64,000 nt of DNA from Methylophilus sp. (lineage in GTDB: Bacteria; Pseudomonadota; Gammaproteobacteria; Burkholderiales; Methylophilaceae), in the NCBI RefSeq assembly GCF_008015755.1, contig NZ_SSGF01000002.1, positions 60,204 through 124,203 on the forward strand, written 5' to 3'. How positions within the stretch are numbered: position 1 is the first letter of the stretch; each line of letters starts with the position of its first letter. This document shows positions 1 through 64,000 of the stretch, piece after piece. The position numbers and the translations under genes were made by a program. The notes under the pieces are model-generated. The model was not told where the DNA came from. It saw nothing but the letters and a program-made list of their open reading frames with translations, and did not search any database.

Positions 1-227
1 AGCTGTCATGGAGGATCCGTTAGCGGCCATAGTCGTCAGTAACATCCTTAAAGCACATCATGAATAAATGAAAAATATAGCCCATTATGCAGTGAAAAAT
101 AGGGCCGTTATGCCACTATAAGACGGTAGATTATTGGTCATTTCCACTGCTTGAAAACAACGCGATGGCAAAGGCCGATTAAAAAAGAAGGGCATGCAAA
201 ATCGTTTTTTGCGTTACAATAGCAGCC

Positions 228-320
228 GCGGGCCTCCCCGCATTGTAAGGTAGCCAATCTGGTCAGGTGCGGAAGCAAGCAGCCACAACTATCGAGCAAG
301 TGCCGGGGGTTGGGCTCGCC
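228..320 (+). ncRNA. ffs: SRP RNA (4.5S)
   Basis: Contains GGTCAGGTGCGGAAGCAAGCAGCC, the SRP domain IV motif. The terminal stem gcgggcc/ggctcgc closes it, a TACAAT -10 lies at 215-220, and it sits upstream of dnaX as is typical in Betaproteobacteria. Confidence 0.9.
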
Positions 321-455
321 CCTTTCCATCTTGACCTCTAGACTTGACGACCTGCCCACACCCGCATCAATTTAGTTGGCATTGAGCAAGCATGAGCAGG
401 CAATTTAAGCTAAAGTACAGGTTTGCCTAATAGCATTTAATCAGTAGAGTGCGCG

Positions 456-2255
456 ATGTCTTACCAAGTATTGGCGCGTAAATGGCGCCCAAAATCCTTT
501 AGCAGTCTGGTCGGACAAGACCATGTGGTTCAGGCCTTGACCAATGCCCTGAGCCAGCAACGTCTGCACCATGCCTATTTATTTACCGGCACCCGCGGTG
601 TTGGTAAAACCACGCTGTCACGCATTCTGGCTAAATCGCTCAACTGTGCCACCGGCATTACTGCCACGCCTTGTGGTGAGTGCGAAGCCTGCCGCGCCAT
701 TGATATTGGCCGCTATGTGGACTACGTGGAGATGGATGCCGCCTCTAACCGCGGCATTGCCGATATGGTGAGTCTGCTGGAACAGGCCATTTATGCGCCC
801 TCCTCCGGCCGCTTCAAGGTCTATATGATCGATGAAGTGCACATGCTGACGAAAGAAGCGTTTAATGCCATGCTAAAAACGCTGGAAGAGCCGCCAGCCC
901 ACGTCAAATTTATCCTGGCGACCACAGACCCGCAAAAAGTCCCGGTCACCATCCTCTCGCGCTGCTTACAGTTTAACCTGCGACAAATGGCCAGCAGTAC
1001 TATCACTGCTCATTTGCAGGATATTTTATGCCAGGAACAATTACCGTTTGAAACGCCTGCACTGCAACTGATTGCCCGTGCGGCCAGCGGCAGTATGCGT
1101 GATGCGCTGTCATTGACCGACCAGGCCATCGCTTACGGCAACCAGTCAGTGCGCGAAAGCGATGTGCGCAGCATGCTGGGCGCCATAGACCAGAGCTATT
1201 TGTATGAGTTATTGCGTGCGCTGATTGCTAATGATGCGGCCAGCCTGCTCAATATTGCGCAGCAAATGGAGTCTCGCAGCATTGGCTTTGAGAGCGCCTT
1301 GAATGATCTGGCGGCCTTGCTGCACTTATTGGCGGTAGCGCAATACAGCCCGCAAGCGATTGCCGATGACCACCCGGAAAGGCATACGCTGCTAGACCTA
1401 GCGGCGCAACTCAGCGCAGAAATGCTGCAACTGTATTACCAGATTTGTATTCTTGGCCACCGTGATATCGGCCTGGCACCAGACGCGTATGCCGGGTTCA
1501 CCATGACCTTGTTACGCCTGCTGGCATTTAAAGCCGACGCCATGACCCCCTCTGCCGCCGCACCGGCGACGGGTGGTAGCGCGCCGACTGAGGGCACACC
1601 ACGTGGTAATGCCAGCGGCGGTGCCCGCGCCGCCCTGGCGCAGAGCCGTCAGATGAGCGCGAGCAGCGAGCCTGCTCGTGTAACCGCGACAGCGACAGCC
1701 GCAGCCACGCCTGCTACACCGAACTTAACCATACCAGCGTTGCAAGCAGAAGCAGAACCGATGACGACGCATGCCGCAGAGATGGCTGCGCAAGCGATGC
1801 CTGATATCAAACAGATTCCGCAACAAGCCTTTTCACAGCCGGTCGTCGCGCAGAGTGATTCAACCCCGCTCACATGGGATGGTAACTGGCGTGCGCTGGT
1901 TGAAAACCACTTGAGCAAGCTAGGGTTGGTGCGGGCACTGGCGCAAAACTGCGAGCTAGTCAGTGTTGAGGCAGACACCATGACTTTGCGCATTGGCGAA
2001 GCACATAAGCATCTGGCCAGCGCCAACTACCTGGAAAAACTCAACAGTGCCTTAAGCAGCCATTTTGGCCGCCGCCTCAAACTGAATATCATCACCGGCC
2101 AAGAGGCCAACACGCCAGCCAGACAACTCGCGGTTGAGCGTGCCGAATTACAGGACCAAGCCACAGAAGCCATTATGGCTGACCGTTTTGTGCAAGGCCT
2201 GATGCAGGAAATGGGCGCGTCTATCGTCCCCAACTCGATTAAACCCTTACATTAA
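456..2255 (+). CDS. dnaX: DNA polymerase III subunit gamma/tau
   Basis: N-terminus SYQVLARKWRP, Walker A GTRGVGKT, DEVHML, SRC motif, Ala/Pro-rich linker. Confidence 0.98.
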   Translation: MSYQVLARKWRPKSFSSLVGQDHVVQALTNALSQQRLHHAYLFTGTRGVGKTTLSRILAKSLNCATGITATPCGECEACRAIDIGRYVDYVEMDAASNRGIADMVSLLEQAIYAPSSGRFKVYMIDEVHMLTKEAFNAMLKTLEEPPAHVKFILATTDPQKVPVTILSRCLQFNLRQMASSTITAHLQDILCQEQLPFETPALQLIARAASGSMRDALSLTDQAIAYGNQSVRESDVRSMLGAIDQSYLYELLRALIANDAASLLNIAQQMESRSIGFESALNDLAALLHLLAVAQYSPQAIADDHPERHTLLDLAAQLSAEMLQLYYQICILGHRDIGLAPDAYAGFTMTLLRLLAFKADAMTPSAAAPATGGSAPTEGTPRGNASGGARAALAQSRQMSASSEPARVTATATAAATPATPNLTIPALQAEAEPMTTHAAEMAAQAMPDIKQIPQQAFSQPVVAQSDSTPLTWDGNWRALVENHLSKLGLVRALAQNCELVSVEADTMTLRIGEAHKHLASANYLEKLNSALSSHFGRRLKLNIITGQEANTPARQLAVERAELQDQATEAIMADRFVQGLMQEMGASIVPNSIKPLH

Positions 2256-2279
2256 CCACGATAATTTTAGGAGCAGACA

Positions 2280-2588
2280 ATGATGAAAGGTGGCATGGGC
2301 AACATGATGAAACAGGCCCAGATGATGCAGGCCAATATGCAGAAAGCGCAAGCCGAACTCGCCAATACGGAAGTTGAAGGCGTGGCCAGCAACGGCATGG
2401 TCAAAATCACCATGACCTGTAATAACGATGTTAAACGCGTGCAGATTGATGATGCCGCCATGGACGACAAAGAAACACTGGAAGACCTGCTTTTAATCGC
2501 ATTGAAAGATGCCAGAACCAAAGTTGAGGCAACCAGCGCCGCTAAAATGGGCAATGTGATGCCTGCTGGCTTTAAACTGCCGTTTTAA
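2280..2588 (+). CDS. ybaB: YbaB/EbfC nucleoid-associated protein
   Basis: MKQAQMMQ...EDLLLIA pattern; lies between dnaX and recR. Confidence 0.95.
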
Positions 2589-2602
2589 CTGCAGGCAACC
2601 GC

Positions 2603-3202
2603 TTGAGCAATCCCGCCGTCCTCGAACAACTGATTAGCGCGCTACGCTGCTTGCCTGGCGTCGGCCCCAAATCGTCTACGCGTATGGCGTATCACTTGCT
2701 GCAACGCGATCGTGAAGGGGCGCAAAAATTAGCCGCCAGCTTGCAGCAAGCGCTGGATAAACTGGCGCATTGTGATTACTGCAACAATTTTAGCGAGCAT
2801 CGCGTGTGCAGCCTGTGCCAAGACGCCAGCCGCGACAAATCCATTTTGTGCGTGGTAGAAATGCCGACCGACCTGATGATGCTGGAAAACACCCGTAGTT
2901 ATCAGGGCCAGTACTTCGTGCTGATGGGTAAATTGTCGCCCATGGATGGCATCGGTCCCAAAGATATCCATCTGGACACCTTGCTCAAACGCGCGCAAGA
3001 CAGCGCTATTCACGAAGTGATTGTCGCCACCAACTTCACCTCCGAAGGTGAAGCTACCGCACACTATATCGGCCAGATGCTCAAGTCGCGCGGCATTCGC
3101 GTGAGCCGCATTGCCCGTGGCTTGCCGATGGGTGGCGAAATCGAATATGTCGATAGTGGCACCCTTTCAACGGCACTGCTGGAACGCAAAGCCGTCACTT
3201 AA
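2603..3202 (+). CDS. recR: Recombination mediator RecR
   Basis: LPGVGPKS HhH motif, C4 zinc finger, Toprim domain, [16 protein letters not shown]. Confidence 0.97.
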
Positions 3203-3462
3203 CGAGTGTTTTATATCCCCTAAGCCAGCGTCGCACCTGCACGCTGGCTAATCAATGCCATGGCTGCCGCACCAAATTGAGGCAGACAATTAGATTGTTT
3301 CGCGGCTTTTATGCCCGCTCTTCTGGCAAATAAACACCCTACCTCGTCGTTATAGTAATCATGCGATCTGCCGCAGAACCGGCGCAATAGTTGCCTGGTT
3401 CTAATGAAGGCCAAGCCACAAGCCAGCCTGCACTCAACCTCACACCAGCAAAGTGATTTCTC

Positions 3463-5844
3463 ATGGAACTATTTCTGCATATTTTTGATGCCAACAGTCA
3501 TGCCAACATGGAAAGCCCACGCTTTTCAGGCACCAATCAAACGTCATTGAGTTATCAAACCGAGGCTGAACTCTTACAGATACTAGACCAGATGATTGCC
3601 AAAGAATCGGCGCATACGCTAAAAGACACCTGGGTACTGGTGTCGCAGGATACCCAGCCCATCGGCCCGATGGCAGCATTACAGGCGACCATGCCATTTA
3701 ATACTTTTTATGCGCGCCACAAATACCCCTGGCTACTGTCTGCGCTTGAGCCGCATGTGCAAATGCATTACCAGCCGATTGTCGACTTTGGTCAAGGTGG
3801 CAAGGTATTTGGCTTTGAAGCCTTGTGTCGCCTCAAAACGCCAGAAGGCAAATGGCTCAACGGCATGGAAGCATTTGCGCTGGCTGCCGAGGTGAAACGT
3901 ACTCATGAGCTCGATCTGGCCTGCCAACATCTGGCCTTGATTGGTAAATCACAAGCCATCGCTGCGGATACACCTATTTTTATTAATGTCTTGCCGCAAA
4001 CCATCATGAGCCCGGGCTGGCTAGACTTTACCCTGCACATCATGGCACAGCACAACATTGATAAACGCGATGTCGTCATAGAGATTGTCGAAAGTGAAAA
4101 AACCAATCCAGAAGTGCTGGCGCGCTACTGCGACGAAATCCGCATGCATGGCCTGCGCATTGCGCTCGATGACATGGGGTCTGGCTTTAACGGGCTGCGT
4201 ATTCTGGCGGAGGTGCGCGCAGATTTTATTAAAATTGACCGGGCCATTGTGCACGAAGCACAAGGTAGCCGCGTGAGAACCGTGCTGCTGGAAGCGATTA
4301 TTTCCATGGCGCAACGTTTGGGCTGCACCATTATTGCCGAAGGCCTAGAGCGTGTAGAAGATATTACTTATTGCCAGGACTTAGGGCTGCATTACGCACA
4401 AGGGCACTATTTTGCCCATCCGCAAAGCACACCTAGCGACCAGGTAGCGGCATTGCCTGCACGCGATGAATCTCATCGCTCACACGTGCCGGATGACTTT
4501 CATATTGGCGAGTTCATCAGCCACGGCCTGACCATTGATGTCAGCAGCTCAATCGCTGAAGCCAGGAGTTTATTTAATATCCACATTGATGTTGCCATCG
4601 CTGTCGTGCTTGATGGCAAAACACCACTTGGCGTATTGCGACGTGGTAAGGTGTTTTCCAAAAAAGTGTCTGGCCTTGGTGCATGTTGCGACCCGCTGCC
4701 TAAGGTGATCAATCATCTCATCCCCTCCTCTGTCCTGGCAAGACTGTTTTACCTGGACCGGGCGAATACCGATATCTGGATTACCGTTAATGAAGAAGGC
4801 GCCTATGTAGGCATTCTGCAACCGATGGAAATCATGGCACAGTTGATTAGCCGTAAAGCGTCCACCGGCAACTTACACCCGCTGAGTCACCTCACCACCG
4901 GGCCGACCTTAAAGCAGACGTTGGACAACAGTTTGCGTAACAACCCGAATACGCAATTGGTGTATATCGACCTCGACCACTTTAAAGCGTACAACGACCG
5001 CTACGGCTTTATCCGTGGCGATGCCATGATCAGATTATTGTCTGAAATCATTCGTCAGGAGTTTCAGGACAAAACCGGCGTGATGGTCGGCCATATTGGC
5101 GGCGATGATTTCGTGCTGATTTACGATCACAATGCCCCGACGCTCACTGATATCCTCTTACACATTATTAGCCAGTTTCAGGCGCTAGCTGTTCACTTGT
5201 ATGACGCAACTGATCTTGAGCGCGGGTTCTTCACGACTGAAGATGGTAAAGACCATCCTGTGGCCAGCGTGTCTATCGCGGTGGTGAATGGCAAACAAGG
5301 TGTGCTGGAGAATAGTGTCATGGCTGCGGAACGCGCAGCGGTGCTTAAAAAAATTGGCAAAGCCAATATCGGCAGTATCGTGGTGGTAGAAGATACCCCA
5401 CCACAAACCATTTTACCAAAAAAAGAGTTCTACTCTGACTGGCAAGACCGCGCACTCTCTGCCCTGCAATCGCTATTGAAAATCCAGCGCTCAACGGGAT
5501 CGCATGATCTAGATAGCTGCTTTGCAGAATTCCCTTATTTTGAAGTTATCTTCGAGCTTGAGCCGAATGGTGTGCAGCGTTATGCCAACTGGATCAATCC
5601 AAACATGTACGGAAAAATCAAGGCAGGTGGTGCTGGCATCGATCGTAGCCAGCAAGCCTATTACCAACGGGTGGCAGAATCGCACGCCCCTTATATTTCT
5701 ACCATTTACCTGTCTACGGCGACTGAGGATTTCTGCCTCACGGTCTCATTACCGATTCTCAACCAACAAGGGCATCTGGAAAGTATTCTGGTCGCAGATA
5801 TTAACATTGCAGCCATGGCCGTACTTAGTAGCGCGCGTAAGTAA
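3463..5844 (+). CDS. EAL + CBS-like + GGDEF + C-terminal Cache/PDC-like c-di-GMP signalling protein
   Basis: QPIV..GFEAL, ALDDMGSG, IKIDR and IIAEGLE (EAL domain); IDLDHFKAYNDRYGF..GD and GHIGGDDF (GGDEF domain); C-terminal YYQ..PYISTIYLS..TVSLPI..ILVADIN. Confidence 0.88.
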   Translation: MELFLHIFDANSHANMESPRFSGTNQTSLSYQTEAELLQILDQMIAKESAHTLKDTWVLVSQDTQPIGPMAALQATMPFNTFYARHKYPWLLSALEPHVQMHYQPIVDFGQGGKVFGFEALCRLKTPEGKWLNGMEAFALAAEVKRTHELDLACQHLALIGKSQAIAADTPIFINVLPQTIMSPGWLDFTLHIMAQHNIDKRDVVIEIVESEKTNPEVLARYCDEIRMHGLRIALDDMGSGFNGLRILAEVRADFIKIDRAIVHEAQGSRVRTVLLEAIISMAQRLGCTIIAEGLERVEDITYCQDLGLHYAQGHYFAHPQSTPSDQVAALPARDESHRSHVPDDFHIGEFISHGLTIDVSSSIAEARSLFNIHIDVAIAVVLDGKTPLGVLRRGKVFSKKVSGLGACCDPLPKVINHLIPSSVLARLFYLDRANTDIWITVNEEGAYVGILQPMEIMAQLISRKASTGNLHPLSHLTTGPTLKQTLDNSLRNNPNTQLVYIDLDHFKAYNDRYGFIRGDAMIRLLSEIIRQEFQDKTGVMVGHIGGDDFVLIYDHNAPTLTDILLHIISQFQALAVHLYDATDLERGFFTTEDGKDHPVASVSIAVVNGKQGVLENSVMAAERAAVLKKIGKANIGSIVVVEDTPPQTILPKKEFYSDWQDRALSALQSLLKIQRSTGSHDLDSCFAEFPYFEVIFELEPNGVQRYANWINPNMYGKIKAGGAGIDRSQQAYYQRVAESHAPYISTIYLSTATEDFCLTVSLPILNQQGHLESILVADINIAAMAVLSSARK

Positions 5845-5858
5845 TGCGCTGATCAGTC

Positions 5859-6503
5859 TTATAAATATGCAAGCAACTCCTGAGGCTGCTGAATGCAGCC
5901 ATCAGCACCCCATGCCTGCGGGTTATCAGTCGCAGCTAAATAACCAAACAAAGCCACCAGCGTTTTCATACCAGCGGCTTTACCGGCTTGTATATCACGC
6001 TCTGCATCGCCAATATAAAGTACCGTTTGCGGATCGATCTGCATGCGCTCACACGCGAGCAGCAAGGTTTGCGGCGATGGTTTTGGCTGTGGCGCGTCAT
6101 CACCGCTGATCACGGCACCGGCACGGACATCCAGCCCCATATGCTCCACCATCGGCATGGTAAACCGGCGCGGTTTATTGGTCACGATGCCCCAACGCAA
6201 GCCGCGCTGCTCAATGCCCTCTAAGGCATCGGCCATGCCATCAAACAACACTGGCTGACGCGTCATGACTTGCGTATACAAGTCGAGGTATTCGCTACGC
6301 ATGGCTTCAAAACTGGCATCTGTGGGCAGTAAACCAAAGCCTATTTCCAGCAAGCCGCGTGAACCATGCGAGGCATACGGGCGGATAGCCGCATCAGGTA
6401 AAAATTCAAGGCCGTGACGCGCACGTTGCAAATTCAGGGCATACCCCAAATCAGGCGCGGTATCGACCAGCGTCCCGTCAAAATCAAACAACACAGCTTG
6501 CAT
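5859..6503 (-). CDS. gph: Phosphoglycolate phosphatase (HAD family)
   Basis: FDFDGTLVDT, VTNK, KPSP and GDAERD motifs; directly downstream of ubiG. Confidence 0.88.
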   Translation of the reverse strand: MQAVLFDFDGTLVDTAPDLGYALNLQRARHGLEFLPDAAIRPYASHGSRGLLEIGFGLLPTDASFEAMRSEYLDLYTQVMTRQPVLFDGMADALEGIEQRGLRWGIVTNKPRRFTMPMVEHMGLDVRAGAVISGDDAPQPKPSPQTLLLACERMQIDPQTVLYIGDAERDIQAGKAAGMKTLVALFGYLAATDNPQAWGADGCIQQPQELLAYL

Positions 6504-6514
6504 GTAGCTTCCTG

Positions 6515-7213
6515 TCAGACGTCTTTAATCGCATGCAACATGTAATTGACACTGCTATCAACTGTCAGCGCATATTGCTTGCTTAAAGGATGGTAAGTCA
6601 CACCAGTTTGATGTTGTAACTCTAACGCTGATTGGCGCATCCACGCTGCCAGCTCAGACGGCTTGATAAATTTGCTGTAATCATGCGTGCCTTTAGGCAA
6701 TAGATTAAGCACATACTCGGCGCCCACCACAGCCATCAAATAGGCTTTGGCATTACGATTCAAGGTGGAGAAAAACACGTGACCACCCGGTTTCACCAGG
6801 GCGGCACAGGCGCGCACCACACTGGCCGGGTCAGGCACATGCTCCAGCATTTCCATACAGGTCACCACATCGAAGGCTTGCGGTTTCTCCTGCGCCAATG
6901 CCTCGACTGCCACACAGCGGTACTCTAGCTGCACGTTGGTTTCCAGCGCGTGCAATTGTGCAACTTGCAAAGACTTTTCGGCCAGGTCTATGCCCAACAC
7001 CTGCGCCCCGCGCTGCGCCATAGACTCACTTAAAATGCCACCACCGCAGCCGACATCCAGCACCTGCTTACCTGCCAGCGATGCGCGACTATCGATATAA
7101 TTCAGGCGCAAGGGGTTCAACTGATGCAAGGGTTTAAAGACACCTTGCAGATCCCACCATTGATGCGCCAACTCGGCAAATTTATTCACCTCAGCCACTT
7201 CGACATTCGCCAT
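6515..7213 (-). CDS. ubiG: 3-demethylubiquinone-9 3-O-methyltransferase
   Basis: [33 protein letters not shown]. Confidence 0.97.
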
Positions 7214-7223
7214 GCTTGTTCCT

Positions 7224-8570
7224 TTAATATGCTTTCACGATAGACTCTTGCAATTTGAGTTGCCACTGCAATGCAATAGACCGTAATTCTTCTGTTGCCA
7301 TGCCAGCAAACCAGCTTTGATGGTCCTCCGTCCGCTGGTAACGTAGCTGGCCATCTACCCAGGTATGAGTCACCTGCTCGCGCCCAGCAACGTAGACCAA
7401 ATGCGAGACCGGGTCAAAACAAGGCAAGCTGTTTAAATCATCCAGTTTAACCGCCACCAGATCTGCCTGTTTACCTGCTTCAATACTGCCAAGCTTATCC
7501 TGCAAACCCATAGCCCGCGCACCATGCAAGGTTGCCATCGCCAACGCCTGGTATGCAGGCACCGCCTCGGCATTCTGATCGGCCACTTTAGCCAATAACG
7601 CCGCCGTACGCATCTCTTGCCACATATCAATGCGGTTGTTACTGGCCGCACCATCCGTGCCCAGGCCGACATTGATGCCTGCTCTTAGTGCCGCGGCGAC
7701 AGGCGCGATACCACTCGCCAGTTTTAAATTTGATGAAGGACAATGGGCGAGATGCGCGCCCTGCATTGACAACGTTTCAAGCTCGTTGGTTTCCAGGTGC
7801 ACACCATGCGCTAAAATCGTGCTGGGGCCAATCACACCCAGTGCCAGCAGACGCTGTAGTGGACGAACGCTGAATTGCTCCAGACTTTGCTGTATCTCCG
7901 CCTGCGTTTCATGCAAATGGGTATGGATGCCCAGGTTTAACTGCTCAGATAATGTAGCAATCTGCTCAAACGTCGGGTCACTCACGGTATACGGTGCATG
8001 TGGTGCAAACGAAAAACTGATATGCGGATCAGATTTATACTGGTCACGAACCTCTGTGCCCAACCTGATGTACTCATTAGCGCTGGCGGCGTAATTGGTT
8101 GGAAACTCCATCACCGTCAAGCCAATATGGGCACGCATCCCTGCGCGCTTGACCGCTTCTATGGTGGCTTGCGGGAAGAAATACATATCATTGAAGGTAG
8201 TCACGCCACCGCTCAACATTTCTGCACACGCCAGCAAGCTGCCATCATGCACAAACCCTTTGGACACCCAGCGCTTTTCAGCCGGCCAGATGTGCTGATT
8301 GAGCCAGGGCATCAAGGCATAATCATCAGCATAGCCTTTAAGCAAGTTCATGCTGCTATGTGCATGCAGATTAATCAACCCTGGGATCAAGGCATGCTGG
8401 GCACAATCCACCACCGGCCAATCTGCCGCCCATGCAGGAATCTCAGCTTTAGGCACAATCGCTTTGATTTGACCGGCATCGATCAGCACCGCATGCTGCT
8501 CTAGAATCGTATGGTTCGCGTCTACAGGAATTACCCAGCGCGCCTTAATAATGAATTGTGTATCAACCAT
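7224..8570 (-). CDS. mtaD: TRZ/ATZ-family amidohydrolase (MTA/SAH deaminase-like)
   Basis: [27 protein letters not shown]. Start placed at ATG 8570, 6 nt after a perfect TATAAT. Confidence 0.82.
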
Positions 8571-8625
8571 AGCGCGATTATAACTGAGCCAGCGATGCAA
8601 AATACCTGCTCAAAACGACAGGCAT

Positions 8626-8656
8626 AAAAAAAGCCACGCTGACGCGTGGCTTTTTT
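8626..8656. terminator. Intrinsic terminator downstream of ompA
   Basis: A7-gccacgc-tgac-gcgtggc-T6. Confidence 0.85.
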
Positions 8657-8674
8657 ATTCAGATGTCACTCTGA

Positions 8675-9775
8675 TTATTGGCAACCAACTTGTTTAGTGC
8701 CTTCAGCGCGGATATCAACGCGGCGGTTAGGTTGCAAGCAAGAAATCAATTTTTTGCTTACTTTTTTGCCATCGCACTGAACCACTGGCTCAGATTTACC
8801 TTTACCTTCAGAAGTGATGATATTGCTATCAACACCTTGAGCGATCAGGTAGTCAGCAACCATTTTAGCGCGACGCTCAGACAACTTCTGGTTGTAAGCA
8901 TCAGAACCAATACGGTCTGTGTGGCCTGTTACGATCACAGCAGTAATTTCTGGGTTAGCTTTGATCTTGGCAGCTGTTTCTTCCAACACTTTACGGCCTT
9001 CTTCACGCAGGTTAGCCTTGTCGAAACCAAACAGTTTTTCAGCACTTACTGTGACTGTTTCGTTTTGTGGCTTACACACTGGTGCTGGTGCTACTGGAGC
9101 AGGAGCTGGTGCCGGTGCTGGCTCAACAGCAGCCATTGGTGCTGGTGTTGGCTCAGGTGTTGGCTCTTCAACCACTGGTGCTGGTGCGCCAAAGCGGAAG
9201 ATACCGCCGATGTTGAACAGTGTGTTGCCGATTGTTTCATCAGCATCCACTGTACGTGCTGCATTACGTGCATCAGCACGGCTCCATTGGTGACGCAGAT
9301 CAGCCTGAACACCAAACTTGTCGTTAAACAAGTATTGTGCACCCAGACCTACGTTAGCCATCCAGGATGTATTTGATTTGTCTGACAGACCAACGTTGCT
9401 GTAGTCAACGTTGTTACGCGCTGCGCCAATACCTGCCAGCAGGAATGGACGGAATTTTTCGCGGCTGAACATATACAATGCATCCAAACCTAAAGCTGTT
9501 TGCTTGTATTTGCCACTTGCGCCAGCAATGCCAGTGTCTTCGTCAGCACGGTTGTAACCCAAACGGCCTTGAATGTCCCAGTGCTCGCTCAGCTCTTTAC
9601 CGATAGACAGAAAACCGCCACGGCCATTGTCAGCTTCGAGATCATTGTCTGTATTCATGTAAGTTGCACCTGGAACAACATACCAAGCGCCACGGTACAT
9701 GTCTTCAGCTTGCGCAACTTGCGATGCAAATACAAATGCAGAAGCAATTGCCAAGCCTAAAAAACTTTTTTTCAT
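8675..9775 (-). CDS. ompA: OmpA-family outer membrane protein
   Basis: Signal peptide, beta-barrel, Pro/Ala linker, C-terminal GHTDRIGS..YNQKLSERRA..NRRV; strong codon bias. Confidence 0.93.
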   Translation of the reverse strand: MKKSFLGLAIASAFVFASQVAQAEDMYRGAWYVVPGATYMNTDNDLEADNGRGGFLSIGKELSEHWDIQGRLGYNRADEDTGIAGASGKYKQTALGLDALYMFSREKFRPFLLAGIGAARNNVDYSNVGLSDKSNTSWMANVGLGAQYLFNDKFGVQADLRHQWSRADARNAARTVDADETIGNTLFNIGGIFRFGAPAPVVEEPTPEPTPAPMAAVEPAPAPAPAPVAPAPVCKPQNETVTVSAEKLFGFDKANLREEGRKVLEETAAKIKANPEITAVIVTGHTDRIGSDAYNQKLSERRAKMVADYLIAQGVDSNIITSEGKGKSEPVVQCDGKKVSKKLISCLQPNRRVDIRAEGTKQVGCQ

Positions 9776-9913
9776 TCATTGACTCCTTCGTTATTGGGCT
9801 TTTTCGCCACATCTTTGAAAAAACTTACAAGTTGAACTATACGCAAACGTCGCTACAGACGCAACCCTAAACCCCACTTCGTAGGCGTATTTGTTAGGGT
9901 TGAGACCAATTAT

Positions 9914-10633
9914 TCAACAAATTTCTGACACTCTTGAAATCAGTTCGCGCACGCGCTCTGGCAACAAGGCTTGTGCCCTCTGCTCACCTTCGCACAAACC
10001 ACTGCGAAATCCGAGATAATCAGGCTGCAAACCAGCCAGCAGCTCAATGTGCGCCAACGACAGGCCACCTGCGAGACCGACGAACAACTGCACCGATTTT
10101 GCCGCTTGCACAAAATCAGCCAGTGCAGCAAAAGGCACGATGTCTACGAGTGCCTTAGCTTTTTGGGTGGTATCTACCATAACACCCCAATAATGCTGTT
10201 GCGCCAGCCACTGTACCCGCGCTGGCAGCTCATCGGCTAGCAGGCTGGCGGGATTTAAAACGGCAATCAACTTGAGGCCTTGCCCAAGCAAAGTCGCAAT
10301 CAGAGGCTGATAACCAGGGTCAGCCCAGATGGTTTCAGGCAATTTAATCACCTCTACTCCAATCTGCAGGCGACTGGTTATCATGTGCATGAGCTCGTCA
10401 ACAGCCTCACAGTGGTCGCCCACCGTGGCACTGATCACAATGCCTGTAGCAGCACTTTGCTGCCTATACTGATGAACTGTGTCAACAATCGCCGTTGAAA
10501 GATCCAGCGTCAAGGCTGCCAGCGCGCCGTGACTGGTGTCTTTGAGGTCAATCAAGGGCACACCGGCAGATAATACGAGTTGCGCTTCTGCCACAGAATT
10601 CACACTGACTAATACTTGCATCGCATTACTCAC
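9914..10633 (-). CDS. MfnB-like (DUF556, Orf22) methanofuran biosynthesis protein
   Basis: VLVSVNSVAEA..IDLKD..GALAA, DT.K, GLAGGL..DYLGFRSGLC; in a C1-cofactor cluster. Confidence 0.8.
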   Translation of the reverse strand: MSNAMQVLVSVNSVAEAQLVLSAGVPLIDLKDTSHGALAALTLDLSTAIVDTVHQYRQQSAATGIVISATVGDHCEAVDELMHMITSRLQIGVEVIKLPETIWADPGYQPLIATLLGQGLKLIAVLNPASLLADELPARVQWLAQQHYWGVMVDTTQKAKALVDIVPFAALADFVQAAKSVQLFVGLAGGLSLAHIELLAGLQPDYLGFRSGLCEGEQRAQALLPERVRELISRVSEIC

Positions 10634-11205
10634 GCCTGCTGCAGGCCACTTTGTTGTGCCAGATGATTATTCACACAATCCACCAACCACTGCCAGGCCT
10701 CTTGCTCCCGTGGCCCAGCGGTTTTATCAATGGCGATTTGCAGGTACTGCATCTCCTGGGTGATTTTCTCAGCAGGCAACATATGCAATCGGCTTACCAG
10801 CACCGCCAGCTCAATCACGGCGGCTTGCGCACGGTTAAATCCCATAAACGGGGCGTGCGAGGCACTTTCAACCACTTGCATCCACAACTTAGGGCGCACC
10901 TCGTCTTCTTCAATCTGCTGCAAACTTAATACATGATGTGCCAGGCAGTCCTTGAGTCTGACGCCTTGCCCGCTAGCGATAGGCTCGGTTGCAAAGGCTG
11001 CCTTCCGGGCAATCGCAGCCGCGAACACACGCACGTCGTCGGTCAGGTTTAATACGGCAAAGCCAGTCTGCAAGATATTGTGCAAGGTGGTAGAGGGCTT
11101 AAACGGCATGATCAGCACTCCGCCTTCATGCCATTGAATGCCGAATGGCGCGACATGCACATCGCCATCCGCCCCACAGGTAGTCACTATCGTTTCATAA
11201 ATCAT
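10630..11205 (-). CDS. DUF447-family protein (Orf21) of H4MPT/MFR clusters
   Basis: IYETIVTT..HVAPFG..PFKPSTT, GFNRAQAAVIELAVLVSRL, IAIDKTAG. Confidence 0.85.
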   Translation of the reverse strand: MIYETIVTTCGADGDVHVAPFGIQWHEGGVLIMPFKPSTTLHNILQTGFAVLNLTDDVRVFAAAIARKAAFATEPIASGQGVRLKDCLAHHVLSLQQIEEDEVRPKLWMQVVESASHAPFMGFNRAQAAVIELAVLVSRLHMLPAEKITQEMQYLQIAIDKTAGPREQEAWQWLVDCVNNHLAQQSGLQQA

Positions 11206-11210
11206 GCAGA

Positions 11211-12668
11211 TTATTCCGTACCCGATGCGGTGTTATCGGGCGTTGTGTTGTCATTCGATTGGCTGTGCGCGTTTTCCAAACGTTCCTGAATAGAGGCTTC
11301 GCGGTGTGCCACTTTGGCTTTTTTATTTTGCTGCAACGAAGCCACCCCCCACTCCAGCAGCTCGTCTTGTACGTAGCGCTTTTTTAATTGCCATGCGATT
11401 TGCGCACGCGCCAGTTCAACCCCGAGGTAAAACGCATGCGAAGCATCATCTTGCACGTTCAGTGCAGGATAAAACTGGTAAGGGTCGGTGTCATGCTGGA
11501 TACCATCCCGATTATAGACATGCACCCCCTGCTCACTGACCATGATGCGAAAGCTAGGGTCTTTAATCTGGCTAGCCATACTCGTGATTTCTTCAGCGCT
11601 ATAGGGAAACGGCTTGCGGTCATGCAAACCCAGCAAGCCATTAGAATAGCCGCGCGGCAAACGTTTATCCTGGCGTGCGCGATACATAATCCGGCGCGCG
11701 ACATCTGCTTCAGCCACGGCTTCACTCGCATGCGGACTGACCGAGGTGGCCAGCACTGCATTAATATTCAACTCACTGATCATGCCAAACAACATGGCAT
11801 TCACGCCCGTCGTATCTGCATCGGTCAGCTCGGTGAGGTTACCTACCCCCATCATGATGGCAATCTCAGGATACTTTTTACGTAACTTGTGATAGCGCAC
11901 AATCGATTCCGTCAAACCGAAATGAATAGGATCGAGAATCGGGTCAGCGATAAAGCGTCTGCCTCGTTGCAAACAATGCTCAATCGCTCGCTGCAAGCTG
12001 GCAAAACTGCCCGGTTTTGCAGGAATTAAAATAGGCGTAGATGCCACTTCATCAGCGATCCACAGACTGTTTTCGTGCAGACTGAGCAGGTAATCAGCGC
12101 CTGCTTTGCCCGCAGCAAGCAAGTCTTCATCACGCATGGAATCAACGCTGACCTGGAAGCCTTCTGCTTTGAGCGCGCGCACCGTGTCTGTCATGTGCGC
12201 AAAGGCTTTCCCTGGTAGGCACCCCAGGTCAATCACATCGGCACCCTGCTGCCGAAAATGGCTAGCCTTGGCTACAATTTGTGTGATCGTAAGATCAGGT
12301 GCATCGACAATTTCAGCAAAAATAGTGACGCTATGCTGCGTCAGGTCAGGCGCTTTACCTTGCTGGCCAAAATATTGCGGCAAATCTTTCAAGTCCTTTG
12401 GCCCCCGTTCTACTGGCACGCCCCACTGCGCCTCAAGCGGCGCCAGATCGCCCTGACATAAGCCGGGCAAAATGACCTTATCGATATTCTCAACCTTTGT
12501 CAGGCGCCGCGCAATTAAAGGCGGCGTCATTAAGGCGGCCACGGAGACGCCAATTTGCTTGACTTCATATTCAAAAGGAGACTGTTTACTGTCAGCCTGA
12601 ATCGACTGCAATATTTGGTGCAGACTGTGTTCTGCCAGTTTTCCGGTGAGGAACAGCAGCCGTGTCAT
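11211..12668 (-). CDS. Dihydropteroate-synthase-related H4MPT biosynthesis protein (Orf20)
   Basis: LFLTGKLA N-terminus, GADVIDLGC, DPILDPIHFG, MGVGNLTELTDAD, HAFYLGVELARA. Confidence 0.87.
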   Translation of the reverse strand: MTRLLFLTGKLAEHSLHQILQSIQADSKQSPFEYEVKQIGVSVAALMTPPLIARRLTKVENIDKVILPGLCQGDLAPLEAQWGVPVERGPKDLKDLPQYFGQQGKAPDLTQHSVTIFAEIVDAPDLTITQIVAKASHFRQQGADVIDLGCLPGKAFAHMTDTVRALKAEGFQVSVDSMRDEDLLAAGKAGADYLLSLHENSLWIADEVASTPILIPAKPGSFASLQRAIEHCLQRGRRFIADPILDPIHFGLTESIVRYHKLRKKYPEIAIMMGVGNLTELTDADTTGVNAMLFGMISELNINAVLATSVSPHASEAVAEADVARRIMYRARQDKRLPRGYSNGLLGLHDRKPFPYSAEEITSMASQIKDPSFRIMVSEQGVHVYNRDGIQHDTDPYQFYPALNVQDDASHAFYLGVELARAQIAWQLKKRYVQDELLEWGVASLQQNKKAKVAHREASIQERLENAHSQSNDNTTPDNTASGTE

Positions 12669-12672
12669 GGGT

Positions 12673-13260
12673 TTACTCTGTGAGTGTGTCTAGCACCTGT
12701 ACGCCATCGTGCAAATGCAGATCATGGCATGCCGCAAGCCGCTGCATGATGACATGTTGCAAGGCAGCCATGTCTTCGACCACCGTGGTGTCAGCAAAAT
12801 GCTTTAATTTAGCCACATTCTCAAGGTCAATCTGGCGCGGAAACACTTTCACCATATGATCACGTGGCGCCTCAGACTCAAGCTCTGGCGCCGTATCGCA
12901 GGCGAATAAAATACTGTGCACGCGCGTTTTACCCGCTTGCGCAAACAAATTGGTTACCAGGCTGTCAGAAAAGCCATAAGCCATTTTGGCAATGGTATTG
13001 GAGGTCGCAGGCGAAATCACCAGGGTGTGATACACGCCCTCATAAAAACGTTCGACCGGCACACTGCTGGCGGTTTTATCCTGATAGACCTTATGGCCGG
13101 TGGCTTCCAGCGAGGATTGAAACCCATATTGCTGGATGATTTCAGCCGCCGCGCGGCTCAAATAGATATCCACGTCCTGCAAGGTTTGCAGAATCGCCAA
13201 TGATTCACGCAAATAGTGGCCAGAACCAGTAATTGCCCAGGCCAGTCGTTGTGCACTCAT
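12673..13260 (-). CDS. Archaeal-type flavoprotein (Afp/DmrB-like dihydromethanopterin reductase)
   Basis: AWAITGSGH, SPATSNTIAKMAYGFSDSLVTNLFAQAGK; adjacent to orf20. Confidence 0.85.
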   Translation of the reverse strand: MSAQRLAWAITGSGHYLRESLAILQTLQDVDIYLSRAAAEIIQQYGFQSSLEATGHKVYQDKTASSVPVERFYEGVYHTLVISPATSNTIAKMAYGFSDSLVTNLFAQAGKTRVHSILFACDTAPELESEAPRDHMVKVFPRQIDLENVAKLKHFADTTVVEDMAALQHVIMQRLAACHDLHLHDGVQVLDTLTE

Positions 13261-13278
13261 GTCAAACTACTCTTGTGA

Positions 13279-14619
13279 TTAAGCAAAAGGATGTTGCAGC
13301 ACAATGGTTTCATCACGCTCCGGGCCGGTAGACACAATCGCAATCGGAACACCGCAGACAGCTTCCAGGCGCTTCAGGTAATGCTGCGCATTTTTAGGTA
13401 ACGCATCCCAGGTTTTGACACCAAACGTCGTTTCTGTCCAACCAGGCACAGTTTCGTAGATAGGCTCACAACGCGCCACATCATCCGCACCCACTGGCAG
13501 CATGTCCACAATCTTACCATCCAGTTTGTACCCGGTACATATATCCAGCGACTCAATGCCGTCCAGCACATCCAGCTTGGTAATGCACAAACCGGTTAAG
13601 CCATTGATACGGGCTGAGCGGCGTAATGCAGCGGCATCAAACCAGCCGCAACGACGCTTGCGACGTGTCACGGTACCGATTTCCTGGCCTTTAGTAGACA
13701 TCTGATACCCAGGCGCGCCTTCAGTATCGATATCCAGCTCACTTGGGAACGGGCCGCCACCAACACGTGTGGTGTAGGCCTTGGTGATACCTAATACGTA
13801 ATGCAGCATATTGGCGCCAACACCCGTACCAGCAGAAGCCTGGCCAGCAATACAGTTGCTGGAGGTCACGTAAGGATAAGTACCGTGATCGACATCCAGC
13901 AAGGTGCCCTGCGCGCCTTCAAACAACAGGTGTTCGCCACGCGCATTGGCTTCATACAACGCGGCTGAAATATCCGCCACCATCGGCTTCAACGCCACAG
14001 CATGCTGCATGCTGGCGTCATATTGCTGCTGGAAGTCCACTGCCGCTGCGCCCAGGTAGTTAGTCAGCACAAAGTTATGATAATCCATGACTTCGCGCAG
14101 TTTTTCAGCAAAGCGCTCTGGGTGGAACAAGTCATACACACGCAAAGCACGTCTAGCTACTTTGTCTTCATAGGCCGGGCCAATGCCTTTACCGGTAGTG
14201 CCGATTTTTTTCTCGGCGCTACGCTTGGCTTCACGTGCCAAGTCTACCGCCACGTGATGGGACAGGATCAATGGACAGCCAGGGCTGACTTTGAGGCGGT
14301 TTTTAACATCGAGGCCGCCTTGCTCCAGCGTAGAAATCTCATGCAGTAAATGCGTGGTATCGAGCACGACGCCGTTACCGATATAGCAATTGACACCATC
14401 ACGCACAATGCCAGAGGGCACCAGGTTGAGCTTATACACTTTTTGTGCCGCGCCCTGACCAACGACCAAGGTATGCCCCGCGTTATGGCCGCCCTGAAAG
14501 CGCACTACGCCCTGAGCGTGATCTGTCAGCCAGTCTACGATTTTACCTTTACCTTCGTCGCCCCATTGGGTGCCTATCACAACGACGTTTTTTGCTTGCT
14601 TGGATTGTGTCATGTTCAA
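13279..14619 (-). CDS. purA: Adenylosuccinate synthetase
   Basis: [41 protein letters not shown]. Confidence 0.98.
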
Positions 14620-14654
14620 TTAATATCTTGTAAAAACAAAAAAGGTGCGCTGTG

Positions 14655-15809
14655 TTACACAGCCACCACTTGCCAGCGACCATCGACCTTTTGCAAGGTG
14701 CGGTCACAAGCCAATTCAGAATAGTTCACAGGCGTATCTGGCAATCCTTCCACCACAATCTGGCCCTGAGAACGTAGGGTATTTATCAGCGATAACAGCT
14801 CGGCATCTGCAGCCACGGGCGCCAGAATGCCTTTATTCAGTGTTGCCGGGCCCAAAGCTTGTAATGCGCCGCGTAAGTCGAGGCTAAAGCCGGTTGCCGG
14901 ACGCGCACGACCAAACGCCGCACCAACTTCGTCATAACGCCCACCCAGTGCAATCGGACCTGCATAGCCTTTGGCATAAGCCGCAAACACCATGCCGCTA
15001 TGATAGTGATAGCCGCGCAACTCGCTCAAATCAATGGTCACAGTCACATCATCTGTGGTAAGCGTCTGGGCTACAGTCTCTAGCTCACGCAATGCCTGCG
15101 TAATGTCTTCTGACTCCGGCAAAATATCGCGTGCCTGATCTAACACCTCGATACCGCCATTGAGCTGTGTGAGTGAGGCAAAAGCCAATCGGGATTTTTC
15201 AGGCAGATTAGCCACCAACTGCTCTACCAGCGTAATGTCTTTGGCCTGCAAAGCCGCTTGCAACGCTTGCTCTTGCTGCACGCCGAGTTGTGCCATATGT
15301 GACAAACTGGCAAAAATGGTCGCATGGCTAAGGTCAACAAACAAAGTAGGCATGCCTAACAATTGCAAAGCCTTCACCATCAGGCGTTGCACTTCAATAT
15401 CGCTCTCTATGCCAGCATGGCCATACAACTCGGCGCCCAATTGCAAGGGCTCACGTGTACGTGCCAATCCATCAGGCTTGGTGCGCAATACGGTACCGGC
15501 GTAACACAGACGCGAGACGCCCTGATGGTTAAGCATATGTGCATCAATGCGTGCGGCTTGCGGTGTAGTATCAGCACGCAGCCCCATCAGGCGGCCCGTT
15601 AACTGGTCCACCACTTTAAACGTTGCGATGTCCAGATCATGCCCAGTGCCTGTCAGCAAGGACTCGACATATTCCATCATGGGTGGCATGACATATTGAT
15701 AACCATGGACGCGAAACAGGTCCAGCAATTGTCGGCGATAAGACTCAAGACGCGCCGCTTCCGCAGGCAAGACGTCTTCAATATATTCAGGAAGTAACCA
15801 AGTATGCAT
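14655..15809 (-). CDS. hisZ: ATP phosphoribosyltransferase regulatory subunit
   Basis: WLLPEYIEDVLP, LRADTTPQAAR, GGRYD..FGRARPATGFS; upstream of purA. Confidence 0.95.
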   Translation of the reverse strand: MHTWLLPEYIEDVLPAEAARLESYRRQLLDLFRVHGYQYVMPPMMEYVESLLTGTGHDLDIATFKVVDQLTGRLMGLRADTTPQAARIDAHMLNHQGVSRLCYAGTVLRTKPDGLARTREPLQLGAELYGHAGIESDIEVQRLMVKALQLLGMPTLFVDLSHATIFASLSHMAQLGVQQEQALQAALQAKDITLVEQLVANLPEKSRLAFASLTQLNGGIEVLDQARDILPESEDITQALRELETVAQTLTTDDVTVTIDLSELRGYHYHSGMVFAAYAKGYAGPIALGGRYDEVGAAFGRARPATGFSLDLRGALQALGPATLNKGILAPVAADAELLSLINTLRSQGQIVVEGLPDTPVNYSELACDRTLQKVDGRWQVVAV

Positions 15810-15815
15810 CCCGCT

Positions 15816-15821
15816 ATTATA
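15816..15821 (-). promoter_or_regulatory. sigma70 -10 element 6 nt before the hisZ ATG (probable leaderless mRNA)
   Basis: Minus strand reads TATAAT-agcggg-ATG with no SD motif. Confidence 0.6.
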
Positions 15822-15900
15822 CCCGCAAACCCCTGTCTAAAGCACGGCTTTAGCAATCGCGATCTCAAGGCCTCAGCAAGGTCTTAGCTAAAAAAGCAAT

Positions 15901-15932
15901 AAAAAAAGGCACGCCATCATGCGTGCCTTTTT
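15901..15932. terminator. Intrinsic terminator between yjeT-like gene and hisZ
   Basis: A7-ggcacgc-catcat-gcgtgcc-T5. Confidence 0.8.
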
Positions 15933-15947
15933 ACTTCAACCAGACAA

Positions 15948-16133
15948 TCAGCGGTTCAGCCACAACATAAGCAGACCAATCACCGCCGAGGCAAAGCCAA
16001 TAAAACGAATCTGGCCATCTTGCAACTGTAGCAGCTTTTCAAAGGTTTGGCGCCATGCGCGGGTAAATAGCAATGGCATCAAGCCTTCAATCAGCAACAC
16101 GCCACCTATCAGCCACCACACGTTCATGATCAA
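15948..16133 (-). CDS. DUF2065 / YjeT-family small membrane protein
   Basis: LLIEGLMPLLF..W..F..L..GQIRFIG; follows hflC. Confidence 0.88.
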   Translation of the reverse strand: MIMNVWWLIGGVLLIEGLMPLLFTRAWRQTFEKLLQLQDGQIRFIGFASAVIGLLMLWLNR

Positions 16134-16154
16134 GCCAAGTTAATACTCAAGGTA

Positions 16155-17024
16155 TTATTTCTTGCCGCTGCTACGCATATATTTAAAGAAGTCTGAGCTT
16201 TGATCAATCACCATCACGTCAGACTTGCTTTTAAAGCTGTTTTTGTAGGCTTCTTGGCTGCGATAAAAAGCATAGAATTCAGGATTTTTGCCAAACGCCT
16301 GGGCGTAAACCTCAGAGGCTTTGGCATCGCCCTCACCCTTCACTTTTTGCGCATCACGGTAAGCTTCGGCAATAATCACCTCACGCTGCCTGTCGGCGTC
16401 GGCACGGATTTTTTCAGCTGCTGCCGCCCCTTGTGAACGTAGTTCATTTGCCACGGATTTACGCTCGGCTTCCATACGTTGATAAACAGACTCACTCACC
16501 TCTTTTGGCAAATCCACGCGACGCAAACGCACATCCAGGATTTGGATACCCATCTGACGGCTCTCTTTGTCAGCACGCTGACGCAGAATCTCCATGATTT
16601 CAGAGCGCTCACCTGACACCACATCATGAATGGTGCGTTTACCAAACTCGGCGCGCAACCCATCATTGACCATTTGCGACAAACGACGCTCGGCCTGCAC
16701 TTCGTCACCACGCACGGACACGTAGTATTTTGAAGGATCAACGATGCGCCATTTCACAAACGAATCCACCAATACGTTTTTCTTCTCGCTGGTGATAAAA
16801 CGGTCTGGCTCTTCCCAGTTGAGGGTCAGGATACGTTTGTCGTAATAGCGGATATTCTCCACCATCGGCATCTTAAAGTAGAGGCCAGGCTCACTTTTGA
16901 CTGACACAATCTCACCCAGACGGAACACCAGCGCGTATTCGCGCTGATCAACGGTATAGGCCGAAGAGGTAATGATCACCAGTAGAACAAACACCCCGAT
17001 TAACAAACTTCCAATATTTCTCAT
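16155..17024 (-). CDS. hflC: FtsH modulator HflC
   Basis: SPFH domain, MEAERKSVANELRSQG, FYAFYRS. Confidence 0.96.
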   Translation of the reverse strand: MRNIGSLLIGVFVLLVIITSSAYTVDQREYALVFRLGEIVSVKSEPGLYFKMPMVENIRYYDKRILTLNWEEPDRFITSEKKNVLVDSFVKWRIVDPSKYYVSVRGDEVQAERRLSQMVNDGLRAEFGKRTIHDVVSGERSEIMEILRQRADKESRQMGIQILDVRLRRVDLPKEVSESVYQRMEAERKSVANELRSQGAAAAEKIRADADRQREVIIAEAYRDAQKVKGEGDAKASEVYAQAFGKNPEFYAFYRSQEAYKNSFKSKSDVMVIDQSSDFFKYMRSSGKK

Positions 17025-17044
17025 CTTTATTCCTTCAGGGCAAT

Positions 17045-18238
17045 CTAGCGATATTCGCGATCACGGCTGCGCATCGCATCACGCGAACGATCCGAGGTAC
17101 TTGCATCTACTTGCGGCTCTTGTGCAGGCTTGTCGGCGGCTGCCGCAGGGGCAGAAGCAGCATTACCAGTTGCACCACTCATGGTCATCAGCTTATCCAG
17201 CGGTAAATACAGCAGACTGTTGCCACCCTTCTGGTCAACTAGCACTTTGCTGGTGTTGGCCAACACGTGCTCTTGTGCATCCAGATACAAACGCTGGCGT
17301 GTCACCTCAGGCGCTTTATTGTATTGCGTTAACACCTGCTCAAAACGGTCCGCATTACCCTTGGCTTCGTTTTCCACGCGCAATTTGTAACCTGCGGCCT
17401 CTTCGGTCAAGCGTGAAGCGGTACCGCGTGCTTTAGGAATCACATCGTTCGCATAGGCTTGGCCTTCGTTTTTCTGTCGCTCCAGGTCCTGCTTGGCTTT
17501 GACCGCATCATCAAATGCCGCTTGCACCTGCTCGGGTGGTTGCGCATTTTGCATGGTGACATTCACCACATTGATGCCAGATTTGTATCTGTCCAGCATA
17601 TCCTGCATCAGTTTTTTGGCTTTGGCAGCCACATCATCGCGGCCTTCATACAGCACAAAGTCCATTTTACTTTTGCCGACGATTTCACGAATCGCGGTTT
17701 CTGCCACGCCACGCACACTTTCTTCAGTGGAGCGATTGCTAAATTGATAATCCTCAACCGATTTCAGGTTGTATTGCACCGCTACCTGCAAATCGATGAT
17801 ATTTTCATCATCGGTGAGCATGAGAGACTCACGCAGCTCCTTGCTGCGGCCAGACTCGCCCTCAAACGAGCGATAGCCCATTTCTATGGTGCGCACCTGC
17901 TCCAAGTTAACATTCTCAATGGTTTCAATTGGAAACGGCAAATGCCAGCGTGGGCCAGGCATAGTCGTTTCGACATGCTGCCCAAAACGCAACACCACAC
18001 CGCGTGAGCCCTGATCAACAATATAAAAACCAGAGCCCAGCCAGATCAATGCGACTAAGCCCACAATCGGCGCCACTGGCAAGGGTTGTGGAGCTGGCGA
18101 TGTGCCTCTAGGACCGCCGCCTTGGCCGCCTTTGTTGCCAAACAGACGATTAAGCTTTTGATTCAAATCCCTGAATACCTCATCCAGGTCAGGTGGGCCT
18201 TCGTTATTCTTATTCCAAAAGCCGGGGAATTTTCTCAT
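17045..18238 (-). CDS. hflK: FtsH modulator HflK
   Basis: NEGPPDLDE, QPPEQVQAAFDDAVKA, APEVTRQRLYL. Confidence 0.96.
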   Translation of the reverse strand: MRKFPGFWNKNNEGPPDLDEVFRDLNQKLNRLFGNKGGQGGGPRGTSPAPQPLPVAPIVGLVALIWLGSGFYIVDQGSRGVVLRFGQHVETTMPGPRWHLPFPIETIENVNLEQVRTIEMGYRSFEGESGRSKELRESLMLTDDENIIDLQVAVQYNLKSVEDYQFSNRSTEESVRGVAETAIREIVGKSKMDFVLYEGRDDVAAKAKKLMQDMLDRYKSGINVVNVTMQNAQPPEQVQAAFDDAVKAKQDLERQKNEGQAYANDVIPKARGTASRLTEEAAGYKLRVENEAKGNADRFEQVLTQYNKAPEVTRQRLYLDAQEHVLANTSKVLVDQKGGNSLLYLPLDKLMTMSGATGNAASAPAAAADKPAQEPQVDASTSDRSRDAMRSRDREYR

Positions 18239-18265
18239 GCTAGTACTCCGTGTTTTTTGATTTTT

Positions 18266-19393
18266 TTAAACATAAGCACGCTCTTCGGTGCTCAGTTTTT
18301 TCAAATATTGTTGATGCTCTAACAGCGCCTGGCGCAAGTCTTCCATGCCAACACCGTCCTTGGCAGAAACGCGAACAGTACGGATGTTACCATACTCATC
18401 CCTGTCGATTCCCGGCGCCATGCCCATGCGGTCAATCTGATTCAACACCAGAATCTGTGGGACATTGGCGGCACCAATCTCGTTCAACACAATATTGACT
18501 TGTTCAATTTGATTATCACGATTGGGGCTGGCGACATCGACAATATGCAGTAACAAGTCTGCCTGGGCCGCTTCTTCTAGCGTCGCACCAAAGGCTTCAA
18601 TCAGGGTGGTGGGCAAATGCTTGATAAAGCCAACCGTATCGGACAAGACCACCGGATAGCCCTCAGGCAGATGCATTTTGCGCGAGGTGGTGTCTAGCGT
18701 GGCGAACAACTGATCTGCCGCATACACGCCAGAATGCGTGAGGCGGTTAAACAAGGTCGACTTACCAGCGTTGGTATAGCCGACCAGCGACACTGTCATC
18801 AGATTGGAGCGTTTGCGTGCACGCCGCTGCATGCCACGCTGCTGTTTAAGCTTATCCAGTTTTTCACGCAATTGCTTGACGCGTACGCGCAGCATGCGTC
18901 TGTCCAGCTCCAATTGCGTTTCACCCGGGCCGCCGCGTACGCCAATCCCGCCCTTTTGTCGCTCAAGGTGGGTCCAGCCGCGCACCAGCCGGGTAGACAA
19001 GTGTTCTAACTGCGCCAGCTCAACCTGCAACTTACCCTCGTGTGACTGCGCACGCTGGGCAAAAATATCCAGAATGAGGCCGGTGCGGTCGACCACACGC
19101 GCTTCGAGCAGCTTTTCGAGGTTGCGTTGCTGTGACGGGCTTAAGTCATGATTAAAGGCAGCCACTTTACTGTCGTGTGCGGCCATCAGCGCCTTGAGCT
19201 CATCCGCCTTACCAGAGCCGATAAAGTATTTAGAATCAGGCGCTTGACGCTTGCCTTCCAGCGTCGCAGAGATATTCAGTCCGGCAGTGCCGGCGAGGTG
19301 GCGGAGCTCTTGCAAACTTTCTTCGTAGTCAGCATCGCCAAAATTGATGCTGACCAGAACGACGGCATCTCCGCCGCTTGGTCTATCAAACAT
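18266..19393 (-). CDS. hflX: Ribosome-splitting GTPase HflX
   Basis: GPGETQLELDRR, GYTNAGKST, LFATLD, DTVGFI. Confidence 0.97.
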   Translation of the reverse strand: MFDRPSGGDAVVLVSINFGDADYEESLQELRHLAGTAGLNISATLEGKRQAPDSKYFIGSGKADELKALMAAHDSKVAAFNHDLSPSQQRNLEKLLEARVVDRTGLILDIFAQRAQSHEGKLQVELAQLEHLSTRLVRGWTHLERQKGGIGVRGGPGETQLELDRRMLRVRVKQLREKLDKLKQQRGMQRRARKRSNLMTVSLVGYTNAGKSTLFNRLTHSGVYAADQLFATLDTTSRKMHLPEGYPVVLSDTVGFIKHLPTTLIEAFGATLEEAAQADLLLHIVDVASPNRDNQIEQVNIVLNEIGAANVPQILVLNQIDRMGMAPGIDRDEYGNIRTVRVSAKDGVGMEDLRQALLEHQQYLKKLSTEERAYV

Positions 19394-19396
19394 GCA

Positions 19397-19639
19397 TTAA
19401 GATTCTTGTGCTGTGTCGTGAGGTGCCAAACTGACTGGGCGCGCTGGCACAATCGTTGAAATCGCGTGCTTGTACACCATCTGAGTCACTGTGTTTTTTA
19501 ACAAAATCACATACTGGTCAAAAGAGTCGACCTGACCTTGCAATTTAATGCCGTTAACCAGATAAATTGACACTTGTACGTGTTCTTTTCTTAAGGCGTT
19601 CAGAAAAGGGTCTTGCAGCATTTGGCCTTTATTATTCAT
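19397..19639 (-). CDS. hfq: RNA chaperone Hfq
   Basis: [34 protein letters not shown]; AGGAG RBS before ATG 19639. Confidence 0.98.
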
Positions 19640-19750
19640 AGAATTGCTCCTTGTTTGTTTTAATCGTATTGGAGTTTTTATTATCTTGAACACCAATCCC
19701 TCATAGTGACTATGATTGTACTAATTTGTTCCAATTTCAATCCCCGCACC

Positions 19751-21157
19751 TTATTTTTTTGGAAATAATGCGCGAATACGCTGCAAACAAGCCTCTTTGC
19801 CCAGAATAGACATCACTTGATCGATGCTGGGCGACTGCGCAATACCGATTAAAGCCACCCGCAATGGCATCGCCAGTTTGGGGAATTTAATCTGTTGCTC
19901 AGCCACGACCTGATTTAGCGCATCGTGTAAGTTATCGGCAACCCAGGCCGAATCTTGAGTCTTTTGCAAAAAACTTTCGATATAGGCCGCAGTTTCGTCC
20001 TGAATATGCTTGGCGGCATCGGCTTCATTGATCGCAGGCACCTGGTAGAAGAACGCAATTTCTTTGGCCAGTTGGTTGAGATTATTGGTGCGCTCGCGGT
20101 ATAAATTCAACACTGCCAGTAAGTCTGGTGATTGCGTCTCGGTCACGCCCAAGGCAGCCAAGCGCGGCTTCACTTCGTCGGCAATACGCTCTAATGGCAG
20201 CGTTTTAATGTAGTGTGCATTCAGCCAGTTGAGTTTTTCAGTATTAAACTGCGCCGCAGAAGGCGTGATATGGTCGAGATCAAACCATTCACAGAACTGC
20301 GCCATGCTGAATACTTCATCATCACCATGTGACCAGCCCAAACGCGCCAGGTAATTCAGTACCGCCTCACGCAAGTAACCATCTTCGTGATATTGCATCA
20401 CGCTCACGGCACCATGGCGTTTGGAGAGTTTTTGGCCGTCATCGCCCAGAATCATGGATAAATGCGCATATTGCGGCACTTGTGCGCCCAAGGCTTGCAA
20501 CATATTGATCTGGCGCGGCGTATTATTCACATGGTCATCACCACGAATCACCTGCGTCACGCCCATCTCCCAGTCATCCACCACCACGCAGAAGTTATAG
20601 GTAGGCGTGCCATCGGCGCGCGCAATAATCAGGTCATCCAGCTCGGCATTGGCAATTTCAATACGGCCTTTGACCATATCATCCCAGGCCACCACGCCAG
20701 TGGTCGGATTTTTAAAACGTACGACGGGTGGGATATCTTTAGGTGCGTCTGGCAAGGTCTTGCCAGATTCAGGCCGCCAGCGGCCATCATAGCGCGGCTT
20801 CACGCCCTGCTGCATTTGCGTTTCACGCAAGGCATCCAGTTCTTCTTTGCTGCAATAGCAATAGTAGGCGTGACCGTCATCCAGCATTTTCTGGATGATC
20901 TTTTTGTAAGTATCCATCCGCTGCATCTGGTAAAACGGGCCTTCATCATGGTCCAGTTGCAACCAGGCCATGCCATCCAGAATCGCCTGCACCGCCTCTG
21001 GGGTTGAACGCGCGACATCGGTATCTTCAATCCGCAAGATGAACTGCCCGCCATGGCGCTTGGCATACGCCCATGAAAACAAGGCAGTGCGTGCGCCACC
21101 AATATGAAGGTATCCGGTCGGGCTAGGGGCAAAACGGGTTTTAACAGGCTGTGACAT
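19751..21157 (-). CDS. gltX: Glutamate--tRNA ligase
   Basis: RFAPSPTGYLHIGGAR (HIGH) and KLSKR (KMSKS) motifs. Confidence 0.97.
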   Translation of the reverse strand: MSQPVKTRFAPSPTGYLHIGGARTALFSWAYAKRHGGQFILRIEDTDVARSTPEAVQAILDGMAWLQLDHDEGPFYQMQRMDTYKKIIQKMLDDGHAYYCYCSKEELDALRETQMQQGVKPRYDGRWRPESGKTLPDAPKDIPPVVRFKNPTTGVVAWDDMVKGRIEIANAELDDLIIARADGTPTYNFCVVVDDWEMGVTQVIRGDDHVNNTPRQINMLQALGAQVPQYAHLSMILGDDGQKLSKRHGAVSVMQYHEDGYLREAVLNYLARLGWSHGDDEVFSMAQFCEWFDLDHITPSAAQFNTEKLNWLNAHYIKTLPLERIADEVKPRLAALGVTETQSPDLLAVLNLYRERTNNLNQLAKEIAFFYQVPAINEADAAKHIQDETAAYIESFLQKTQDSAWVADNLHDALNQVVAEQQIKFPKLAMPLRVALIGIAQSPSIDQVMSILGKEACLQRIRALFPKK

Positions 21158-21284
21158 AATGAATCTCTAAACGCTCAAGCCCTCTATTTTAACATGGTAG
21201 CCCTACTCCTGCCTGCATCCAACTTTGCAGCAAAATTGCGGCCCCCAGATTGAAGCGCGCACGCAAACGCGCTATGATGCCGCC

Positions 21285-21620
21285 ATGACGCAACTCCTCT
21301 CTCCCAGCGGCGATATTCATGTCGGCGAGCTTTACGGCAAACCTGCCGCACCTGGCCAAACCAGTGCGATTTATCACGTGGTTGCCGTGCACAAGCTAGG
21401 CATTACCTTGCAAAATATGGATAACCCGCTGAGCCAGTTTGAGACCACCGCCAGCAAATTGCTGCAATCCGGCTATGTGCGCTTAAGCCAAACCCCTTAT
21501 GTCAACCTACAACAAACAGGTAAACGCAAATCAGCACAGCAAAAACTCAAACGCTGCCCTTTTACCCTAGATGTATTTGCCGAGCGCGCCGACTGCGAGC
21601 GACCAGCAGTGACCGCCTAA
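21285..21620 (+). CDS. Hypothetical protein, about 111 aa
   Basis: Start at 21285 is preceded by TTGAAG-N17-TATGAT-N6; followed by a bidirectional terminator. Confidence 0.7.
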   Translation: MTQLLSPSGDIHVGELYGKPAAPGQTSAIYHVVAVHKLGITLQNMDNPLSQFETTASKLLQSGYVRLSQTPYVNLQQTGKRKSAQQKLKRCPFTLDVFAERADCERPAVTA

Positions 21621-21634
21621 GCAAAATGAGCAAT

Positions 21635-21662
21635 AAAAAATGCCGCGATTGCGGCATTTTTT
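21635..21662. terminator. Bidirectional intrinsic terminator
   Basis: A6-tgccgc-gatt-gcggca-T6 between convergent genes. Confidence 0.85.
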
Positions 21663-21684
21663 ACGTGTTATAAATCCAGACAGC

Positions 21685-23019
21685 TTAAGACTCTGGCGGC
21701 GCACCAATCAAATCATGCCCTTGTGAGTCGACGATTTGCACATCGACAAAATCGCCCGGATTCAGGCCATCGGCATCTTGCAAGTACACAATACCGTCAA
21801 TTTCCGGCGCATCACTTTTGGTCCGTGCAATGGCAATCACATTGCCGTCATCATCTTCAGTCAGTTCATCCACCAGCACGGTTTGCAGGCTACCAATCTT
21901 GGCGGCGACTTTAGCGGCACTGATACGCTCCTGCACTTCCATAAAGCGGCTTAAACGCTCTTGCTTGATCTCTTCTGCCACAGGGTCAGGCAAGGCATTT
22001 GCCGCTGCACCATCGACTGCTGAATAAGCAAAACAGCCAACGCGGTCCAACTGAGCTTCTTCCATAAAGTCGAGCAGCATTTTAAAGTCATCTTCGGTTT
22101 CACCAGGGAAGCCGACAATAAAGGTACTGCGGATGGCAATCTCAGGGCAGATATCGCGCCAGGCTTTAATACGTGCCAGGTTGTTTTCACTACTGGCCGG
22201 GCGCTTCATGGACTTGAGGATACGTGGGCTGGCGTGCTGCAATGGCACATCGAGATACGGCAAAATCGCGCCTTCGGCCATCAAGGGAATCACATCATCC
22301 ACATGTGGATACGGATAGACATAATGCAAACGTACCCATACGCCTAACTCACCCAGCGATTTACTGAGTTCTGTCATATGCGTTCTCACCGGGCGGCCAT
22401 TCCAGAAGCCTTTGCGGAACTTCATGTCTACGCCATAAGCCGAGGTATCTTGTGAAATCACCAGGATTTCTGACACGCCGGCATTGACCAGGCTTTCGGC
22501 TTCGTTGAGCACATCACCAATCGGGCGACTGACCAGGTCACCACGCATGCTAGGGATAATACAGAAGCTGCAACGGTGGTTACAGCCCTCTGAAATTTTG
22601 AGGTAGGCATAGTGCTTGGGCGTCAGGCGGATGCCTTGTGGCGGCACCAGGTCAGTATAAGGATCATGCGGCTTGGGCAAATGCGTATGCACATGGCCCA
22701 TCACTTCTTCGAGTGCATGCGGGCCGGTTACAGCCAATACACTGGGGTGCGCACCGGTCACCACATCTTTTTTAGCGCCCAGACAGCCGGTGACAATCAC
22801 CTTGCCGTTTTTATTCAGGGCTTCACCAATCGCATCCAGTGACTCCTGCACAGCGGAATCAATAAAACCGCAGGTGTTCACCACCACCAGATCTGACTGC
22901 TCATAGCTATTACTGATTTCATACCCTTCGGCACGCAACTGGGTCAAAATACGCTCGGAATCAGACCCGGCTTTTGGGCAACCCAAGGAAACAAACCCGA
23001 CTTTAGGCGAACTTTGCAT
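21685..23019 (-). CDS. rimO: Ribosomal protein S12 methylthiotransferase
   Basis: [16 protein letters not shown], radical [17 protein letters not shown]. Confidence 0.97.
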
Positions 23020-23031
23020 AATGACTCTCTC

Positions 23032-23949
23032 TTAACCTTCTACCAACCATTTGGTCAGGGCGACCGATGCCACGCCCAACACAATTAACAATATCTGACT
23101 CAGGGTATCGCGCAATGCCGTACGTTTATGCAGGCCAGGGATCAAGTCTGCCACCGCCACATACAGCATACTGGCCGCGGCCAAGCTGAGAATGTACGGC
23201 ACCCACTGCTGTACCAGATTCAACGCCATATAGGCTAACAGCCCGCCTGCCAAGGTGGCCAGGCTAGAAGCGATATTAAATAAGAATGCTTTTTTCTTGC
23301 TGTAGCCCGAGTGCAGCAAAATCAAAAAATCACCGACTTCTTGTGGAATTTCATGCGCAATAATCGCCAGCGCGGTGACGAGGCCCACCTGCATATCGAC
23401 CATAAACGCCGCACAAATCAGGATACCGTCGACAAAATTGTGAAAGGTATCGCCGACTATAATCATCAGACCGCTGCGACCGCCATCATGCGCATGGCCA
23501 TGATGATGGCCAACAACCCGCGCTGGCGCTGCTTGCGGCAATTTAAACTTGATCGCGCCCTGCGGCTTTTTGTTTGCCTGCTGTGCAGGGTGTAACTCTG
23601 GGCAATGCGCCTCGTCATGCATGGCGTGCATTTCACAATGTTCACCGTGGCAATGACGCCAGAGCACCAGTTTTTCCAAAGTAAAAAACAATAAGATGCC
23701 AAACAACATGGTGGCGGTCATCGCCTCGATATTGGGGCTGGTTTCAATCGCATGCGGCAGGATTTCGAGAAACACCGCCGCCAGCAAGGCACCAATCGCA
23801 TAACTGACCAGCAAAGGCACCCAATGCTTTCTGGCGTTGAGCGCGAACACGGCTGCCACACACACACTCAACACACCACCCAGCAAGCAAGCCAGCACCA
23901 TGCCGGTGAACGGTGAAATATTTGAGAGTAATGTGGACAAATGAGGCAT
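23032..23949 (-). CDS. ZIP-family metal transporter
   Basis: HNFVDG, AHEIPQEVGDF, His/Cys-rich loop. Confidence 0.92.
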   Translation of the reverse strand: MPHLSTLLSNISPFTGMVLACLLGGVLSVCVAAVFALNARKHWVPLLVSYAIGALLAAVFLEILPHAIETSPNIEAMTATMLFGILLFFTLEKLVLWRHCHGEHCEMHAMHDEAHCPELHPAQQANKKPQGAIKFKLPQAAPARVVGHHHGHAHDGGRSGLMIIVGDTFHNFVDGILICAAFMVDMQVGLVTALAIIAHEIPQEVGDFLILLHSGYSKKKAFLFNIASSLATLAGGLLAYMALNLVQQWVPYILSLAAASMLYVAVADLIPGLHKRTALRDTLSQILLIVLGVASVALTKWLVEG

Positions 23950-24070
23950 GCCGAGTTTATGAGAGAAAGGCGCGCATTATACGTGAGTTATCAAAAAAAC
24001 AAAGCATAAACAAACAGTTATCCTTTAACACCAGGTGTTTGAACCATGTGTTTAAAAAGCGCTAAGCGCA

Positions 24071-24496
24071 CTAAATAAACTGCGCCACAATATAGCCAAT
24101 CACGATGCCGACCAGTAAGGCCATGGTCAAGCCGCGATAGGTCAACACATCGCGTGAATAGCCACGGCGGATGGCGACATAAGACACCAGATAGCCCATG
24201 GCATTGAGCAACCAGATAAAGCCGAAACTCAATATCTTGACAATAATGGGGCCGATCAGTGGCACCAGGCCGATCATGCCGACCAGCCAGACAAATAGCC
24301 CAGTGACCAAACCAACCAGCACGGCCACACCTGCTAATACGCGGGCGTCCCAATTCAGATAAATACCAGCAGCGATTAATGCTGTCAGGCCTATCACCAG
24401 CACGATATTCGGCCAGACCCGTTGACCACTCATCAGTGGGTCGATACCGGTACTAAAGTTGGCCGGATGGCGCCTGATACGTAATCGTTTGAGCAT
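24071..24496 (-). CDS. Hypothetical membrane protein
   Basis: Several hydrophobic helices; start placed at ATG 24496, just after the HAD gene stop. Confidence 0.65.
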   Translation of the reverse strand: MLKRLRIRRHPANFSTGIDPLMSGQRVWPNIVLVIGLTALIAAGIYLNWDARVLAGVAVLVGLVTGLFVWLVGMIGLVPLIGPIIVKILSFGFIWLLNAMGYLVSYVAIRRGYSRDVLTYRGLTMALLVGIVIGYIVAQFI

Positions 24497-24507
24497 GATA
24501 GAAGCGT

Positions 24508-25155
24508 CTATAAAGTTGAGATTAAACCAGCCAGGTCTTGCACCTTGGCGCAGCTTTGCCAATGCGGTTTGCGCATGGCCACATCGCCTGCATAGCCCCA
24601 GCTCACCAGGGCAAAATCCATCTGGTTGGCATCAGCCGAGATGCCGTCTTCCAGGCGGTCGCCAATATACAAACAGTCCTCTACGGCTAGCGCATTATCG
24701 GCCACCACGCGCCCTATCATCTCGGCTTTGGATTTGAGTGGCGGGTTAAAGTAATCCAATGCATACACGCCGGTGAAAAATGCCTGCCAACCCAGATGCG
24801 CCATGATTCTTTCCGTGGGGTAAAAGCGCTTGTTGGTCGCAATATACAACTGGTAGCCTTGGTCTTTGAGTTGCTGCAACAAGGCTGTCACACCGTCAAA
24901 CACCACCGACTCCAGGCAACCCGTCGTGTCGTAATGCTGCTTAAATGCTGAGGCCAGCATATTCAATAACGCAGCATCCTCATTTTCAGAAAGCCGTTTT
25001 AAGGTCTCCATTAAAGGCGGGCCAATCACATCATGCGTTAACGGTGCCGCTAAAGGCGTATTGGTGGTGCTAAATGCCAGACCAAAACAATGCAAAATAC
25101 TAGGCGCAGAATCGATTAATGTGCCATCTAAATCAAAAATTAAATGCTGTTTCAT
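24508..25155 (-). CDS. HAD-family hydrolase (Gph-like)
   Basis: IFDLDGTLIDS, ATNK, YIGD..EDG. Confidence 0.88.
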   Translation of the reverse strand: MKQHLIFDLDGTLIDSAPSILHCFGLAFSTTNTPLAAPLTHDVIGPPLMETLKRLSENEDAALLNMLASAFKQHYDTTGCLESVVFDGVTALLQQLKDQGYQLYIATNKRFYPTERIMAHLGWQAFFTGVYALDYFNPPLKSKAEMIGRVVADNALAVEDCLYIGDRLEDGISADANQMDFALVSWGYAGDVAMRKPHWQSCAKVQDLAGLISTL

Positions 25156-25197
25156 AAATAAGGTTATTGAGTCTTTGGAATGACTTTTTAATTGTTA

Positions 25198-25282
25198 GCC
25201 ACAGAGGTCACAGAGCACACAGAGGAAACAAAAAAACATCATTCACAATGCTTTTCTCTGTGAACGCTGTGTTCTCTGTGGC
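25198..25282. repeat. Imperfect inverted repeat of 9-nt periodic CACAGAG units (REP/MITE-like)
   Basis: Left arm gccacagag-gtcacagag-cacacagag; the right arm reverse-complements to gccacagag-aacacagcg-ttcacagag; about 30-nt A/T-rich spacer. Confidence 0.8.
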
Positions 25283-25290
25283 AAAAATAT

Positions 25291-26022
25291 TTATTCCAGC
25301 CAGATGAAACACCCCATGCGGCCAGTATCACCATCGCGGCGGTAGCTGAAAAAGGTCTCAGGTTCATTAAATGTGCAGCATCCGCCGCCATACACCTGCG
25401 TGATGCCGAGGGTTTGCAGGCGCTGCCTGGCTATCGCATATAAATCACCTAGCCATTTGTCACCCTTGGGTTGAAAGGCAAGCTCAGCCTGCGCGTCTTG
25501 CGCGATAAACTGCGCCCTCACCTCGCCGCCAACTTCAAAGGCCTCAGGACCAATCGCGGGACCTAACCAGGCCATAAGTTGGCTAGCCTGCACTGGCATG
25601 GCAGCCACTGTTGCTTCAATCACGCCATCACACAAACTGCGCCAACCGGCATGAATCGCCGCCACAGCCGTGCCCGCCTGATCACACAACAACACCGGCA
25701 AGCAATCTGCGGTCATGGTCACACACACCACCTGCTTGCGCGTAGCAAAGCTGGCATCAGCACTTTCCAGACAAGACGACAAAGCGGCGTCGATCACGCG
25801 TACGCCATGCACCTGATTGAGCCACACCGGCTCACTGGGCAGGTAGCCGCTCAGTAATTGACGATTAGCCGCGACATGCTGGGGATGGTCTTTGACATGG
25901 TCACCTAAGTTCAAGCTGGCATACACACCCGTACTCACCCCGCCATTGCGCGTGGTCTGCAATGCTTTCACATTGACAGGCGCAGGCCAGTCAGGCGTGA
26001 TGAATGTCAACGCTGCCATCAC
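25291..26022 (-). CDS. pgeF: PgeF/YfiH purine nucleoside phosphorylase-like protein
   Basis: LNQVHG, TADCLPVL, IHAGWR, FFSYRR; overlaps the rluD stop. Confidence 0.95.
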   Translation of the reverse strand: MMAALTFITPDWPAPVNVKALQTTRNGGVSTGVYASLNLGDHVKDHPQHVAANRQLLSGYLPSEPVWLNQVHGVRVIDAALSSCLESADASFATRKQVVCVTMTADCLPVLLCDQAGTAVAAIHAGWRSLCDGVIEATVAAMPVQASQLMAWLGPAIGPEAFEVGGEVRAQFIAQDAQAELAFQPKGDKWLGDLYAIARQRLQTLGITQVYGGGCCTFNEPETFFSYRRDGDTGRMGCFIWLE

Positions 26023-27128
26023 TCGTCCTCATCGACCCAGTCTTCGTCCAGGTCATCCTCAGACGCATCAAAGTCGTCGTCGCCCCAATCTTCGTCATCG
26101 TCACCGACAAACAGGCCGTTTTCATCGACATTAAAATCTGGCGGCGGCAACTCTTCTACCGGTTTGACCACGCGCATGGCTTCCAGCAGCTCACGCATAT
26201 CGTCGGCCAATTCAATCTGCCATTCCATCGGCTCATTGGTCACCGGGTGAATCAAGCCCAGTTTGATCGCATGTAGCGCTTGGCGCTTAAAGCTACCGAT
26301 GACTTCGCGCAGCTCTGGCGTCATCATTTTGTGCGGAATAATATTGCCGATGCCATACATCGGGTCACCGACCATGGGCGCTTTTAAATGCTGTAAATGC
26401 ACGCGAATCTGGTGCGTGCGGCCAGTTTCGAGATTACAGCGCAAATAAGTATTGGTGCCAAAGCGCTCCAGAATCTCATAATGCGTGATGGCTGGGCGAC
26501 CACGACGAATCACCGCCATTTTGGTGCGATGATGCGGGTGGCGACCCACCGGCTGGTCAACCTTGCCATTACGCCACAATTGCCCCCAGACAATCGCGCG
26601 GTACTCGCGCTTGACCGTACGCGCCTGCAACTGGCGCACCAGGCTGGTTTGTGCCTCCAGTGTTTTGGCCACCACCAGCAAGCCACTGGTATCTTTATCC
26701 AGCCGATGCACAATCCCGGCACGGGGCACATTTTTGAGTATTGGCCAATGAAACAGCAAGGCATTGAGCAAAGTGCCACTCCAGTTACCGGCGGCCGGAT
26801 GCACCACCAGCCCGGCGGGCTTATTAATAATGATCAGCGTATCGTCTTCGTAGACTACATCCAGCGGGATATCTTCAGGTTCAAACGCATTTTCCTGCGC
26901 ATTTTTGGGCGGCGTGATGTCCAGTTTTTCACCGCCCCAAACCTTGGTTTTAGCAGTGGTTGCCTTGCCATCCAGCAAGACCAGTTCCTCTTTGATCCAT
27001 GCCTGTAATCGGCTGCGAGAATGATCTGGCAACATTTGCTGCAAAGCCAGATCGAGACGCTGCCCGCCGAGATTGCCAGGAACGACCAGATGTAAGGAGG
27101 CGCTTTCTTTCATATTTTCAAACAGCAT
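26019..27128 (-). CDS. rluD: 23S rRNA pseudouridine synthase D
   Basis: S4 domain, GIVHRLDKDTSG, LETGRTHQIRVH; divergent from bamD; acidic C-terminal tail. Confidence 0.96.
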   Translation of the reverse strand: MLFENMKESASLHLVVPGNLGGQRLDLALQQMLPDHSRSRLQAWIKEELVLLDGKATTAKTKVWGGEKLDITPPKNAQENAFEPEDIPLDVVYEDDTLIIINKPAGLVVHPAAGNWSGTLLNALLFHWPILKNVPRAGIVHRLDKDTSGLLVVAKTLEAQTSLVRQLQARTVKREYRAIVWGQLWRNGKVDQPVGRHPHHRTKMAVIRRGRPAITHYEILERFGTNTYLRCNLETGRTHQIRVHLQHLKAPMVGDPMYGIGNIIPHKMMTPELREVIGSFKRQALHAIKLGLIHPVTNEPMEWQIELADDMRELLEAMRVVKPVEELPPPDFNVDENGLFVGDDDEDWGDDDFDASEDDLDEDWVDEDE

Positions 27129-27175
27129 CAGTTATAATGCCCTGAGTTTCCTTTGATAAAACAACATTAAACAAC

Positions 27176-28009
27176 ATGCTTCGCATTTTACCGCTTAACA
27201 CCCTGTTCACGCGTGCTTTTATTTTAATCACCGCGCTGACCTTGAGTGCTTGTGCCATTTTCGGCAACCCGAATCCACCGGATGAGACCAAAGGCTGGGC
27301 AGAACAACGGCTTTATGCTGCTGGCCAGGAAAAGATGGCCGACAAAAACTATGACAAGGCGATTGAGTATTTTCAGAAGCTGGAAGCGCGCTATCCGCAT
27401 GGCGCTTATGCCACACAAGCGCAGCTAGAAGTCGCTTATGCCTACTATAAAAAAACTGAGCCGGTATTATGCTTGTCCGCCGTTGACCGTTTTATCAAAC
27501 TCCACCCTAACCACCCTAACCTTGATTACGCCTACTACCTGAAGGGCCTGGCTACCTTTAACGAGCGCGGCATCATGGAGAAATACACCAAACAGGAAAT
27601 CAACGACCGCGACCCAAAAACCTTGCGCGTCTCGTTTAACGCCTTTAAAGAGCTGGTTGAGCGTTTTCCTACCAGCCGTTATGCCAAAGACTCAACGCAG
27701 CGCATGATTTACCTGGTCAATACGCTGGCCATGCACGAAATGCACGTTGCGCGCTATTACATGCAACGTAAAGCCTATGTGGCTGCGTTAAACCGCTCCA
27801 GATATGTGCTGGAAACCTATCCCAACTCTGTCGCAGTTGAAGACGCCCTGGTGACCATGATCAGCGCCTATGACGCCATGGACATGACTGATCTCAAAGG
27901 CGATACGCTGCGTATTCTCAAAACTAACTATCCTGAAAACCCGATGGTCACCGGCAAGATCAATGAAGACGAAAAAATCTGGTGGAAGTTCTGGGAAAGC
28001 CTGTATTAA
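27176..28009 (+). CDS. bamD: Outer membrane assembly lipoprotein BamD
   Basis: Lipobox LSAC, TPR repeats, HPNHPNLDYAYY, HEMHVARYY. Confidence 0.96.
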   Translation: MLRILPLNTLFTRAFILITALTLSACAIFGNPNPPDETKGWAEQRLYAAGQEKMADKNYDKAIEYFQKLEARYPHGAYATQAQLEVAYAYYKKTEPVLCLSAVDRFIKLHPNHPNLDYAYYLKGLATFNERGIMEKYTKQEINDRDPKTLRVSFNAFKELVERFPTSRYAKDSTQRMIYLVNTLAMHEMHVARYYMQRKAYVAALNRSRYVLETYPNSVAVEDALVTMISAYDAMDMTDLKGDTLRILKTNYPENPMVTGKINEDEKIWWKFWESLY

Positions 28010-28053
28010 AACAACGGTTTAAAAAAATCATTTCACTTGATGATTTAAAATAT

Positions 28054-28083
28054 AAAAAACGCCAGTCAATCTGGCGTTTTTTT
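28054..28083. terminator. Bidirectional terminator
   Basis: A6-cgccag-tcaat-ctggcg-T7. Confidence 0.85.
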
Positions 28084-28092
28084 ATTGTCTGG

Positions 28093-28521
28093 TTACATTT
28101 CGTCGGCAGTGCATTGCGCGGACTCTGCCGCAAAAGCCTCCAGCTCAAATGGATTATCATCATAAATATGGCGACCACGCATCCATTGCCATACACCCGC
28201 CAGCAAATACGCTGGCACAAAAAACAGCCCCCAACGCTCTGCCTGGCGAACATGCACGTGCTCATGCGCGCGCAAGCGGCGCAAGCACTCTGCTGAATGC
28301 CCAAGCACCACATGGCCCAAGGTCAACGCCGCAAAACCGCTGATGCGTGTCAGCTTATTCGCCAGCCAACCATCCGAGACTTCCAATACGCCATCCACGG
28401 TTCGCGCACTAGCGCCTGTGAGCAATAACACACTCGCAAAGAGCAGCCCCAGCACGCTGGTGGGCGATGCCCAGGCATAACGCAACCAATGCTTGAGCAA
28501 CACTATGACCTGGCCTGACAC
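28093..28521 (-). CDS. Hypothetical membrane protein with HExxH motif
   Basis: ALTLGHVVLG...HEHVHVRQ.ERWG..Y.DNPFE. Confidence 0.72.
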   Translation of the reverse strand: MSGQVIVLLKHWLRYAWASPTSVLGLLFASVLLLTGASARTVDGVLEVSDGWLANKLTRISGFAALTLGHVVLGHSAECLRRLRAHEHVHVRQAERWGLFFVPAYLLAGVWQWMRGRHIYDDNPFELEAFAAESAQCTADEM

Positions 28522-28820
28522 TGTATTGCAGCCATACGACCAATCTCCACCGTCAAGGCATCGCCTTTACCACGGATGGTATTCGGCCCGTTGCTGTAGA
28601 TAAAGCCTGAGCTACTGGGCTGTTGTGGCAGCCTGATTTCGTTTTGTCCACGGATCAGCACAGCGCTGGCAGGTGCAGCCTCAAAGCGTACGCGCATCAC
28701 TTCACCGTTTTGGCAATCAAACACCACGGCCTCTGGCGCTGCTAAGGGCTGCTTGGCGATACAGCCTGCAAGCATTAAGGCTAAACAGGCATGAGGTCGC
28801 ACAGCCATCGCCCTACTCAT
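28503..28820 (-). CDS. MliC/PliC-like lysozyme-inhibitor lipoprotein
   Basis: Lipobox [29 protein letters not shown], terminal Cys; start overlaps the ynfA stop (ATGA). Confidence 0.75.
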
Positions 28821-29143
28821 GCTGACCTCGGTGCAAACATAATCATGGCCATGCCGAGCATCGCCACCCCAGCCCCTAACAGATCCCAGCCGGTCGGTTT
28901 GATGCCGTCCACCACCCATAACCACAGAATCGCCACGCCGATATACACACCCCCATAAGCCGCATAAATGCGGCCAGCCGCCGTTGGATGCAACGTCAGC
29001 AACCAAGCAAACAACGCCAGACTCGCAGCGGCAGGCAATAACAGCCATGCGCTCTTGCCTGCTTTTAACCATAGATAAGGCAAATAGCAGCCGACGATTT
29101 CGGCCACGGCGGTCAAGGCAAATAAAAATAATGTTTTAAGCAC
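28817..29143 (-). CDS. ynfA: YnfA (UPF0060) SMR-family membrane protein
   Basis: [27 protein letters not shown]. Confidence 0.92.
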
Positions 29144-29212
29144 AAAACGCCTCTCAAGGGGAAACCAACGGTATAGGTTTCAGACTAAGGGTAATAGTCG
29201 CATGATCATACT

Positions 29213-29617
29213 TTATGCCTTAAAAGTTTTTGACTCACTTTTTTGCTTTAAACGATATTGCAACCAGTAAAAGATCGCACCAACCAGCAAGTTGAGGCTG
29301 GCCTGCAGCAATGGCAAAAATAGAAAAATCAGGCTCCCCTGGGCGTCCGGGTACATCACCAGCGTTTGCCAGTAGATCCAGGCCACCACCAGCACCTCAA
29401 ACAAACTAAAGCGCAGCCAGCGTTTAAGAACATCTATACAGTCAAAAAAGAAGCGCCCGGCAAATATCACCACATAAGGCAGGACGGTCCATAGCGTCAT
29501 CAGCAACCCGGTACGATGACTGAGAAATCGCAAACCACTGGCGGCATACACCTCAAAACTGATGGCAATCAGCGCACCGGCCAGGGCAGTTAACGAAATA
29601 GCGTGGTGAATGCGCAT
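29213..29617 (-). CDS. Hypothetical membrane protein (about 4 TM)
   Basis: Hydrophobic ORF with DAQGSLIFLFLP motif, 6 nt after the upstream stop. Confidence 0.7.
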   Translation of the reverse strand: MRIHHAISLTALAGALIAISFEVYAASGLRFLSHRTGLLMTLWTVLPYVVIFAGRFFFDCIDVLKRWLRFSLFEVLVVAWIYWQTLVMYPDAQGSLIFLFLPLLQASLNLLVGAIFYWLQYRLKQKSESKTFKA

Positions 29618-29623
29618 AAGGCC

Positions 29624-29929
29624 TTAAGAAAGTTGTACCCAACGATAGTTTTTGATTTTACCCGGCGGCAAATCAAACGAGCGTGTGCCAGACAAAGTAA
29701 AAGAAGCGCCAGTGGCCACAGACGTTGGCGCATCAATCACAGCAGTTGGCTTGGATTGATCGACCACAATCACATCTACCATCGCCGGGTCAGACTGATT
29801 GCCAGCGTCATCTTCTACAATCAGCTGAAAACGGTGCCTGCCGGGCGGCAAAGGGTTGGCTGCATCAATCGTGACTTCAATGGTCGGCGTATTGGTTCTG
29901 ATTTCCTGCCCAGTCGTAAACTTTGCCAT
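29624..29929 (-). CDS. Small Ig-like/PKD-like beta-sandwich protein
   Basis: FQLIVEDDAGNQS, PTAVIDAP, FTLSG.RS.D..GKI..YRW; AGGAG RBS. Confidence 0.72.
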   Translation of the reverse strand: MAKFTTGQEIRTNTPTIEVTIDAANPLPPGRHRFQLIVEDDAGNQSDPAMVDVIVVDQSKPTAVIDAPTSVATGASFTLSGTRSFDLPPGKIKNYRWVQLS

Positions 29930-30035
29930 ATGAACTCCTTATGATTCAGAAAAACGTGTGAAGCTGCCTGCCATACAATGTATGCCAGATTGCCTTCAGC
30001 GGCAAGCAAGGCTTGCAAAAACAAACGCTTACAGA

Positions 30036-31322
30036 TTATTCCTGTTCTGAAATCAGCAGTTGATTATGGTCGGTTTTAAGGTAAAAAGTACCGTTCTGGT
30101 CAATCTGAATTGCACGTATGCGATAGCCACTCAACACCGGCTCGGCGTACACCAGCGCACTGCCTTCCTTACGCACGCGATAAAGCGTGGTATTACCCAT
30201 GCCAGCCACAAACAAGTCGTTATCCCAAAAATCATTGCGGCCGGTAGAAGGATATTTCACCAACGGACCTATGCCGATGGAAGGCACGAAGGTCATCGCC
30301 GGTTTTTCGTAACCCTCATGGCTATTGAATTTGTTGCCGTAGTAGCCGCTCATGCCATCGCGCTCGTAAATCGTGCCATAGCTGACGATCGGCCAGCCGT
30401 AGTTTTTGCCGCGTTTGATCAGGTTAATTTCGTCGCCGCCGCGCGGGCCGTGGTCGGTGAGCCACAACTCATTGCTTTCACGGTCAAAATACAGGCCGCC
30501 AGAAGGCGAGCGAAAGCCTGAGGCATAGACCTCGGCATTGAGGCGTTGCAAATCAATGCGCACCACTTTACCTAAGGAGGTTGTTTTATCTTGCACGCGG
30601 TCAGGCTTGGAAAAATCCCCCAGGCTGAAGTACAAAGTGCGCTCGTTCTCGCCCAGCGCTAACTTGCCGCCAACCTGATGGCCCAAAATCGGCTCTTTAA
30701 TCGCCGGGCGGCTGATATAAATCTCGCGATTAAAACTGACTTCGCTGTTTTCCACATCGACCTCAAACTCACTCACCGCCAGCCGCACCCCATTATTCGC
30801 CTCATCCCAGGCGGTATAAGCCACATACAGGGTTTTGCCAATCAGCAAAGAATCTTTTACGCCAGACAATTCACGGCAATACACCAATTGCTTGCTGCTG
30901 CTTTCATCGGCTGAAGTTTCACCACCAGGGATAAATTTCGCCAGGGGTTTACCAGGCTTCACCAGCTCCATGCTGTCGTTCTGGCGTACAAAAAATACCT
31001 CGCCACACTTGCTGATAAACAAAAACAGTTTTTTATCCAGCCGCTCAAACGGGCCGGATGGATACTGATCTTCAAACGGTAATTTGTATTCCTTGAGCGT
31101 TTGCGTACCAAACACAGAAGTGATTCTGGGGGGCTCCGGCGCTTTGTTAGCTTCTTTATCGGCCTCCGCTGCCTCACTGCCAGACAGCAGCAATCTAGGC
31201 ACCACATCGTCAGCTGCCAATGCGGTCACGGTCACGACAGCACTTAAACACAAGGTAACAACAACATGAAACGCCCTCAGGGCAGCGGCTGCGATTGAAC
31301 ATCGCTGATTAGAATAATGCAA
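30036..31322 (-). CDS. PQQ-dependent sugar dehydrogenase (soluble GDH/Asd family)
   Basis: GHQVGGKL, GFRSP, DHGPRGGDEINLIKRGKNYGWP, RIRAI. Confidence 0.85.
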   Translation of the reverse strand: MHYSNQRCSIAAAALRAFHVVVTLCLSAVVTVTALAADDVVPRLLLSGSEAAEADKEANKAPEPPRITSVFGTQTLKEYKLPFEDQYPSGPFERLDKKLFLFISKCGEVFFVRQNDSMELVKPGKPLAKFIPGGETSADESSSKQLVYCRELSGVKDSLLIGKTLYVAYTAWDEANNGVRLAVSEFEVDVENSEVSFNREIYISRPAIKEPILGHQVGGKLALGENERTLYFSLGDFSKPDRVQDKTTSLGKVVRIDLQRLNAEVYASGFRSPSGGLYFDRESNELWLTDHGPRGGDEINLIKRGKNYGWPIVSYGTIYERDGMSGYYGNKFNSHEGYEKPAMTFVPSIGIGPLVKYPSTGRNDFWDNDLFVAGMGNTTLYRVRKEGSALVYAEPVLSGYRIRAIQIDQNGTFYLKTDHNQLLISEQE

Positions 31323-31424
31323 AACAAGACTCTCCGTTAGCTGGCTTTTTTTTCGAGTCCCCCATCCAAAAAAAGTTTATACCATCTTATTTATTAATAT
31401 TTTATTTTCAAACAAATCATTCAC

Positions 31425-31688
31425 TTATTTATCTTTATTAATGTACTTTGTCACTAGTATTTTCAATGCCAACGCTGCAATCATGACGCCCCAGGCCGCC
31501 AGTGTCAGCTTGATAAACGCCGCAAATGCATCCTGCTGGCAAACCACTTGCAACAAAGAAAAGGCATCCTCACAGCCAAAGGCCACCACTGCAAACGCAA
31601 AGCCCGGCCCCAGGTGCAAAATCGTCAACCCATAAATCAAACCACGTAACAACACAGACTCCAACACGAAAATGTAAACATCCAGCAA
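31425..31688 (-). CDS. Hypothetical small membrane protein
   Basis: Hydrophobic 87-aa ORF filling the gap, co-oriented with its neighbours. Confidence 0.45.
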   Translation of the reverse strand: MLDVYIFVLESVLLRGLIYGLTILHLGPGFAFAVVAFGCEDAFSLLQVVCQQDAFAAFIKLTLAAWGVMIAALALKILVTKYINKDK

Positions 31689-31709
31689 TCATTTCAAGCA
31701 CAGCAGCCA

Positions 31710-32372
31710 CTACTGCATGCCCTTGAATATCTGGTAAGTGCCGCCGGTGTAGTTGCCTTGAAATGACGTAGCCCGCACACCCGCAGCCACTTCCATCTCC
31801 ACAGGCACGCGCTCATAAGCATAAAAATAACGCCCTTTTTGCACGCAACGGTCGCACGGGCTGTTGTCATAACTATACACGTCAACCTGCGCATCGCCGA
31901 CACCTTGAATGCGCTGTTGATGATAACCCGCCAGAATCACCTTCTCTATCACCACGCCGGGTGCGGCTTTAATCTCCCAGGTGACGGCCTCATAAGACAT
32001 CAGGCCTAAAATAATCGGCGTTGAATCATCACTCACGTTAACCCTAATGGTGCGCTGATCGCGGCCAGCGTTAAAAAATGACTGACAAGCCTGCGGAGTC
32101 ATCGGCTCGCCTTTACCTGCTGCCTCTTGCGCGGCCTGGCACTGTGCCCACCATGGCCGTTTATCCGCGTTTTCCGGGAGTTGCCCCTGATAAACGCCGA
32201 TCACATGCAGAGCTGCTTGCGAGGCCGATTTAGGCTTAATGACAGGTGCTTGGGTGATGGTGCTAGGCACACTGCCGCAACAACTCGCCAGCAATAGCGG
32301 CAGACACGCGGCCAGCAGTGCTCGTTTAAATGGATGCGGTGGCGTCCGCTGGTTTATTTCTACGCTGTGCAA
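31710..32372 (-). CDS. Hypothetical lipoprotein
   Basis: Cys-containing signal (LLASCC); domain LHVIGVYQG..IILGLMSYEAVTW..VILAGY..Q. Confidence 0.7.
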   Translation of the reverse strand: MHSVEINQRTPPHPFKRALLAACLPLLLASCCGSVPSTITQAPVIKPKSASQAALHVIGVYQGQLPENADKRPWWAQCQAAQEAAGKGEPMTPQACQSFFNAGRDQRTIRVNVSDDSTPIILGLMSYEAVTWEIKAAPGVVIEKVILAGYHQQRIQGVGDAQVDVYSYDNSPCDRCVQKGRYFYAYERVPVEMEVAAGVRATSFQGNYTGGTYQIFKGMQ

Positions 32373-32413
32373 ACCGATTGCTCCCTTTCGTCATCAAGCG
32401 GATAGATATCATC

Positions 32414-32435
32414 AAAAAAGGCCCCGATGGGGCCT
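32414..32435 (-). terminator. Terminator of the EamA gene
   Basis: Minus strand aggcccc-atc-ggggcc-T6. Confidence 0.75.
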
Positions 32436-32516
32436 GATGGTTTGAAAAAGCCAATCCTGTTTATAAATGAATCTGGCCGCTTTGCAATAGTCAGTTTGAG
32501 CTATACCCTGCCACTG

Positions 32517-32945
32517 CTAGCGTTTGATCGCAAATAGCAAGACGCCACTCGCAATCATGGCGAGACCCAGCCATTCGCGTGCGTTTAAGCGTTCGCCTAA
32601 AAACAGACAGGCAAACACGGCGACCAGCACCAGGCTGAGCTTATCCACCGGCGCAACTTTAGAGGCTTCGCCCAACTGCAACGCTCGAAAATAGCAAATC
32701 CACGAGCCACCAGTGGCCAGCGCAGACAAGCCCAGAAAAACCAGCGAGCGCGTAGGCAGCGTAAAAGGATTGCTCCACTTGCCCGCTAACCAGACAAAAG
32801 GTGCCAGCACCAGCATAATCAACACAGTACGAATCAAGGTGGCAAAGTCAGAGTCGACACCTTGAATGCCGATTTTGGCAAAAATCGCTGTTAGCGCAGC
32901 AAAGCAGGCTGACAGCAGTGCCCAGAACAACCATTGACTCTCCAT
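32517..32945 (-). CDS. EamA/DMT-family small transporter
   Basis: FAALTAIFAKIG, CYFRALQLGEASKVAPVDKLS. Confidence 0.92.
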   Translation of the reverse strand: MESQWLFWALLSACFAALTAIFAKIGIQGVDSDFATLIRTVLIMLVLAPFVWLAGKWSNPFTLPTRSLVFLGLSALATGGSWICYFRALQLGEASKVAPVDKLSLVLVAVFACLFLGERLNAREWLGLAMIASGVLLFAIKR

Positions 32946-33046
32946 AGTTTCGCCCCAATAAGATTGAATTGATCGCCCAGTATAACAATTGCAGCTAGCG
33001 TGTTAAACGTTGCATGACTCAATCAGCACGCACGGGCTTTAAAAGC

Positions 33047-33071
33047 AAAAAGACTGGCCGCAGCCAGTCTT
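33047..33071 (-). terminator. Terminator of aqpZ
   Basis: A5-gactggc-cgca-gccagtc-tt. Confidence 0.8.
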
Positions 33072-33108
33072 GTCAAGATTAAACGCCTGATGACGGGCGT
33101 TGCAGCGA

Positions 33109-33798
33109 TTACGCCTTGTCGCTACCGATAAACCGGTAAATCACCGCGCCCAATACCGCACCGATAATGGGCGCCAGCCAGAATAACCATAGCTGTGAAA
33201 TCGCCCAGCCATCGACAAACACCGCCACGCCGGTGCTACGTGCCGGGTTTACCGACGTATTGGTGACCGGGATTGAAATCAAGTGTATCAAAGTGAGGCA
33301 CAAGCCAATGGCAATCGGCGCAAAGCCTTGCGGAGCACGCTTGTCAGTCGCGCCCATAATCACCACCAGAAACATCATGGTCATCACCACTTCAGTCACA
33401 AACGCCGCCAGCAAACTGTAGCCCCCAGGTGAATGGGCCTCATAGCCATTAGACGCAAAGCCTGCGGTCACATCAAACCCCGCCTTGCCACTGGCGATGA
33501 TATACAACACGCCACCCGCGACAATCGCCCCCAGCACTTGCGACACAATATACGGCAGCAACTCTTTGGCCTGAAAGCGGCCGCCTGCCCATAGCCCGAT
33601 AGACACCGCCGGGTTGAGATGGCAACCAGAAATATGGCCAATGGCAAAGGCCATGGTGAGCACGGTCAAGCCAAATGCCAACGACACGCCCAGCAAGCCG
33701 ATGCCCACCTCAGGAAAAGCCGCCGCCAGTACCGCGCTACCACAGCCCCCAATCACTAACCAAAACGTGCCAAAAAACTCTGCGACATATTTTTTCAT
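33109..33798 (-). CDS. aqpZ: Aquaporin Z
   Basis: [12 protein letters not shown] and [10 protein letters not shown] (two NPA motifs). Confidence 0.97.
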
Positions 33799-33987
33799 TG
33801 CGCCCTCTCCTTTTTTAAATAGCCTATTGTAAGTATCAAACTGCGCGGCGGGCTAGTTCTAAAGCGACCCTACCCAAGCAGCTTGAGCGCCCAATATAGC
33901 AAACTATGGCCGCTTAAACATCCACCTGTTAAAAAATATTAATAGTGCTACTATTCGATAATTGCCATGCCCCACAAACCGCGCAAT

Positions 33988-34013
33988 AAAAAAGGCCGGC
34001 AATTGCCGACCTT
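33988..34013 (-). terminator. Terminator after the VOC gene
   Basis: A6-ggccggc-aatt-gccgacc-tt. Confidence 0.7.
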
Positions 34014-34031
34014 GCACCCTGCGCCAAGCGA

Positions 34032-34400
34032 TTAATCTACGTTTTGCCCAATGCGCCACAACACACCTGAGGGGTCGGTGATACAAAAATCACGCATGCC
34101 CCAGCTTTGTAGCTGAATTGGCCATACCTTAACGCCATAAGTCTGAATAATGCCACTATGGTGTATGTTGTCCCACCAGGCATCCACATCCTGTACCAGC
34201 AGATGCATCATAAAATTCTCGGCCAGGTTCTCAACACAAAAATCCTGCAACAGAAAACTCGCGTGTGCATAGTGAAAATAAGCCACACCGCCGCCTTCTG
34301 ACGCCATGGTAAAGCCCATGTCTTGATAAAACTGCTTGGAAAGCGCGAAGTTTTTGGCGGGCACAAAGGCCTTGATTTCGGTGACTGTGAGATTAGACAT
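34032..34400 (-). CDS. VOC/glyoxalase-family protein
   Basis: AFVPAKNF.LSKQFY, QSWGMRDFCITDPSGVLWRIG. Confidence 0.9.
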   Translation of the reverse strand: MSNLTVTEIKAFVPAKNFALSKQFYQDMGFTMASEGGGVAYFHYAHASFLLQDFCVENLAENFMMHLLVQDVDAWWDNIHHSGIIQTYGVKVWPIQLQSWGMRDFCITDPSGVLWRIGQNVD

Positions 34401-34429
34401 AGTTTAAAAAGCCATTAAATCATCTGCAA

Positions 34430-34762
34430 CTAGCGCAATAACAAATAAATACAAAGCAGCGCCGACGTCATCGACAAGCCAAACGAAACAAACAGCATCG
34501 TCTTATAAGCCGCCACCTGTTTTTTTGCCGCCTGCCCTGCGTCCTCCAACGCCTGAATCGCCAGCTGCATTTTTTCTGCCAGCAAATGGATAGACTCCGC
34601 ATTTTGAATCGTCGCTGCCTGCAACTCCTCGATCTGGCTCGTCAATACAGGATCCACCTTGGCGGCCTCAGGCTTGGCAGTAAATGCAGGGATTGCCGCC
34701 GTCGCCACCTGCGCAATATAAGGCGCCACCGCCTTTAGAATGGGTAAAAACTGAATAGCCAC
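34430..34762 (-). CDS. Hypothetical coiled-coil protein with C-terminal TM anchor
   Basis: GTG start with GAGG RBS; heptad-like region followed by a hydrophobic C-terminus. Confidence 0.7.
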   Translation of the reverse strand: MAIQFLPILKAVAPYIAQVATAAIPAFTAKPEAAKVDPVLTSQIEELQAATIQNAESIHLLAEKMQLAIQALEDAGQAAKKQVAAYKTMLFVSFGLSMTSALLCIYLLLR

Positions 34763-34882
34763 ACAACACCTCAATGATTGGCACAAATACAATAGCCACC
34801 AATAGTAAAGCCTATGCTTTCAGGCGTCCACCCTGGTGTGTAGAAGAAAGTACAAGAGCAACTGTGGATGATGTTTCATGAC

Positions 34883-34926
34883 ACCTAACGTTTAAAAGCC
34901 AGTCCCGCTTGATGGATGGGTTAGGC
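34883..34926 (-). repeat. Terminal attC, internally deleted (44 bp)
   Basis: acctaacgttt-aaaagcca-gtcccgcttgatggatgggttaggc; lacks the L' box and half of the central stem. Confidence 0.85.
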
Positions 34927-34937
34927 TGCCTCATTTA

Positions 34938-35288
34938 TTATTGCCTTACCTTGAACTTGTTTAGATTCTTTCCTAGCGAATCATCACCTAGATTCCATTC
35001 GAAAATTGCAGCATCATTTTTGCGCACGGCATAGTACCCAACAAGATCACTTCCCACCCAATCTCTTGGCACGTCAAAGTGGTAATGCAATTGAAAAACA
35101 AAATATTTTTTTGAAGTGGAATAAAGCCAACAATAGTATTTGCCTTCTGGGTCTTCCATGGCTGAAAGGTGCTTTTTCTTGGCAGCGTCAGTCAGCATGG
35201 TGCATGCTTCGGTCTCTGATTTGACTGCAGCATTTACAGTAAATGTAGACATCATTAGAACTAAGATGGCTGACTTACCTCTGTGCAT
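34938..35288 (-). CDS. Cassette 9: hypothetical secreted protein
   Basis: Signal-peptide-like N-terminus, 2 Cys, bounded by attC sites. Confidence 0.85.
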   Translation of the reverse strand: MHRGKSAILVLMMSTFTVNAAVKSETEACTMLTDAAKKKHLSAMEDPEGKYYCWLYSTSKKYFVFQLHYHFDVPRDWVGSDLVGYYAVRKNDAAIFEWNLGDDSLGKNLNKFKVRQ

Positions 35289-35294
35289 GTAGAA

Positions 35295-35354
35295 GCCTAA
35301 CGTTTGACATAAGGGGCGCGCTTTAGCGCGTCCCGCTTGATGGATGGGTTAGGC
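35295..35354 (-). repeat. attC (60 bp, CAT-type L boxes)
   Basis: Minus strand GCCTAAC-ccatc-catcaagc...cttatg-tcaaac-GTTAGGC. Confidence 0.95.
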
Positions 35355-35363
35355 CGATACCAC

Positions 35364-35762
35364 TCACTTGATTTTGCATTTATTACTGCCACGGGAAATT
35401 ATGATTTGCTCGGCCAGTTGACCATTCATGCCGCAATGATAGCCGTGCGAAAGATCAACGAACCGAACCGTATAAGTGTTACCTCTTTGTTCAATTACCG
35501 CAGCCCCTTCGTCGAAATTAATCGTTGTAATTTTTCCTTGATCAGACCACTTCGTGTCTTCGTCTCCACGTCGAGCGCTTACGTCACAGCTATATTCGCC
35601 GGCAGTGCTGAAATACTTAAGTCCTAATACCTTTTCGCTTTCTATCTCGAGTGACAGCGAGTCAGTGAAATGCCCTTTTCCAGAATTGCACTTCAAATTC
35701 TCGCCAGCCCAAGATTGAGAAATAGAAAACACAGCAATCACTATGAGAATTATCTTGGACAA
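35364..35762 (-). CDS. Cassette 8: hypothetical secreted protein (4 Cys)
   Basis: TTG start with GGAG RBS; signal peptide ending SWA-G. Confidence 0.85.
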   Translation of the reverse strand: MSKIILIVIAVFSISQSWAGENLKCNSGKGHFTDSLSLEIESEKVLGLKYFSTAGEYSCDVSARRGDEDTKWSDQGKITTINFDEGAAVIEQRGNTYTVRFVDLSHGYHCGMNGQLAEQIIISRGSNKCKIK

Positions 35763-35772
35763 TTTGACTCCA

Positions 35773-35830
35773 GCCTAACGTTTGACATAAGGGGCGCCGC
35801 AAGGCGTCCCGCTTGATGGATGGGTTAGGT
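35773..35830 (-). repeat. attC (58 bp, CAT-type)
   Basis: gcctaacgtttgacataaggggcgccgcaaggcgtcccgcttgatggatgggttaggt. Confidence 0.95.
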
Positions 35831-35845
35831 TTTTTAAAACACCAA

Positions 35846-36046
35846 TCATTCTGGAGTATTTTCAAGTTCTTGATATAAGTCTTGGAGTGCTTTGTCAAAA
35901 GAAGCTACAAGAGTTTTTGACATTTGAGCATTCGAAGAGCCCTTGTATTTTCCATTATTCCAAGCCTGAGACTCACGCTCTGCAACAGCTTTTTGGCTTT
36001 GTTTTTTCTCTATTTCCTTGAGGATTTCATCTCTTTTTCTCATCAC
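35846..36046 (-). CDS. Cassette 7, second ORF: hypothetical 66-aa charged helical protein
   Basis: Starts 2 nt after the stop of the preceding ORF; no attC between the two. Confidence 0.75.
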   Translation of the reverse strand: MMRKRDEILKEIEKKQSQKAVAERESQAWNNGKYKGSSNAQMSKTLVASFDKALQDLYQELENTPE

Positions 36047-36048
36047 GA

Positions 36049-36231
36049 TTAACCTGCATTTCTTATAAGTTCATTTAGCAATAATTTTGCTAAGACATTG
36101 TTATTTGATGAGACGGAAGCTGATTTACTTCCCAAGTTAACTGAACTTACGGTAAGCATTCCATCTTCAACTTTTGCTGTGGCTTGATATAGCTTGCCGT
36201 CTTTTTCAACTTCAACTTCAAATCTAGTCAT
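36049..36231 (-). CDS. Cassette 7, first ORF: hypothetical 60-aa protein
   Basis: ATG 6 nt after the GTTAGGT core. Confidence 0.75.
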   Translation of the reverse strand: MTRFEVEVEKDGKLYQATAKVEDGMLTVSSVNLGSKSASVSSNNNVLAKLLLNELIRNAG

Positions 36232-36237
36232 ATTTAA

Positions 36238-36297
36238 ACCTAACGTTTGAATTCAGGGGCCTGCTTTAGCAGGTCCCGCTTGAATGAGGGGTTAGGC
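36238..36297 (-). repeat. attC (60 bp, variant AAT-type)
   Basis: acctaacgtttgaattcaggggcctgctttagcaggtcccgcttgaatgaggggttaggc. Confidence 0.93.
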
Positions 36298-36302
36298 AAC
36301 TT

Positions 36303-36587
36303 TTAATTTTTAGCATGATTTTTCTTTTTATTAAGATAAGTGGGAATTTTATCTAAACATTCCTTTGATCGCCTTGTGATTTCATTCAATTCATTCTCGT
36401 AGTAGTAGTCTCGATTTAGCTCTCGAAGTCTTTTAGCAAGAAGCTCACTCTCAGCACACTCAGGAATGTTAGCATTAAATTCTTTCTGCAACTCTGGGTC
36501 TATAGGCCTCGCCCTGCTCCAATATAGAAATAATGCATAAATTAGAATACAAAGTACCAAAACAATTATCAGAATCTTTTTTGCCAT
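36303..36587 (-). CDS. Cassette 6: hypothetical N-terminally anchored membrane protein (94 aa)
   Basis: Start MAKKILII at 36587, 9 nt after the core site; the longer ORF-track call reads through attC. Confidence 0.82.
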   Translation of the reverse strand: MAKKILIIVLVLCILIYALFLYWSRARPIDPELQKEFNANIPECAESELLAKRLRELNRDYYYENELNEITRRSKECLDKIPTYLNKKKNHAKN

Positions 36588-36596
36588 TCGCGACTG

Positions 36597-36654
36597 GCCT
36601 AACGTTTGACATAAGGGGCGCCGTAAGGCGTCCCGCTTGATGGATGGGTTGGGC
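36597..36654 (-). repeat. attC (58 bp, CAT-type)
   Basis: gcctaacgtttgacataaggggcgccgtaaggcgtcccgcttgatggatgggttgggc. Confidence 0.95.
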
Positions 36655-36660
36655 CGTGAC

Positions 36661-37005
36661 TTATTTGTACCATTCAGGTTTCCTTGTTTTCTTACAGAAA
36701 TGCCGTGCCGCTGATTTGTCTTTTGGCTCAATCTCGGACTCTAACTCATTTAGTTTTGTAAGAATTTTTTCTTGGTTCTTATACTTGTGTTTGAGTTTTG
36801 TTAGTTTCGCATCGGTTCCTGTGCAGGATTGGCAAATTGACCAGTCAATATCGGCTTGCCTTTCTTCATCGTAACCATACTCACCTCGCCAGTGGTCGCA
36901 TGATTCGCGCAGTTCTAAATAGCTTGAAACATCTCTCGGTAAGGCATCTTCTGCCAGTGACTGGCAGGCAATGCAAAACAAAATGTATAAGCAAAGAAAT
37001 CTCAT
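36661..37005 (-). CDS. Cassette 5: hypothetical secreted Cys-rich protein
   Basis: Signal peptide ending SLA-E; LP.DV..R..CDHWRGE..YD.ER..C..CTGTD. Confidence 0.87.
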   Translation of the reverse strand: MRFLCLYILFCIACQSLAEDALPRDVSSYLELRESCDHWRGEYGYDEERQADIDWSICQSCTGTDAKLTKLKHKYKNQEKILTKLNELESEIEPKDKSAARHFCKKTRKPEWYK

Positions 37006-37008
37006 GTG

Positions 37009-37066
37009 GCCTAACGTTTGAATTAAGGGGCGCCGTTAGGCGTCCCGCTTGAATGATGGGTTAGCC
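37009..37066 (-). repeat. attC (58 bp, AAT-type)
   Basis: gcctaacgtttgaattaaggggcgccgttaggcgtcccgcttgaatgatgggttagcc. Confidence 0.95.
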
Positions 37067-37067
37067 A

Positions 37068-37589
37068 TTACCACATATACCATGATATGACCGCTAAATT
37101 TTCTTTTGGAATAAGCTCAATGAGTATCTCGGCATCCTCACGAGTAGCTCGATTAGTGAGGGTGTATTGGCTTGCCATTAAACTTAGAGGCTTCAATTTT
37201 TTGTCCATATTCGCACAACCATCAGATTTTGTTTCGTGAACGGGTTCGGACGAAATCGAGGTTTTAAGCTGCTCCCATGAGGTTTGAGACAGCCGTACAA
37301 TAAAACATACTGAATAATCACCATGAATATCGGGGTATGTAGCAGTTTTGTATTGAAATTGGGCATCGGATGGCAGGTTAACTTTAACCAAGCGTTGCAA
37401 CTCAGAAGTGTAAAAAGACTGAGGTGGATAGACTGCATCATAAATTGACCATAAAACCCAAAGAAAACTGGCGGCTAGAAACATGCGACCATAGCGACCT
37501 TTTGACCATAACCAACGAACTGAAAAGAATAATAGTACTGGAATGCAAATTAACAATAAACCAAGAATGATTAAACCTATGTATCCCAT
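37068..37589 (-). CDS. Cassette 4: hypothetical 2-TM protein with periplasmic domain
   Basis: Two N-terminal TM segments, then LPSDA..K.ATYPDIHGDY. Confidence 0.87.
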   Translation of the reverse strand: MGYIGLIILGLLLICIPVLLFFSVRWLWSKGRYGRMFLAASFLWVLWSIYDAVYPPQSFYTSELQRLVKVNLPSDAQFQYKTATYPDIHGDYSVCFIVRLSQTSWEQLKTSISSEPVHETKSDGCANMDKKLKPLSLMASQYTLTNRATREDAEILIELIPKENLAVISWYMW

Positions 37590-37592
37590 AAT

Positions 37593-37652
37593 GGCTAACG
37601 TTTGAATTAAGGGGCGCGCTTTAGCGCGTCCCGCTTGAATGATGGGTTAGGT
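37593..37652 (-). repeat. attC (60 bp, AAT-type)
   Basis: ggctaacgtttgaattaaggggcgcgctttagcgcgtcccgcttgaatgatgggttaggt. Confidence 0.95.
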
Positions 37653-37663
37653 GGCCTAGACAC

Positions 37664-38473
37664 TTATGAGTGACCCCATACCTTTACTGATGAAACGACC
37701 AATATGACAGCGAGGATGGGTAGAAGCACTGCTGGAGGAACGATACCCAACAAACGCCCACCAATAAAAGCACCCAGCAAAGACCCAGCAGCCATAACTA
37801 AAAGAAAATGGCGTTGTGCTCGTATAACGCCAAAACTTTGGTCTTGGCTATAACGAGTGAAACCAACAAGCATGGTGGGAAGACTGACGGCAAGTGAAAG
37901 GCTGCCAGCAAGTTTAATGTCAGCGCCAAACAACAGAACAATAGTGGGGATGAGCAGCTCGCCACCTGCTACCCCCATAAGTGAAGCAACCACACCAATA
38001 GCAAAACCAGCTACAGCGCCAGCGATGGCTAAAGACACCCCAGTTAATAAGGGTGCACTACCCGAGCTTGGCTCGTGACCCAATAACAAAGCTGCTGCAA
38101 TAACCAAGAGCAAAACGGCTAGCACACGATAAAGGGTTTTGGATTTAAGTTTAGTTGCCCAGCCGGCACCAAGCCATGCGCCAGCTAAACTACCAGCGAG
38201 CAAAGTAAGTATTACATCCCAGCGCCCGAGAATGCTTGAGAGAGGCACAGCAACTGCCCGAAAGGGCAGAGACGACGCTACAACAACAAGGCTAATGGCT
38301 TTGTTAAGAATAACGGCTGAGAGTGCATTAAAGCCGAATAGGCCAATAAGCAAAGGCAGACGAAACTCAGCGCCACCAAGACCAATAAGGCCTCCAAGTG
38401 TACCAACAGCAAAGCCGCTGCCAAAAATAGTGATGGCTTTATATGGATTCACATTAGATTCAATTTGAGACAA
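37664..38473 (-). CDS. Cassette 3: TSUP (TauE/SafE sulfite-exporter) family transporter
   Basis: Duplicated GGLIGLGGAEFRLP and SLMGVAGGELLIP signatures; about 8 TM. Confidence 0.92.
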   Translation of the reverse strand: MSQIESNVNPYKAITIFGSGFAVGTLGGLIGLGGAEFRLPLLIGLFGFNALSAVILNKAISLVVVASSLPFRAVAVPLSSILGRWDVILTLLAGSLAGAWLGAGWATKLKSKTLYRVLAVLLLVIAAALLLGHEPSSGSAPLLTGVSLAIAGAVAGFAIGVVASLMGVAGGELLIPTIVLLFGADIKLAGSLSLAVSLPTMLVGFTRYSQDQSFGVIRAQRHFLLVMAAGSLLGAFIGGRLLGIVPPAVLLPILAVILVVSSVKVWGHS

Positions 38474-38485
38474 GATGGTTTAGAC

Positions 38486-38545
38486 ACCTAACGTTTGAAT
38501 TAAGGGGCGTGCTTTAGCACGTCCCGCTTGAATGATGGGTTAGGT
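38486..38545 (-). repeat. attC (60 bp, AAT-type)
   Basis: acctaacgtttgaattaaggggcgtgctttagcacgtcccgcttgaatgatgggttaggt. Confidence 0.95.
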
Positions 38546-38890
38546 GTTTGTTTTAACATGGCGAGACCTTATAAGTAACCCTAAGCCAGCAAAAATTAAA
38601 ATAAGAAAAGGACTGAACCAGCTAACAAAAATGTAAGTGCTACTGGCTTCTTGAGCAATAGCTGCTGCAATGTATGGGTCATTAACTTCGAATAGCCCAG
38701 ATAATGTTAGCAGCCCTAACATTGGTAAGACAATAAGCAATAGCGTGGGGTTGAAACGAGCTGACAAATACGATGCAATGACACCAACAACCATTGTTAT
38801 TGAAATTGATAAAAGCGAAGGCATTTTATCCATGACTTCGGCATTGCAGATTGCCGGGAATAGCAAAAATATGATTAATGCAACTCTCAT
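38540..38890 (-). CDS. Cassette 2: hypothetical membrane protein (signal peptide + about 3 TM)
   Basis: AEVMDKMPSL...DPYIAAAIAQEA; stop codon lies inside the ACCTAAC inverse core. Confidence 0.87.
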   Translation of the reverse strand: MRVALIIFLLFPAICNAEVMDKMPSLLSISITMVVGVIASYLSARFNPTLLLIVLPMLGLLTLSGLFEVNDPYIAAAIAQEASSTYIFVSWFSPFLILIFAGLGLLIRSRHVKTNT

Positions 38891-38893
38891 GAC

Positions 38894-38951
38894 ACCTAAC
38901 GTTTGAATTAAGGGGCGCCGTTAGGCGTCCCGCTTGAATGATGGGTTAGAC
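38894..38951 (-). repeat. attC (58 bp, AAT-type)
   Basis: acctaacgtttgaattaaggggcgccgttaggcgtcccgcttgaatgatgggttagac. Confidence 0.95.
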
Positions 38952-39251
38952 CGTAGTTGTACCATTTATTAATGCCTTTGCAATGGAGAGTAGCTCTACA
39001 AATTTAGGGGCCTGAGGGTTTGCAACTCCAGATAAATGAGGACCTATATCTTGCCACTGCTCTGGAGATGTAGCCGACTGTAAAAACCCATAGCCTTCTT
39101 TACCATCCCAGACCAACCTAAATTGTGAACCCTGATTAGCATTAAATACACAATATGCGCTGCCACCAAAGAACTCAGGCTGTAGGTGCTCTTCAGCAAC
39201 AGTAGCGCCAAGGCTTTTAATGGCATCACGAATTGTCGAATATTCACGCAT
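38946..39251 (-). CDS. Cassette 1 (attI-proximal): hypothetical cytoplasmic protein
   Basis: ATG 5 nt after attI GTTAGAC; FRLVWDGKEG motif; stop inside GTCTAAC. Confidence 0.85.
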   Translation of the reverse strand: MREYSTIRDAIKSLGATVAEEHLQPEFFGGSAYCVFNANQGSQFRLVWDGKEGYGFLQSATSPEQWQDIGPHLSGVANPQAPKFVELLSIAKALINGTTTV

Positions 39252-39256
39252 TAGAG

Positions 39257-39310
39257 GTCTAACGTTAAATAGACCCCAAAAACGACAATAATTTTTTATT
39301 TAGTCTGGGG
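39257..39310 (-). other. attI recombination site (core GTTAGAC at 39257-39263)
   Basis: GTTRRRY core between cassette 1 and the intI start, with no attC hairpin; complementary to the cassette-1 inverse core; outer boundary approximate. Confidence 0.8.
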
Positions 39311-39393
39311 GCTATAAAATTTACAGTTTTATTTATCATAATAAAATCAATGAGGAGTATCTTTATATTACACCTGAGTTTAGGAGTTACGCT

Positions 39394-40377
39394 ATGGAAA
39401 ACACACCTGAGGTAAAGCCAACGCCAAAGTTATTTCCTTCTATTGTAGAGCGCTTGCGAGTGAAGCATTACAGCAAGCGCACCGAAGAGGCTTATGTACA
39501 ATGGATTAAACGATATATTTTGCACCATGGCAAGCGGCATCCGCGTGAAATGGGGGTGGCTGAGGTGGAGGCTTTTTTAACGCATCTGGCGGTGGCACGA
39601 AATGTATCTGCCAGCACGCAGAATCAGGCCAAAAGCGCCCTGCTGTTTTTATATAAAGAGGTGTTGGGGGTGGAGTTGCCATGGCTGGATAATGTGACAC
39701 AGGCGAAAGCCCCAAAACGGATGCCGGTGGTGCTTAACAAGCCTGAGGTGCAAGCCCTGCTCAACCGGCTGGATGGCACGATGTGGCTGATTGCGAGTTT
39801 GCTGTATGGCAGTGGCTTGCGGGTGATGGAGTGTCTGCGTTTACGGGTGAAAGATGTGGACTTTGTAAAGCGTGAAATTCTGGTGCGCGAGGGCAAGGGC
39901 TTTAAAGACCGGGTGACGATGTTACCGGCTGCGCTGATAGAACCTCTCAAGCAGCATCTGTTAAAAGTGAGGGCGTTGCATGAAGAAGATTTGGCTGCCG
40001 GATTTGGCGAGGTGTTTATGCCGATGGCACTGGATAGAAAATACCCCAATGCTGGCCGCGAGTGGGCTTGGCAATATGTGTTTCCTTCCATCAAGCGCTC
40101 TATAGACCCGACAAACAACAAGATTCGCCGCCACCATGCTGATGAAAAAACGGTGCAACGCGCGGTAAAAAATGCTGCCAAGGCGGGCAATATCGCTAAA
40201 CTGGCCACACCACACACGCTGCGGCACAGCTTTGCGACACATCTGCTGGAAGGCGGTTATGATATTCGCACGGTGCAGGAGTTATTGGGGCACAGTGATG
40301 TATCAACCACTATGATTTACACGCATGTGCTTAACAAGGGCGGGCTGGCCGTGAGTAGCCCGCTAGATGTGATTTAA
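39394..40377 (+). CDS. intI: Integron integrase (tyrosine recombinase)
   Basis: [16 protein letters not shown], IntI-specific [55 protein letters not shown]; catalytic residues appear intact. Confidence 0.97.
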
Positions 40378-40400
40378 AACCAGATGTGATTTAAAACCAG
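40365..40400. repeat. Perfect 17-bp tandem duplication at the intI/HPP junction
   Basis: agatgtgatttaaaacc occurs twice, followed by ag. Confidence 0.92.
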
Positions 40401-40912
40401 TATTTGGGGTAGCGCCCCTCACGTGTGAGGTTGTTATATACCAGCGCGACAACGGTGATGACAATGGCGCCGAACAGGGTGGGAAACCACAAAAACTGCC
40501 AGCTCATGGCCCCCTGGCTGGCAATCAACCAGACGATGACTGGATTGGAACCTGCGGGAGGATGCACGGTCCGCGTGAACATCATGGCCGCAATCGCAAG
40601 GCCAACCGCAATCCCTAACGCCCACCAACTACCCCCCAGTTGCGACACCACCAGCAGACCGATCAACGAACTTAAAAAGTGACCACCAATCACATTGCGT
40701 GGCTGGGCAAACGGTGCATCCGGGTAAGCAAACAAAATGACGCATGACGCGCCGAATGACCCCAGCACCAGCAACTGATCTAGCCGTGCAGTCATCAGCG
40801 CGGCTATGCTGATGGCAATCATGCCGCCCAACCCAGCCATGAGGATGGCTTTGCCACTGAACTTTGGCGGCAATGCCGCGTGCTCACCGGCAAGCTTATC
40901 TAACAGTTTCAT
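40391..40912 (-). CDS. HPP-family membrane protein
   Basis: GSFGASCVILF..P.APFAQPRNVIGGH, HPPAGSNP. Confidence 0.93.
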   Translation of the reverse strand: MKLLDKLAGEHAALPPKFSGKAILMAGLGGMIAISIAALMTARLDQLLVLGSFGASCVILFAYPDAPFAQPRNVIGGHFLSSLIGLLVVSQLGGSWWALGIAVGLAIAAMMFTRTVHPPAGSNPVIVWLIASQGAMSWQFLWFPTLFGAIVITVVALVYNNLTREGRYPKYWF

Positions 40913-41033
40913 ATTCTCTCCCTGAGGGGTTGTGGTTCACAATACGTTCGAATATTGCCAGAAGCGGGGTTTCCACGGCAAAGGCAGGTCTGCAATCCCC
41001 GGTTTCGTCAGTCTGGTTAGTGTGCGAAAAAGA

Positions 41034-41951
41034 TTACTTCTGCACATCACCAATGTGGCTTTGGCCACGCAATCTGGCCAGTTTAACCTGTCTCTGCCGC
41101 TCTCTAAGCGACTCTTTTTTCTCCGCACTCAGCTTGTCGAAGCAATACGGGCAAGAGATACCCGCTTCGTATTGCTCGCTTTGCATTTCGGCCTGGGTGA
41201 GCGGCATGCGGCAGGCATAGCATTGATCATGGTCGCCCACCTCCAGGCCATGCTTGACAGCCACACGCTGGTCAAACACAAAACAATCCCCCTCCCACAG
41301 GCTTTGCTCTTTAGGGATGGTTTCCAGGTATTTGAGAATACCGCCTTGCAAGTGATACACCTCTTCGAAGCCCTGTTGTTTCATATAAGAAGAGGCTTTT
41401 TCACAGCGGATGCCACCGGTGCAGAACATGGCCACTTTTTTGTGTTTGGTTTTGTCCAGGTTGTCGGCGACATATTGCGGAAACTCACGGAAAGTCGTGG
41501 TTTTGGGGTCGATCGCGCCTTTAAAAGTGCCGATATGCACCTCATAATCGTTACGCGTATCCAGCACAATTACATCTGGATCAGAAATAATCGCGTTCCA
41601 GTCTTCCGGCTTCACATAGGTGCCGACCACCAAGTTCGGGTCAACTTCGGGCATGCCCATGGTGACGATTTCTTTTTTCAGCTTGACCTTCATGCGGTAA
41701 AACGGATGGCTGTCAGCCCAGGACTCTTTATGTTCCAGGTCAGCCAGACGCGGATCCTGGCGTAAATGCGCCAGAATGGCGCGGATATCATCCGGCGCCC
41801 CGGCGATGGTGCCGTTAATGCCCTCTTTTGCCAGCAACAAGGTGCCTTTGATACGCAGCTTCTGGCAAGCTTCTAAAATTGGTTGTTGCAGGGCTTGGTA
41901 GTCATCCAGCGTGACAAATTTGTAGAGGGCGGCGGTAAGAAATTGACTCAT
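41034..41951 (-). CDS. trhO: tRNA uridine(34) hydroxylase TrhO (rhodanese-related, YceA)
   Basis: [40 protein letters not shown]. Confidence 0.92.
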
Positions 41952-42059
41952 TTGAGAACAGGCTTTATTTCAAAAACGCGATTTTACCACTCTAACTCTA
42001 TGATGCAAAAAGAAAAATGGGCACCAGGCCCGTTCATCTCACATCGTTAAAACAGCCCA

Positions 42060-42731
42060 TCAGGACTGAATGACCAAGATTTCTGCTTTGCCCAGGCCGC
42101 CCATATCGCCCATCCAGCGTTGCACGCGCTGGCTGCTGATCTGCGCAAAACGGCTATCCAGGCGCTTGAATGACTTATACAAGATATTGAGAAAAGGCAG
42201 CTTATGAAAACCGCAGTCTACCCAGGTCGCTTGCGCGGCGGGCGTGTGAGCCAACAACAAAGTGCCACGCTTCATGCCGTAACCTAAATAAGCACCCGTG
42301 GTGCCCAGCACACCCAGCGTGCCCGCCATCATGTCAGAGCCACAATAATCACCGGCATTGCCTTCAATCAGCAACATGCCGCGGCGCATACGGTCACCGG
42401 CGCGCGCGCCAGCGTTACCTGTGCAAATCAACACACCATTTTGCAGTTGTGCACCTAAAAAGTCCCCAGCGTCGCCAGCCACATTGATTTGGCCGCTGGT
42501 CATACCAAAGCCAATATATTCATGCGCAGCGGTGGTGTTTTTAAAGTTCACGACCGCGGCTTCTGAAGCGCTGTCTACGCTGACTTCAAATACATCGGCC
42601 ACGCTTAAATTAGCCGCTAGTTTGATGTTTGCAATCTCAGCCACTGTTTTGCCTTGCAAAGCCTCTGGCAACAACGCGCGACAATCAACGCTGCGTGCAA
42701 CGGCTTTTGCCGTTAAAGTGATCTGGCTCAT
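42060..42731 (-). CDS. fhcC: Formyltransferase/hydrolase complex subunit C
   Basis: GxxMxxG repeats, GDRMRRG. Confidence 0.92.
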   Translation of the reverse strand: MSQITLTAKAVARSVDCRALLPEALQGKTVAEIANIKLAANLSVADVFEVSVDSASEAAVVNFKNTTAAHEYIGFGMTSGQINVAGDAGDFLGAQLQNGVLICTGNAGARAGDRMRRGMLLIEGNAGDYCGSDMMAGTLGVLGTTGAYLGYGMKRGTLLLAHTPAAQATWVDCGFHKLPFLNILYKSFKRLDSRFAQISSQRVQRWMGDMGGLGKAEILVIQS

Positions 42732-43654
42732 GCGCTAACCTCCCCGCTTAAAATTGGGCGCAATTTAAAGTGATGCTGGCCTAACTTACCGCCATAGTTA
42801 CCGGCAGAAATACGCAAAATGCCATTGTCTTTACCTAGGCCACAAGCGGCTTCAATCCCGGCTTTCATGGAAACCGCAATATCCTCAAATGTCAGGCCAT
42901 TAACCACAATTTCCATCACGCTTTCTACGCGTGGATCGAGCTCGCTCTTAACCACACCTTTGAGCGTCGGGCAGAACGCATCGTTGGTACTGGCAAACAT
43001 TTTGGGGTATTTGCTACCGACCTTGGAGCCGGAACGCACCACACCACCGGGGAAAGGCATAATCACGTTAGGCAATTTTCGCATGGCGTCGATTGCCGCT
43101 TCACAGGCGGTGAGCACTTGTGCCTGACTGGCGCCTAATACCAGAAAGTTGCCGCCGCCAATGGCGCGCACCATGCCGGTGGTTTCTTCGGTCAAAAATT
43201 CGCCATCCATGACCGGAATACGCCAGTAGCGTTTGAGCTTGCCATTCGCATCCGGGATTTGTTTGGACACCTGGTAACCATCGCCAAAAAAGCGCAAATG
43301 TTTGCCCAGGCTAATCATGTCCTCAGACTCAATGCCCGCAAATGCCGCCGCGGTTGGGCAAGTGAGAATACATTGCCCCATACGCGTTTCTAGCTGTTGC
43401 ATCAGCACTTTGCTGCCCATGGCAAACATCAGCACGCTAAGCCCAGGGCGGCCATCCGGCGTTTCCTCTTCGCTCAATTCGCGCTCTATGCCCGCCTCTA
43501 CGCCGCAGCCAATCACGCTGGTGGCAAAGCCGGTCATCGCATTGGCGGCGTTGTAGGCCCAGCGCAGGTTTTGCGCGGTAATCAGGATACGTGTGCCGCG
43601 CATATTAAAGGCTTCGGCAAAGGTATCGTCTATTTCTACTCCGTTAATCACCAT
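42728..43654 (-). CDS. fhcD: Formylmethanofuran-H4MPT formyltransferase
   Basis: IDDTFAEAF, GFATSVIGCGVEAG, GGVVRSGSKVGS, SAGNYGGKLG. Confidence 0.96.
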   Translation of the reverse strand: MVINGVEIDDTFAEAFNMRGTRILITAQNLRWAYNAANAMTGFATSVIGCGVEAGIERELSEEETPDGRPGLSVLMFAMGSKVLMQQLETRMGQCILTCPTAAAFAGIESEDMISLGKHLRFFGDGYQVSKQIPDANGKLKRYWRIPVMDGEFLTEETTGMVRAIGGGNFLVLGASQAQVLTACEAAIDAMRKLPNVIMPFPGGVVRSGSKVGSKYPKMFASTNDAFCPTLKGVVKSELDPRVESVMEIVVNGLTFEDIAVSMKAGIEAACGLGKDNGILRISAGNYGGKLGQHHFKLRPILSGEVSA

Positions 43655-43656
43655 AG

Positions 43657-45321
43657 TTACCCCTGCACATGGTTAATGACATGGTTGCGGCCATCTTCGG
43701 CAATCTGGTCATTCGAAATTTTAAAGTTGTTCATTTGCATGGTGTGATAGCGATCAAAATACTGTTTGATGTCTTTTTCTACGCCAAGGTCAAAAGTCGG
43801 TTTGGCCGTATGCGTTGCGCCCCACACGACTTTTACCACTTTGCCCTCTTTCACCACCAGCTCGCCGTCTTTAAACACCAGGTCTGGCTTGGCAAACATG
43901 GCTTCTTTATCGGCCTGCTCGGTATACACCGTAATATCCGCCGCTGCACCTACGCCTAAATGGCCGCGGTCTTGCAGGCCAATTAACTTGGCTGGCGCTG
44001 AGCGCGTCATAGTGGCGATTTCATACAGGCTGTATTCACGGTCCAGTGACTTCAGGTTGCTCATGGCTTGCGCATCCAGATTGAGCTTATCAAACGCATC
44101 GTTACGGAAAGTTTTGTCCATCAGCAAACGAATCAGGTGCGGATAGCTGGTAAACGGCGCGCCATTCGGGTGATCGGTGGTCAAAAACACGCGCCACGGG
44201 TCATCCACGCTCAAAAACACCTCGAGGCCAATCGCCCATTGCAAGGCATTCACATAATTCTGGTCCCGGTATTTAAACGGCACCACCCCACACCCGGCAT
44301 CGCACTCAATGTCCATAATCACCGATTTTTTCGGGTTGGCAACTTTGGCATTTAAGTGCTGCATCATGTTGTCACCAGAGGCAGTCACGGTTTGCCCGAA
44401 CAGAATCTGGCCCACATCGGCGGTGATATGTTTGTTGCTATTGATCGCCTCAGCAATATTGGCCGCCGCAGAAGAAAACTTTTTATCGCCCTCTGTGCCG
44501 TAGCTGTGAAACTGGATATGCGTTAAATGCATGGGTAAGCCATCGCTGGCACCCATGGTGTCTAACGTGGTCTGAAAGTTACCGGCCACGCCCAGATTAT
44601 TACAGTGCACATGCAACGGCTTGGCAATGCCAATCTCGTTCACCGCGCGGCTCAAGGCCTGCAAAATGCGGCGCGGCGTGATGTGGTAATGGCTGTGTTG
44701 CTGGTCTAAATCCTGGCGACGCTCATTAAATTTAAAGGCAGAAATACCGCCGGGGTTGACCACTTTAATGCCGATGGTTTGTGTCGCATGCAGCGTCCAA
44801 GCCACGTAGTCGTTAATGGTTTTCTGGTCGGCATTCTGGCTGAGCAACCGTAAAAAGTAATCGTCATTGCCCAACATGGCGTAGCCGCCTTTGTCGATCA
44901 TGGGCGTATCGCCCATCTCCATGTGCGCTTGGCGCGCATTCACGGCCAACACGGCAGGCTCAAACGCGGCAGTGTAGCCCATCTCAATGTAGCGCATGCC
45001 GGTATCGGTGGTATTTGGCGTGGCGTGATGACTACAGTTGGCGCCGCAGATATGTGCCTCCGGTTCTTCGAGGCGGCGCATGGCTTGATACTCAGGCAGC
45101 AGCATGCGCGCAATATTCACTTTACCGCCACCAATATGGCTATGCATATCAATCGCTCCCGCCATGACGATTTTGCCATTCAGGTCGTGCACCTGGCCGA
45201 TTTTTTCACTGTCAGCCGGTTTGGCAATAATACGGCCATCGCGGATATAAATATCTTGCACCACACCATCTTTGTGGTTGGCAGGGTCTATCACTTTGGC
45301 ATTTTTGAGCAGCGTAATCAT
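43657..45321 (-). CDS. fhcA: Formyltransferase/hydrolase complex subunit A
   Basis: AIDMHSHIGGGK, TTDHPNG, CDAGCG; start 45321 has an AGGAG RBS and overlaps the fhcB stop. Confidence 0.95.
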   Translation of the reverse strand: MITLLKNAKVIDPANHKDGVVQDIYIRDGRIIAKPADSEKIGQVHDLNGKIVMAGAIDMHSHIGGGKVNIARMLLPEYQAMRRLEEPEAHICGANCSHHATPNTTDTGMRYIEMGYTAAFEPAVLAVNARQAHMEMGDTPMIDKGGYAMLGNDDYFLRLLSQNADQKTINDYVAWTLHATQTIGIKVVNPGGISAFKFNERRQDLDQQHSHYHITPRRILQALSRAVNEIGIAKPLHVHCNNLGVAGNFQTTLDTMGASDGLPMHLTHIQFHSYGTEGDKKFSSAAANIAEAINSNKHITADVGQILFGQTVTASGDNMMQHLNAKVANPKKSVIMDIECDAGCGVVPFKYRDQNYVNALQWAIGLEVFLSVDDPWRVFLTTDHPNGAPFTSYPHLIRLLMDKTFRNDAFDKLNLDAQAMSNLKSLDREYSLYEIATMTRSAPAKLIGLQDRGHLGVGAAADITVYTEQADKEAMFAKPDLVFKDGELVVKEGKVVKVVWGATHTAKPTFDLGVEKDIKQYFDRYHTMQMNNFKISNDQIAEDGRNHVINHVQG

Positions 45322-46526
45322 GCCAAATCTCCTTGTAATTGGGCTTCTATCAGGGCCACCACTTGCGTTAATGTCGGCAAGTCCGTCGGCTTGGCGGCGG
45401 TCAGCGGCAGGGTCACAGAGCCATCGACGCGGAACTGCTGGCCATTGCAATCAAGGCCGGGCGTTGCCACGGGGATAAACACGGCCGGGGCTGACTCAAA
45501 AATGCTGTCAGGCGCGCCCAGTACTATCACCGGCTGCGTGCCTGCAGGCGGCATGGCTTGCGGGCTATAACTATTCACCCACACGACCGCATCATGACTT
45601 TCCCACGCTGGCGCATCAATAATGACGCCATTGAGCCAGGTATGCGCATAGTTCACACTGGTGTCACCATCGCTACCGCCCATAGACAAACCCATGGCGC
45701 GGCTCTTCTGGTTGAGGGCGACCACGGTTTCGGTAATGTTTTCAATCGTGAGTTCGGCATGGTCGTAATGCAGGTCTTTAGAGACCCAGACCAGCGTCGC
45801 ATATTTGGCCGCTTTTAAGGTCGCAGCCAGCGTTTTTAAGGTACTTACTGCGACACCTGCCACTGTTGTGGCTGTCACTGGCTTATCCATCACCAGTGCA
45901 CGTAAAATTGCCACCACTTCAGGCAAGTGTTCAGAAGCACAGGCAATCACCTCAGGCGCACGGCCATCGGGCGATACCCCAGGCTGGGTATTCAGTTGGT
46001 CGCCGCCCAGATAAATAATCTGGCGTGCCGCAGGCTCGGTAAACATGGCTTCATCCACCCACACTACGCGCTCAAAAAAGCGGGTGTTATGGCTGACGAC
46101 ATCGGTGCCTATCATGAGGATGACATCTGCACGGTTGCGCACTTCGGTCAGCGTGGTGGTTTGCCAGCCACGGTGCTGCAATACTTTCATATTGCGCAAA
46201 GTGCTGCTGGCATTGATATGTGTCATGGCAGCGCCCGTGTGCTGAGCCAGGCGCACCAGTGCGCGCGCTCCATGCACATCGGTACTGCTACCGGCCACCA
46301 ACGGCGCGGCTGCCTGCTTGAGCGCCGCCGCCGCCGCACGCACAGCCTCGGCCAACGAGGCTGGTTGACCAGCCACTTGCGGCGATACGCCAGTGGTCAC
46401 CCGCGCATAAAATTTGGCGGCCTTGCCACACGAAAACTGTTGCCTGGCAATGGCATCTGCCGAAATATCGTCACATAGCAAGCCACAGGCCGGGCATGCA
46501 TGCATACTGTCTTGTTGAATGGTCAT
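45318..46526 (-). CDS. fhcB: Formyltransferase/hydrolase complex subunit B
   Basis: CPACGLLCDD, TTLTEVRNRAD, ATPGLD..G..FRVD; first gene of fhcBADC. Confidence 0.9.
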   Translation of the reverse strand: MTIQQDSMHACPACGLLCDDISADAIARQQFSCGKAAKFYARVTTGVSPQVAGQPASLAEAVRAAAAALKQAAAPLVAGSSTDVHGARALVRLAQHTGAAMTHINASSTLRNMKVLQHRGWQTTTLTEVRNRADVILMIGTDVVSHNTRFFERVVWVDEAMFTEPAARQIIYLGGDQLNTQPGVSPDGRAPEVIACASEHLPEVVAILRALVMDKPVTATTVAGVAVSTLKTLAATLKAAKYATLVWVSKDLHYDHAELTIENITETVVALNQKSRAMGLSMGGSDGDTSVNYAHTWLNGVIIDAPAWESHDAVVWVNSYSPQAMPPAGTQPVIVLGAPDSIFESAPAVFIPVATPGLDCNGQQFRVDGSVTLPLTAAKPTDLPTLTQVVALIEAQLQGDLA

Positions 46527-46773
46527 GGCTTATAAGTCTCTCGTGTTGATCTTCCATATTCAATCATGAATATCCCCCTGATCGCTGGAAACCATCACAT
46601 CATAAAACATCTATGTGGGATAGATAAAAAAAATAAAGCAATGAATGCCTGCTATTTAAAGCAATAAACTAACGAAAGTCACTACTTAGATGTATCAATG
46701 CGGTTTATCAATCACGTTAAAAATAGTAGAATAGTCGTTTGTTTTTCTTGTTAATTAATTTATTGGAGTTCTC

Positions 46774-47178
46774 ATGGCTTTAGAGCGCACACTCAGCATT
46801 ATCAAACCAGACGCAGTTGCAAAAAACGTGATTGGTCAAATCTACACCCGTTTTGAAAACGCTGGGTTGAAAATCGTTGCAGCTAAAATGGCACAACTGT
46901 CACAAGCTGAAGCTGAAGGCTTCTACGCAGTACACAAAGAGCGTCCTTTCTTCAACGACCTGGTTAAATTCATGATTTCCGGCCCAGTGATGATTCAAGC
47001 ACTGGAAGGCGAAAACGCCGTGTTGAAACACCGCGACCTGATGGGCGCGACCAACCCGAAAGATGCAGCACCAGGTACGATTCGTGCTGACTTTGCTGAA
47101 AGCATTGATGCGAACGCTGTGCACGGTTCCGATTCATTGGAAAATGCAGCCGTTGAAATCAAATACTTCTTCGGTTAA
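46774..47178 (+). CDS. ndk: Nucleoside diphosphate kinase
   Basis: [23 protein letters not shown]. Confidence 0.98.
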
Positions 47179-47233
47179 TCAATTCATCTTCGTCAATACT
47201 GACGTTTTATGGATGTCGAACTAGGAAATACAC

Positions 47234-48352
47234 TTGGTTAACTTACTTAATTTTAACCAATCGCAACTCGCCGAGTACTTTGCAAGTCTCGGCGAGAAGC
47301 CTTTTCGCGCCAAGCAATTAATGCGCTGGATGCATCATTTCGGGGTCCTTGAACTCGATCAGATGACCGATATTGCCAAAACCTTGCGCGAAAAACTGCG
47401 CCAGGAAACCGAATTCAAATTGCCTGACATACAGCTAGAGCAAGTGTCTGATGATGGCACACGTAAATGGCTGGTCGGCACCAACAACTTAAAAGATGGT
47501 ACTTCTAACAGCGTAGAAACCGTTTTTATCCCTGAAGATGACCGTGGCACGTTGTGTATTTCTAGCCAGGTGGGCTGTGCTTTGGAATGCACGTTTTGCA
47601 GTACCGGTCGCCAGGGCTTTAATCGCAACTTAAACGTCTCCGAGATCATCGGCCAGTTATGGATTGCCAATCACGCCCTGCGCCAAGCGCCCGGCTACGA
47701 TTTGCTGCCGCCCGGTGAGCGGATTATCTCCAACGTGGTGATGATGGGTATGGGCGAACCATTGGCTAACTACGATAACGTGGTTACCGCCATGCAAATC
47801 ATGCTCGATGACAGCGCCTATGGCCTCAGCCGCCGCCGCGTGACCTTATCGACCAGTGGCATGGTGCCTGCCATGGACCGTTTAAAAGAGGACTGCCCGG
47901 TAGCGCTGGCGGTTTCGCTGCATGCACCTAACGACGCCTTGCGTGACGAAATCGTGCCGATCAACAAAAAATACCCGATTAAAGACCTGATGGCCGCCTG
48001 TGAGCGCTACCTGGTCAAAGCGCCACGTGACTTTGTGACGTTTGAATATGTGATGCTGGACGGTGTGAACGACACGCTGGAACATGCCAAACAACTGATT
48101 AATATTGTGCGTAATGTGCCCTGCAAATTTAACCTGATCCCGTTTAACCCTTTCCCTAACAGTGGCTACGGCACGTCCAAACCGATGCAGGTGCGGGCGT
48201 TTCGTGATATGTTAATGCAGGCTGGGTTTGTGGTCACCGTGCGCAAAACACGCGGCGATGATATTGACGCTGCTTGCGGACAATTGGCAGGCAAAGTGTT
48301 GGACAAAACCAAACGGTCAGAAAAAACCATCGCGATTCATCCGGAACAGTAA
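47234..48352 (+). CDS. rlmN: Dual-specificity RNA methyltransferase RlmN
   Basis: [29 protein letters not shown]. Confidence 0.97.
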
Positions 48353-48355
48353 GCC

Positions 48356-49156
48356 ATGAAAACAACCTTCCTCACGCCATCCGCGGTCATGCTTACCCTG
48401 GCCTCAGCGCTGTGGATGGGAGGATGTGCGCAAAACCCGTCCTCAGGCAACAACAACGGCCCTTATGACCAGCAACCTATAGGCCGCGAAACCGGCGATG
48501 TCGAATCTGCCCGCGTGCATACCGAATTGGGGGCCGAGTATTTCCGCCTCAAACGCTACGAAGTGGCACTCGAAGAGTTCAACACTGCAATTGAGCGTAG
48601 CCCCAATTATGCGCTGGCTTACAACGGCCTCGGCCTGGTCTATGCGGCGATTGGCGAACAAGGCCGCGCTGAAGAAGCGTTTAAACGTTCTATCCAGTTG
48701 CAACCGGCCAACTCCGAATCGCATAACAACTATGGACGTTTTTTGTGTGACCAAGGCAAATATGACGCCTCACAAAAAGAGTTCATGCAGGCGGTGAAAA
48801 ACCCGCTGTATAAAACACCGCAAGTGGCGCTCTACAACGCAGGCGTGTGTGCGTTGCGCGCGCAGCAAAAAACACAGGCAGAAAACTATTTCTTCCAGGC
48901 TTTGCAAGTAGATCCATTGGCACATGCCAGTGCTTATCAACTGGCTAATCTGCAATTTTCTCGCGGCGAAGCGGCGCTGGCGTTGAATACCATACAAAAT
49001 AGTGTGAACGTTGCCCCCTCACCAGAGTCCTTATTTTTGGCAGTACGCATTTGCCGGGCATTGCAGATGCCAGACGATGCCAGCTATTACAGCGTGCAAT
49101 TACATAAATTGTTCCCGAATGCCAATGAAACCAAACAATTGCTGAAAATGGAGTAA
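48356..49156 (+). CDS. pilW: Type IV pilus biogenesis TPR lipoprotein PilW/PilF
   Basis: Lipobox MGGC, TPRs, NNYGRFLC..A..NPLY. Confidence 0.9.
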   Translation: MKTTFLTPSAVMLTLASALWMGGCAQNPSSGNNNGPYDQQPIGRETGDVESARVHTELGAEYFRLKRYEVALEEFNTAIERSPNYALAYNGLGLVYAAIGEQGRAEEAFKRSIQLQPANSESHNNYGRFLCDQGKYDASQKEFMQAVKNPLYKTPQVALYNAGVCALRAQQKTQAENYFFQALQVDPLAHASAYQLANLQFSRGEAALALNTIQNSVNVAPSPESLFLAVRICRALQMPDDASYYSVQLHKLFPNANETKQLLKME

Positions 49157-50383
49157 ATGCGAGTGACGTCAGAAGACAAAACCAACGTCAACCCTGTACC
49201 GGCAGAGGCTATAGACAAACCTAAACGTGGTCGCAAACGCAAGACCGAGGTCGACCAGAGCTCAAGCCAGGCATACCAGGTCGCCATGCAAAGCCAGCAA
49301 GAGCCAGTCAGTGACGAGCCAGTGCAGGCCACAGCCGCTGACGCGCACACTGATGCGCCCGAAGAATATGGTGCGGCGATGGCGCTGGAAAGCGCCCCGC
49401 AACCTGCCAGTGCCACACTGGCCTACGGCTCCGGCTGCGGCAATATGTTGAAAGCTGCTCGCGAAGCACAAGGCCTAAGTATCCACGAAGTCTGCAGCCA
49501 GCTGAGACTTGGCATCAAGCAGATTCAGGCCATTGAACAGGATGACTTTGACAAGCTGCCACAGCCTAGCATCGTGCGCGGCTTTATCCGCAACTATGCG
49601 CGCTTGCTGAATATTGACGTTAACCCGATTCTAGAAGCCTACCAACGCATTGTGCCGAATAAGGCACCGCTGCCACTCAGCGTGCGTTCAAATGCCAGCC
49701 GCTCAGTCATCGACAAGCCAGAGCGCACTTTCCGTCCGCAACGCTTGCTGACATTGCTGGTTTTTTTGGTATTGGCCGGGATTGCTGCCTACTTTTATAT
49801 TAACCACATCAAGCCGCAAACCTTGAAAGACGCTGCCCTGGCACTCGAAGTGGATGAAATTGCCGAAACCACCGGACAAGAAATCGCCATCCCGGTGCCT
49901 GAAGCTGCCCCTGCTCCAACTGAAGCAGCGCCTATCGCACCGATGACGGAAAACGTGGACGCCAGCACTGCGACCGCAAACAATGCCGCGCCTGCTGCAA
50001 TCACCACAGGCAATGACGCAACAGCGAACGCGGCAAATGTGTTATCTGCGAATAACGCCGTCGCCAATAACACCATTGTCAGCACACCCACGCCAGCTAC
50101 CACCCAAGCCGCTGAAAGCACCACCCTGCAAGCCACTGAGCCGCAAAAAGCCAACCTGGTGTTTAAAGTCAATGAGGATTCCTGGGTGCGTATTGAAGAC
50201 CTGCAAGGCAAAAAAGTGTTTAGTGAAGTGATGCCTGCGGGTTCAGAGCGTCAGGTCACCACTGAGAAACCGGTCAATATTACTGTTGGCCATGCCAGTG
50301 GCACCCAATTGACCATTGATAACCAGCCTTATGATTTAACACAGGCCACCCGTGGCCGTGTGGCACGTATTCAGCTCAAATAA
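49157..50383 (+). CDS. rodZ: Cytoskeleton protein RodZ
   Basis: HTH ([23 protein letters not shown]), a TM segment, C-terminal SWVRI..G domain; conserved position. Confidence 0.88.
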
Positions 50384-50385
50384 CC

Positions 50386-51666
50386 ATGATAGCGCGTAGA
50401 AACAGTTTTCGGGTCATGGTTGGACACGTCGCGGTCGGCGGCGGCCTGCAAGGCACGCCCGTCTCATCCGTGGTGGTGCAAAGCATGACTAACACCGACA
50501 CCGCCGATGCTGCGGGCACCATTGCTCAGGTATACGAGCTGTGGCAAGCCGGTTCAGAAGTGGTGCGCATTACCGTCAACAGCGCCGAAGCTGCCGCACA
50601 AGTAGCGACGATACGTAAAGGCCTGGACGCCCTGGGCTGCAACGTGCCACTGGTAGGTGACTTTCACTTTAACGGCCACAAATTGTTACAAGCCTATCCG
50701 GATTGCGCAGCCGCGCTGGCCAAATACCGCATCAACCCGGGCAATGTTGGCAAAGGCAGCAAACGTGACGAGCAATTTGCCGCCATGATTGAAGCGGCTA
50801 TCCATTACCAAAAAGCGGTGCGCATCGGCGTCAACTGGGGCAGCCTGGATCAAGCCAAAATGGCACAAATGATGGATGACAATGGCAAGTCTGCCAATCC
50901 ACTCTCCGCCGACGCCTTGATGCGTGAGGCACTGATTCAATCTGCGCTCGAAAGCGCGCAACAAGCGGTCGATTTAGGCTTAAGCCCAAATCAGATCATT
51001 ATTTCGTGCAAAGTGAGCAATGTGCAAGACCTGGTGCTGGTGTATCAGGAGCTTGGCAAGCGCTGCGATTACCCCTTGCATTTAGGCCTAACAGAAGCAG
51101 GTATGGGCTCTAAAGGCATCGTAGCCTCAACCGCTGCGCTAGCGATTTTGTTACAGCAAGGCATAGGCGACACCATCCGCGTGTCACTCACGCCCGAGCC
51201 TGGTGAATCCCGCACCAAAGAAGTGGTGGTCGCGCAGGAAATCCTGCAAACCATGGGCATACGCTCATTTACCCCCTTGGTGACCGCTTGCCCAGGTTGT
51301 GGTCGCACTACCAGTACCTATTTTCAGGAGCTGGCACTGCAAATCCAGACCTGGTTGCGTAACCAGATGCCGGTTTGGCGTGCACAATATCCGGGTGTAG
51401 AAACCCTCAATGTGGCCGTGATGGGCTGCGTGGTGAACGGCCCCGGTGAGTCCAAATTGGCCAATATCGGCATCAGCTTGCCTGGCACTGGCGAAACGCC
51501 GGTCGCGCCGGTATTTGTCGATGGCGAAAAAACCGTCACCCTGAAAGGCGACCACATTGCCCAAGAATTTCAACAGATTGTGGACGAATATGTCCGCACG
51601 CATTACGCCGAAGGCGGCAAGCTGCGCGCTGCCAAAGCCAGTGTGATTCCCATAGTCGCTATTTAG
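50386..51666 (+). CDS. ispG: HMBPP synthase IspG
   Basis: [39 protein letters not shown]. Confidence 0.97.
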
Positions 51667-51672
51667 TATCTC

Positions 51673-52932
51673 ATGACGCAAAAATTTCAATCGATTAAAG
51701 GCTTTTACGACATTTTGCCAGAAGCCACCCCGCTCTGGTTCAAGCTCGAAGACACCGCCCGCCACATTTTGGGCCAGTATGGCTATAACAATATCCGCAT
51801 GCCATTGGTCGAACCGACTGAGCTATTTGTGCGCAGCGTCGGTGAGCATACCGACATTGTCGAGAAAGAAATGTATGCCTGGGAAGACAAACTCAATGGC
51901 GACAAACTGACCCTGCGCCCCGAGGGCACCGCTGGTTGCGTGCGTGCCGTGGTCGAGCATAACCTCACTTACAACGGCCCACAACGCCTGTGGTATATGG
52001 GTCCGATGTTCCGCCATGAAAACGTACAAAAAGGCCGCCAGCGCCAGTTTCACCAGATTGGCGTCGAGGCTTTTGGCTTTGATGGCCCGGATGTCGATGC
52101 CGAACAAATCGTGTTATTGGCACGTTTGTGGCGAGCATTAGGCATCGCCGACGTTGAATTACAGTTAAACAGCATCGGCGATGCTGACGAACGTGCGCAA
52201 TATCGCCAAACGCTGATTGCTTATTTTGAGCAACATGCAGACTTGCTCGATGAAGATGCCAAGCGCCGTTTGCACAGCAACCCTTTGCGTATTCTGGATA
52301 CTAAAAATCCACGCATGCAAGCCATGTGTGAAGCCGCCCCTAAATTGATGGATTGCCTGGGTGAGGCCTCGCAACAGCATTTTGCGCAGCTGCGCGCCCT
52401 GCTCGACCAAGCAGGCATTGCTTATACCATTAACCACAGATTGGTACGCGGCCTGGATTACTATAACCGCACCGTGTTTGAATGGGTCACCACCAAACTT
52501 GGCGCGCAAGGCACCATTGCCGGTGGCGGCCGCTACGACACCCTGGTAGAACGCATCGGCGGCAATGCCACTCCGGCGTGCGGCTTTGGCATTGGCCTGG
52601 AGCGCGTTTTTCTGCTCATGCAAGAGTATGGCGTCACCGCAGCCAACCAGGCCGATATTTACCTGGTCAATGTCGGTGATCTGGCGCAGCAAAAAGCGTT
52701 TTCTGTCGCCGAACAGCTGCGTAGCATGGGCTTGAATGTCGTGCTGCATGCAGGTGGTGGCAGCTTTAAATCACAAATGAAAAAAGCGGACCGTAGCGGT
52801 GCCAGGTTTGCAGCGATTTTGGGTGATGACGAAGCCGCCGCCAATGAACTCAGCCTGAAACCCATGCTTGGGCAAGGCGAGCAAGCACGCGTGAAACTTG
52901 ATCAGCTGTTGAGCATCATTCAATCCAGCTAA
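51673..52932 (+). CDS. hisS: Histidine--tRNA ligase
   Basis: LRPEGTA, RQFHQIGVE, LVRGLDYY, GGRYD. Confidence 0.97.
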   Translation: MTQKFQSIKGFYDILPEATPLWFKLEDTARHILGQYGYNNIRMPLVEPTELFVRSVGEHTDIVEKEMYAWEDKLNGDKLTLRPEGTAGCVRAVVEHNLTYNGPQRLWYMGPMFRHENVQKGRQRQFHQIGVEAFGFDGPDVDAEQIVLLARLWRALGIADVELQLNSIGDADERAQYRQTLIAYFEQHADLLDEDAKRRLHSNPLRILDTKNPRMQAMCEAAPKLMDCLGEASQQHFAQLRALLDQAGIAYTINHRLVRGLDYYNRTVFEWVTTKLGAQGTIAGGGRYDTLVERIGGNATPACGFGIGLERVFLLMQEYGVTAANQADIYLVNVGDLAQQKAFSVAEQLRSMGLNVVLHAGGGSFKSQMKKADRSGARFAAILGDDEAAANELSLKPMLGQGEQARVKLDQLLSIIQSS

Positions 52933-52957
52933 TCGTTTTAAGCCACAAGGAGGCCAG

Positions 52958-53713
52958 ATGTCGGAGCAAAAACATTTTTTTAATGCCATGACGGCATTAG
53001 GCCTGCTTCTGGCAGTGGGCATGGCATCGGCCGCGTTTATTCTTGGCGTGCAGGCAAAACATGCTGTCTCCAGCCAGCAGTCAATCACCGTCAAAGGCTT
53101 GGCAGAAAAACCGGTCAAAGCGGATCTCGCGCAATGGACAATTAATATTGGCGTCGTCGCCCCTACGCAGGCAGAAACACTGCAAGCGATTGACCGCGAG
53201 CGTGCCGTGCTGGCAAATTTTCTCGACCTGCAAGGCCTGGATGCCAGTATGCGCACGGTGAATGTGCAAACACTGGGGCCGCACTACGAAGAAGAATATA
53301 TCCACGACAGCCCACGCCAGGTACAACGCGGCTTTGAGGGCTATCAAAGCGTGCATATCAGCAGCAAAGACCTCAAGAAAATTGCCGCCGCCAACCAGGC
53401 CATTTTGACCTTGCGTGCAGACAACCACCCGGTCACCTCTCAACCACCCGAATACCTGGTGAGCAACCTCGAAACCGTCAAAATGTCATTGATTGCCGAC
53501 GCGACTAAAAATGCACGCACGCGCGCCACTGAGTTTGTGAAACAGGATGGCGTCAAGGTGGGCGTGATGAAATCGGCCAGCCAGGGCGCGTTTTATATTT
53601 TGCCAGCCACCGGCGGCGAAGACAGCGACAGCAGCTACGGCGGTATTTACGATAAATCCACCGTGGATAAAATTGCGCGCGTGGTCGTGACTGTGGTCTA
53701 CAACATCGAATGA
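52958..53713 (+). CDS. SIMPL (DUF541) domain protein
   Basis: ITVKGLAEKPVKADLA.W, ATKNARTRA, ASQGAF, DK.ARVVV. Confidence 0.85.
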   Translation: MSEQKHFFNAMTALGLLLAVGMASAAFILGVQAKHAVSSQQSITVKGLAEKPVKADLAQWTINIGVVAPTQAETLQAIDRERAVLANFLDLQGLDASMRTVNVQTLGPHYEEEYIHDSPRQVQRGFEGYQSVHISSKDLKKIAAANQAILTLRADNHPVTSQPPEYLVSNLETVKMSLIADATKNARTRATEFVKQDGVKVGVMKSASQGAFYILPATGGEDSDSSYGGIYDKSTVDKIARVVVTVVYNIE

Positions 53714-54534
53714 CAGAAATCCTGCGCATAGAGCAACTCAGCATCAGCCCGGCGCATGCGCCTGCGCGTAAACTGGTGAACCAGGTATCACTGACATTGG
53801 CACGTGGTAAGACCACCTGTATCGTCGGTGAATCAGGCAGCGGCAAAAGCCTGACCGCGCTCAGCATCATGAAGCTGCTGTCACCGCAATTACACATGCA
53901 AGGCCAGGTATTCTTTCAGGGCCAGGAGATCAGCCAGCACAATGAAAGCGCCATGCAGCGCTTGCGCGGCAGGCAAATGGGCATGATTTTCCAGGAGCCG
54001 ATGACCTCACTCAACCCGGTGCTCACCATCGGTTTTCAAATCGGCGAGCCATTACAAACGCATTTAGGCCTGAAAGGCCAGGCGCTTAAACAAAAAGTCG
54101 CCGCACTGCTGGAGCAAGTTGGCATTGACCCGACACGTGCTGATAGTTATCCGGATGAGCTGTCTGGCGGCCAACGCCAGCGGGTGATGATCGCCATGAG
54201 CATTGCCTGCGAACCAGCATTATTGATTGCTGATGAGCCGACGACCGCACTTGACGTGACCGTGCAGGCGCAAGTGTTACGCTTGCTGGATGAGTTGAAA
54301 AATCGTCTGCAGATGGCCATGCTGTTTATCACGCATGACTTTGGCGTGGTGGCAGACATTGCCGATGAAGTCATCGTCATGTTCAGGGGTGAAATTGTAG
54401 AGTCCGGCAGCGTGGCGCAAGTGCTGCACTCGCCACAACACCCATATACACGCGCCCTGCTGGCCTGCGTGCCAGATGCCGAAGGCAAAAAAGTGTTGCA
54501 ACCCATGACTTATGACTGGCTAACGCCCGCCTGA
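53710..54534 (+). CDS. Peptide/nickel-type ABC transporter ATP-binding subunit
   Basis: GESGSGKS, FQEPMTSLNP, LSGGQRQR, ADEPTTALD. Confidence 0.92.
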   Translation: MTEILRIEQLSISPAHAPARKLVNQVSLTLARGKTTCIVGESGSGKSLTALSIMKLLSPQLHMQGQVFFQGQEISQHNESAMQRLRGRQMGMIFQEPMTSLNPVLTIGFQIGEPLQTHLGLKGQALKQKVAALLEQVGIDPTRADSYPDELSGGQRQRVMIAMSIACEPALLIADEPTTALDVTVQAQVLRLLDELKNRLQMAMLFITHDFGVVADIADEVIVMFRGEIVESGSVAQVLHSPQHPYTRALLACVPDAEGKKVLQPMTYDWLTPA

Positions 54535-54544
54535 TGGAGTCACC

Positions 54545-55354
54545 ATGACGGATATATTGCTGCAAGCACGCCACCTGCATAAAACCTATCGTCAGCGCTC
54601 AGGCACGCTGGGGTTAAAAACCAATACCATCCATGCGCTGGACGATGTCAGCCTGCAACTCAAGCAAGGCACGACGCTGGCGGTGGTCGGCGAATCCGGC
54701 AGTGGCAAATCCACGCTGGCACGCGGTCTCTTGCGTTTATTACCGTTAGATAGCGGCGAGGTCATTTTCGATGGCCAGGACTTTCTGGCGCTGGAAAAAT
54801 CCGCGTTACGCCTGGCCCGTCAGCATATTCAAATGGTGTTTCAGGACCCGTTTGCTTCGCTCAACCCCAGAATCCGCGTGGGCAATATTATTGCAGAGGG
54901 CCTGGTCATCCACCGCATTGGCAGCGCGCAACAGCAACAGGAACAAGTAGTGCAAATGCTGGAAAAAGTCGGCCTGCACGCAGACGACGCGCGTAAATAT
55001 CCGCATCAGTTTTCTGGTGGCCAACGCCAGCGTATCGGTATTGCCCGTGCGCTGATTCTGCAACCCAAACTCCTGATTTGCGATGAGCCAGTGTCGGCGC
55101 TGGATGTCTCGGTACAAGCGCAAATTTTGCTGCTGCTTAAACAACTTCAGCAAGACATGGGGCTGAGTTATTTGTTTATCACCCATGATTTACGCGTGGT
55201 CAGACACATTGCAGACGACGTACTGGTGATGCAAAAAGGCAAAGTAATTGAGCAAGGAAGCGTAGAAACCATTTATAATGCTCCCCAGCAAAAATATACA
55301 CAACAGTTACTCAGCGCGATTCCCGGCCATGGGTTGCGGGCTGTAACCGCTTAA
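54545..55354 (+). CDS. Peptide/nickel-type ABC transporter ATP-binding subunit
   Basis: GESGSGKST, FQDPFASLNPR, FSGGQRQRIG, CDEPVSALD. Confidence 0.92.
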   Translation: MTDILLQARHLHKTYRQRSGTLGLKTNTIHALDDVSLQLKQGTTLAVVGESGSGKSTLARGLLRLLPLDSGEVIFDGQDFLALEKSALRLARQHIQMVFQDPFASLNPRIRVGNIIAEGLVIHRIGSAQQQQEQVVQMLEKVGLHADDARKYPHQFSGGQRQRIGIARALILQPKLLICDEPVSALDVSVQAQILLLLKQLQQDMGLSYLFITHDLRVVRHIADDVLVMQKGKVIEQGSVETIYNAPQQKYTQQLLSAIPGHGLRAVTA

Positions 55355-55393
55355 TCTCATCTTCATTCAATAAGAACACGCAGGAACAATTCA

Positions 55394-56032
55394 ATGGCAT
55401 ACGATTTGGAAGAACAGGAACAACTAGACGAGTTTAGAGCCTGGTGGAACAAACATGGAAAACTGGTCACTCGCCTGGTGATCGCCGCTGCAGTGGCATA
55501 TGGTGGCTGGCAAGGCTATCAATCCTGGATGAACAGCAAAGCCACCGCTGCCTCTACCGCTTATCAAACCCTGGTCAGTACTACACTACTAGATGTAGAC
55601 AGCAAAAAAGCCGAGCAAATCAGCAAAGATGCCCAAGCGATTGAAGCAGATTACAGCATGACGCCATACGCTGGACGTGCAGCGCTATTTGCTGCGCGTG
55701 CATTGCATGAAGCCAACCAGTCAGAAGCCGCCGAAAAGCAACTGCGCTGGGCCGTGGCTGAAGCCAAAGAAGCTGCAATTAAACACATGGCTGCCGTCGA
55801 AATTGCTGGCTTGCAAATTGAGCGTAACGCGCTGGATGATGCCAAAAAAACCTTGGCCGCCATTGATGACAAAGGCTTTGATGGCATCAAGAATGCGTTG
55901 CTTGGCGATATTTATCTGGCCAGCAAGCAAGAAAAAGAAGCCAAAGAGGCTTATAACAAAGCACTACAAGGCTTAGACCCAGAAGGCAAACTGTTTTACC
56001 TGACCCAGCAAAAGCTGGATGCCTTGGGATAA
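55394..56032 (+). CDS. yfgM: Ancillary SecYEG TPR protein YfgM
   Basis: YDLEEQEQL..WW..G, TM segment, TPR; precedes bamB. Confidence 0.92.
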   Translation: MAYDLEEQEQLDEFRAWWNKHGKLVTRLVIAAAVAYGGWQGYQSWMNSKATAASTAYQTLVSTTLLDVDSKKAEQISKDAQAIEADYSMTPYAGRAALFAARALHEANQSEAAEKQLRWAVAEAKEAAIKHMAAVEIAGLQIERNALDDAKKTLAAIDDKGFDGIKNALLGDIYLASKQEKEAKEAYNKALQGLDPEGKLFYLTQQKLDALG

Positions 56033-57253
56033 TTGCCAATGAGGTCTTTCTTGCCTGCGCGACGCAACCAGCCGCAATCTCTCAAACATGCCACGCTCGC
56101 TGCCTTGTTGTTATTGGCTAGCGGGCTTTCTGCATGTACTGCCTTCAATGATGTTAAAACCAACCTCAGTGAAAGCATTTTTGGTGCGGAACCGGCCAAC
56201 CCACCGGTAGAGCTGGAAGAAATCAAATCCTCTTATGAAACACGCATTCAATGGTCAGTCGATGTCGGCTCGCCAGGACGCTTTACCTACGCGCCCGTCT
56301 TGGCAGACAACCTGATTTATACCGTCAACGCTGAAGGCAGCGTGATGCAACTGTCGGCTGACACCGGCAAAACGATTTGGGAAACCGAAATCGGCGAACC
56401 GATTAGTAGTGGCGCAGGCCTCGGTGGCGGCCTGGTATTGGTCGGCACGAGCAAAGGTCATTTATTCGCGTTAAACATCAATGGTAAAAAGCTGTGGAGC
56501 GCCGTGCTCAGCAGCGAAGTACAAGGCCAGCCACGTTATTACGATGGCACGGTCATTGTGCGTACCAGCGACCATCATATTTACGGCATTGATGCCGCCG
56601 ATGGCCGTCGCAAATGGTCGTACGAACGCGCCACACCTTCGCTTTCGCTCAAAACGCAAGCAGGTATTGTGGTCGATAGCGGCGCCGTCTATGCCGGGTT
56701 TCCAGGTGGCAAACTGGTGGCGATTCGCGCTGACAATGGCAAACTGGTTTGGGAGGCCACCGTCGCCCAGCCCAAAGGCGTGACAGAAATCGAACGGATT
56801 GCCGATATCACCAGCCTGCCATTTGTCGACGGTCCATTGGTCTATGTCGTCGCTTATCAGGGCAAAGTCGCTGCCGTTGACCGCCAGCGCGGGCAAGTGG
56901 TGTGGAACCGCGATATTTCCAGCTATGTCGGCCTGACTGCAGAAAATAATAAAATCTACCTAAGCCATACCGTCGGTTCAGTCTACTCACTAGACAGCAC
57001 CAATGGTAAGACTTTCTGGCGCCAGGCGAACCTGGGTTACCGCCATCTAACGGTCCCGCTGCCTTTAAGCAATATGGTCGCTGTTGGCGATCTCGAAGGT
57101 TATATCCACTTACTCAGCCAGGATGATGGCAGCTTTGTTGGCCGACTACAATTGGGTTCAAAACCCATTATGTCACTGATTGCAGGCAACAATCCCAATC
57201 AGTTCCTCGCGCAATCGCGTGACGGCCACCTTTACGCAGTCACATACAAATAA
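56033..57253 (+). CDS. bamB: Outer membrane assembly lipoprotein BamB
   Basis: Lipobox LSAC, PQQ-like beta-propeller repeats, EIERIAD; exact start uncertain. Confidence 0.94.
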
Positions 57254-58686
57254 TGCTACCTACCATCGTACTTGTTGGTCGACCCAATGTCGGCAAATCC
57301 ACCCTATTTAACCGACTGACCAGGTCACGCGATGCACTGGTCGCCGACTTGCCGGGCTTAACCAGAGACCGCCACTACGGTCGCGGCATGGGCGCCAGCC
57401 AACCTTACCTGGTGATTGACACCGGCGGTTTTGAACCAACGGCAGACACCGGCATTTTGAAAGAAATGGCCAAGCAAACTCTGCTGGCGATCGACGAAGC
57501 TGATGTGATTATCTTTTTGGTCGATGCCCGCGCAGGCTTGACGCCACAAGAATTCACCATTGCGCAAACCTTGCGCAAGGCACAACGCCCTATTCTGCTC
57601 GCGGTAAACAAAACCGAAGGCATGCGCAAAGCCATCGTCAGTGCAGACTTTCATGAGCTCGGCATGGGTGACCCCTTGTCTATTTCATCCGCGCACGGCG
57701 AAGGCGTACGCGACCTGATCGAACTGGCGCTGGAAACCATTGTTGAAAAAGAGCCAGAAGCGACTGGGCCAACCAATCATGACACGCCCAGAATTGCCAT
57801 TGTCGGCCGCCCCAATGTCGGCAAATCGACACTGGTGAATGCCCTGCTGGGTGAAGACCGCGTGATTGCATTTGACGAACCAGGCACCACCCGCGACTCG
57901 ATTGAAATCGCCCTCGAAAAAAACGGCAAACAATACACGATTATTGATACGGCGGGCGTGCGCAAGCGCGGCAAAGTGTTCGAGGCTGTAGAAAAATTCT
58001 CGGTAATTAAAACCATGCAGGCGATTGAAGATGCCAATGTGGCTATTTTGGTCGTTGATGCCAAAGATGGCATTACCGAGCAAGATGCCCACGTCGCGGC
58101 TTACATTGTCGATGCCGGGCGCGCGCTGGTGGTTGCCATTAATAAATGGGATGGCCTGCAAGACGACGAACGTGAGTGGATCAAACGTGAAATAGACCGT
58201 AAATTACAGTTTCTCGACTTTGCCAAGTTTCACTATATTTCAGCGCTGCGTAAAAAAGGCCTGAATGAGTTGCTGGCGTCGGTAGATGTAGCTTTTAAGG
58301 CTGCCATGAGCGATCTGGCGACACCACAGCTGACACGCGTCCTGGGGGAAGCCACCACACAACACCAACCACCGATTACGCGCGGCATTCGCCCCAAATT
58401 GCGCTACGCGCATCAGGGTGGCTCTAATCCACCGATTGTCGTCATCCACGGTAATCACGTCGATGGCATCAAAGCGAGCTATACGCGCTATCTGGAGGGC
58501 ATTTTCCGCAAAGCCTTTCAATTGGTAGGCACGCCTTTACGTGTGCAATATAACCAGGGCGAAAACCCGTTTGATAAAGAAGACGAGCGCAAAAAAGGCG
58601 AAGGCCTGGTCACCATGCGTAGGCGCAAAAACGAAATGCGCGCCAAGCTAAAGCAGCGCAACGAGCAGAATAAAACTAAAAAGTAA
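57253..58686 (+). CDS. der: Ribosome biogenesis GTPase Der
   Basis: Two GRPNVGKS G-domains plus a KH-like domain; basic C-terminal tail. Confidence 0.98.
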
Positions 58687-58755
58687 CGCCTGTGCAAGGG
58701 GGGTGAAATACCAGCGAGATGCGTAACCACCCTCCCCATTCACACAGACTCTAGC

Positions 58756-59220
58756 TTACTGAGGCAGTTTAATTTCATACGTTTGCCACGCTGTGTGTTC
58801 AGCTACCTTGTCATAACAAGCGCGGGCACGCAGATTATCTTTAGCCGTCATCCAACGGATTACTGACCAGCGACTCTCCTGCCCAATCTCAGCAACCGCC
58901 TGAATTAACTGCTGGGCAATGCCTTGCCCTCTCGCTGCGGGCACCACAAACAAGTCATCCACATAAGCGCCCAATGTCGCGGCTAATGGTCTGGCAAAAA
59001 TCCGGTAATGCAACAAGCCCAAGATCTGGCGCTCAGTATTCACTGCCACTAAAGCGTAAATGACAGGCGGAGATTGCTGTAACCATTGCCAGACTTGATC
59101 GCGCATGGCTTGCGTCTGCTTAACAGCGTAAAACTCAGCATAAGCAGCATACAACAGGCACCAGTCATCATAGTCTTGTAATGCTATGGGTCTCACTGTC
59201 ACCGGGGTTTCTTTCAACAT
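58756..59220 (-). CDS. GNAT-family N-acetyltransferase
   Basis: VDDLFVVPAARGQGIA..LI, W.TAKDN..AR..YD. Confidence 0.9.
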   Translation of the reverse strand: MLKETPVTVRPIALQDYDDWCLLYAAYAEFYAVKQTQAMRDQVWQWLQQSPPVIYALVAVNTERQILGLLHYRIFARPLAATLGAYVDDLFVVPAARGQGIAQQLIQAVAEIGQESRWSVIRWMTAKDNLRARACYDKVAEHTAWQTYEIKLPQ

Positions 59221-59278
59221 ATTTTTTTACCTGACTAAGTTATTTGACTGGCTAGATTATTTTAAAAGTGCGGACAAT

Positions 59279-59305
59279 AAAAAAGGGACCTCGCGGTCCC
59301 TTTTT
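59279..59305. terminator. Intrinsic terminator after sppA
   Basis: A6-gggacc-tcgc-ggtccc-T5. Confidence 0.85.
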
Positions 59306-59319
59306 GTCACTACTAGCAG

Positions 59320-60300
59320 TTATCGCAGGGTCGGTAACAATTGCTTGGCGCTCACGCCCAGTTCCTGTGCCATGCTGGCACCCAGTTTTTTGGCAAAACG
59401 ATCCACCACAGTTTCCTGATAAGTAAAATCAACAATCTCAGATTCTTTGATCACTTCACGCGCCACATACTCAGCACTGCCTTGTGCATCGGCCAGGCCT
59501 AATTTAATACTTTCTTCACCGTTCCAGAACAAACCACTAAAAGTGTCTTCATTCTCTTTTAGACGGTTACCACGCCCTTCACGCACTACGGTAATAAACT
59601 GCTGATGAATCTGGTCCAGCATGCTTTGTGCAAACGCTTGCTGTTTTGGATTCACTGGCGAGAATGGATCCAGCATGCCTTTATTGGCGCCAGCCGTCAG
59701 CAGGCGGCGCTCAACACCAACTTTTTTCATAACCTCAGTAAAGCCATAGCCATCCATCAACACACCGATGGAACCAACAATACTGGCTTTATCGACAAAA
59801 ATTTTGTCCGCAGCCACCGCAATGTAATAGCCACCTGACGCACAAATATCCTCAACCACCGCATAGACTGGAATCTCAGGGTGCAATTTGCGTTGACGGT
59901 GAATTTCGTCATTAATAATGCCCGCTTGTACCGGGCTGCCGCCTGGGCTGTTAATGCGCAAAATAATGCCTTTGGTGCCCTTGTTATCGTAAGCATCATT
60001 TAGGCTGCTGATGACGGCATCAGCATTCACTGCTCCGCCCGCTTCGATCACGCCTGAGAGCTCAATCAGTGCAGTGTGTGCGGTTGAGGCATTTTTGTTT
60101 TGGCCAACCCAGCCCAAAAACGTCATGAGCAAGAAAAACAGATAAATAAAAGTCAATGATTTAAACAGGATGGACCAGCGTCTGGCTGACTTTTGCTCTT
60201 GCAGCCCGGCCAAGGCGATTTTTTCTACCGTACGAATGGCCCAGTCTGGCGATTGATTCGCATGTTTCGGGGCGGATGACTGCGGATTCTCTTCTTGCAT
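59320..60300 (-). CDS. sppA: S49-family signal peptide peptidase SppA
   Basis: LRINSPGGS, ASGGYYIA, VGSIGV. Confidence 0.93.
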   Translation of the reverse strand: MQEENPQSSAPKHANQSPDWAIRTVEKIALAGLQEQKSARRWSILFKSLTFIYLFFLLMTFLGWVGQNKNASTAHTALIELSGVIEAGGAVNADAVISSLNDAYDNKGTKGIILRINSPGGSPVQAGIINDEIHRQRKLHPEIPVYAVVEDICASGGYYIAVAADKIFVDKASIVGSIGVLMDGYGFTEVMKKVGVERRLLTAGANKGMLDPFSPVNPKQQAFAQSMLDQIHQQFITVVREGRGNRLKENEDTFSGLFWNGEESIKLGLADAQGSAEYVAREVIKESEIVDFTYQETVVDRFAKKLGASMAQELGVSAKQLLPTLR

Positions 60301-60386
60301 AACTCAACTTTCGTCAATAAATTTTAGCTATTCTAACAACTTTTAGCGGTTTGCCTGGCGTCTATTTTCACGCCCGCAACCACGCA

Positions 60387-60737
60387 TTAAAATTGATCCA
60401 GATGGACTTTAATCACACCAGCTTCCTCTGTCACCGGGATGGCAGATAAACGCTTGCCCTGACAAGGACCTACCACGCAGTGACCGGTTTGTGGCGCATA
60501 CATCGCGCCATGTGTGGCACAGATAATCCACTCCTGGGTCATATTAAAAAACTTGCCATGTTCCCAATCCAGCTCGACTGGCACATGGGCACAGCGATTC
60601 ACATAAGCGTAAGCCTTACCCTCATAACGCACCAAAAAACCGCTCGCATGCGGCCCCAGCACGGGCATGGCAAACCGCAAGCCATCGCCTTTTTCTTGCA
60701 ACGCGTCACTGCTAAAAGTGAGAGCAGTCTCAGTCAT
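60387..60737 (-). CDS. Rieske [2Fe-2S] ferredoxin
   Basis: NRCAH...CATHGA.Y...G.C..GPC. Confidence 0.92.
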   Translation of the reverse strand: MTETALTFSSDALQEKGDGLRFAMPVLGPHASGFLVRYEGKAYAYVNRCAHVPVELDWEHGKFFNMTQEWIICATHGAMYAPQTGHCVVGPCQGKRLSAIPVTEEAGVIKVHLDQF

Positions 60738-61387
60738 ACTTGTTCCAGTAACCAGCTGCTTAATGTTGCCACATCGTCAAACAGATAATCTGGCGAATAC
60801 TGCTGTAAATGGCTAGCTGTTTGTGAACCATAACTCACGGCCGCTGTGATGACACCTGCATTCTTGCCCATTTGCATATCATATTGCGAGTCGCCTATCA
60901 TCAGCGTGCGTGCAGGCATCACAACCAGCTCATCCATGAGTTCATCCAGCATTTGCGGATGCGGTTTTGAAAAACATTCGTCCACGGTTTTGGTGGCATT
61001 AAAAAATTTAGACAGCCCGGATAACTGCAAGGCAGCATTTAACCCACGCCGCCCTTTACCCGTTGCCACCGCCTGTTTGCAGCCTGTGCGATCAATCGCA
61101 GCAATGGTGTCTGCAATCCCGCCAAACAACACCATCGTGTTTTCGCCTGCGTAATAATTGCGCTGGTAATGGTTGGCCAGGGCCTGCGCCTGAAACTCTG
61201 GGATATCACCATATAGCACTTCAATCGACTCACGCAAGCCCAAGCCGATGATGCTGCGCGCACGTGCCTCACTTAACGCAGGCAAACCGGCCTCATCAGC
61301 CGCCTTGATCAATGCCTGCGTAATCATCCCGGTAGAGTCGGCAATGGTGCCGTCCCAATCCCATACGACCAAATCAAACTGTTTCAC
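60734..61387 (-). CDS. HAD-IA hydrolase
   Basis: WDWDGTIADS, ATGKGRRGL, SKPHPQML, IGDS. Confidence 0.92.
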   Translation of the reverse strand: MKQFDLVVWDWDGTIADSTGMITQALIKAADEAGLPALSEARARSIIGLGLRESIEVLYGDIPEFQAQALANHYQRNYYAGENTMVLFGGIADTIAAIDRTGCKQAVATGKGRRGLNAALQLSGLSKFFNATKTVDECFSKPHPQMLDELMDELVVMPARTLMIGDSQYDMQMGKNAGVITAAVSYGSQTASHLQQYSPDYLFDDVATLSSWLLEQV

Positions 61388-61419
61388 TGACGCTTTCCTA
61401 ATATAGAGTGCTTAAAGAA

Positions 61420-62538
61420 TTACTTTATCGCCTTAAGTTGACGCTGTTGTTGCAAAAACTGTGCAAGTTCTGCCGGCAATGGCGCCACCAGATGCAAAGG
61501 CTCTCCTGTCAACGGGTGCGCAATACGTGTTTCACTCGAATGCAGAAACATTCTTTTTAAGCCGTGCTTGTTTAACTGCTTGTTTAAGGCAAAGTCGCCA
61601 TACTTGTCATCGCCCAATATAGGAAACCCCAAGTGCGATAACTGCACCCGCAATTGATGCGTGCGGCCAGTGATTAACTTGGCTTGCAAAAAACTGTATT
61701 GTCCGAGCACTTCTTGCAAATAAAACCAGGTTTCAGAGGTTTGAGTCTCTACTTCAAACCGGCCTTTGGCGGCATGCCGTTGCGCGACGATTCCACTGGC
61801 TTTGAGCGACTTGATGCCACCAGGTTCACTATTGAGTAATGGCGCATCCACCACTTGCACCCTGCGCTCGCCACTTTCTGTGACATATTTCTGTAAATCC
61901 AGCGTAACCTTCTTTTTGGCGTCTTGCCATTGCCCTTGCACCAGCATCAAGTAACGCTTATCCATCTGATGATGCCGCATGGCCTCGTGCAGCGCCGTCA
62001 ACGCCGAGCGTTTTTTTGCAATCATTAATACGCCCGAGGTTTCGCGATCCAGCCGATGCACCAGTTCAAGAAACTTGGCTTGTGGGCGCTCCAGACGCAA
62101 TTGCTCTATCACCCCTAAACTAATGCCGCTACCGCCATGCACCGCCATACCAGCTGGTTTATTCAGCGCCAACATGGCATCGTCTTCATAAATCACCTGC
62201 TCAGCCAATTTCGCTCTGATGGCCGGTGCGGCTGGTTTTGCTGCCGCTTCTGCTGTGCGGATAGGCGGCACCCTGACTTCGTCGCCCAATTGCAAACGGT
62301 ATTCGGCGTCGACGCGTTTTTTATTCACGCGCACTTCACCGCTACGCAAAATGCGGTAAATATGACTCTTAGGCACCCCTTTGAGCACTTTGGCCAAAAA
62401 GTTATCCACGCGCTGGGTTTCCGAGGCCTCATCTATGTGCAAATAGCTGACACGGTCACTGGCTGGCTGCGCCTCAGGCGCGTGGCTGGAGGCCGCCGTG
62501 GCTGGCGATAAGGGCAAGGGTCTAAATTGTGAGGTCAT
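61420..62538 (-). CDS. rluC: 23S rRNA pseudouridine synthase C
   Basis: S4 domain, VHRLDRETSG, TGRTHQLRV; divergent from rne. Confidence 0.95.
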   Translation of the reverse strand: MTSQFRPLPLSPATAASSHAPEAQPASDRVSYLHIDEASETQRVDNFLAKVLKGVPKSHIYRILRSGEVRVNKKRVDAEYRLQLGDEVRVPPIRTAEAAAKPAAPAIRAKLAEQVIYEDDAMLALNKPAGMAVHGGSGISLGVIEQLRLERPQAKFLELVHRLDRETSGVLMIAKKRSALTALHEAMRHHQMDKRYLMLVQGQWQDAKKKVTLDLQKYVTESGERRVQVVDAPLLNSEPGGIKSLKASGIVAQRHAAKGRFEVETQTSETWFYLQEVLGQYSFLQAKLITGRTHQLRVQLSHLGFPILGDDKYGDFALNKQLNKHGLKRMFLHSSETRIAHPLTGEPLHLVAPLPAELAQFLQQQRQLKAIK

Positions 62539-63156
62539 AGTTGCAGGTCGTGCTTTGCTTTATCAGGACTTATAGATATACTGTCGAGATTCTGAATCAG
62601 ACATCTTATAGGCTTTCGCAACAATATTGCGATACCGAATCTGAGATGACCGACTATCCCAAGTGCAGATATACGAGTCCTGATTGATGGTCTCGAATCG
62701 ACAGAGTAGCTAGTGCATTCAGAATCAAAAATATTTTGGTGAATACCGCTCGCCATCAAGTAGCGATAATTAATTAGAAATGATTTAACGCGAAGCTCAC
62801 GCAGAATAAACAAAGAAATGAGCTCGGCGTTTGCCAAACCCGAATTTTAACGAAATTACCCTCTGTTTAGGGTTTTATTTTTGCAGTCAATCGCGATGGA
62901 CAAGACAGGTGACAACCTACCTGCCACGCACTCACTGCCCCCTTGCAGAAATCGAGTATCCAGCAGGCAGTCATCCACTGCGCCTTGACACTCAAACCAT
63001 GTGCATATTGATGCCTGCCATGTTGCGCTGATATCCAGCCGCTAGCATCGCAAAAGCCATTGCATATACCCTTCTCGTTAAGTTCTGGTGGTTAATTCAT
63101 AACCACGGCCCGCCCTGCGCTCATGTCTATTCTGTAGCTTCGATCAGGAGCCTTAC

Positions 63157-64000
63157 ATGAAAAGAATGTTGTTTAACGCAACGCAATCAGAAGAATTGCG
63201 CGTTGCGATTGTTGATGGACAAAAACTCATCGACCTCGATATTGAACACGCTGGTAGAGAACAGCGCAAAAGCAATATCTACAAAGGCGTGATTACACGC
63301 ATTGAACCCTCACTTGAAGCTGCGTTTGTCGACTACGGTACTGACAGACACGGCTTTTTGCCTTTTAAGGAAATCGCTCGCAGCTATTTCCAGGACAAAC
63401 CTGAAGGCCGCGCCCGCATTCAGGACGTGATCAAAGAAGGCCAAGAAGTCATCGTTCAGGTAGACAAAGACGAGCGCGGCAGCAAAGGCGCCGCCCTGAC
63501 TACGTTTATCTCACTGGCTGGCCGTTACCTGGTACTGATGCCTAACAACCCCCGTGGCGGTGGTGTTTCACGCCGTGTGGAAGGTGAAGAGCGTAACGAG
63601 TTGCGTGACACCATGGCACAACTGGAAGTGCCTAACGGCATGAGCATTATTGCGCGTACTGCCGGCATTGGCCGTAACGCAGAAGAGCTGCAATGGGATT
63701 TAAACTACTTGTCACAATTGTGGCAAGCGATTGAAGATGCTTCTAACTTTCAGCCTGGCGCTTACCTGATTTATCAGGAAAGCAGCCTGGTAATTCGCGC
63801 CATTCGCGATTACTTTAGCGCTGACATTGGCGAAATCCTGATCGACACCGCAGACGTGCATGAACAAGCCTTGCAGTTCATGAACCACGTGATGCCGGGC
63901 AATGTGACCCGCGTCAAACTGTACCAGGACGAAATCCCACTGTTCTCCCGCTTCCAGATCGAGCATCAGATCGAATCTGCGTTTGCGCGTGAAGTCCGCC
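63157..64000 (+). CDS. rne: Ribonuclease E (5' part, runs off the window; absent from the ORF track)
   Basis: ATG 63157 after an AGGAG RBS gives [48 protein letters not shown]. Confidence 0.96.

Follow-up and report, generated by a model that had tools for sequence, protein, structure and literature searches.

A resident chromosomal integron of Methylotenera: parts, distribution and probable activity

Organization of the locus

The window considered here is the whole stretch of 64,000 nucleotides that was analysed, from a bacterium of the genus Methylotenera, and it carries an integron integrase gene (intI), an attI region and nine small cassettes, each closed by an attC site (Table 1). The parts are intact throughout, with the exception of the distal attC. 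The initial annotation had described a complete integron, with an intact IntI, the attI core GTTAGAC, nine related and very homogeneous attC sites, complementary cores in eight of nine cassettes (with one mismatch in cassette 5) and cassettes mostly of unknown function, a description that is borne out by the measurements given below and that, for the cores, is exact.

Table 1. Coordinates of the integron parts and of the neighbouring features (positions counted from the first letter of the window).
Feature	Position	Strand	Description and basis
VOC gene	34032-34400	-	VOC (glyoxalase/bleomycin-resistance-superfamily) protein; distal flank
120-aa protein gene	34430-34792	-	function unknown; distal flank
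Conserved distal flank	34032..34792	-	the two genes above
Fixed distal junction	34793..34888	-	last R' core GTTAGGT, then short stub
attC9 (distal)	34883-34926		closes cassette 9; internal deletion
Cassette 9, 412 bp	34889..35300	-	ORF 35288->34938, 116 aa, signal-peptide-like N-terminus
attC8	35294-35354		closes cassette 8
Cassette 8, 478 bp	35301..35778	-	ORF 35762->35364, 132 aa, signal peptide
attC7	35772-35830		closes cassette 7
Cassette 7, 465 bp	35779..36243	-	ORFs 36231->36049 (60 aa) and 36046->35846 (66 aa)
attC6	36237-36297		closes cassette 6
Cassette 6, 359 bp	36244..36602	-	ORF ATG 36587 to 36303, ~94 aa, N-terminal membrane anchor
attC5	36596-36654		closes cassette 5; one R'' mismatch
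Cassette 5, 412 bp	36603..37014	-	ORF 37005->36661, 114 aa, signal peptide, 7 Cys
attC4	37008-37066		closes cassette 4
Cassette 4, 584 bp	37015..37598	-	ORF 37589->37068, 173 aa, N-terminal membrane anchor
attC3	37592-37652		closes cassette 3
Cassette 3, 893 bp	37599..38491	-	ORF 38473->37664, 269 aa, TauE/SafE-family membrane transporter
attC2	38485-38545		closes cassette 2
Cassette 2, 408 bp	38492..38899	-	ORF 38890->38540, 116 aa, four hydrophobic segments
attC1	38893-38951		closes cassette 1
Cassette 1, 363 bp	38900..39262	-	ORF 39251->38946, 101 aa, soluble, no family match
attI region	39257..39393	-	core GTTAGAC reading 39263->39257 (reverse complement of 39257-39263); sequence, alignment of 21 intI-upstream regions
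Candidate intI promoter Pint	39320..39347	+	TTTACA-16-TAAAAT; consensus scan, 10/12 matches, consensus match only
intI	39394..40377	+	integron integrase, 327 aa; TIGR02249 483 bits, alignment to 2A3V
HPP-family membrane protein gene	40391..40912	-	directly 3' of intI; in 6/20 loci only

The intI reading frame is free of stops, and its product scores 483.3 bits with the integron integrase model TIGR02249 (cut-off 265). Residues 16-325 align to VchIntIA (PDB 2A3V) with an E-value of 2.7e-89, and in this alignment all the catalytic residues were found (R143, K168, H274, R277, H300 and Y309), together with the IntI-specific insertion, including the residues of the extrahelical-base pocket (W226, P239, H247 and H248). 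A XerC/XerD or phage integrase identity had been named at the outset as the outcome that would speak against an integron; XerC and XerD were ruled out by scores of 148.9 bits (cut-off 335) and 145.3 bits (cut-off 330), respectively, and IntI, a tyrosine recombinase, is a true integron integrase. This genome carries one intI, and two more partial matches to the integrase model, lying elsewhere in the genome (open frames of 301 and 315 aa), are probably XerC/D paralogues. None of the same-genus intI copies contains a stop, and the dN/dS values of the gene (0.03-0.14 over the genus and 0.03-0.10 in the clade of the window) indicate strong purifying selection.

The crossover point of attI lies between G39263 and T39262. 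The attI region is conserved among congeners up to about this point, BLAST homology starting at 39258/39259 (five bases or fewer from the crossover) in four out of a comparison set of five relatives, and the alignment of the intI-upstream regions contains a motif, CTAACGTTAAWTAGACCCCAAAAACGA, that is kept in about 12 congeners. The candidate Pint ends 47 nt 5' of the intI ATG. A search for a LexA box (CTGT-N8-ACAG, with at most one mismatch) between 39263 and 39393 found none, and the usual SOS control of the intI promoter is therefore not evident. On the cassette strand, the consensus scan found no convincing Pc promoter, the best sigma-70-like candidates being weak (8/12 positions). All ten cassette ORFs point away from attI, and the first ORF of each cassette begins only 9-18 nt past the recombination point; since this leaves no room for promoters of their own, the ORFs would have to be transcribed from the attI/intI side, and from this layout we infer that a Pc promoter lies there. 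A clear Shine-Dalgarno sequence is missing from most of the cassette ORFs.

The GC content of the array is 0.37-0.45, versus 0.50-0.56 in the flanks. Searches of the ten cassette proteins against Pfam, NCBIfam and PADLOC gave a significant match for one only, the product of cassette 3 (PF01925, E 3.4e-29), and for the two small ORFs of cassette 7 no family or PADLOC match was obtained. Eight of the nine cassettes open with a core that is exactly complementary to their own closing R'' core, a degree of matching that was reached in only 79 of 200,000 permutations (p about 4e-4); when the cores are paired in the register of the physical sites, complementarity is found in just 2/9. The mismatch of cassette 5 is GTTAGGC vs GTTGGGC, and the pair GTTAGCC/GGCTAAC is found in cassette 4 alone. 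Such a complementary pair of cores belonging to each cassette is the footprint of its insertion as a circle.

The nine attC copies form one repeat family (mean column identity of 85-87%), and all the full-family sites of the genome sit at this locus: a 20-nt attC pattern occurs nine times in the 2.75-Mb genome, always here, versus 0 for the reversed control. Eight of the sites fold as canonical bottom-strand hairpins (on the plus strand of the window), with R box, unpaired spacer and L box/stem, the 3' arm bearing all three of the single-base bulges (T, G, G); the bottom strand is the stabler one in 7/8. In a covariation set of 54 sites from nine species, 98% of the cells pair and five pairs show compensatory changes, values that were reached by none of 500 shuffles. 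The distal attC9 does not fold (-4.4 kcal/mol, z -0.54), scores 30.5 bits vs 78-88 bits in the other eight sites, and lacks, in the alignment, about 70 nt of the long terminal attC of a congener (G018); because of this deletion, cassette 9 can probably not be excised any more. The plus strand has a negative GC skew throughout the window and, in four of five complete congeners, the distance of the locus from dnaA is 41-46% of the chromosome and its orientation is unchanged, which together place the attC bottom strands on the leading-strand template.

By analogy with the family, IntI would recombine the folded bottom strand of attC with the double-stranded attI, circular cassettes would enter between the G and the TT of the attI core, and recombination between two attC sites would remove them. 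The directions of transcription of intI and of the nine-cassette array are divergent.

Chromosomal site and cassette turnover in the genus

The locus lies 1,683 bp from fhcC (about 1.7 kb in the initial annotation), a nearness without evident functional meaning. Beyond the distal junction, whose stub is kept whole in G018 and in its distal part also in the sister species G006, the 120-aa and VOC genes may be old cassettes fixed in place, because both are missing at the empty site of one 99%-complete congener (G022). In that genome trhO lies directly beside aqpZ, and the HPP gene, intI and the array are missing as well. The HPP gene is an optional flank.

An intact intI was found in 32/36 congeneric species genomes. 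In 17/20 loci examined, the flank genes of the window lie on both sides of intI in the same orientation, with trhO on one side (plus fhcC/fhcD or HPP where the fetched stretch extends that far) and the VOC gene on the other, usually with the 120-aa gene, EamA and GSDH. The element is thus resident in the genus Methylotenera and sedentary in kind, as had been proposed, and different sites in close relatives, which would have argued the contrary, are not what these 17 loci present. The accompanying claim of a core-genome location stands only in part, given that the site is shared by most of the loci but the whole segment is lacking in the 99%-complete congener; the site is better described as a variable island than as core genome in the strict sense.

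We also applied the definition of sedentary integrons of Cury et al. 2016 (PMC4889954), which requires presence in 100% of the genomes of the species, more than 19 attC sites, a non-plasmid location and an IntI outside classes 1-5. Species-wide presence was proxied by the genus, with one genome per species (the fractions given above), and the array, with nine attC sites, stays under the number required. Chromosomal synteny, the 57-61% identity of the best plasmid-borne IntI relatives and the score obtained with the class-1-type equivalog model NF011946 (368 bits, under the cut-off of 435) speak for a non-plasmid element with an IntI outside the five classes, as judged from the class-1-type model and from IntI3 of class 3. 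The general hallmarks of sedentary integrons, homogeneous attC sites and bottom strands on the leading-strand template, are both present.

Array size varies among the congeners between 0 and about 22 attC sites (22 in G012), with a 111-nt attC class also occurring, and their cassettes are almost never common. Among the 20 fetched loci, homologues were found for cassette 5 of the window only, which is about 95% identical to a cassette of G012, while the flanks of G012 are 71-84% identical. This homology is bounded by GTTAGGC cores: it starts at the shared upstream core and, within the R' core that belongs to the cassette itself, stops three bases beyond the crossover. Further single-cassette matches between species (93-95.5% nucleotide identity) lie at differing array positions, and identities this high across species point to recent cassette movement. 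The sister species G006, whose flank proteins are 96-98% identical, has none of the nine cassettes of the window. Distal blocks are common to sister species. More generally, relatives carry this platform at an identical position but differ in their attI-proximal cassettes, the distal ones being partly in common.

A resident platform and its alternatives

Based on these observations, we read the locus as a chromosomal integron, complete with IntI, attI and nine small cassettes, in a species of Methylotenera (probability of about 0.88). It is probably active as a gene-capture platform, judging indirectly from the cassette-specific complementarity of the cores, the full turnover of cassettes between sister species, the single cassettes common to several species at core boundaries or a few bases from them and the low dN/dS of intI.

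Vertical inheritance alone does not seem to account for the platform, which appears to be exchanged between species by homologous recombination. It is likely that the element is resident at one locus yet not vertically inherited, with at least two deep intI lineages (~65% amino acid identity) circulating in the genus and being swapped, and even recombined within the gene, by way of the conserved flanks, a reading that is compatible with the main explanation and makes it more precise. In particular, the flanks of the window are sister to those of G006 (99/99 support), whereas its IntI shares only 70% identity with that of G006 and 93% with the proteins of G018, G027 and G012, and AU tests reject congruence between IntI and flanks both ways (p of 1.9e-68 with the flank data and of 6.5e-6 to 2.8e-43 with the IntI data). 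G006 itself appears to carry a mosaic intI: attI and the first 274 nt of the gene are 91-97% identical to the window, and the remaining 710 nt are 63% identical and group with the other clade (the AU test gave p of 0.0015 on the 3' segment and of 0.11 on the 5' segment, and is post hoc, since the breakpoint was picked after viewing the identity profile). Additionally, over its final 290 nt the intI of the window is 98-100% identical to G018, vs 72-85% just upstream. Against this exchange, several of the genomes are drafts, so that the G006 gene may come from a chimeric assembly, and the flank tree represents five genes beside the locus, possibly recombining themselves, rather than a genome-wide species tree.

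We consider it improbable that the array is a fossil, with real parts whose recombination has ended in this lineage, cassettes that have become fixed chromosomal genes and an intI kept for another reason or by chance. The deleted distal attC, the derived core mismatch in cassette 5 and the failure to find either a Pc promoter or a LexA box would fit such a state, but the purifying selection on intI in the clade of the window, the eight intact and foldable attC sites, the absence of all nine cassettes from the sister species and the cross-species cassettes that are more similar than the flanks (in the one pair in which flanks were measured) do not. It is very improbable that the integron is of the mobile type or belongs to a larger mobile element, be it a transposon, genomic island, ICE or prophage, lying near fhc by chance, given that the empty site of one congener, the conflict between the IntI and flank trees and the lower GC of the array are outweighed by the constant site and orientation, by flank homology with relatives that is unbroken up to the array and up to intI, by the distance from plasmid-borne IntI proteins and from the class-1-type model, by the lack of any tRNA gene in the window (ARAGORN) and by the ten flanking ORFs scanned, among which, as first annotated, there is no transposase, nor any phage integrase.

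Comparison with known integrons

Fixed-locus chromosomal integrons also exist in Xanthomonas (at ilvD) and in Pseudomonas stutzeri. This kind of integron is already well known, and one from Methylobacillus flagellatus appeared in 2008 (PMC2426708). The chromosomal integron of M. flagellatus KT, characterised by Nemergut et al. 2008 and used by Cambray et al. 2011 (PMC3108266), belongs, like the window, to an obligate methylotroph of the Methylophilaceae. In both, intI is chromosomal and falls in the soil/freshwater proteobacterial group, and the array is short, with cassettes that are for the most part hypothetical. The KT array contains a bleomycin-resistance-family gene; in the window, the VOC-superfamily gene lies at the distal flank. 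The two differ in genus and in cassettes. Among mobile integrons, the best-populated plasmid-borne relative is IntI3 (class 3), from the same soil/freshwater group but with only 56.7% identity, and, in contrast to class 3 integrons, the locus of the window is chromosomal, without resistance cassettes and without a transposon context.

Compared with the Vibrio-type sedentary integrons, the window has shorter attC sites (59-61 nt vs Vibrio repeats of 120-129 nt), lacks a recognisable toxin-antitoxin cassette, yielded no LexA box and has an IntI phylogeny incongruent with the flanks, and its array of nine (0 to about 22 in congeners) is far from the median of 100 in sedentary integrons on the leading-strand template. 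Nevertheless, as in the Vibrio superintegrons, each genome has a single platform at a conserved position, with homogeneous attC sites common to the different species and a cassette content that varies by species, and the leading-strand template carries the attC bottom strands, as it does in 25/30 sedentary integrons (PMC5371416). At the protein level, VchIntIA (IntI4 of Vibrio cholerae) aligns with the IntI of the window over 310 residues, with the catalytic residues in common; W157 of VchIntIA is replaced by R165, and its extrahelical-base residues W219, P232, H240 and H241 are also held by the IntI of the window.

Integrase, attachment sites and cassettes

The 327-aa open reading frame on the plus strand is an integron integrase, scoring 483.3 bits against the NCBIfam model TIGR02249 ('integron integrase', cut-off 265), as opposed to 149 and 145 bits, far under their cut-offs, against the XerC and XerD models. 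Pfam assigns it an N-terminal SAM-like and a catalytic domain, and residues 16-325 align with the solved structure of the Vibrio cholerae integrase VchIntIA (2A3V, E 2.7e-89). All the catalytic residues are there (R143, K168, H274, R277, H300 and Y309), as is the integron-specific insertion, including W226, P239, H247 and H248, whose counterparts in VchIntIA hold extrahelical bases. There is one intI copy in the genome, and its dN/dS (0.03-0.14) points to strong purifying selection. The initial annotation had described a complete integron, with an intact integrase, an attI core and nine repeats of one family; the content of the locus is as it described, and the integrase is not a XerC/D recombinase.

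The attI core, on the minus strand upstream of intI, reads AACGTTAGACC, and a sigma-70-like sequence is a candidate intI promoter. The intI intergenic region contains no LexA box (window-wide, 25 matches were counted vs 21 expected by chance); on the cassette strand, a strict promoter scan for Pc returned none, and a relaxed scan gave 8/12-match candidates only, none of them convincing. We infer expression of the cassette array from its layout.

A 20-nt pattern taken from the attC repeat matches nine times in the 2.75-Mb genome, always at this locus (reversed control, 0). Since the cassette ORFs lie on the minus strand, the attC bottom strand corresponds to the plus strand of the window; on it, eight of the sites, 59 or 61 nt long, form an R box of 5-7 bp (CTAAC/GTTAG) that is separated by an unpaired spacer from an L box with stem, with three single-base bulges each (T, G, G), all on the 3' arm. 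The architecture of these eight sites is canonical, and the bottom strand is stabler than the top in seven. A covariance model built on them found the same family in the arrays of nine other species. Over 54 sites, in an alignment whose fitting to this model somewhat favours the structure, 98% of cells are paired, with compensatory changes at five pairs, and no shuffle or slid register came near the observed pairing values. The distal site, attC9, has no such fold (-4.4 kcal/mol, z -0.54): by alignment, it misses about 70 nt of the long terminal attC of G018 (another Methylotenera species), the final R' core and the stub beyond it being conserved between the two. Congeners commonly carry a second, longer class of sites of this attC family (~111 nt, a long insertion occupying the centre), which is present in the window as the deleted attC9 only.

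Each physical attC within an array is of mixed origin: the final six bases of its R' core come from the next cassette. When the opening core of each cassette is compared with its own R'', eight of the nine are exact complements, two unusual pairs included (GTTAGAC/GTCTAAC and GTTAGCC/GGCTAAC); just two of nine cores are complementary in the physical-site register, and 79 of 200,000 permutations attained eight matches. This own-core complementarity reads as the footprint of circular cassette insertion, with recombination between G and TT. The single mismatch, in cassette 5, is a derived point change; the copy of this cassette in G012, another congener, keeps the perfect complement.

Ten ORFs, all of them minus-strand, are spread over the nine cassettes (359-893 bp), and the first ORF of each cassette begins 9-18 nt past the crossover, therefore leaving no space for cassette-own promoters. 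The sole family match is a TauE/SafE transporter in cassette 3 (E 3.4e-29), the other nine ORFs having no significant match in Pfam, NCBIfam or PADLOC. Hydrophobic N-terminal segments exceed the hydropathy threshold in six of the ten ORFs, and a seventh, that of cassette 9, has a signal-peptide-like N-terminus, judged by eye. The GC content is 0.37-0.45 in the array vs 0.50-0.56 in the flanks. Two functional assignments were rejected: cassettes as defence systems (PADLOC matched none of the ten proteins) and the two-gene cassette 7 as a toxin-antitoxin pair (unsupported in Pfam, NCBIfam and PADLOC). Most first ORFs have no Shine-Dalgarno sequence except for AGG(T/C), which is part of the R' core (for example GTTAGGTGTCATG); the conserved core may have a second role as a weak ribosome-binding site.

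The locus across Methylotenera

Intact intI genes (62-94% identity) occur in 32 of 36 same-genus species genomes, and three of the four genomes devoid of it are at most 92% complete. For 20 species, we retrieved 20 kb of sequence surrounding intI. In 17 of them the intI side carries trhO (plus fhcC/fhcD or the HPP-family gene where the fetched stretch reaches) and the other side a VOC gene, usually together with a 120-aa gene, EamA and a GSDH-like dehydrogenase. The array between intI and the distal flank is at one extreme absent (a spacer of ~0.5-0.8 kb) and at the other, in G012, spans 12 kb with 22 attC sites. The flanking ORFs scanned include neither a transposase nor a phage integrase, and ARAGORN returned no tRNA gene in the window. 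The resident setting proposed earlier thus holds, with no sign of a larger mobile element among these ORFs and with the site shared by 17 of 20 species.

One species, G022 (99% complete), has fhcD-fhcC-trhO followed directly by aqpZ-EamA-GSDH, with trhO ~430 bp from aqpZ and with no HPP, intI, array, 120-aa gene or VOC gene at the site; therefore, the stretch from the VOC gene to beyond intI is an insertion/deletion unit in a variable spot, not strict core genome. The intergenic sequence of this empty site has no similarity to the window junctions. In G005, a 734-aa ORF (by eye, a GGDEF/EAL-like signalling protein) lies between trhO and HPP; a gap of ~2.4 kb occupies this position in two other loci (L037 and L045), and ~2.3 kb separate trhO from intI in a third (L042). 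The window has no such gap, and therefore the intI-distal side of the locus is variable too.

The VOC gene of the distal flank belongs to the glyoxalase/bleomycin-resistance superfamily. A bleomycin-resistance-type gene is also on record among the cassettes of the Methylobacillus flagellatus integron. In the window, the VOC gene stands at the distal flank, and it may be, along with the 120-aa gene, a former cassette of ancient origin that has lost its attC by erosion. Relatives of the Cys-rich, secreted 114-aa product of cassette 5 (55-56% identity) are the last gene before VOC in L037 and L045, from two species without the 120-aa gene, and therefore one family is both mobile cassette and fixed distal gene.

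The plus-strand GC skew is negative in 14 of the 16 4-kb bins of the window. Of five complete congeners, four have intI on the minus strand and the locus at a distance from dnaA of 41-46% of the chromosome. By either observation, the attC bottom strands belong to the leading-strand template, as has been reported for 25 sedentary chromosomal integrons out of 30 (PMC5371416).

Features of the window and of related stretches in this and other Methylotenera genomes
Feature	Position	Strand	Remark
Insertion/deletion unit	34032-40912		empty site in G022
VOC gene	34032-34400		distal flank
Integron	34883-40377		
attC repeats	34883-38951		nine copies
attC9	34883-34926		distal site
Cassettes	34889-39262	minus	nine
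Cassette-5 family gene	36661-37005		114 aa
Candidate intI promoter	39320-39347		sigma-70-like
intI	39394-40377	plus	327 aa
G022 empty site	G022:C7:1-6000 (L136)		
G005 734-aa ORF	L137:1933-4137		
Long-class attC	L036:5473-5584		~111-nt class
Long-class attC	L038:6981-7092		~111-nt class
Cassette-5 relative	L037:10125-10427		
Cassette-5 relative	L045:7270-7575		
G007 attC cluster	C2:449343-457787		17 attC, 8.4 kb, contig other than that of intI
G010 attC cluster	C1:319183-321870		far from intI
G022 attC cluster	C32:19687-20216		genome has no intI
G028, G021, G033 attC clusters			far from intI
Solo attC, window genome	C26:229639-229699 (L142:2040-2100)		54 bits, outside window
92-aa ORF beside it	L142:2135-2413	minus	

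Cassette turnover, dispersed attC sites and probable exchange of the platform

Few cassettes are shared within the genus, an indirect sign of integron activity over evolutionary time. Cassette 5 is the only one of the nine in the window with homologues in the 20 other loci, and G006, the sister species by its flanks (flank proteins 96-98% identical), has an array of nine attC sites in which none of the window's cassettes recurs. Cassette 5 and its G012 counterpart are ~95% identical in nucleotides, the flanking genes just 71-84%; their homology runs from the shared upstream GTTAGGC core to three bases past the crossover in its own R' core, with unrelated neighbours and a different array depth in the two species. 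An all-against-all comparison of arrays gave two further single-cassette matches (93-95.5%), at differing positions. Longer common blocks are confined to the distal ends of sister species' arrays, as expected if insertion occurs at attI.

We also searched eleven congeners (ten without such attC beside intI, and the intI-less G022) for attC sites elsewhere, and ten of them have the same family in other parts of the genome, clustered in several, G022 included. For G033, G020 and G021, the window's model found no attC beside intI even with filters off, and did find sites elsewhere. In four empty-array species (G007 not among them) the dN/dS of intI is 0.07-0.12; a selected intI in species with empty arrays and attC clusters elsewhere suggests that IntI may act in trans on dispersed arrays.

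The window genome has one extra attC, solo and degenerate, directly after a 92-aa ORF on contig C26; the two could represent one cassette that was integrated at a secondary site. This attC adjoins a 182-aa ORF (by eye, IS200/REP-associated tyrosine-transposase-like) flanked by inverted REP-like palindromes (GGGTGGGCAACTCGTTGCCCAC), and three small ORFs upstream resemble a toxin-antitoxin set.

The integrase and its flanks appear to have different histories. In the tree of five flanking proteins, the window groups with G006 (support 99/99), within a clade with G020, G027 and G018; in the IntI tree, the window falls with G018, G027 and G012 (93% identity), and G006 and G020 fall in the other major clade (67-70% identity). 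AU tests reject congruence both ways (flank data, p 1.9e-68; IntI data, p 6.5e-6, 6.9e-6 and 2.8e-43). The G006 gene itself appears to be a mosaic: over attI and the initial 274 nt of intI it matches the window at 91-97% identity, and the other 710 nt are 63% identical to the window and cluster with the other clade, the breakpoint having been picked after the identity profile was seen. Over its final 290 nt, the window's intI is 98-100% identical to that of G018, vs 72-85% immediately upstream. These patterns would most simply be read as interspecies homologous recombination inside intI and around it, and the platform does not appear to have been simply vertically inherited.

Taken together, these results suggest, with a probability that we put slightly above even (about 0.55), that the sedentary platform behaves as a recombining allele: two deep intI lineages (~65% amino-acid identity) would share one locus across Methylotenera and be swapped between species via the conserved flanks, giving at least one natural chimeric integrase (N-terminal domain and attI of one lineage, catalytic domain of the other; intact and with the same attC family), and the integrases retained by purifying selection in empty-array species would serve the same-family clusters elsewhere.

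Place among known integrons

Beyond the original description, the comparison across the genus and the mosaic integrase are of most interest. With this locus, the freshwater methylotrophs, a group where integrons are hardly discussed, gain a well-documented chromosomal integron that occurs genus-wide; we found no description of a Methylotenera integron in the literature searched, and among published integron-genome lists the supplements of a 2022 paper hold no Methylotenera, Methylobacillus or Methylophilus entry. The locus leaves the knowledge of how integrons work unchanged. Methylotenera offers a compact natural series for cassette gain, loss and exchange in small chromosomal integrons, spanning arrays of 0 to ~22 at one site, attC clusters without a nearby integrase gene, an empty site in one species, single cassettes common to different species and a mosaic integrase, and it indicates that a fixed-site platform may itself be exchanged between species.

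Integrons that occupy a fixed site throughout a genus are classical, those of Vibrio being the best known. The best plasmid-borne relatives of IntI, IntI3 among them, are 57-61% identical. In the same family, the methylotroph Methylobacillus flagellatus KT has a chromosomal integron characterised in 2008 (PMC2426708) and included in later IntI phylogenies (PMC3108266). The operational criteria for sedentary integrons of Cury et al. 2016 (PMC4889954) include more than 19 attC, and the window array has 9. The qualitative hallmarks are all present (homogeneous attC sites, a fixed chromosomal site, the expected replication orientation and a position outside the mobile classes), and the interpretation given by the initial annotation, a chromosomal integron of the resident kind, is real and was correctly read.

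Follow-up and report, generated by a model that had tools for sequence, protein, structure and literature searches.

The 64,000-nucleotide stretch of Methylophilus sp. DNA analysed here (the window) carries a small chromosomal integron, in which one cassette holds two very short genes, named A and B below, and no promoter of its own. Judging from its sequence, this cassette is a new two-gene module built from two unannotated small-protein families. The genetic and architectural side of this reading, a promoterless cassette coding for two proteins, can be held with considerable confidence. The full explanation that we favour, in which the promoterless cassette encodes a hetero-complex of two subunits with a conflict-related function, is somewhat short of probable, its standing being set by the functional part.

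All cassette ORFs of the integron lie on the minus strand and point away from intI (Table 1). The closest relative of the integrase, which is 77% identical, was found in a Methylotenera MAG of the species-representative genome collection, and other relatives occur in freshwater and soil Methylophilaceae, Gallionellaceae and Rhodocyclaceae. The array contains about nine related attC sites of ~56-58 nt, running from 38952 to 34884 on the strand opposite to intI. The A-B cassette, whose limits were set with the crossover at G/TT (here and below the slash marks the crossover), is roughly the sixth in the array, and Pc and attI are to be expected about 3 kb farther upstream. On the minus strand its elements follow one another as ...CAAACGTTAGGTTTAAAT-ATG(A)...TAA-tc-GTG-ATG(B)...TGA-15 nt-ACCTAAC...attC...AACGTTAGG, and it displays the features of an integron gene cassette, namely GTTRRRY cores, a single 3' attC, the orientation of the array and an intI gene nearby. 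A first-pass annotation of this region had described a single cassette with two ORFs 2 nt apart and no attC between them, and this description holds, the 465-nt cassette having its own attC. The same annotation had named a cryptic attC between the ORFs as a finding that would speak against such a module; it was looked for, and no attC-like palindrome was detected between or within ORFs A and B. The GC content is 34.5% around the cassette against about 50% in the flanks and in the genome. An Rfam search of the cassette region returned no RNA family. A bacterial small SRP RNA (Rfam RF00169, 66 bits) is present at positions 227-323 of the window, on the plus strand.

Table 1. Features of the integron and of the A-B cassette in the window.
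Feature	Position	Strand	Description
Own attC of the A-B cassette	35774-35829	-	56 nt; core 35779-35774
Complete A-B cassette	35779-36243	-	465 nt; from TT of the upstream G/TTAGG core to G of its own attC core
Gene B	35846-36046 (66 aa, GTG) or 35846-36043 (65 aa, ATG)	-	predicted antiparallel two-helix hairpin
A-B junction TAA-tc-GTG-ATG	36041-36051	-	A stop TAA at 36051-36049
Gene A	36049-36231	-	60 aa, ATG start; predicted beta-beta-beta-(beta)-alpha, unannotated small-protein family
Leader TTAGGTTTAAAT	36232-36243	-	12 nt; remnant of attC core
attC of the preceding cassette	36239-36296	-	GTTAGG core 36244-36239, 5' boundary of the A-B cassette and source of AGG
Integron integrase IntI	39394-40377	+	327 aa; IntI-type tyrosine recombinase, divergent from the array

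The leader is kept as TTAGGTTTAAA(T/C) in the window and in the homologous loci L001-L006 and L007-L009; a shorter version is present in L010-L014. In four cassette lineages it is too short for a promoter. No sigma-70-like site was found on the minus strand from 36244 to 37528 (about 1.3 kb upstream), and these 12 nt leave, as had been suggested earlier, no room for an internal promoter. The first ATG had been placed 6 nt from the core, which is correct when counted from the 7-nt core GTTAGGT (7 nt after GTTAGG). The AGG of the leader (36241-36239), 7 nt before the ATG of A, is the sole candidate Shine-Dalgarno sequence, and the recombination site of the cassette would therefore double as a ribosome-binding site. 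Cassettes of this array begin translation ~7-15 nt after the GTTAGG core (36239-36243; also 35762-35779 and 36590-36603).

At the junction of the two genes, 2 nt separate the stop codon of A from the GTG of B, and 5 nt separate it from the ATG. In most homologues the A stop overlaps the B start (ATGA), and elsewhere the genes are separated by gaps of 2-9 nt, some of them with a good Shine-Dalgarno sequence such as GGAGGA in L016; an ATGA overlap or a gap of at most 9 nt was observed in all seven lineages with an A-B pair. A stop and restart within 2-5 nt is predicted to give A and B translational coupling.

Genes of only 60 and 66 aa, in DNA of 34.5% GC where open frames are common, raise the question of whether one of the ORFs arose by chance, or whether a cryptic attC splits A and B into two cassettes. 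Four diverged copies (window, L001, L007 and L010) were compared. The dN/dS ratio of A was 0.10-0.12 in five of the six comparisons and 0.43 in the sixth, and that of B ranged from 0.06 to 0.24, that is, about 0.1 for both genes at dS values of up to 0.8-1.2. The substitutions are conservative, and the A and B alignments each retain many invariant positions. Moreover, each gene has tens of homologous clusters (70 with the A profile), merely 2 nt without an attC-like palindrome separate A from B, and the A-B cassette is mobile as one unit. The notion of a chance ORF or of a split cassette, which hardly deserves credence, is refuted by the dN/dS values, the homologues, the missing attC and the joint mobility. 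On these alignments A and B are to be regarded as real genes under purifying selection.

Homologues of A formed 20 protein clusters, and a profile built for the family matched 70 clusters (HMMER, 1.8 billion representatives, E <= 1e-3), nearly all of 55-95 aa. The matching proteins measure 42-138 aa in 69 of the 70 clusters, and the lone long protein (1485 aa) covers just 23 profile positions. The family consensus reads EVxVExxGKxYxGxYxVExGxLTVSSxxGSKSxQxGxxPxxxLAxxLLxELV. Its members, where they bear any name, are called 'hypothetical protein', and Pfam and NCBIfam scans of 44 of them gave 0 matches. The AlphaFold2 model of A, obtained from a shallow alignment, shows three or four strands and then a helix at the C-terminus; this is the beta-strand pattern and C-terminal helix that had been read from the sequence beforehand, in a model that is weak (pLDDT 64). 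For B, 15 clusters of homologues were found, or 45 with a profile, all 45 being 54-99 aa long. AlphaFold2 models B as an antiparallel two-helix hairpin (helices 4-29 and 37-62, pLDDT 94) and 35% of its residues are charged, in line with its earlier description as highly charged and helical. The tip of the hairpin, xERESxAWNxGKYKxSSNAxxSK, is nearly invariant in the pair-forming lineages. Both proteins lack a signal peptide and any hydrophobic segment, the maximum Kyte-Doolittle value over 15 residues being 0.80 for A and 0.32 for B, so that both would be cytoplasmic, as previously proposed.

Searches of Pfam, NCBIfam, PADLOC and PHROGs with A and B gave sub-threshold noise only, and in PADLOC-DB v2 neither protein matched any known defence system at E <= 10. 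PDB sequence profile searches with both proteins revealed no meaningful relative. When the B model was compared with PDB and BFVD using Foldseek, only generic helical hairpins were retrieved (E > 0.8), and the weak A model gave no significant match, its PUR-repeat, PC4 and dsRBD leads all having E > 1. The A and B profiles were also aligned by hhalign with 16 neighbouring proteins, of which 12 were TA proteins (including MazE, PemK, YafQ, Phd, ParE, HicA/B, BrnT/A, DUF2283 and HTH) and four were others; probabilities remained < 4%. The statement of the first-pass annotation that the pair matches no TA family is thus upheld by Pfam, NCBIfam, PADLOC and hhalign. Among the 70 A and 45 B clusters, no A or B domain was found capping a large secreted toxin of the Rhs or CdiA kind, as sought for polymorphic toxin/immunity systems.

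The co-occurrence of the two genes, a check that had been proposed with the module, proved to be strict among close relatives. A is followed directly by B in all close homologues as well as in seven lineages that have diverged further (protein identity 39-92%). Pairwise identities of A and of B are correlated (r = 0.97, 21 lineage pairs), which indicates that the two genes were inherited together with no re-assortment. A clear in-frame A-B fusion was found in P0040, a 117-aa protein encoded next to the end of a tRNA gene (A profile 1e-35, B profile 2.6e-13). P0075, of 121 aa and adjoining a phage terminase, is a probable fusion with a strong A match and a weak B match (2.7e-3). Both fusions read through under table 11. 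A third candidate, P0044 (138 aa), was rejected because it depends on a gene call that reads TAG as Q; the DNA behind it (L016, GCA_024449935.1, a 501-nt contig) reads A-TAG-GGAGGA-TTG-B and is an ordinary pair. Taken together, fusion, coupling and co-divergence suggest that the products of A and B very probably act as one complex. Distant relatives also occur singly. The A family has solo loci in L019-21 (adjoining a resolvase), L034, L035 and L042-44, and B-like proteins without A, 43-55% identical, are encoded in L024, L025/26 and L041. The partnership would therefore be specific to a clade and not universal to either domain. Independent occurrence of the homologues, which had been named, if coupled with no interaction, toxicity or phage phenotype, as evidence against a module, is seen among the distant A-like and B-like genes.

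The A-B-attC unit was found behind at least five different upstream sequences, that is, it moves as a discrete unit. The junction reads G/TTAGGTTTAAA(T/C)ATG after differing upstream sequences in the window, L001/4/6, L002/5, L003 and L007-9; in the first four of these, which include metagenomic and MAG contigs, four different upstream attCs or cassettes precede a junction that is always G/TTAGGTTTAAAT-ATG. Behind B there is a homologous attC in L001-L009, a decayed one in L010-L014 and one of a different long type in L022, where the pair belongs to an integron. In L040, a 525-nt cassette of 97% identity is located in an otherwise unrelated array. L037-L039 are 99.4% identical over 3.7 kb to positions 33300-38600 of the window; the distal cassettes, including A-B, are common to them and the intI-proximal ones differ, which points to recent cassette turnover at the attI end.

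Other copies are found in different settings. In a Nitrosospira MAG (L007-9/L015), a single A-B cassette resides in a mobile island together with a 421-aa tyrosine integrase (convergent), a SocA/Panacea pair, an AAA_15/AAA_21 ATPase and a large serine recombinase. In this locus (L007/L015, JAYSQR010000096.1) the cassette has an intact attC, lies outside any array and is preceded only by ...CTACTTTACGTTAGG; it may have been inserted at a secondary site of the island. L010-L014 (e.g. L010:3650-5370) contain an integrase-less islet of three cassettes between bamD (yfiO) and der. The islet consists of A-B, a 153-aa ORF and BrnT/BrnA; its attCs are decayed and the upstream core is shortened (ACGTTTAAAC). 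In L027-31, a decayed A-B cassette is located between a TIR-domain gene and ParE/HTH. The TA genes found beside A-B relatives are HicAB, BrnTA, ParE/HTH, MazEF and YafQ.

The 2.75-Mb genome has one copy each of A and B. B is absent from 80 related genomes, including 40 others of the same genus, and about 1% of the genomes sampled across the class and the phylum contain an A-family gene. A search of 80 related integron platforms with the A and B profiles gave no match at up to 3 kb from intI, and genome scans for distant relatives of A or B recovered no new ones. No A-B match was obtained by tblastn against the INPHARED phages, nor did IMG/VR scans for A and B give any match. The A-B module thus appears from its distribution to be a rare, strain-specific accessory cassette.

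These observations can be combined into a mechanism. Transcription of A-B would come from Pc or from read-through of upstream cassettes only. The pair, with about 3 kb and five cassettes between it and attI, would at present show weak expression or none, and would be switched on when IntI shuffles it to attI, in keeping with the standard integron model (PMC13108822). The AGG that remains from the attC core would serve the translation of A, and B would be made by termination-reinitiation, in roughly equimolar amounts. The two proteins would then bind each other, the conserved amphipathic C-terminal helix of A (V46-I56, LAxxLLxEL) docking on the broad hydrophobic face of the second helix of B (L45, V46, F49, L53, L56, Y57 and L60), which would leave the conserved basic tip of B (WNxGKYKxSSN) free to contact a target. 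As neither protein has enzyme features, the complex would most plausibly act by stoichiometric binding through this tip and not by catalysis.

As for the target, a role of A-B in phage or mobile-element conflict (defence, abortive infection or counter-defence) is a tentative choice. It was ranked first because of the neighbourhoods (TA, TIR, PanA, AAA_15/21 ATPase, HEPN and prophage genes), the precedent of the V. cholerae integron and the success rate for untested cassettes in the defence study of that integron, which was reportedly about one in six. The neighbourhood evidence is confounded, as integron arrays and hot spots are rich in TA and defence genes whatever their cargo does. The missing homology to TA or defence proteins, the lack of a significant fold match and the absence from two phage collections count against such a role. 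A more specific version is rather unlikely: A-B would be an undescribed minimal two-protein conflict system, anti-phage or TA-like, silent until near Pc and composed of two new domains, a sensor or partner-binding domain (A) and a tip-blocker (B). A would then be a widespread small domain able to work by itself or together with either a HEPN (Ymh) effector or B, and B a 65-aa coiled-coil hairpin whose conserved basic tip would block a cellular or phage target.

Two tiny, overlapping and co-inherited genes on mobile DNA, repeatedly located beside bona fide TA pairs (HicAB, BrnTA, ParE/HTH, MazEF, YafQ), could also form a classical type II TA addiction cassette, in which a toxin and a labile antitoxin would stabilise the array. 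Among the recognisable cargo of chromosomal integrons, TA systems are the most frequent, and one distant homologue of A is encoded behind a HEPN-type gene, as an antitoxin would be. However, integron TA cassettes, e.g. relBE, parDE, higBA and PfiAT, carry their own promoter (Richard et al. 2024, PMC13108822), which agrees with what the first-pass annotation had said of them, whereas the A-B cassette has a 12-nt leader, no promoter-like site and the orientation of the array. Among the hallmarks of type II TA systems, the paired small genes are present, but an autoregulated promoter of their own is missing, and so are known antitoxin domains (RHH, HTH, AbrB, Phd) and known toxin domains; the hhalign probabilities against the 16 neighbouring proteins were below 4%. 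Antitoxins usually evolve faster than toxins, whereas A and B are equally conserved, with dN/dS of about 0.1 each. Natural in-frame fusions exist, and both domains are encoded solo in other genomes. The lack of a promoter and of TA domains, the equal constraint, the fusions and the solo occurrences all make a classical addiction TA less likely, and we regard it as improbable. Of the earlier proposal of a coupled two-component module that is a candidate TA, abortive-infection or sensor-effector pair, the coupling stands, and a classical addiction system is disfavoured. The premise that bicistronic cassettes as a rule encode TA or defence modules speaks only to base rates. The genes as they stand neither show nor refute a TA or abortive-infection label for A-B, nor do they show a sensor-effector system.

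A small nucleic-acid-binding or regulatory heterodimer outside conflict, with A as a beta-sheet DNA or RNA binder and B as a coiled-coil modulator, is unlikely taken alone, and almost as likely as the conflict role. On expression, such a heterodimer would have a regulatory effect of use in adaptation to a niche. Many distant stand-alone A members have a basic N-terminal arm before strand 1 (MSRKRRGSREP, MPKRRQRSP, MARRKKVPPRP), a feature typical of small DNA-binding proteins, whereas the A of the window has no such arm and both A and B are net neutral. The beta4-alpha topology of A weakly recalls PUR-repeat, PC4 and dsRBD units, but these fold matches (E > 1) are not significant, and no HTH, RHH or other nucleic-acid-binding family was matched. 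Solo A genes are located in ordinary chromosomal spots, one set of them beside a resolvase, and most integron cassettes have no demonstrated conflict role.

The A-B pair, a putative conflict-related complex encoded by one cassette, can be compared with several known systems. Like the integron TA cassettes, A-B consists of two small adjacent genes, presumably co-transcribed, with a single attC and is mobile and located among TA cassettes; it differs from them in having no promoter of its own and no recognisable toxin or antitoxin domain, as well as in its array orientation, fusions and equal constraint. A preprint on the V. cholerae integron (Darracq et al., bioRxiv 10.1101/2024.07.02.601686) describes two-gene and 64-aa anti-phage cassettes. 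A-B resembles the two-gene cassettes Toutatis (tutAB) and Sucellos (sclAB) in being streamlined and co-localised in one cassette and in encoding tiny proteins (TutA has 64 aa). Unlike them, it shows no sequence or domain similarity (PADLOC) and no nuclease-like, methyltransferase or membrane component, and it is known from its genes alone. The minimal TA families HicA/HicB-DUF1902, DUF4258/DUF2283 and BrnT/BrnA (about 60-90 aa) are similar in size, operon layout and residence in arrays or TA islets; profile-profile probabilities are nevertheless < 4%, and B is all-helical while HicA is dsRBD-like and BrnT RelE-like. Generic gcu cassettes are likewise promoterless, with a short leader, AT-rich, strain-specific and unannotated, but the A-B cassette holds two co-evolving genes and not one, and the A domain is part of a wider unannotated family that comprises at least 70 clusters.

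The products of most integron cassettes have no known function, and many cassettes have recently been shown to be compact phage-defence systems. The A-B cassette is a clean and experimentally tractable case, in which proteins of ~60 aa are kept together by selection, coupling and occasional fusion. If a defence or TA-like function is true, A-B would be among the smallest known two-component systems, and A, with its at least 70 clusters, would be a new small domain with more than one kind of effector partner. Should the pair not be a conflict module, A and B remain well-delimited new protein families for structural study.

At a single locus, L023 (550-1546), an A-family gene lies 10 nt downstream of the gene for a 258-aa PF09509 (Hypoth_Ymh) protein, which has an Rx6H motif and weak PADLOC matches to Aga_HEPN (6.8e-5) and PD-Lambda-3_B (1e-3). 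This arrangement could represent a HEPN-plus-A module. An HNH_2/MTaX1 gene is located near the Ymh and A genes. In L035, which comes from a high-GC genome, two A-like frames (628-906 and 1477-1690) share a single 3-kb stretch, and one of them is degenerate, which suggests that a solo A gene was duplicated and then decayed. A C-terminal KGxGW recurs in the A family (P0037, P0038, P0043, P0052, P0062, P0064, P0072, P0089 and the A of L027), and a basic N-terminal arm (RKRR..P) is present in many of the distant stand-alone members, the A of the window having neither the arm nor KGxGW.
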